A DNA stretch of 32,000 nt, taken from the NCBI GenBank assembly GCA_041941795.1, contig CP145872.1, positions 481,179-513,178 of the forward strand, in the 5' to 3' direction. Every line of letters begins with the position of its first letter. Position 1 is the first letter of the stretch. Positions 1 through 32,000 of this stretch are shown here, piece after piece. The translations under genes and the position numbers were made by a program. The notes under the pieces are model-generated. The model was not told the origin of the DNA and made no database searches. It was given only the letters and a program-made list of their open reading frames with translations. Source of the DNA: Candidatus Saccharimonadota bacterium. GTDB taxonomy: Bacteria > Pseudomonadota > Gammaproteobacteria > Enterobacterales > Enterobacteriaceae.

Positions 1-181
1 CCAATATAATATTGGTTAAAGAGTAAAAATAATTTTTACCTTCATTAAGAAGGAAGTTCTTTCCTAAAAAAGGAAAGGTTATCAGTATATAACGTTTTTC
101 AGAAATATTATAATAAACTTTATATTACATTGATGAAAAGAAGATGAGTAAAACATAAAGAATAAAGAGAATTAATTCACT

Positions 182-2854
182 ATGTTATTACAGATATTAA
201 AAAAAATTTTTGGCAGCAGAAATGATCGAATAATATTGCGCATGACCAAATTAGTTGCGTGCATTAACCACTTAGAAAAAAAATACTCTAAGCTTTCTGA
301 TAAATCATTAAAAGAAAATACTAAGTTATTTAGAGAACGGCTGGATAAAGGTGAAATACTAGACAATATTTTACCGGAAGCTTTTTCAACTGTAAGGGAA
401 GCTAGTAAACGGATATTTAATATGCGTCATTTTGATGTTCAGTTGCTTGGGGGAATAGTTTTAAATAATGGGTGTATTGCGGAAATGCCAACTGGGGAAG
501 GAAAAACATTTACAGCAACTCTTCCGGCTTATTTAAATGCTCTCCCTGGAAAAGGAGTCCATATTGTAACAGTGAATGATTATCTAGCACAAAGAGATGC
601 TGATACTAATCGTCCTCTATTTGAATTTCTAGGAATCACTATAGGACTTAACTTACCGGGCATGAACACAGCAGAAAAACAGGCAGCTTACGCGGCGGAT
701 ATTACTTATGGTACGAATAATGAATATGGTTTTGATTACTTACGGGATAATATGGCATTTAGTACTAAAAATCAGGTACAGAGACTACTCTCCTATGCTT
801 TAATAGATGAAGTAGATTCAATCTTAATTGATGAAGCTCGAACCCCTTTAATTATTTCGGGTCCGATGGAAAATAATCGCTCGGATCTATATATAAAAGT
901 GAATAATTTAATTCCCTCCTTAATCCAACAAGAAAAAGAAGATTCTGATTCTTACCAAGGAGAAGGTCATTTTTCGGTAGATGAAAAAACTAGACAGGTA
1001 TATTTAACAGAACGGGGACTAATTTTAATAGAAGAACTTTTAGTGAGGGAAGGACTAATGAAAATAGAAGAATCACTTTATTCACCCTCCAATATAATAT
1101 TAATGCAGCATGTAACGTCGGCTCTCCGTGCACATACATTATTTATTCGCAATAGAGATTATCTTGTGAAAGATGAAGAGGTAGTAATTGTAGATGAACA
1201 TACGGGACGTACTATGCCCGGGCGTCGTTGGTCGGAAGGTTTACACCAAGCGGTAGAAGCTAAAGAAGAAGTAAAAATTAAAAATGAAAATCAAACTATG
1301 GCGTCTATTACTTTTCAGAATTACTTTCGATTATATCCTAAATTATCCGGCATGACTGGTACTGCTGATACAGAAGCCTTTGAATTTCGTTCTATTTATA
1401 AATTAGATACCATTGTTATTCCTCCTAACAGGAAGATGATACGTAAAGATTTACCTGATCTAGTATATCTAAGTGAAAAAGAAAAGATTGAAGCAATAAT
1501 TCAGGATCTCAAATATCGAATTACTTATGGTCAACCGGTGTTGGTAGGAACTATTTCTATTGAAAAATCAGAGACTCTCTCTAGAGCTCTTACTATAGCT
1601 GGCATAAAACATAAAGTATTAAATGCTAAATTTCATGCTCATGAAGCGGAGATAATTTCACAAGCGGGACAACCTGGTTCAGTAACTATAGCTACTAATA
1701 TGGCAGGACGCGGCACAGATATTGTTCTAGGAGGTAGTTTACAATCTGAAATGAGTAGGATAAAAAATCCTAATCCAGATAAAATTAAAATTATTAAGAA
1801 AGCTTGGAAAGAACGCCATAATGCAGTTGTAGAAGCAGGAGGACTACATATTATAGGTACTGAACGTCATGAGTCTCGGAGAATTGACAATCAGCTCAGA
1901 GGTCGTGCAGGTAGACAGGGAGATCCCGGCTCTTCCCGATTTTACCTCTCTCTGGAAGATAGCTTGATGCGAATTTTTGCTTCCGATCGTCTAGTAGGAA
2001 TAATGCGAAAATTAGGAATTAAATCTGGTGAGGCTATAGAACATCCTTGGGTAACTAAAGCTATTGCTCATGCTCAGTGTAAAGTGGAAGGTCGAAATTT
2101 TGATTTACGTAAACAGGTATTAGAATATGATAATGTAGATAACGATCAAAGACAGGTTATTTATGCGCAGCGTAATGAGTTACTGGCCAACCCAGCAATA
2201 AGTATTACGATAGAACGTATATTTGAAGATGTGTTCAGATCCATTATTAACAGCCATATTCCTGCCCAATCTTTAAAAGAATTCTGTAATATTCCTTTAT
2301 TAGAAGATCTACTTAAGAGAGATTTTAATCTCGACTTTCCTATCACTGAATGGATCACAAAGGATGATAAAATTATTGGTACCGAAATAAGGGAAAAAAT
2401 TATTTTTCATGCCAAGCAAATATATGCCAATAAAAAATTAATAGTTAGCGCCGAAAAGATATGTAATTTAGAAAAAAATATTATGTTACAAACATTAGAT
2501 ACTCTCTGGAAAGAACATCTAGCTGCTATGGATTATCTCCGTCAAGGCATTCATTTACGTGGTTATGCGCAAAAAGATCCGACGCAAGAATATAAACGAG
2601 AATCATTTGCTATGTTTGCTACTTTACTAGAAAACATGAAATATGAGGTTGTCAGTAGACTTTATAAAATGAACTTTAATCACTTAGAACCTTTTTCGGA
2701 AACAATATCCTTATCACTTCTCTCGTATGATTCAGCAGAACAAAGTGAGAATATTCCTCCAATCCACAAAATAGGACCTAATAAACTCTGTCCTTGTGGG
2801 TCACAGAAAAAATATAAAAAATGTCACGGTCGAAAATTTAATTTTTCGAGGTAG
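182..2854 (+). CDS. secA: Preprotein translocase ATPase SecA
   Basis: The 890-aa ORF is colinear with E. coli SecA. Shared landmarks include N-terminal KxFGSRNDR, Walker [53 protein letters not shown] and the C-terminal zinc motif [14 protein letters not shown]. Confidence 0.97.
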
Positions 2855-2876
2855 AAATATTCTATACTAATTTGTT

Positions 2877-3008
2877 TTATTCTAGCAACCAGTGTTCTAA
2901 ATCACTAGTTTTACATTGTTTACTACAAAACGGACGAAAAATTTCTTTTTGTTCCCAAAAAATTTTTTTACCACAGCGGGGACATTCTACTTGGATATTA
3001 TTTATGAT
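2877..3008 (-). CDS. yacG: DNA gyrase inhibitor YacG (small zinc-finger protein); start codon uncertain
   Basis: Absent from the ORF track because it is under 60 aa. The minus-strand frame reads IINNIQVECPRCGKKIFWEQKEIFRPFCSKQCKTSDLEHWLLE*. This matches the E. coli YacG core (CPxCGK..W..FRPFCSKxC..DL..W). It is convergent with secA, as in E. coli. There is no in-frame ATG/GTG/TTG after an upstream TAA. AGGAG (3021-3017) lies 8 nt before an ATC at 3008. Confidence 0.6.
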   Translation of the reverse strand: MINNIQVECPRCGKKIFWEQKEIFRPFCSKQCKTSDLEHWLLE

Positions 3009-3331
3009 AAATTGTGCTCCTGATTATTTCATTTTTTTTTGAGAATTTTTTTATAAAAATCTATTGGCATATCATTTATGGGGAAGGATTTCAGTTACAC
3101 TCTTTTAGATGACAAATAAAAAATAATTTGACTTGTGGGATAAATATAAATACCAAATATAATTTAGTATTCATATTATGAATGTTATTCATAACAATTT
3201 TTTTTTGGGAGGTGTTAGCATGAACTGCGTAATTTTATTATTGATCCGATACTTCAAAGATTATGTCAATAATAATGTATTTCTCACATATATCAAAGGC
3301 TTATTAGCAAGTAAAGTCTAATAATTAGTTA

Positions 3332-4285
3332 TCATCCTATAATTAATCCGCGACGAAACCAGTGTTGACGTGCTTTGAGAAATTCACTAACTAGCATAGA
3401 TTTTTTACCAGCTAGTTGTAATTTTTCTATATTTAGTATTGATTGGGCGGTAGCAATTTTTATACCGTTGTTACTAACATGTAATATTTCTCCCGGTTGA
3501 TATTGATAGTTATTCCCATCTGACCATAATATTGAAGCTTTCCATACCTTAATATATTTTCCATTAATAATAAAATAGCATCCGGGCCATGGATTAAAAG
3601 CTCTAATACGACGTTCTATTTCACAAGCCGATAGTTTCCAGTCTATATATGCTTCTTCTTTAGCAATTTTTTTGGCATAAGTTGCCCTTACTTCAATTTG
3701 CGGTTTTGGAGATATAGTATTGTGTCCAAACTGTTCTAAGGTCGATAATATCCCTCTTGTCCCCAGAAAAGATAATTTCTTTAAAAGGCTGGCAGTAGTA
3801 TCGAGAGAATCAATGGGACAAGAAATTTGATTCAGAATATCTCCACTATCAATTTTATCCTTCATTTGTATAATAGTTACTCCCGTAGAGAGATCTCCCG
3901 CTAAAATAGCTTGCTGTATTGGTGAAGAGCCTCGCCATCGCGGTAAAAGAGAACAGTGCAGGTTTATAGAGCCGAAACGAGTAATATTCAGTAGATTATT
4001 AGGTAATTTTGTCCCATAAGCTACTACTACCATAATATCAGCATTAAGTGCAGACAGTTGTTGGTGCAATGTTTCGTGATTAATATTACGAGGCTGAAAA
4101 ATAGCAATATTATGTTTAAGTGCGATTTTTTTTACCGGATTATAAATTACTTGTTGACCTCGACCTACCGCTCTATCGGGTTGAGTTAAAACTCCTACCA
4201 CAATATGTTTAGAGAGAAGAACGGATAGCTGACTAGCAGCAAACTCTGGAGTGCCCGCAAAAATTACTTTCAAAAAATTAGACAT
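3332..4285 (-). CDS. fmt: Methionyl-tRNA formyltransferase
   Basis: The 317-aa ORF is colinear with E. coli Fmt (IFAGTPEFAA, TQPDR..GRG, HCSLLPRWRGSSPIQ, AFNPWP). It lies directly downstream of def, as in the def-fmt operon. Confidence 0.95.
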   Translation of the reverse strand: MSNFLKVIFAGTPEFAASQLSVLLSKHIVVGVLTQPDRAVGRGQQVIYNPVKKIALKHNIAIFQPRNINHETLHQQLSALNADIMVVVAYGTKLPNNLLNITRFGSINLHCSLLPRWRGSSPIQQAILAGDLSTGVTIIQMKDKIDSGDILNQISCPIDSLDTTASLLKKLSFLGTRGILSTLEQFGHNTISPKPQIEVRATYAKKIAKEEAYIDWKLSACEIERRIRAFNPWPGCYFIINGKYIKVWKASILWSDGNNYQYQPGEILHVSNNGIKIATAQSILNIEKLQLAGKKSMLVSEFLKARQHWFRRGLIIG

Positions 4286-4310
4286 CTCAATTAGAGATAA
4301 TTTTTTAAAT

Positions 4311-4823
4311 TTAATCTTGATTTGTGCATAACAATGTCATTTTTTTTAATTTATTAAAAATTTTTTTCTGCTTAATTGGAGTCAGGTAATCAATAAATAT
4401 TTTGCCTAAAAGATGATCCATTTCATGTTGAATACAAATAGCTAATAAATTATTTGCTTTTATCACACAAGGATTTCCTGTGATAGTTAAAGTACTAATA
4501 GTAACCTTTTTAGCCCGTGGAATAAAAGCCTTCTGTTCAGGAATAGATAAACATCCTTCTTCAATACTAATTTCCCCTTCTGTTTCTAACAATACGGGGT
4601 TAATAAGTACTAAAGGTTTATCTTTTTTTTCAGATATATCAATAACAATAATTTGTTGATGAATATTCACTTGTGTAGCAGCTAAACCTATCCCATTTTC
4701 TGTGTACATAAGAGTCAACATATTTTCCGCAATTCGCAGGATATCTTGATTTATTTTTATTACGGGCCGTGCAATTGTTCGGAGCCGCTGATCCGGATAA
4801 ATTAATAACCGCAGAGGGGACAT
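4311..4823 (-). CDS. def: Peptide deformylase
   Basis: The 170-aa ORF carries the three deformylase motifs [16 protein letters not shown] and QHEMDHL. Confidence 0.95.
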
Positions 4824-4949
4824 AAAATTAGTCTCTTAGTAGTAATAAGGAAAATATGAAATTATTATTGATAATGATATCACATCTAAGATACTTAGTA
4901 TATCATTACTAATGATTAATATCTCCGGACCGCAAAAAGAGAACAAATC

Positions 4950-5519
4950 ATGACCCAATATAAATCTATCACGTTTTGTTTGAAAAATCTCCACGAAGAA
5001 AAAATTATAGCTTACCCTACAGAAGGAGTTTTTGGTTTAGGTTGTGATCCAGATAGCAAAAAAGCAGTTATGAGTCTGCAGACTTTAAAAAAACGTTCTT
5101 TATCCAAGGGTTTTATATTGGTAGCAGCGAATTACCAACAGTTAACACCTTATATTGAAAGTGAAAAATTATCTGATGAGCACCGCGTACAACTATATTC
5201 ACAGAATAATTCTGCAGCATTCACATGGGTAGTGCCAGCTAGGATTCAGACTCCAGCTTGGCTTACGGGCTCATTGAATTCAATCGCTATACGTATTAGT
5301 AAGCATGAAGCAATTATCCAATTATGCAAAGCTTTTAAAAAACCATTAGTCTCTACTAGCGCTAATGTATCAGGTAGTCCTCCTTGTCGTTCTCTAGAAG
5401 AAATAAGATCTCAATTTGGATATGAATTACCAGTATATCCTGGTAATATTGGAGAACTACAGCATCCTACCGAAATTAAGGATTTATTTTCGGGTAAAAT
5501 TATTCGTCGGGGTGGATAA
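4950..5519 (+). CDS. tsaC: L-threonylcarbamoyladenylate synthase TsaC (YrdC/RimN)
   Basis: The 189-aa ORF is colinear with E. coli TsaC (IAYPTEGVFGLGCDPDS, KPLVSTSANVSGSPPCR). Its stop overlaps the aroE start (TAATG), keeping the E. coli tsaC-aroE adjacency. Confidence 0.9.
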   Translation: MTQYKSITFCLKNLHEEKIIAYPTEGVFGLGCDPDSKKAVMSLQTLKKRSLSKGFILVAANYQQLTPYIESEKLSDEHRVQLYSQNNSAAFTWVVPARIQTPAWLTGSLNSIAIRISKHEAIIQLCKAFKKPLVSTSANVSGSPPCRSLEEIRSQFGYELPVYPGNIGELQHPTEIKDLFSGKIIRRGG

Positions 5520-6370
5520 TGTTTAATAATTATGATTATACTTTTGCCATTTTTGGCTATCCCATAAAACATAGTAAATCCCCGCGTATTTATCAGTTGT
5601 TTGCTAATCAATTTCATATTTACTCTCACAGTTATGGAAAAATTCAGACAAGTAGAGAATATTTTTCCGATAGATTAAATGCGTTTTTTTCGGGGAGTAT
5701 CGCGAAAGGCGCTAATATCACTATGCCCTTTAAGCAACAAGCGTATAGTTTAGCCAATATTTTGACCGAACGTGCTTTGTTAGCGGGTTCAGTTAATACT
5801 CTTAAGAAGTTAGAAAACGATCACTTAGTAGGAGATAATACAGATGGAATTGGTTTACTTAGTGATCTCAAAAGACTCCACTTAATTCATCCTCAAGATA
5901 ATATCTTGATTCTGGGAGCAGGAGGAGCAGCTTATGGGATAATTTTACCTTTATTATATTATAATTGTTCGATTATGGTTACTAATCGTACTTTCATCCG
6001 AGCCCAAAACATGGCTCTAAGATTTAGAGCTTACGGTAATATTACAGCAGTAGATATAAATAAATTGAGTGAATTACGAGTTGACTTAATAATTAATGCT
6101 ACTTCCTGTAGTGTAAATGGGATAATGCCTTTCTTACCAAGAAAAGTAATATCTTCTCACACATGTTGTTATGATTTATTTTATCAAAATAACTTAACAC
6201 CCTTTTTACAGTGGGGTAAGGAACAAGGAGCTAAATATTGTGCTGATGGTTTAGGTATGTTAGTAGCACAAGCCGCATATGCTTTTTTACTATGGTATGG
6301 GGTCTTGCCAGACATTTCATCCGTTATTAAAACTCTCCAGGAGGAGCAGATCAGCAGGAGCAGGTCATAA
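5519..6370 (+). CDS. aroE: Shikimate dehydrogenase
   Basis: The 283-aa ORF is colinear with E. coli AroE (FGYPIKHSKSP, GANITMPFK, GDNTDGIGLLSDL, GAGGAA, ADGLGMLVAQAA). Confidence 0.92.
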   Translation: MFNNYDYTFAIFGYPIKHSKSPRIYQLFANQFHIYSHSYGKIQTSREYFSDRLNAFFSGSIAKGANITMPFKQQAYSLANILTERALLAGSVNTLKKLENDHLVGDNTDGIGLLSDLKRLHLIHPQDNILILGAGGAAYGIILPLLYYNCSIMVTNRTFIRAQNMALRFRAYGNITAVDINKLSELRVDLIINATSCSVNGIMPFLPRKVISSHTCCYDLFYQNNLTPFLQWGKEQGAKYCADGLGMLVAQAAYAFLLWYGVLPDISSVIKTLQEEQISRSRS

Positions 6371-6431
6371 TAAATTTTAATAATGATGCACACACAATAT
6401 CTCTTCCATATTAAAGTAGTATGAGTGATTT

Positions 6432-6504
6432 AGGGGCGTAGTTCAATAGGCAGAACATCGGTCTCCAAAACCGGAGGTTGGGGGTTCGATTCCCTTCGCC
6501 CCTG
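6432..6504 (+). tRNA. trpT: tRNA-Trp (anticodon CCA)
   Basis: AGGGGCGTAGTTCAATAGG...GGTCTCCAAAACCGG...GGGGTTCGATTCCCTTCGCCCCTG is near-identical to E. coli tRNA-Trp. The anticodon loop is CTCCAAA. The 3' CCA is not encoded (TAA follows). It sits next to hdfR, as trpT does in E. coli. Confidence 0.93.
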
Positions 6505-6534
6505 TAATTTATTTAAGATTACATGAAATATTCA

Positions 6535-7380
6535 TCAAAATTTAAACTTAAAATTATTAATAGACCATTTAAGTAATTTTTGGATTTGTTTTGTTTGAGT
6601 ACTATTTGGTAGCCAGATGGCGTATAAAGGACGGGTGATTAGTGGTATATGCGTTATAGCTATCAATTCTGGATAAATTTTATTCCAGAAATTAGGTAAA
6701 AAAGCACATGCATTTATGCTCGGTAATAACTGACGTGTTAAATGTGCGGAAGATGTCATTAATACAGGTAATAACTGTATTCCAGTCCTCGTAAGAAGAT
6801 CAGGATGAGAACCATCATCTCCCCACTCTAGATCTATATAATTATAATGATTATTAGGTAGTACTACTATTGTCCGGAACAATTGGAGTGATATAGTTCC
6901 TAGTTTAGTACTGACTATTCCTCCCATTTTAGGAACATCAGTAGTAATTAACATGTCTAGTTGATGGTCATGTAATTGTTTGATGAGTAAACTACGGGAT
7001 GCCATTCGCACATCGATATACAACGAGTTTTCTTGATTGTGATCATAAATGGATTTTAACCATGCAGTTAAATAAGCTTCCCACACTGAAGCACTAGTTC
7101 CAATGGATAATTGATAATAGTGTTGAGCATATATAACGTTTTTTTTAGCGGATAACCAGAAGTTGAGCATGCTATTCGCATAAGGAACTAATCGTATACC
7201 CGCTGCAGTCAATCTAATCTTGTTACGGTGTCGGGTAAAAAGAATTACTCCTAGTTGGTTTTCGAGCTGACGAATACGAAAACTAACCGCGGATTGAGTT
7301 AGGTAAAGTAGTTCCGCAGCTTTACCAAAATGTAAAGTTCTACTTACCTCTAAAAAAGTTTTTAATAATTCGGTATTCAC
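6535..7380 (-). CDS. hdfR: LysR-type transcriptional regulator HdfR
   Basis: It is colinear with E. coli HdfR (YifA) across TELLKTFLEVSRT.HFG.AAE.LYLTQSAVSFRIRQLENQLGV.LFTRHRN.IRLTAAG, QLD.LITT..PKM and RPLYAIWL.NS. I place the start at GTG 7380 (MNTELLKTF, with GGAG 7 nt upstream), not at the ORF-track ATG 7440. Confidence 0.8.
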   Translation of the reverse strand: MNTELLKTFLEVSRTLHFGKAAELLYLTQSAVSFRIRQLENQLGVILFTRHRNKIRLTAAGIRLVPYANSMLNFWLSAKKNVIYAQHYYQLSIGTSASVWEAYLTAWLKSIYDHNQENSLYIDVRMASRSLLIKQLHDHQLDMLITTDVPKMGGIVSTKLGTISLQLFRTIVVLPNNHYNYIDLEWGDDGSHPDLLTRTGIQLLPVLMTSSAHLTRQLLPSINACAFLPNFWNKIYPELIAITHIPLITRPLYAIWLPNSTQTKQIQKLLKWSINNFKFKF

Positions 7381-7517
7381 TAGTTTCTCCAATAAAAAAT
7401 TTTTATTTTTATAAAACTTTTTAAGTTTACACTTTATCAATCTTATCTAAGACTATGCCGCGGATATTTGCGAGAATGGGCATAAATATGCCTAAAATAA
7501 TATTAGGATGACATATC

Positions 7518-7830
7518 ATGAATGGAGAAGTTGTTTCAAACAATTATTTTGTTGATAAAAATTATTACCTGAATTTTCCCATCATGATAATTTGACTCTT
7601 AAAGAAGCTCAGAGATGATAAATATCTGGTAGTACCTTCTCCATGTTAGAGGGGTCAAAAAAGCAAAACTGTCAATGATGAAGAACCCAAAATTTGTCGA
7701 GGTATAATATCGTTGAAACCCTTCTTCCACTACTTCGTACGAATAATGGTGGATCAAATATCTTACCTGTATTAGGAGTAGGATAACTAAAATAGTTTCT
7801 CGGTAGGAAAATACTTTATGCAAGAAGATT
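7518..7830 (+). pseudogene. maoP: Decayed maoP/yifE (Ori macrodomain protein) with frameshifts and in-frame stops
   Basis: From ATG 7518 the frame reads MNGEVVSNNYFVDKNYY (cf. E. coli [21 protein letters not shown]). After a shift near 7570 it reads EFSHHDNLTLKEAQR** (cf. GFSRHGDFTIKEAQLL). A third frame reads RGQKSKTVNDEEPKICRG, preceded by a TAG (cf. GKREPVTEEEKLFVAVCRG). It is divergent from hdfR, as in E. coli. The 3' limit is approximate. Confidence 0.55.
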
Positions 7831-8326
7831 ATTTAGATAACGATCCTTAACATAAAGCACTCTAAGTTTCGAGGAAATTAAAAGTTATTATGATATATGA
7901 ATGATATAATTAAATTGATCATCGGCTAATTTATATTTATTCATAATATCATTATATGATTACGCCATAATTTTTTACTTAAATATAAAAGGTAAAGTAT
8001 GAACTTTTCATCTATAATAAGAAGAAAATATTCTATGCGTCTATAGAAAAATAGTTAGATGGAAGTTATTAACTCCTACTCTGACTGCTCCGAGTAGGTA
8101 CCAATGTTCTCTCCTGGAGTGTTTAGTTATTTTCACCTGTATTCCTTTATCTCCGGTGCTTTATCTACGAAGTAAGTATGGTATATTATAAAAAAGTAGG
8201 TTCAACAAATAATCAAAAGGCTCAAGAAAGAGCGAAAAATAAAATTTAACTCGTCGATAAGAAGTGATCTAAGTATTGATGGGTTAAAATTTTTATGCTA
8301 AAAAGGATACACTTGTGGAGAACAAC

Positions 8327-8671
8327 ATGAGCGATAAAATTATTTACGTTCACGATAATAATTTTGAAGACTATGTGTTAAAGGAAGATAATAGAGTCAC
8401 TCTAGTAGAGTTTTGGGCAGAATGGTGTGGTCCCTGTAAAGGAATGGCCCCTCTTTTAGAGGAAATAGCTGAAGAATATAAACACCAGCTCAATGTGGCA
8501 AAATTAAATGTAGATAAAAATCCTGTTACAACACAAAAATATGAAATTAGAGGAATTCCTACTTTATTAGTTTTTAAAAATGGAAAATTATTAGACACCA
8601 AAGTAGGAATTTTAACCCTAGGAAAAATGAAAGAATTTTTGAATCAATTTTTGATTAAAGATCCGGAGTAG
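8327..8671 (+). CDS. trxA: Thioredoxin 1
   Basis: MSDKIIYV...[10 protein letters not shown]...[11 protein letters not shown] is colinear with E. coli TrxA and has the WCGPC active site. I prefer ATG 8327 (GGAG 6 nt upstream) over the ORF-track GTG 8315. Confidence 0.95.
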
Positions 8672-8878
8672 TCTGCTTCGGAACATTATATTTTATTGCT
8701 CCTAAGAACAAGAGTTGCCGAAATGTGCACATTATCCACCCAGAGATTTGGCAATTAAATTATCTAGTTATTTATATTTAATCGTAAATATTTTTAAGTT
8801 CATATATATTATGAATTAGAAAATATCATAGAACTCAACTCATTAGTTAAAATGATCCCGATTTAAAGAACCACCATT

Positions 8879-10138
8879 ATGAATCTTACCGAATTAAAAA
8901 ATAGGCCGGTCTCCGAACTAATTACTTTAGGGGATAGTATGGGTCTAGAAAATCTAGCACGTATACGTAAACAAGACATGATTTTTGCTATATTAAAACA
9001 ACATTCTAAAAGTGGAGAAGATATATTTGGCGATGGTGTCTTGGAAATATTACAGGATGGTTTTGGTTTTCTACGATCGGTAGACAGTTCCTATCTGGCA
9101 GGTCCAGATGATATTTATGTGTCTCCTAGTCAAATTAGAAGATTTAATCTTCGTACCGGAGATACTATTGCTGGTAAAATTCGACCTCCAAAAGATGGAG
9201 AACGGTATTTCGCATTGTTAAAAGTTAAGGAAGTAAATTGTGAAAAACCAGAAAGTTCCAGAATCAAAATATTGTTTGAAAATTTAACTCCGTTACATGC
9301 AAATAGACGATTACGTATGGAACGCGGCAATGGTTCGACTGAAGACTTAACTGCCAGAGTATTAGATTTAGCGTCCCCTATAGGTTGTGGACAACGAGGT
9401 TTAATTGTAGCTCCACCCAAAGCCGGCAAAACCATTTTATTACAAAATATAGCACAAAGTGTAGCTTATAATCATCCTGAATGTATTTTAATGGTCTTAC
9501 TTATTGATGAACGACCTGAAGAAGTAACTGAGATGCACCGACTAGTCAAAGGAGACGTAATGGCATCTACATTTGATGAGCCTGCAACTAGACATGTACA
9601 AGTAGCGGAGATGGTTATTGAAAAAGCCAAACGTTTAGTGGAACACAAAAAAGATGTGATTATTTTGCTAGATTCAATTACACGACTGGCACGAGCTTAT
9701 AATACAGTAGTACCAGCATCGGGCAAAATATTAACCGGAGGCGTAGATTCCAATGCACTTCACCGTCCTAAAAGATTTTTCGGGGCCGCTCGGAATGTAG
9801 AAGAAGGTGGAAGTTTAACTATCATAGCTACTGCACTTATTGATACAGGTTCCAAAATGGATGAAATTATTTATGAAGAATTTAAAGGTACTGGTAATAT
9901 GGAATTACATTTAGCCCGAAAAATTGCAGAAAAAAGAGTCTTTCCAGCTATTGATTATAATAGATCCGGTACTCGTAAAGAAGAATTATTAACTTCAGTG
10001 GAAGATCTTCACAAGATGTGGATCTTACGAAAAATTATTCATCCTATGTCTGAAATTGAAGCCATAGAATTTATTATTAATAAACTATCCATGACTAAAA
10101 CCAATCAGGAATTTTTTAATATGATGAAACGACATTAA
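8879..10138 (+). CDS. rho: Transcription termination factor Rho
   Basis: The 419-aa ORF has the same length as E. coli Rho and is almost colinear with it ([15 protein letters not shown], Walker [34 protein letters not shown]). Confidence 0.98.
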
Positions 10139-10169
10139 ATAAGATCATAGTTCTTAAGAAGATTAATGA

Positions 10170-10198
10170 TTGGAAAAATAGAGATGTGTTTTTAAAAA
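10170..10198 (+). promoter_or_regulatory. Putative sigma-70 promoter of the tRNA operon (TTGGAA-N17-TAAAAA)
   Basis: TTGGAA at 10170-10175, a 17-nt spacer, then TAAAAA at 10193-10198, about 40 nt upstream of tRNA-Arg. This rests on a sequence pattern only, in an AT-rich context where such matches are common. Confidence 0.3.
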
Positions 10199-10238
10199 AA
10201 ATCATCGCGGGTGGATACAAAAATATCATTATCTAAAA

Positions 10239-10312
<74 letters not shown>

Positions 10313-10328
10313 CTCGAATGTTTGTAAT

Positions 10329-10405
10329 GGTGGCTATAGCTCAGTTGGTAGAGTCCTGGATTGTGATTCCAGTTGTCATGGGTTCAAGTCCCATTAGCCA
10401 CCCCA
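10329..10405 (+). tRNA. hisR: tRNA-His (anticodon GUG), with G-1 and encoded CCA
   Basis: GGTGGCTATAGCTCAGTTGGTAGAG...GATTGTGATTC...GGTTCAAGTCCCATTAGCCACCCCA matches E. coli hisR. The extra 5' G and the terminal CCA are both present. Confidence 0.95.
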
Positions 10406-10413
10406 TCAAAAAA

Positions 10414-10498
10414 GCGAAGATGGCGAAATAGGTAGCCGCGCTAGTTTCAGGAGCTAGTGTCTTAATTAGATGTGAGGGTTCAACTCCCTCTCTTCGCA
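10414..10498 (+). tRNA. leuT: tRNA-Leu (anticodon CAG), class II with long variable arm
   Basis: GCGAAGATGGCGAAATAGGTAG...AGTTTCAGGAGCT...GGGTTCAACTCCCTCTCTTCGCA matches E. coli leuT. CCA is not encoded (CTC follows the discriminator A). Confidence 0.93.
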
Positions 10499-10515
10499 CT
10501 CCAAAACAAAGTAGT

Positions 10516-10592
10516 CGGCGAGTAGCGCAGTTTGGTAGCGCAACTGGTTTGGGACCAGTGGGTCGGAGGTTCAAATCCTCTCTCGCCGACCA
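10516..10592 (+). tRNA. proM: tRNA-Pro (anticodon UGG), CCA encoded
   Basis: CGGCGAGTAGCGCAGTTTGGTAGCGCAACTGGTTTGGGACCAGTGGGTCGGAGGTTCAAATCCTCTCTCGCCGACCA is almost identical to E. coli proM. Confidence 0.95.
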
Positions 10593-10783
10593 CTAAAATA
10601 TCAAATTCATATTTACACTCATTGAATAATGATGTTATAGTGATAAAATTACTATCACTAATGTAGGAGACTGAGAAGGATCACTTAATTTTAATTAATA
10701 TTTAATTGGCATTTTTTTAAAAAAAAACTATATTTAATTGTTAATAATGCAATCTAAATGAGAAAATAAGAAGAGGCAGAGAA

Positions 10784-11437
10784 ATGTTATCTAATAGACA
10801 GAAAAAGAATGAGAATTCTATTCTCGCACAAGAAGTAATAAAAAAACGTTCGAATGTAATAATTTGGTTACTACCTCTATTAGTTATATCGTTACTCTTT
10901 CTATATTGGTATTTCCAACCCCTCCATAAAAAGGCAGAAAAACAAATTTCAAAAACTACCTTACACAAATTAAGCAACGTAAAGTTAGTTAATGTTACAT
11001 TACCGGATGGTGTTACTATCAGTATGCAAAATGATAGTGTAGAAGCAAAATTATTAAAATTTATTCAAGATCCCGCACAAAAAATAAGCGATAAACTTTG
11101 GTTAAATTTGGATTATCTAGTTTTTGATAGGACTCAAGATGACGCAAAAATAGAGTCTAAAACACATGTACAAAATATTGCTGCTATATTAAAGGCGTAT
11201 CCAAATGTAAAAATAAAAATTGGCGGCTATACTGATAGTATCGGACGAACTGAAAAAAATATAGTTTCATCACAAGCGAGAGCAGAAAGTGTTAGAAAGC
11301 AATTGATTGATTTAAAGATTGCACCTGAACGAGTGTTAGCGCAAGGTTATGGTGAGAAAAATCCTATAGCTTCTAATAATACAACTACAGGTATAATACA
11401 AACTCGTGGAGTTTCAATCAATGTTCTAGAAAAGTAA
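10784..11437 (+). CDS. Membrane-anchored OmpA-C-like (peptidoglycan-binding) domain protein
   Basis: The 217-aa ORF has one N-terminal hydrophobic helix (VIIWLLPLLVISLLFLYWYF). It then shows the OmpA_C-type signature IKIGGYTDSIGRTEKNIVSSQARAESVRKQL...GYGEKNPIASN. The usual NRRV near the C-terminus reads TRGV. It is not part of the E. coli gene order at this position. Confidence 0.7.
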   Translation: MLSNRQKKNENSILAQEVIKKRSNVIIWLLPLLVISLLFLYWYFQPLHKKAEKQISKTTLHKLSNVKLVNVTLPDGVTISMQNDSVEAKLLKFIQDPAQKISDKLWLNLDYLVFDRTQDDAKIESKTHVQNIAAILKAYPNVKIKIGGYTDSIGRTEKNIVSSQARAESVRKQLIDLKIAPERVLAQGYGEKNPIASNNTTTGIIQTRGVSINVLEK

Positions 11438-11483
11438 TAATGCTTAGATACTATTCTAACTCTTAGATTAAGAGGGTTTAATA

Positions 11484-12260
11484 ATGAGCTATGAAAAGAT
11501 AGTAACTTTGTTTGATAACTTTCAACATGCACAAGACGCTAAGAGAAATCTTTTAAAAGCAGGATTTAAAAAGCATGATATAAGTTTGATTAATAATGAT
11601 CAACTTCAAGGAGGAGCTAATATTTTAGTCCATAGGCATGATATTTGGAGACGTTTATTAGGTCAAAGTTTAACTGACCAAGAAGCTAAAATATATGGAC
11701 AGGCAGTAAAAACTGGTGGAGTAGTTTTAACTTTACGTACTAAAGAAGAAGATACTCCTAGAGCTATCAGTATTTTGAATACTCATCCTCTAGTAGAAAT
11801 GTCGGACGACACAGTTTCTAACTGTAATAACGAGGATATTATCCCAGAAAAACATCACAGTCATTTTTCTAAAGACAAAAAAAATGCCGAAGAAGAGGTT
11901 TTAGAGTTAGCAGAGGAAAAATTAGAAATTGGTAAAAAAGTTGTTTATGAAGGATCTACAAGAGTCCGGCGGTTTGTCACCCAAAAAGATGTAGAAGTAG
12001 AAATTCCTCTTCATGAAGAACATGCCTCGATTTTGAGACGCGCTCTTAGTGGTAACTGCCAATCAGCTGATAATATTGATTGGTCTGAGACAGTAGTAGA
12101 AATATCAGATACTCATGAACAACCAGTTATAAATAAAAAAGCTAATGTTGTTGAAGAAGTCATAGTGCGAAAGGAAGGTAAAGATCGAGTAGAAAAGATC
12201 CGGGATACCTTACGAAAGCAAGAAATAGAAGTAAAGCATAATGATAAATGTACTAAATAA
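11484..12260 (+). CDS. YsnF/AvaK (DUF2382)-type general-stress-like protein
   Basis: The 258-aa ORF has an N-terminal part resembling the GSP17M-like stress domain (VTLFDNFQHAQDAKRNLLKAGF...EAKIYGQAVKTGGVVLTLR). The C-terminal part has the DUF2382 pattern (LAEEKLEIGKKVVYEGSTRVRRFVTQKDVEVEIPLHEEH and VVEEVIVRKEGKDRVEKIRDTLRKQEIEV). The family call comes from pattern recognition, not a search. Confidence 0.6.
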   Translation: MSYEKIVTLFDNFQHAQDAKRNLLKAGFKKHDISLINNDQLQGGANILVHRHDIWRRLLGQSLTDQEAKIYGQAVKTGGVVLTLRTKEEDTPRAISILNTHPLVEMSDDTVSNCNNEDIIPEKHHSHFSKDKKNAEEEVLELAEEKLEIGKKVVYEGSTRVRRFVTQKDVEVEIPLHEEHASILRRALSGNCQSADNIDWSETVVEISDTHEQPVINKKANVVEEVIVRKEGKDRVEKIRDTLRKQEIEVKHNDKCTK

Positions 12261-12306
12261 CAGCTTTCACTTCTCATTATAAGAAAAAAAGTTTTCTTTT
12301 TAATTA

Positions 12307-12335
12307 AAAATGCGGACTGTCCTGGTCCGCATTTT
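12307..12335 (+). terminator. Intrinsic (potentially bidirectional) terminator after the OmpA-like/YsnF-like pair
   Basis: AAAATGCGGAC-tgtcctg-GTCCGCATTTT forms a perfect 11-bp stem with a GC-rich core, followed by TTTT. It lies 47 nt after the stop at 12260. It is one of the few GC-rich hairpins in the window. Confidence 0.6.
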
Positions 12336-12402
12336 GCATCTTCCTCAGTTCAGTTTCATTTTGCTAGGTTAATCCTTGTTGCTCATAAGTAATGGAGGCA
12401 TA

Positions 12403-12888
12403 ATGAAATTTTCTAAAATGCATAGTTTGGGTAATGATTTTATGATTGTGGAATCAATAACACAAAATATAATCGTTTCACATTCACTTATTCGTAGGAT
12501 GGCTGATCGAAGACCAGGAATAGGATTTGATCAATTTTTACTAGTTGAAATACCTAAAAATGATCATACTGATTTCCACTATCGTATTTTTAATTGTGAT
12601 GGTAACGAAGTAACACAATGTGGAAATGGAGCACGATGTTTAGCTAAGTTTGTTAATTTAAAAGGGTTAACTAACAAAAAGAATCTTATAGTTAGTACTA
12701 AAAAAGGAAAGTTATTTCTGGTAATAGAAGATAATGAACAAATATGTGTAAAAATGAACGAACCAAATTTTACGCCCGCAATAATTCCATTTCTAGCAGA
12801 TACTATTCATAATAAATATCCCATAGTAGTAGGCGATGATACTATTATGTGTAGTGTAGTATCTGGAATAATTTCTGATCTTCAATAA
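12403..12888 (+). pseudogene. dapF: Truncated diaminopimelate epimerase (N-terminal ~160 of ~274 residues only)
   Basis: MKFSKMHSLGNDFMIV...FHYRIFNCDGNEVTQCGNGARCLAKFV...NEPNF is colinear with E. coli DapF residues 1 to about 160 and includes the first catalytic Cys (QCGNGARC). The ORF ends at VVSGIISDLQ*, and uvrD begins 3 nt later. The second domain, with the second catalytic Cys, is absent. ATG 12403 is preceded by GGAGG. Confidence 0.75.
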
Positions 12889-12890
12889 AT

Positions 12891-14894
12891 TTGTTGGTGC
12901 TAAAAAAAATTGAATTTAATGATATTTTAAAATCTTTAAATGATCAACAACGGAAAGCTGTGACTACTACGCACCCCAATTTACTGGTGCTGGCAGGCGC
13001 TGGAAGTGGTAAAACTAGGGTATTAGTGCATCGTATTGCTTGGTTAGTTAAAGTACAGCATTGCTCACCACTTTCTATTATGACAGTTACTTTTAATACT
13101 CAAGCTGCCGATGAATTATGTCATCGTACTCAAAAAATACTCGGCTTAAAAGTGAGAGGAATGTGGATAGGTACTTTTCATAGTTTAGCACATCGCTTAT
13201 TACGTAATCATTATTACGCAGCCAAATTACCATCTAATTTTAGGATTATAGATCAAGCAGAGCAACTCCGATTAATAAAAAAAATAATTATTAAATATTT
13301 TCCTCAAATACGAGAGGCAGAACAGGCACTGTACTATATAAATAGTAGAAAAAATGAAGGATTGAGACCTGATACTCCTACTGAAATTAGTGAAATTCAG
13401 CATCGACAAAACCATTTTGTCCATATTTATAAAATATATCAAAGTATGTGTGATAGGGTTGGACTGGTAGATTTTTCAGAGTTATTACTGCGTGTTAAGG
13501 AAATGTGGTTAGATAATCCATCTCTTCTGCAGAAATACCGCTCCAGATTTAATCACATCTTAGTTGATGAGTTTCAGGATACCAATAATATTCAATACGA
13601 ACTTATTCAGTTGCTATCTAATAATCATAATAATATTATGATAGTAGGAGATGATGATCAATCTATTTATAGTTGGAGAGATGCTAACACGAAAAATATT
13701 CAGCGATTTATTACAGATTTTATTGAAGTAAAAATTATTAGACTCGAACAAAATTATCGATCTCCAAACTATATCCTAACTGCTGCTAATGCACTTATTG
13801 CTCATAATATAGAACGTCTCGAAAAAACACTCTGGACCAATAAGAGTGATGGAGAACGCATAACTCTTTATAAAGCTTATAACGATTTAGATGAAGCACA
13901 ATTCGTAGTAAATCGTATAAAATCATGGCACAAAACAGGAGGAAACCTAAAACAATGTGCTATTCTTTATCGTAGTAAAGCACAGTCTAAAGTTATAGAA
14001 GATGAATTATTGAAATCTAATGTACGATATTATATTTCTGGCAGGATCAAATTTTTTGAAAGACAAGAAATTCAAGATGTGTTGGCTTACCTGAGACTTA
14101 TAGTGAATCATAATGATGATCGAGCATTTGAGCGGATTTTTAATAAACCACCTAGAGGATTAGGAAAGAACACTTTGCAGGAAGTACGAAAAATTTCTAT
14201 CAATAACAATATTTCTTTATGGGATTCAGCATGTACATTAGTAAAACAATCATTCTTCTCCAAAAGAATTCGGCATGCTTTACGTTGTTTTACTTTACTG
14301 ATAGCACAATTAAAACAAAATATTGCAGAGATGGCTCTATATTTACAAGTGGATTATGTGATCAAAAATTCTGGATTAGGTACTTGGTACCAACTAAAAA
14401 TCAAGTTTCCTAAGGAACAACAATCAACGAGAATGCAAATTAAAAATCTTAAGCAGTTGGTAATTATTTCCAGACAATACAGTAATCATCAACATAAAGA
14501 AGGACGGTTTATTTTCGGCTCTCCACTCCAATCTTTTATTTATCATGCTACTAGAGAAAATTTAAGTATCGCGAATAATAATCTGCCATCCGAATATGTT
14601 GATGCCGTACAAATGATGTCAATGCACTGTGCTAAAGGATTAGAATTTCCAATAGTCTTTTTGGTAGGAATGGAAGAAGGTTGGTGTCCCACTCATTATT
14701 CTATTGAGAATAGAGTTCTTATACAAGAAGAGCGTCGCCTCGCTTATGTTGCCATGACAAGAGCCATGAAAAAATTGATAGTCAGTTGGTCTCAAAAGCG
14801 TCGACTTTATGGTAAAGAGCTTTATTATAAGCGCTCTCGTTTTATTAATGAGTTACCATCCCTATGTATTGATTATTTATCTTCTTCTAGATAA
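12891..14894 (+). CDS. uvrD: DNA helicase II UvrD, lacking the extreme C-terminal region
   Basis: It is colinear with E. coli UvrD: LNDQQRKAV, Walker A AGAGSGKTRVL, DEFQDTN, GDDDQSIYSWR, LEQNYRS, CAKGLEFP and EERRLAYVAMTRA. The start is non-ATG (TTG 12891 or GTG 12897). The protein ends shortly after SRFINELP, at 667 aa against about 720 in E. coli. Confidence 0.93.
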   Translation: MLVLKKIEFNDILKSLNDQQRKAVTTTHPNLLVLAGAGSGKTRVLVHRIAWLVKVQHCSPLSIMTVTFNTQAADELCHRTQKILGLKVRGMWIGTFHSLAHRLLRNHYYAAKLPSNFRIIDQAEQLRLIKKIIIKYFPQIREAEQALYYINSRKNEGLRPDTPTEISEIQHRQNHFVHIYKIYQSMCDRVGLVDFSELLLRVKEMWLDNPSLLQKYRSRFNHILVDEFQDTNNIQYELIQLLSNNHNNIMIVGDDDQSIYSWRDANTKNIQRFITDFIEVKIIRLEQNYRSPNYILTAANALIAHNIERLEKTLWTNKSDGERITLYKAYNDLDEAQFVVNRIKSWHKTGGNLKQCAILYRSKAQSKVIEDELLKSNVRYYISGRIKFFERQEIQDVLAYLRLIVNHNDDRAFERIFNKPPRGLGKNTLQEVRKISINNNISLWDSACTLVKQSFFSKRIRHALRCFTLLIAQLKQNIAEMALYLQVDYVIKNSGLGTWYQLKIKFPKEQQSTRMQIKNLKQLVIISRQYSNHQHKEGRFIFGSPLQSFIYHATRENLSIANNNLPSEYVDAVQMMSMHCAKGLEFPIVFLVGMEEGWCPTHYSIENRVLIQEERRLAYVAMTRAMKKLIVSWSQKRRLYGKELYYKRSRFINELPSLCIDYLSSSR

Positions 14895-14911
14895 GAGGAT
14901 TCTCTTTTTTT
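14893..14911 (+). terminator. Weak candidate intrinsic terminator after uvrD
   Basis: AAGAG-gatt-CTCTT is followed by a T-run and overlaps the uvrD stop. The stem is only 5 bp, so the call is marginal. Confidence 0.3.
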
Positions 14912-15133
14912 AGACTGCGTAGTTCGTAAAGAAAAAATAGTGAGAGTTATGAAAAAATTATATCGCGATTCTTTGGATAGAAATCTAAAGATAATAATTT
15001 TTCCCTTCCATGCAACAATATTTTTTATGAATTTTATTAAAAATCTATTGATTTCTAAGTCATTAGAAATTAAAGAATATCAAATAAAATATGTTATTTA
15101 GACCCATTCTATTGAATAGAGAGAGTGATTCCT

Positions 15134-16093
15134 ATGATAAGCGCATACAAAATAATTGATAACCGGTTGAAACGTCTAGAGCTCGATCTCAACAATTATA
15201 ATGATGATTTAGAAGATTCTATTTGGCTAGATTTAATTGAACCAGAAGTCAGAGAAAGAGAACGCATCCAAAAAATACTCGGACAAAGTTTAGCAACTCG
15301 TCCAGAGTTAAGAGATATAGAAGCTTCCGCTCGTTTTTTTGAAGATAGAGATGGTTTACATATACACTCATTCTTTTTTTATGAAGATTTTAAAGAACAT
15401 GCCGGTAATGTCACAGTGGCCTTTACTATCCGAGAGGGAAGATTATATACGTTAAGAGAAAGAGAATTACCAACTTTTAGACTTTATCGGATCCGTTCTC
15501 GCAGTCAGGTTTTACTAGAAGGTAACGCTTTTGAGCTAATGTTAGATTTATTTGAAACTAAAATAGAACAATTAGCGGACGAAATAGAGACCATTTATAG
15601 TGAATTAGAACAATTGAGTCGTATTATTATGAAAGGTAATTGCGATGAGGAAAGTGATGAAGCGTTATCTTTATTAGCAGGATTGGAAGATATTGTATGG
15701 AAGGTGCGGCTCTGCTTAATGGATACTCAGCGCGCACTTAATTTTTTAGCTCGTAAAAATCGCTTACCTCTTAAACAAATTGAACAAAGTCGAGAAATTT
15801 TGCGAGATATTGAATCCTTATTACCTCATAATGAATCTTTACTTCAAAAAGTAAATTTTTTACTACAAGCTGCGATGGGATTTATTAATATTGAGCAAAA
15901 TAGAATAATAAAAATATTTTCAGTAGTATCGGTAATATTTCTCCCTCCTACCCTAGTAGCTTCAAGTTATGGTATGAATTTCGATTACATGCCAGAAATA
16001 AAATGGATGTGGGGTTATCCGACCGCTGTTCTATTAATGTTTCTGACTGGAGCAGCCCCTTATGCCTATTTCAAATATAGAAAATGGCTTTAA
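15134..16093 (+). CDS. corA: Magnesium/cobalt transport protein CorA
   Basis: It is colinear with E. coli CorA ([44 protein letters not shown], and YGMNF in the loop between the two C-terminal TM helices). I prefer ATG 15134 (MISAYK..) over the ORF-track GTG 15125. Confidence 0.95.
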
Positions 16094-16986
16094 TTCAAAA
16101 AAACGCACTTTTTTTATAAAATAATCAACCAATAAGAAAATTTAATTTTCTTAGAGAAGATGTCGGATGATGTAATTAGTACTTACTCTCTAATATGAAA
16201 AGAGATTATTATTTATATAATTTAAAATTGAATCTGTCTTGATTACAAGATAATAATATTTTTATTTAGTTATGACTAGAGTACTAGCTGAAAGGTGAGC
16301 TCTAATTAATCTAATCAATATTTATTCTACTTCTAAGTACTTTTAAGTCTAAATTATGTAATAAATGTTCGTCCAATCTTCGGGCGTATCGCGGCCAACA
16401 TCTATCTTATGTCAAACTTCTTCTTTTATTATTCCTGGAAATAGATGATGGATGCATCCTGATATCGAATTAAAACCTCGTAGGTGAAAAGAAATTGAAT
16501 TTTTACATGCTTCTTTAAATAGGAGCATCATTAAAAATTTTTTATTAAATATGATTCCTAAAAATAGATCCCCAAAAATAAATTTTTTTTGTTGGATAGT
16601 TAATCCATCAATTGAAGTAAAATTACTACGCATTGATAATCATGAAACATATCCTACTGGAGTAGGTCATCTTACTAAATTTTAGTATCATTTTCTGAGA
16701 AATCAGGATCGAATATATTAGCCAATGAATATCTATAGGATTGGCATGATGTGGGACTCAAAACTCCTGTCCAACTTCGTTAGAATGAATCATTCTTGAT
16801 CCAAGTAAGTTAGTGCAGTCATAGTTATTGTTATTTGCTCATTGTCTGGATTATGTCTTTTTTAAGAGATTAATTTTAATTGATTCAGTGAATCTGCATA
16901 TTTTTCTCTTATTTGCAATTGCTGTTGGTCCAGATATCATTACAACTTATTTTACGTTCAATCGATCTTAAACAAATTTAATCAAA

Positions 16987-17883
16987 TTAAAATTTGTCAA
17001 ATGAGAAAAAATTACGAGTATAATCTCTTAACCATTTATGTGCTGGAGAATTATCATTTCTAGGATGCCAAGCTTGTACTAAACAAAATTGGGGAAGTAA
17101 AATGTCGGGCTCAAAAGCAGCAATTTCAATGCGGAGTCTGGTCAAGGTATCTAAAAAAAAGATAGGCACCACTGCGAGTGAATTGGTTTTGAGGACGATT
17201 TCAATAGTAGCTAAATAGCTAGGACTAATACCTATAACTTTCCGCTGGTATCCATGAGCAAGAAAAATATCATCTACATCTGCATTTAATTTTCCTTTAG
17301 AAGTAATAAAATAATAATTAATTATATTTTCAATTTTTTTACTTTGATTAAGAATTTGATGTTTTTTATTGGCAATAATTAAGCACTTTTGCCGATATAC
17401 TGTTCGCATTTTTATTTCGGGACTTAGTGGTCTCGGTTCCCCAATATATAAGTCCACGTTCTCTTTACGTAAAAAATCCTCTGGCATATTATCATATTTA
17501 AACTCAATTAATATATTTTGTTCATTTTCATGGATTTTCTTCATAAAATTCAAGCTGAGTATTGACATAACCAGATCATTAGAAGCGATAGTAAATAAGA
17601 GTGATTGATCTCCAACCCGAAACGATACATGTTGATTTAAGACACTTTGAATATTATGAATTATATTTCTTATCTGAGGCTTCAGCTGTATTGCTAGAGG
17701 AGTTAATATTAATTGAGATCCAGAACGTACTAAAATTTGATCGTGAAAAGTATCACGAATTTTATTTAAAGATTTACTTATAGCAGGCGGGGTAACATTT
17801 AATTTTTGTGCGGTTTGACTTACACTGCATTCTTCTAATAACATATCTAAGACAATCAATAAATTTAAATCAGTACGGTGCAC
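16987..17883 (-). CDS. LysR-family transcriptional regulator, YidZ-like
   Basis: The 298-aa ORF has the N-terminal wHTH DLNLLIVLDMLLEECSVSQTAQKLNVTPPAISKSLNKIR. This resembles E. coli YidZ ([39 protein letters not shown]). The C-terminal WHPRN..P..WLR also resembles YidZ. The family is certain; the orthology is tentative. Confidence 0.75.
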   Translation of the reverse strand: MHRTDLNLLIVLDMLLEECSVSQTAQKLNVTPPAISKSLNKIRDTFHDQILVRSGSQLILTPLAIQLKPQIRNIIHNIQSVLNQHVSFRVGDQSLLFTIASNDLVMSILSLNFMKKIHENEQNILIEFKYDNMPEDFLRKENVDLYIGEPRPLSPEIKMRTVYRQKCLIIANKKHQILNQSKKIENIINYYFITSKGKLNADVDDIFLAHGYQRKVIGISPSYLATIEIVLKTNSLAVVPIFFLDTLTRLRIEIAAFEPDILLPQFCLVQAWHPRNDNSPAHKWLRDYTRNFFSFDKF

Positions 17884-18557
17884 AATAAAATCTCCCCTCT
17901 AGTCACAAAATTATCCGCTTTAATAAACAAGCTAGGAGTCTCACATTTTTCTCACCTTATCATTTCATTAAAATTTAAGTTAACATATTTTGATATTAAA
18001 AATCATTATAATTAAGGTACCAATGGATTCACGCAATAATGGGAATTATCATAAAATATTTAATAATATGAATCTCCAGGATAGGTTTTTAATTATGTTG
18101 ACATGTTACCAATAATGGTTGAAATCTTGAATTTTTTATCTCTGATAATAAGAGTATGGGGATGACCAATTTTAATCTCCATCTTATTTCTTACCACAGT
18201 AATTTTTAACATTTATCTTGTATTACTTTATTCATGCATCCTCATGAAATGAAGCTGAAGGTAATTGAAGAATGTGTAAATATGTACCGATCCCACATTC
18301 TATTTTTGCAAATACTCGATAAGAAAAAGAATATTTCTTTTTACATCTAAAATTAGATATGATAATATTATCTCAATGTTCTGGCAAAGACTTCCAGAAG
18401 TCATTAGCAGATTATCTTCAACCATAGATAATACTTTGCTTATTAACTTACTGAATAGCATTATGTAAAAGTTTATATTATGACATTTATGAAAAAATAA
18501 TGGTAATGAAATCTTATTTCCTTTGGATTAAATATTATTATCTCTTTTGACAAAGGG

Positions 18558-18584
18558 TTGAATACTATTTATTTCTCCCCATAT
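18558..18584 (+). promoter_or_regulatory. Sigma-32 (heat-shock) type promoter of hslVU
   Basis: TTGAAT (18558-18563), 13 nt, then CCCCATAT (18577-18584) fits the E. coli sigma-32 consensus cTTGAAa-N13/14-CCCCATnT. It lies about 79 nt upstream of the hslV ATG. CCCC is conspicuous in this AT-rich spacer. Confidence 0.6.
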
Positions 18585-18662
18585 AAAAAAAAGAATATAA
18601 TGTATGATTATGTTTTAGACAAAAACCATCTTTTCCTTTAAAGGATAGGAGCTTATTCCTTC

Positions 18663-19199
18663 ATGACAACCATAGTTAGTGTAAGACGCAAGGACCAAGT
18701 AGTGCTGGGGGGAGATGGGCAAGTAACACTAGGTCCCACTATAATGAAAGGAAATGCAAAGAAAGTACGTCGGCTTTATAATGATCGAGTGCTAGCTGGT
18801 TTTGCAGGAGGTACGGCCGATGCTTTTACATTATTCGAACGTTTTGAACGAAAATTGGTAATTTCTCAGGGTCATTTAGTAAAAGCTGCTGTAGAATTAG
18901 CAAAAGACTGGCGAACAGATCGAATCTTGCGGAGGCTAGAAGCCCTATTAGCAGTGGCGGATGAAACGTCATCTTTAATTATTACCGGCGATGGAGATGT
19001 AATTCAGCCTGAAAAGGATCTCATAGCAATAGGATCTGGGGGACCTTATGCTCAAGCAGCTGCTATAGCTATGTTAGAGACTACTAAAATGAATGCGCGG
19101 AAGATAACCGAAAAAGCTTTAATTATTGCCGGAGATATTTGTATTTATACCAACAAACATTTTACTATTGAAGAATTAACTTACACAGATAAAGGGTAA
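18663..19199 (+). CDS. hslV: ATP-dependent protease subunit HslV
   Basis: MTTIVSVRR (Thr2 nucleophile), [26 protein letters not shown] and GSGGPYA are colinear with E. coli HslV. Confidence 0.97.
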
Positions 19200-19210
19200 G
19201 GATCTGGATT

Positions 19211-20545
19211 ATGTCGGAAATGACCCCTCGCGAAATAGTCAGTGAGCTAGATAGGTTTATTATTGGTCAGAACAGCGCTAAACGAGCGGTAGCAATTGCT
19301 TTACGTAACCGCTGGAGACGAATGCAATTAAATGAAGAACTGCGTCAGGAGGTAACACCAAAAAATATTCTTATGATTGGTCCTACTGGAGTAGGAAAGA
19401 CAGAAATAGCTCGTCGTTTAGCACGACTAGCACATGCACCTTTTATTAAAGTAGAAGCTACTAAATTTACAGAAGTTGGGTATGTAGGTAAAGAGGTAGA
19501 TTCTATCATTCGGGATCTGACAGATTCAGCCATTAAAATGGTTCGAATTCGTTCTATGGAACAAAATCAATACCGAGCCGAACAAAGGGCTGAAGAACGT
19601 ATACTGGACGTATTAATACCTCCTCCTAAAAATAAATGGGGAAAAAATGAAGATTCTCAACCAGGTTACAATGAGAATAGACAAGCTTGGCGACAAAAAC
19701 TCCAAGAAGGACGCCTAGATGATAAAGAAATAGAAATTTCTCTCATTTCTACCCCTATGGGAGTAGAAATTATGGCTCCTCCCGGAATGGAAGAGATGAC
19801 TAGTCAGTTACAATCCATGTTCCAAAATTTAAGTGGTCAAAAACAAAAAACACATAAGTTAAAAATTTTCGATGCCATGAAAATTTTGATAGAAGAAGAA
19901 TCAGCCAAATTAATTAATCCAGAAGATTTAAAACAAGAAGCCATTGAAGCAGTAGAACAACATGGAATTGTATTTATCGACGAAATTGACAAAATTTGTA
20001 CACGAGGAGAAACTGCGGGACCGGATGTTTCAAGAGAAGGAGTCCAACGCGATCTCTTACCCTTAGTTGAAGGATGTAATGTTTCAACTAAACATGGGAT
20101 GGTAAAAACTGATCACATTCTATTTATTGCTTCCGGAGCATTTCAAGTAGCTATTCCTTCAGACTTGATTCCCGAACTTCAAGGACGCCTCCCTATTCGA
20201 GTAGAATTACAAGCACTAACAACCAATGATTTTGAACGCATTTTAACTGAGCCTAGTGCTTCTATTACTAGACAGTATAAGGAACTAATGGCTACCGAAG
20301 GAGTGACTATTGAGTTCACTAATGATGGAATTCGGCGGATTGCAGAATCGGCATGGCAAGTGAATGAAAGTAACGAAAATATCGGTGCCAGACGTTTACA
20401 CACAGTATTAGAGCGTTTAATGGAAGAAATATCTTATGAAGCTAGTGATCGTAGGGGGGATAAAATTACGATTAATGCAAAATACGTAGGTGAGCATCTT
20501 GATAAACTGGTAGCCGATGAAGATTTGAGTAGATTTATTTTATAA
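19211..20545 (+). CDS. hslU: ATP-dependent protease ATPase subunit HslU
   Basis: [19 protein letters not shown], Walker [16 protein letters not shown], Walker [12 protein letters not shown] and C-terminal DLSRFIL are colinear with E. coli HslU. Confidence 0.97.
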
Positions 20546-20838
20546 AACTAAATAGGGTGTAAGTTAGATATACTTATTTTTACACCTCCAAGTAACCACT
20601 CTAATTTTATCTCTTCCTAATCTAGATAAATCACATCTACATATAATGATCATCTTAATTAATTTTCAATAAGATTGTTCTCTTTAGCAGTTAAAGAGAA
20701 CAGTCCTGTTATGTAGAGTGCTAGTAATTATCTCCGTAATTCTAACGGTAATTTTCCAGAAAATAAAACTTCTTGAGCAGTTGTTTAATGACCTGATTAT
20801 TACTCAGGTTAAGTTTTTTGATATCAGGAATTATGCCT

Positions 20839-22335
20839 ATGTCTAAAAAATATATAGTTGCTCTTGATCAAGGTACTACCAGTTCTCGCGTTTTGGTAGT
20901 TGATCACGATGTTAATATCGTAGCTATTTCACAACATGAATTAAAACAAATTTATCCTCGCTACGGATGGGTAGAGCATGATCCGTTGGATATATGGAAT
21001 TCACAATGTTCTGCTCTCGTCAAAGCATTATCTTATGCAGGTATTAAATGTGAACAAATAGCTGGCATTGGTATAACTAATCAGCGTGAGACCACTTTAA
21101 TTTGGGATAAATACACAGGTAAACCCGTTTATAATGCTATCGTCTGGCAATGTTCTCGTACTGCTAAATTATGTGATAAATTCAAAACAGAGGGATTAGA
21201 GAATTATATTCATCAAACTACTGGACTAGTATTAAATCCTTATTTTTCTGCTACTAAAGCCAAATGGATCTTAGATAATATTGCAGGAGTACGTATTCGA
21301 GCCCAACGAGGAGAATTATTATTTGGTACCATTGATACCTGGCTAGTTTGGCAGCTAACTCAGGGTCGTGTTCATGTCACAGATTATACCAATGCTTCCC
21401 GCACAATGCTGTTTAATATTCATACCCTAGAATGGGATCAGAATTTGTTAGATATATTTGATATACCCAAGGGTATCTTACCAGAAGTACGTTCTTCATC
21501 CGAAATTTATGGTCCTGTTAATATAGAGGGATTGTATGGAAAAAATATTTATATTGCCGGTATAGCAGGTGATCAACAGGCATCGCTTTATGGTCAACTA
21601 TGTGTGAAATTCGGCATGACTAAAAATACTTATGGGACGGGTTGTTTTATGTTGATGAATACTAATAATGCAGTAATTCATTCGACTCATGGTTTATTGA
21701 CTACTATTGCATGTGGACCATCCGGAGAAGTTAACTATGCTCTGGAAGGAACAGTATTTATTGGAGGAGCCTCTATCCAATGGCTTCGGGATGAAATGAA
21801 AATGATTACTCATGCGGCAGATTCGGAACACTATGCTACTGAAGTGAATAATACTAATGGTATATATGTAGTGCCGGCTTTTACTGGATTAGGAGCACCT
21901 TATTGGGATCCGTATGCGAGAGGAGCAATTTTGGGACTCACAAGAGATTCTAATGCCAGTCATATCATTCGTGCCACCCTAGAATCTATTGCTTTTCAAA
22001 CTCGTGATGTTATAGAAGCAATGCAAGCTGACATCGGATCCTCTCTGAATAGACTTCGCGTAGATGGAGGAGCAGTCACTAATAATTTTCTAATGCAATT
22101 TCAAGCTGATATCCTAGGTATTCGTGTAGAAAGACCAAAGCTCCGAGAAGTTACGGCCCTGGGAGCATCCTTTTTAGCTGGACTTGCAGTAGGTTTTTGG
22201 CTCTCTTTAGAAGAGATCCATTCAAAATTAATCATGGAACATTGTTTTATTCCTAAAACTAATCCCACAGAACGAAATAATAGTTATGCTCACTGGAGAA
22301 AAGCTGTATCTCTAACACAGAAATGGAATATGTGA
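20839..22335 (+). CDS. glpK: Glycerol kinase
   Basis: [63 protein letters not shown] and [18 protein letters not shown] are colinear with E. coli GlpK. I prefer ATG 20839 (AGGA 9 nt upstream) over the ORF-track TTG 20818. Confidence 0.95.
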
Positions 22336-22524
22336 ATCGATCCTAAGTTCTTCTCAGGTCATGAATTAAGACCTAAGAATATCTCTAAAATTAGAGTATT
22401 TTAACTATTGATTATAATCCTAGGAAAAAGGTATTTTATCCGCTAAATTATGAAATTGATAAATATCAGTACTCATCTCATGGATGAACAGTTTAGTTTA
22501 TGAGATAATAGAAGAGGAGATGTT

Positions 22525-23280
22525 ATGATGAATAAATGGATAGTAGCAAAAGTAACTGCGATCAAACACTGGACCGAAAACTTATTTACCCTCCATGTAG
22601 AAGCACCCGTCTCTCCTTTTATGGCTGGTCAATTTACAAAACTCGGCTTTCAAATTAATAATAAATGTATAATACAACGAGCTTATTCGTTTGTGAACGC
22701 TCCGAGTGATAAAAACTTAGAGTTTTATTTAGTCACTGTTAAAGGCGGTCACCTAAGTACTTATTTACATGGTCTTTCTATAGGCGATCAAATATTAATT
22801 GCTAAAGACTCCGCGGGATTTTTTGTTCTTCATGAGATTCCAAGTTGTAATAATTTATGGATGTTAGCTACGGGTACCGCTATAGGACCATATTTATCTA
22901 TTCTGCAGGAAGGAAAAGATCTAGAAAGATTCGCTAATATAGTCCTTGTACATGCAGTGCGGTATCAGCAAGATATGTGTTATCTTCCCCTAATGCGTAA
23001 ACTTCAGCATAAATATAGGGAGAAACTTTATATCCAAACAATAGTCAGTCGTGAAAAGGTAAGAGGGTCCTTGTTAGGACATATACCTCCATTAATATCT
23101 AATGGAACATTGGAACATAGTATTGGTCTAAAAATTCAACATCAACATAGTCACATAATGTTGTGTGGAAATCCTAATATGGTCCGATCAACACAAGACG
23201 TACTAAAGAATACTAAAAATATGAAAAAACATTTACGTCGGGGACCCCCAGGACATATAAGTACTGAACATTATTGGTAA
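22525..23280 (+). CDS. fpr: Ferredoxin/flavodoxin-NADP+ reductase
   Basis: AGQFTKLG, RAYSFVN.P, LEFYLVTV, LWMLATGTAIGPYLSIL, MLCGNP.MV and C-terminal EHYW are colinear with E. coli Fpr. Confidence 0.93.
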   Translation: MMNKWIVAKVTAIKHWTENLFTLHVEAPVSPFMAGQFTKLGFQINNKCIIQRAYSFVNAPSDKNLEFYLVTVKGGHLSTYLHGLSIGDQILIAKDSAGFFVLHEIPSCNNLWMLATGTAIGPYLSILQEGKDLERFANIVLVHAVRYQQDMCYLPLMRKLQHKYREKLYIQTIVSREKVRGSLLGHIPPLISNGTLEHSIGLKIQHQHSHIMLCGNPNMVRSTQDVLKNTKNMKKHLRRGPPGHISTEHYW

Positions 23281-23355
23281 TTTAATGCATGCATTTTTTT
23301 TCCCAGTCAGTATTTTATTTTTTAGTTTATTTAATGAAATAAGAGAAATATTGAA

Positions 23356-24150
23356 ATGCGATATCCCTTAGTTATAGGTAATTGGAAACTTAATGGTAAT
23401 AACCAAATGGTGAGAGATTACATTGCCACTCTACGAAGTCAGCTTAAAAATATTAAATTTTGTAGGGTAATAATTGCTCCTCCGATAATGTATGTATTCC
23501 AAGCTCATCAAGAGATTGAGGGTAGTTCTATCCTACTAGCAGCACAAAATATAGATATTCATTTAACAGGAGCTTATACTGGAGATATATCAGCGCAAAT
23601 GATAAAAGATATAGGCGCACAATATATTATGGTTGGACATGCGGAACGACGAATATATCATCACGAAAATGATGATTTGATTGCAAAAAAATTTTCTCTT
23701 GTGAAAAAGTTAGGTCTTATACCAGTACTGTGCATTGGTGAAAATCAAGGAGAAAATCAAAAGGGTAAAACGATGGAAGTCTGTATTCGACAACTAAACG
23801 CTCTAATTGATAGAGAGGGGGTTAATGCATTTCAGAATGTAGTCATTGCTTATGAACCATTATGGTCCATTGGAACTGGATTCGGTGCGTCACCAAACGA
23901 GGTACAATTCATACATAAATTTCTTCGAGAACATATTGCCAAACATAGCGAAGCTATAGCTGAGAGTTTAGTTATTCAATATGGAGGTTCCGTTAATACT
24001 GCAAATGCAGCAGAATACTTTAATAAACCTGATATTGACGGGTTATTAGTAGGCGAATCTTCTTTAAATCCATTTAAATTTGCTAAAATTGTCCAAACGG
24101 CAGAAAATATCTATCGAATGAATAATTTAAGAGCTCTTAATAAAGAGTAA
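23356..24150 (+). CDS. tpiA: Triosephosphate isomerase
   Basis: R.PLVIGNWKLNG, GAYTGDIS, VGHAERR, CIGE, AYEPLWSIGTG and QYGGSV are the standard TIM motifs. Confidence 0.95.
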   Translation: MRYPLVIGNWKLNGNNQMVRDYIATLRSQLKNIKFCRVIIAPPIMYVFQAHQEIEGSSILLAAQNIDIHLTGAYTGDISAQMIKDIGAQYIMVGHAERRIYHHENDDLIAKKFSLVKKLGLIPVLCIGENQGENQKGKTMEVCIRQLNALIDREGVNAFQNVVIAYEPLWSIGTGFGASPNEVQFIHKFLREHIAKHSEAIAESLVIQYGGSVNTANAAEYFNKPDIDGLLVGESSLNPFKFAKIVQTAENIYRMNNLRALNKE

Positions 24151-24378
24151 TATTTTATTATAAATAATACGCTTATTTTTTTATCTGCAATCCCTCTGGA
24201 ACAAGGAGCCTTTCTAATCTATCTCAGAAAGGAGTGAAATTTTAATTAGTGGTAAATTATCATCAAATTCTAAATATTGAATAAAGAAAATCGGTCTAGA
24301 TTTTCTGGTGCCAAGCTTGTGTCTTCCAGTGCCATTGGGAAGAAAATTAATTTTTTACTTAATATTAGTAAAAATTAT

Positions 24379-24822
24379 TCATTTAGTTCCCGATACTAAA
24401 GGTAGATGTTCTTTATTCCATCCCATGATTCCCCCTTCTAAAATATATATCTTTATAAAACCTAATTTTTTAATTTTTAAAGCAAATTGCTTTTCTTCAC
24501 TATAATTTCGCCCAGATCCTACTATAATAATAGGATACGATTTGTATTTTAGTAGTTCCTGCCAATAACCTTTCTTAATATTACTGGATAATATATTGAT
24601 AGAATTATATATATGTCCTTGGTAATACTGCTGCTGAGTTCGAATATCAATTACTTTAGCAGATTGTTTATTCATTAAAAGAGTTGCTTCAGTACAACTT
24701 ATCATATTTACGCGGTTAACTAAGGACGACTTAAGAGTGAAGACTACTGTCAACACCAATAATATTAACCAAGTATTACAGATTATAGGGTGTGAACTGT
24801 AAAACTGTATTATTTCGGCCAT
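24379..24822 (-). CDS. Membrane-anchored rhodanese-homology domain protein, YibN-like
   Basis: The 147-aa ORF has an N-terminal TM helix (WLILLVLTVVFTL) followed by a rhodanese-type pattern (VIDIRTQQQYYQGHIYNSINI ... PIIIVGSGRNYS ... ILEGGIMGW). The position where rhodaneses carry the catalytic Cys reads Gly (IVGSGRN). The YibN orthology is tentative. Confidence 0.6.
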   Translation of the reverse strand: MAEIIQFYSSHPIICNTWLILLVLTVVFTLKSSLVNRVNMISCTEATLLMNKQSAKVIDIRTQQQYYQGHIYNSINILSSNIKKGYWQELLKYKSYPIIIVGSGRNYSEEKQFALKIKKLGFIKIYILEGGIMGWNKEHLPLVSGTK

Positions 24823-25009
24823 TAAGATTTATAACTCCACTAAAATTTTAGTATCATCAAAAGATAGACATCCAGTATTTCACTCATCAGATTATCTATT
24901 TAACTCACTCTAATCCGATGCTTACAAGTATTGATTAAAAATTTAACTCCTCTCAAATAAGAGTCTTGCCATCAATTATAGGATAACATTGTGGTCATCA
25001 TATTAGCTC

Positions 25010-25831
25010 TTAAGTATCAATTAAGATTGACAATTTCGGCAAAAAAAAAGTACTGCGTTTTTGGTAGTTTATACGTTCAATTAATTTAGAACATTGATGG
25101 CATAACTCACCTGTACGTCCATATACATTAAGTAACTTTCTAAAAGTTCCTATCTGCCCATCGACGTGACAAAAATCTCGAATAGTAGTTCCTCCATAAA
25201 TTATGGCTCGTTGCAGTACTATTCCAATAGCTTCTACTAACTTTTGTGCTTCATTAAAATTTAATGTTGAAATTTTGCGAATCGGAAATATGCCGGCTAA
25301 AAATAAAGATTCATTAGCGTAAATATTACCAATTCCTACTACAAATTTATTATTCATTAAAAATGATTTAACTCCTAATCTGCAGTTACGAGATTTATTA
25401 AATAAATAAGAACCACAAAAATCGCTACTTAATGGTTCCGGTCCTAATGTTTTTATATACTCACAAGACTCCGGATCATTACTCCATCTCAAAGATCCAA
25501 ATTTACGTGGATCAGTGTAACGTAAAATTGTTTGGTTACTCATAACCATATCTATGTGATCATGTTTAGAGGATGATGTTTCCAATGAAACCAGCCGCAA
25601 GCTTCCCGACATCCCTAGGTGGACTATAATATAACCTAGGTTTAATTTGATGATGAGATATTTTGCTCTTCGTCGCACACTTAATATTTGCTGATTTCTA
25701 AGATCGTATATTTCTTTGGAAACGGGATATTTTAGAATACCATTACGAATCTTAGAAAAAAGAATAGTTTTACCTACAAGAGCTTTTTCTATCCCACGAC
25801 GAATCATTTCAACTTCGGGAAGTTCTGGCAT
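25010..25831 (-). CDS. mutM: Formamidopyrimidine-DNA glycosylase (Fpg/MutM), C-terminus frameshifted in a T9 tract
   Basis: MPELPEVE (the N-terminal catalytic Pro follows Met), the H2TH region and the first zinc-finger pair CHQC are present. After coding-strand T9 (plus-strand A9 at 25041-25049) the frame reads FFLPKLSILIDT* and lacks the second Cys pair. See the findings. Confidence 0.9.
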   Translation of the reverse strand: MPELPEVEMIRRGIEKALVGKTILFSKIRNGILKYPVSKEIYDLRNQQILSVRRRAKYLIIKLNLGYIIVHLGMSGSLRLVSLETSSSKHDHIDMVMSNQTILRYTDPRKFGSLRWSNDPESCEYIKTLGPEPLSSDFCGSYLFNKSRNCRLGVKSFLMNNKFVVGIGNIYANESLFLAGIFPIRKISTLNFNEAQKLVEAIGIVLQRAIIYGGTTIRDFCHVDGQIGTFRKLLNVYGRTGELCHQCSKLIERINYQKRSTFFLPKLSILIDT

Positions 25832-25870
25832 ATTAAATCTCTTTAAGAATCCGGATTCTGTCTGGGTGAA

Positions 25871-26038
25871 TTAAATTTTTGCTTCTTTATAAAAAACATG
25901 TTTCCTGATTTTAGGATCAAATTTTCTCAGCTGTATTTTTTCCGAATGATTTTTTTTATTTCTGGTAGTAGTGTAAAAATGTCCTGTTTGGGCCGAAGAA
26001 ACTAGTTTAATATTTTCTCTCGGAGTTTTTTTAGACAT
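25871..26038 (-). CDS. rpmG: 50S ribosomal protein L33
   Basis: Absent from the ORF track (55 aa). The minus strand reads [55 protein letters not shown]. This is colinear with E. coli L33 ([20 protein letters not shown]...LRKFDP..R.HV.YKEAKIK). It lies directly downstream of rpmB. Confidence 0.93.
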
Positions 26039-26291
26039 ATTTCTTATCCTTGTTTTTTGGGATATTAATTTTTATTTTTCTATCTGATAGGATTGACTTA
26101 ATGCCTTTTTTATCAATGTTGCGAATTCCTTTTCGAGTTACACGAAGTTTCACAAAGCGATTTTCTTCTTCTATCCAAAACTTATGAAAGTGTAAGTTAG
26201 GTCTAAAACGTCGTTTAGAAGCATTCATAGAGTGAGATCGCTTATTACCAACGGTAGGACGTTTACCAGTTACTTGACATAATCTTGACAT
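26031..26291 (-). CDS. rpmB: 50S ribosomal protein L28
   Basis: [39 protein letters not shown] is colinear with E. coli L28, so the start is ATG 26291 rather than the ORF-track 26348. The C-terminus is about 8 aa longer than in E. coli and overlaps the rpmG start by 8 nt. Confidence 0.93.
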
Positions 26292-26376
26292 AATTCTTTT
26301 ATACTTATATTTTATATCATATAATTCATTATACCTGATTTTTCTCATATAAGTAATATTATTTTCTTAGTTAATC

Positions 26377-26838
26377 ATGAAAAAAAATATAGAAATTAAA
26401 ATTCTTGATAAGAGACTAAAAAAACTTTTTCAATTACCTAGTTATGCTACTCCAGGATCTGCGGGACTAGATCTCAGAGCATGTATGGATCAAATGATTG
26501 AGTTATCTCCCGGAAAGACTATTCTTGTTTCAACTGGGTTAGCAATTCATATTAAAGATCCTACTTTAGCAGCAATAATTTTACCTAGATCTGGTTTGGG
26601 TCATCAACATGGAATTGTTTTGGGAAATTTAATTGGACTCATTGATTCAGACTACCAAGGGGAAATTATGATGTCAGTATGGAATCGGGGAGAAAAACAC
26701 TTTGTGATCACTCCGAATGAACGGATTGCACAATTAGTGTTTGTACCTATAGTGCAGGTTGCACTCAATATTGTGGACAATTTTAGTAGTTCTAGCCAAC
26801 GTGGAAGAGGAAGTTTTGGACATACGGGAAATATATAA
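26377..26838 (+). CDS. dut: dUTP diphosphatase
   Basis: [38 protein letters not shown] and [10 protein letters not shown] are colinear with E. coli Dut. Confidence 0.95.
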
Positions 26839-27387
26839 TCTCAGACAGACTATGAATTTGTTAATTCAAATATAAACTGCTTATGGTGACTATAGAACTA
26901 TAGTAATAATTTTGACTAATTATGGCTATAATTAAGCACGTCGTCAAGAGATTAAAATGATGTTATAAAGAGAATAAAGTTCACTTAATAAGTGTATATA
27001 ATTACAAAAACTTTCCTGAATATGAGACATTGGTATTTTTACTATAAACTCACTTATTTTCTAAGTGACTAATAATGTTCTCTTAGATATATAAATAAAT
27101 TTTATGTTTTGGATAGATGCCTATATTTTAGGTTCACCAACAGTTAAATATCTAGAGTGATATGTTCTATCTTTTAGAACAAAAAAATTTGTAATTTTCC
27201 AGGATAAAGTGATCCTCTCTCTTATAAGAGAGATTCTTAATTTTATTATTTGTCTAGGACGATATACTTTTTATGTATGGATGATTTCTCAGTTGAGAAT
27301 ATCCAATATATTTGAGCTTCGTTATTATTGAATAATAGCTAGCATTAAACTTTTTAATATTTTTTTGAGAAGGAGGATAATTTTTAT

Positions 27388-28251
27388 ATGATTCGCAGCA
27401 TGACTGCTTTCACCAGAAATGAAATAAAAAGAGCGTGGGGACATGCGGTTTGGGAAATTCGTTCTGTCAATCAACGTTATCTAGAAACTTATCTGCGTAT
27501 TCCAGAATCTTTTCGAACTCTGGAACCAGAAATTCGTCAGCGTATAAGTAAAAAGTTAACCCGGGGAAAAATTGAATGTTTTTTACGATTTGACAGTAAT
27601 TCTCAATTATCCCTAAATATTAATAAATTACTTGTACAACAATTACTCCGAGTCGTCACTTGGATTCAATCACAAAATAATGGACAAGGTATAATTAATT
27701 GTTTTGATATTTTGCGATGGCCCGGAGTGATATTAACAGAAAAACTAGATTTCAATAGTATTGGAACGGAATTGCTAACTGTATTAGATAGTACTCTTGA
27801 TGATTTAATTAATATTCGTGAACTAGAAGGTTCTAGTTTAAAACGTTTTATTGAACAGCGATTAATTAATGTAAGTAATGAAGTAGCTAAAGTACGACTA
27901 CTATTGCCAGATATAATTAAATTTCCAAACGAACGTCTGGTAGCAAAAGTGCAAGAAGCAAAAATGAAGTTAGAAGAGAATATATTTTTCCAAGACATTA
28001 TGTTGATTGTCCAACAACGGGGTGATGTGTCGGAAGAATTAGATCGCCTGGAGACACATATTAACCAGATTTATCATATTCTAAATAGGAAGGAGGCCAT
28101 TGGGCGACGATTAGATTTCATAATGCAGGAGTTAAACCGCGAATCTAATACTATAGCATCTAAGTCGATAAATTCCGAGTTAACTACATCAGCCATTGAA
28201 ATTAAAGTTCTAATTGAACAAATGAGAGAACAAATACAAAATATTGAATAG
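27388..28251 (+). CDS. yicC: YicC-family protein (stress-induced endoribonuclease family)
   Basis: MIRSMTAFTR, W.HAVWEIRSVNQRYLETY.R.PE.FR.LEP and the C-terminal RRLDF.MQE.NRESNT.ASKS...IE.KVLIEQMREQIQNIE are colinear with E. coli YicC. A strong RBS (AAGGAGG) lies upstream. Confidence 0.92.
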   Translation: MIRSMTAFTRNEIKRAWGHAVWEIRSVNQRYLETYLRIPESFRTLEPEIRQRISKKLTRGKIECFLRFDSNSQLSLNINKLLVQQLLRVVTWIQSQNNGQGIINCFDILRWPGVILTEKLDFNSIGTELLTVLDSTLDDLINIRELEGSSLKRFIEQRLINVSNEVAKVRLLLPDIIKFPNERLVAKVQEAKMKLEENIFFQDIMLIVQQRGDVSEELDRLETHINQIYHILNRKEAIGRRLDFIMQELNRESNTIASKSINSELTTSAIEIKVLIEQMREQIQNIE

Positions 28252-28299
28252 TGACGTAACTATCCCTCGTCTTGACGTATCGTCTTTTTATCTCTTGAT

Positions 28300-28554
28300 C
28301 TATTGAATATTATTTTTCCCTGATTGATGCGCAGACAAGGATTTACTTACATGTCTATCTTCATGCTTAATAATATCAAAAATACTTTTAGCAATTAATC
28401 TTGACTCAATTTCACGCAGTGCAATTACCGTACATTTATCGTTTTTTGCAGTACCTAAGATGTTCTGATTATAAATTTGGATCTGTCGTGCCCTTTTAGT
28501 GGCTAGAAGCACTAAATCAAAACGATTACAAATTTTTTCTAATGCATTTTGCAC
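28300..28554 (-). CDS. rpoZ: RNA polymerase omega subunit; true start unclear
   Basis: VQNALEKICNRFDLVLLATKRARQIQ...KCTVIALREIE is colinear with E. coli RpoZ residues 6 onward. The ORF-track start is GTG 28554. The ancestral ATG (28570-28568) is one base out of frame. It lies downstream of gmk, as in E. coli. Confidence 0.85.
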   Translation of the reverse strand: MQNALEKICNRFDLVLLATKRARQIQIYNQNILGTAKNDKCTVIALREIESRLIAKSIFDIIKHEDRHVSKSLSAHQSGKNNIQ

Positions 28555-28584
28555 TGTTATCCGAACCCATACCTACTATTTCCT

Positions 28585-29220
28585 TTAATCTTTTAATAAT
28601 TTACTAATTATATTACTATTACGTTGTACTTGCTGGTGTTTTTTTAAACCTTCGGCATTTACAATGTTCTTTAAATCTGATACTGCTTGTTCATAAATAT
28701 CATTAATAATCAAATAATCATATTCCTGATAGTGTTTAATTTCCGTCACTGCTTGGTCTATGCGTTTAGCAATAGATTGTTGACTTTCTTGTCCCCGATG
28801 ATATAAACGTCTAACTAATTCTTCTTTAGAAGGAGGTAAAATAAAAATACTAGATATAAAAAAGGTAGAAATTTTCTTGCGGATCTGTTGTGCTCCTTGC
28901 CAATTAATATCTAGGAATACATCTACACCGATCGAAAGTACAGGTTCGATGCAGGATCGTGCTGTTCCATAAAAGTGTCCAAATATCCGTACATACTCTA
29001 AAAATTCTCCATCTTTGATCATCTTGATAAATTCTTCATGAGAAATGAAATAATAATGTAGTCCGTGTTTTTCTCCGGAACGTTTTTTTCTAGTGGTATG
29101 GGAAATGGATAGTTGAGCAGAAGAACTGTTTTGGTCTTTTAATACCTGCTGAATTAAACTAGTTTTTCCAGTTCCACTGGGAGCAGAAACTATAAAAAGT
29201 ATCCCTTGAGTTTTAGTCAT
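28585..29220 (-). CDS. gmk: Guanylate kinase
   Basis: [40 protein letters not shown] and EYDYLIIND are colinear with E. coli Gmk. Confidence 0.95.
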
Positions 29221-29394
29221 GTCTATTTTTCTGTATTGATTTTTTATCTAGATAAAGATAATATGTAGTTTACTACCAAATGAATTTGGCGCATTATAAT
29301 ATAAGTACTTTCTTATCTTTTTAAAGATAAAATTCACAAAATCTCTATTCTAGAGAGATTTTAGTTCAGTTCTTCTTAAAGAAGGAAAAATTAA

Positions 29395-29937
29395 ATGGGG
29401 TTTAATAGTATTCCTGCGGGCTACAATGTGCCCGATGATATTTATGTAATTATCGAAATTCCCGCGAATACTAATAATCTAAAATATGAGATCGATAAAA
29501 AGAGTGGTGCTCTTTATGTAGATAGATTTTTAACTAGTGCTATGTTTTATCCATATAATTATGGATATATAAATCAAACATTAGCTTTAGATGGAGATTG
29601 TCTCGATACTTTGGTACTTACTCCTTATTCTTTACACCCGGGTTCAATCATTCGTTGTCGTCCAGTGAGTATCTTAAACATGACTGATGAGTCTGGTTAT
29701 GATTCCAAGATTATTGCTGTTCCACATAACAAATTAACGGTCGAGTATGATCATATAAAAGATTTAAATGATTTACCAGAATGGATATGCGCAAAAATAG
29801 TGCATTTTTTTGAACATTACAAGGATATGGAACAAAATAAATGGTCTAAGATGATAGGATGGGACAATGTCCAAGCTGCTAAACAGGAAATTATCAAGTG
29901 TTATGAAAGATTAATTAGTCAAAATAGAGAGCAATGA
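29395..29937 (+). CDS. ppa: Inorganic pyrophosphatase
   Basis: [11 protein letters not shown]...[38 protein letters not shown] and HFFEHYKD are colinear with E. coli Ppa. Confidence 0.95.
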
Positions 29938-30162
29938 AATTTCTGAAATAGACAGTAAAATGTCTTCTTTTTATAAAAAAAGAATTATTACGTGAGGATG
30001 ACTTACTCTTTAAGTAGTTAAAAGTATTTTTTTAGTGAGATTATATCCAGTTTGTAAGAAAATTTTTTTTTAAAAAAAAGACTTCTCTATTTACCTAGCT
30101 AGTATTGCTATTAGTTAAATAATATAGTAAGATAAATAAGTCAACGTGCTAACCTATTATTT

Positions 30163-30175
30163 AGTTCTTTGACAA
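30163..30175 (+). promoter_or_regulatory. rrn leader boxA-like antitermination element
   Basis: AGTTCTTTGACAA matches the E. coli rrn boxA TGCTCTTTAACAA at 10 of 13 positions. It sits in the expected place, about 140 nt upstream of the mature 16S 5' end and just before the processing-stem sequence. Confidence 0.55.
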
Positions 30176-30193
30176 GAAGGAAGTGAGTAAAAA

Positions 30194-30217
30194 ATTTGAA
30201 TGTGCACTGACGGAGTG
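30194..30217 (+). other. 5' half of the 16S precursor processing stem (RNase III type)
   Basis: ATTTGAATGTGCACTGACGGAGTG is complementary to 31871-31895 (reverse complement ATTTGGATGTGCACTGAACGGAATG). About 22 positions pair, with one bulge and one mismatch, bracketing the 16S. Confidence 0.7.
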
Positions 30218-30310
30218 TGAGATAAGTTCTGTTAAAAAGTTTTAACGGAATGAATAGATTGGAGTTCTTACCTCACTAAGTATAAAAAATCTTATGGGGT
30301 AATAAAATTG

Positions 30311-31859
<1,549 letters not shown>

Positions 31860-31870
31860 AAATTAACGAG

Positions 31871-31895
31871 CATTCCGTTCAGTGCACATCCAAAT
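31871..31895 (+). other. 3' half of the 16S precursor processing stem
   Basis: CATTCCGTTCAGTGCACATCCAAAT pairs with leader positions 30194-30217. Confidence 0.7.
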
Positions 31896-31910
31896 GAGGA
31901 CTATTTTTTA

Positions 31911-31982
31911 GTCCCCTTCGTCTAGAGGTTAGGACCTCGCCCTTTCACGGCGGTAACAGGGGTTCAAATCCCCTAGGGGACA
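31911..31982 (+). tRNA. gltU: tRNA-Glu (anticodon UUC) in the 16S-23S spacer
   Basis: GTCCCCTTCGTCTAGAGGTTAGGAC.TCGCCCTTTCACGGCGGTAACAGGGGTTCAAATCCCCTAGGGGACA is near-identical to E. coli tRNA-Glu. CCA is not encoded (TTA follows). The 23S would lie beyond the window. Confidence 0.95.
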
Positions 31983-32000
31983 TTAAATAAAATTTAATGT

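Follow-up and report, generated by a model that had tools for sequence, protein, structure and literature searches.

A probable recent frameshift in a nine-thymine tract of mutM in a bacterial genome assigned to the beetle symbiont Dasytiphilus

The window, the whole stretch of 32,000 nucleotides that was analysed, carries on its minus strand a mutM/fpg gene that follows directly on rpmB and rpmG (Table 1). This gene order is conserved at every Dasytiphilus locus examined, placing mutM in its orthologous position. The rpmB ORF as listed encodes 105 aa, against 75-79 aa in relatives, and overlaps rpmG by 8 nt; the surplus N-terminal residues are probably an artefact of choosing the first in-frame start. 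The 3' end of mutM reads, on the coding strand, CGC AGT ACT TTT TTT TTG CCG AAA TTG TCA ATC TTA ATT GAT ACT TAA, in which a run of nine thymines covers the last base of Thr261 (ACT), the codons for Phe262 and Phe263, and the start of the following codon. The 273-aa protein encoded in this frame ends in STFFLPKLSILIDT before the stop and lacks a second CxxC motif.

Table 1. Features of the mutM locus and the 16S rRNA gene, in window coordinates
Feature	Position	Strand	Evidence or remark
mutM/fpg ORF as encoded (T9 frame), 273 aa	25010..25831	-	ORF translation, Pfam, E. coli Fpg match
T9 on coding strand (A9 on plus strand), +1 frameshift site	25041..25049	-	
Ancestral-frame tail TGC CGA AAT TGT CAA TCT TAA = Cys264-Arg-Asn-Cys267-Gln-Ser-stop	25021..25041	-	
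First zinc-finger Cys pair Cys244-His-Gln-Cys247, intact	25091..25102	-	
TAA stop of the T9 frame, 11 nt past the ancestral stop	25010..25012	-	
Catalytic N-terminus Pro2-Glu3, intact	25823..25828	-	1k82 alignment, invariant columns
rpmB (as listed)	26031-26348	-	directly upstream of rpmG-mutM, same strand
rpmG	25871-26038	-	between rpmB and mutM, same strand
16S rRNA gene	30310-31859		

Deletion of one T from the run yields a 269-aa MutM ending STFFCRNCQS, with its stop at 25023-25021 and a complete zinc-finger motif, C244-x2-C247-x16-C264-x2-C267; the ancestral-frame tail is translated only when one T is skipped. The repaired protein aligns end to end with E. coli Fpg (residues 2-268 against residues 1-267 of 1k82, E = 1.6e-89), which bears out the colinearity with the E. 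coli C-terminus proposed in a preliminary description of this sequence. The same description had mutM broken within the T9 run, the second Fpg CxxC regained by removal of one T, and the plus-strand A9 at 25041-25049; every one of these sequence details is correct, and the A9 lies exactly there. Both versions of the protein contain the Pfam domains Fapy_DNA_glyco (PF01149; E = 4e-31, residues 1-113) and H2TH (PF06831; E = 3e-23, residues 129-219), whereas zf-FPG_IleRS is returned for the repaired version only, at 20.6 bits and slightly below the cut-off of 21.3, the Pfam search of the T9-encoded protein having returned no zf-FPG_IleRS. Cys244 and Cys247 occupy invariant columns in two Fpg alignments. 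The locus is mutM by descent and encodes in its T9 form a protein without one defining feature of Fpg, the complete zinc finger.

The length of the tract is itself unremarkable. The window contains five A/T 9-mers, compared with 5.27 +/- 3.4 expected from composition, and what goes beyond chance is the intact -1 frame downstream. Four of the five A/T tracts of at least nine bases are non-coding, and that in mutM is the sole coding one, which fits an origin of genic 9-mers by slips from 8-mers.

The organism that carries the window is identified as a Listrus-clade 'Candidatus Dasytiphilus stammeri', a dasytine beetle symbiont with a genome of about 0.5 Mb. The best database matches of the repaired MutM are proteins from Dasytiphilus MAGs of Listrus beetles, at 86% identity; the GC content of the window is 30-37% outside the rRNA gene; and the order gmk-rpoZ-yicC-dut-rpmB-rpmG-mutM-rhodanese-tpiA-fre-glpK is found also in Dasytiphilus genomes from Listrus beetles. 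Dasytiphilus is a tyrosine-provisioning bacteriome symbiont of dasytine beetles, with a genome of 0.44-0.60 Mb and 28-34% GC (Wierz et al. 2024, PMC11191362). The gene-content survey in that study records mutM in 20 of 20 strains and mutY in 0 of 20, and mutT, K03574, 8-oxo-dGTP and nudix are all missing from its KO table (PMC11191362).

A comparison of the tract in sister genomes, suggested in the preliminary description, was carried out by reading the mutM DNA of eight other Dasytiphilus genomes (L033, L034, L035, L044, L043 and L004-L006) at this site. In four of the eight (L034, L035, L033 and L044) the tract is T8 and in frame (ACT TTT TTT TGY), in L043 it is an in-frame T7 (ACA TTT TTT TGC), and in the remaining three (L004-L006) it is interrupted as T4GT3 (ACT TTT GTT TGC), again in frame, with Phe replaced by Val. 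The substitution spectrum of the clade, described below, suggests that this last variant derives from T8 through a T>G substitution of the A:T>C:G class. All eight relatives share an in-frame C-terminus of the form C-x-x-C-Q-x-stop. Among them L034 is the closest relative of the window strain, with 95% nucleotide identity in mutM; protein identity is 70% for L033 and 61% for L044. The tail encoded in the -1 frame of the window, CRNCQS, is identical in amino acids to those of L034 and L035 and matches L034 at 19 of 20 nt, the single difference being synonymous (AGA to CGA). The downstream frame is thus undecayed, as had been stated at the outset, and the similarity of a 20-nt tail, taken alone, carries little information on the age of the frameshift. 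Because all eight relatives are in frame, T9 is strain-specific and recent; it was found only in data sets carrying the identical strain. The T-run itself is an old by-product of a conserved Thr-Phe-Phe-Cys motif written in AT-rich codons and held in frame across the group.

The remainder of mutM shows no sign of relaxed constraint. Across 16 Fpg proteins 80 columns are invariant, among them Pro2, Glu3, Arg109, Asn169, Arg259 and, in the repaired frame, the four Cys; the repaired window protein was one of the 16, hence these columns are kept in it by definition. The dN/dS between the window and L034 is 0.33 for mutM (dN 0.036, dS 0.110), compared with 0.10-0.77 for eight neighbouring genes. 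With substitutions polarised by two outgroups, the ratio of non-synonymous to synonymous changes on the window branch is 13:8 in mutM and 42:31 in the eight neighbours (Fisher P = 0.80), and non-synonymous changes on the window branch versus the L034 branch number 13 against 5 in mutM and 42 against 27 in the neighbours (P = 0.42). Relaxed selection on mutM was rejected on the basis of this agreement with the neighbouring genes in both dN/dS and polarised counts. A mutational signature of mutM loss was rejected as well, since G:C>T:A changes, the class expected to rise when MutM is lost, are not in excess on the window branch (17/98 versus 13/63, P = 0.68). These comparisons and the in-frame state of all eight relatives favour the very recent shift that the preliminary description had listed among its alternatives. 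Either the frameshift is young relative to the divergence of about 5% from L034, or function is still supplied; the absence of decay fits both equally.

The mutational background in which these changes arose was characterised in nine genes (window 22525-29937) compared with L034, L035, L004, L005 and L006 over 5433 aligned sites. On the six Listrus-clade terminal branches A:T>C:G transversions account for 192 of 460 polarised substitutions and are the dominant class on every branch; A:T>G:C transitions account for only 23 of the 460. The equilibrium GC content predicted from per-site rates is about 0.36, near the observed 0.33. Dominance of A:T>C:G resembles the signature expected of mutT deficiency, and such a spectrum fits with the KO table of PMC11191362, which has no mutT entry. 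With mutY recorded in none of the strains, the lineage appears to have kept no GO-system gene other than mutM. In a broad bacterial survey the presence or absence of mutT had no effect on mutation pattern (PMC11493085), a result to which the Listrus clade may be a clear exception.

Whether T9 is the true genomic state was addressed with independent assemblies of sequencing runs. Logan assemblies of SRR27829358, SRR27829360, SRR27829361 and SRR27829362 all encode the exact 273-aa T9 product, in SRR27829362 on a 41-kb contig, and every compared part of the contigs of these T9 runs matches the window at 100% identity. A fifth Logan assembly, SRR27829359, has T8 and encodes the exact, intact 269-aa product on one 3065-bp contig that is identical to the window apart from the tract. 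This run was judged against the other assemblies on four contigs totalling 20.9 kb, over which it carries no substitution and differs by three single-base deletions, each within an A/T run of 8-9. The shortened tracts make up 3 of the 14 long tracts covered, and several more are ambiguous in length. Apart from mutM, SRR27829359 has A7 for A8 at 199-206 (secA codons 6-9) and at 12902-12909 (the 5' end of uvrD). The secA A8 is in frame in the window and matches the conserved N-terminus of SecA, and its shortening to A7 would be predicted to break an essential gene. The A7 at 12902-12909 uncouples uvrD from its start codons: the apparent start of uvrD on the plus strand, TTG/TTG/GTG, lies directly upstream of the A8 run (12891-12909), and a one-base slip there would cut the gene off from all canonical start codons. 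Contigs of SRR27829359 also stop inside or beside homopolymers at window positions 4346, 10721, 23300 and 26384; in the other short assemblies no contig ends at a homopolymer.

SRR27829359 therefore looks like an instance of run-specific homopolymer under-calling or of a mixture of tract lengths. The -1 differences at the secA and uvrD controls make its T8 weak evidence for an intact mutM allele, and T9 is very probably the predominant genomic state. Assembly error as the source of T9, an alternative raised in the preliminary description, is disfavoured: T9 is reproduced in four run assemblies in addition to the window and T8 is found in one, which is also one base short at control tracts. A broader form of this alternative, in which the true state is T8 or a T8/T9 mix in a polyploid symbiont population and the T9 of the window reflects a consensus or assembly choice, is unlikely though quite conceivable. 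It draws on the identity of the SRR27829359 contig to the window over 3065 bp except for the tract, with an intact MutM encoded; on the homopolymer contig ends of that run, which show mixed tract lengths in its reads; and on the use of Nanopore R9.4.1 reads, subsequently polished, for one Listrus symbiont genome in the source study (PMC11191362). Against it stand the agreement of the four other run assemblies with the window on T9 and the apparent under-calling at secA and uvrD, by which the lone T8 is more likely an artefact. A minority T8 population or a T8/T9 mixture within the symbionts is possible. More generally, agreement or disagreement of run assemblies at homopolymers needs control tracts before an allele is called intact or broken.

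A genomic T9 could nevertheless be compatible with function if the frame were restored during expression. Frameshifts in poly-A/T runs of the insect endosymbionts Buchnera and Blochmannia, some of them rescued by transcriptional slippage, have reportedly been described by Tamas et al. in 2008 and by Wernegreen et al. in 2010, and also by Williams and Wernegreen in 2010 (PMC3017870). Applied to mutM, such a reading holds that T9 is fixed and that enough MutM arises from RNA polymerase slippage (giving U8 or U11) or from a +1 ribosomal shift on UUU_UUU_U, so that the frameshift is rescued and maintained; this is improbable. The reading has some attractions at the level of the site: re-pairing of tRNA-Phe from UUU to UUU in the +1 direction would be perfect, with a product predicted to be exactly STFFCRNCQS. 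In the RNA, a U11 transcript would restore the frame with one additional Phe. The site also contains U_UUU_UUU, a classical -1 slippery heptamer, which counts against rescue since it would deliver the wrong (third) frame. Position directly downstream of rpmB-rpmG makes mutM probably well transcribed, and apart from the frameshift the gene is undamaged, with no relaxation of constraint. Bacterial RNA polymerase is moreover reported to slip efficiently in vivo on tracts of this length, nine (PMC5009743), and 4-8 genes with homopolymer frameshifts per Blochmannia genome have been treated as functional on account of slippage (PMC3017870).

The direction of the required correction argues the other way, since mutM needs the less common event, -1 or +2 in the RNA or +1 at the ribosome. 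In Buchnera transcriptomes the usual error at homopolymers is a single-base insertion, not a deletion: homopolymers hold 151 of 157 insertions but 16 of 57 deletions, 80% of the insertions add just one base, and restoration of a reading frame was not seen in any instance (PMC5574713). No rare codon is evident beside the site, the sequence upstream of the run has no Shine-Dalgarno-like stimulator, and neither a terminator-like signal nor a hairpin was scored nearby. Programmed ribosomal frameshifting was rejected because the shift is not conserved in orthologues and no stimulatory element accompanies it.

The likeness to known rescued genes is close in some respects. In Buchnera and Blochmannia, as here, a one-base indel lies in an A/T run of 9 in an AT-rich reduced genome, and the rescued genes are otherwise intact and show no accelerated evolution, so that mutM resembles them in having a single indel in an A/T tract of about nine or more within an otherwise undamaged gene. 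The well-studied rescues, however, are conserved between populations or species, whereas the mutM T9 is confined to one strain and eight related genomes, every relative examined, are in frame; and those rescues are corrected by the common +1 insertion, whereas T9 requires a deletion or a +2 insertion. The mutM case is also known from DNA alone and belongs to a beetle lineage without an earlier description of this kind. Slippage in Thermus thermophilus dnaX and Shigella mxiE likewise takes place at 9 T or A (PMC5009743), with the same length and base as in mutM and the same enzyme activity, but those sites are conserved, use insertions and yield the slipped product as the normal product, whereas in mutM the conserved state is the in-frame T8. 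Some wild-type MutM may be made, probably at a low background level, by chance slippage of RNA polymerase or ribosome on U9; there is no sign that such slippage is selected or efficient.

A related and distinctly improbable reading has T9 fixed and MutM maintained at a reduced dose through U9 slippage or, as a variant, has T8 and T9 genomes coexisting and interconverting within hosts. If true in either form, it would place the last GO enzyme of a symbiont lacking mutT and mutY under a slippage-dependent or reversible switch, by which the G:C>T:A rate would be tuned while A:T>C:G changes dominate the spectrum.

The consequences of T9 for the unslipped protein follow from the position of the lesion, directly after the second strand of the zinc-finger beta-hairpin. 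The T9 product retains the catalytic domain, the H2TH domain, the first CxxC and the beta-hairpin with Arg259, and has LPKLSILIDT in place of the segment that contains Cys264 and Cys267. This new tail contains no Cys or His, and no homologue of it was found. In AlphaFold models of the T9 and T8 versions, built from one shared alignment of 24 sequences, strands 252-256 and 259-263 are predicted in both; the last blocks have mean confidences of 72/63/51/28 in T9 and 83/72/73 in T8, and in the T9 model only the tail is low. Single Cys substitutions in the zinc finger of E. coli Fpg abolish DNA binding (PMC4176347). The mutM lesion entails the same loss of zinc ligands, here two of four, and differs in that the mutants carry point changes whereas in mutM the entire C-terminal segment after Phe263 is replaced. 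By this analogy the T9 product should be unable to bind zinc, its affinity for DNA should be low or nil, and we infer that it would be inactive or nearly so. The preliminary description expected a defective unslipped product, in agreement with how these mutants behave. That the T9 protein is itself an active glycosylase with a 'zincless finger', as NEIL1 and plant Fpg are, can hardly be right: the DNA-contacting hairpin with Arg259 is encoded upstream of the frameshift, its strands are predicted in both versions, and the family includes zincless fingers superimposable on zinc fingers (PMC4176347), but those members have a co-evolved hairpin scaffold that is absent from the T9 protein, Cys substitutions in the E. 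coli finger abolish DNA binding, the new tail has neither Cys, His nor a homologue, model confidence drops to 51 and then 28 at the end, where the T8 model has 73, and a change one slip old is unshaped by selection.

The account that is probably correct, though well short of certain, is a real and recent +1 frameshift (T8 to T9) that arose by replication slippage in mutM of one Listrus-clade Dasytiphilus strain. Its starting point would be the conserved Fpg motif Thr-Phe-Phe-Cys, which when written ACT TTT TTT TGY in an AT-rich lineage would constitute an old T7/T8 hot spot, kept in frame by selection in the other Dasytiphilus genomes. One replication slip from T8 to T9 in the window strain would then have removed Cys264 and Cys267, leaving mutM at what would be the earliest stage of inactivation, before any further decay. 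Homopolymer indels have reportedly been recognised as the first gene-inactivation step in Buchnera by Moran, McLaughlin and Sorek in 2009. In both Buchnera and Blochmannia, inactivation of a gene usually begins with such an indel (PMC3017870, PMC3268670). The inactivating indels of Buchnera involve the same one-base slip in a coding homopolymer between very close strains, in a gene that is otherwise undamaged. No substantive difference separates that model from the mutM case, and it gives the best fit to the data; the mutM T9 is an ordinary early step of gene decay of a known type, not a new mechanism. Loss of mutM alone raises the mutation rate of E. coli only 1.3-fold (PMC11493085), and the slip should accordingly be opposed only weakly by selection; with this effect and small symbiont populations, weak selection on mutM is plausible.

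A recent frameshift of this kind shows gene loss in a beetle symbiont cleanly at its first step, the rest of mutM being unchanged. The new detail is damage, in one strain, to a mutM that had been counted as 'universally present' in Dasytiphilus. The count of mutM as present in all 20 strains misses the lesion of the window strain because the ORF stays long, and a gene-content table registers it as before. The strain could serve as a natural test of the contribution of MutM where mutY and mutT are lacking.

Several further features of the window concern homopolymers or reduced gene content. A T9 run followed directly by an A8 run (TTTTTTTTTAAAAAAAA) lies at 30063-30079, with the 16S rRNA gene about 230 nt downstream. 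A frame for the DNA gyrase inhibitor YacG on the minus strand (2880-3040; Pfam PF03884, E = 4e-14) is without a canonical start codon, and its sole upstream ATG is followed by an in-frame AAA TAA, directly after an A9 run (3032-3040); the gene is either in decay or uses a non-standard start. On the plus strand dapF (12376-12888) is truncated to 170 aa, comprising the first DAP_epimerase domain only, and ends 2 nt before the uvrD ORF; such a truncation is in keeping with the lysine-pathway erosion that has been reported in symbionts of the Listrus clade. Non-coding DNA without an ORF of a recognisable family fills three stretches of 0.8-0.9 kb (7393-8326, 16094-16986 and 17884-18662), which are long for so small a genome and may be what is left of lost genes. 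L035 retains, between the rhodanese gene and tpiA, a cation-efflux fragment that is absent from the window.
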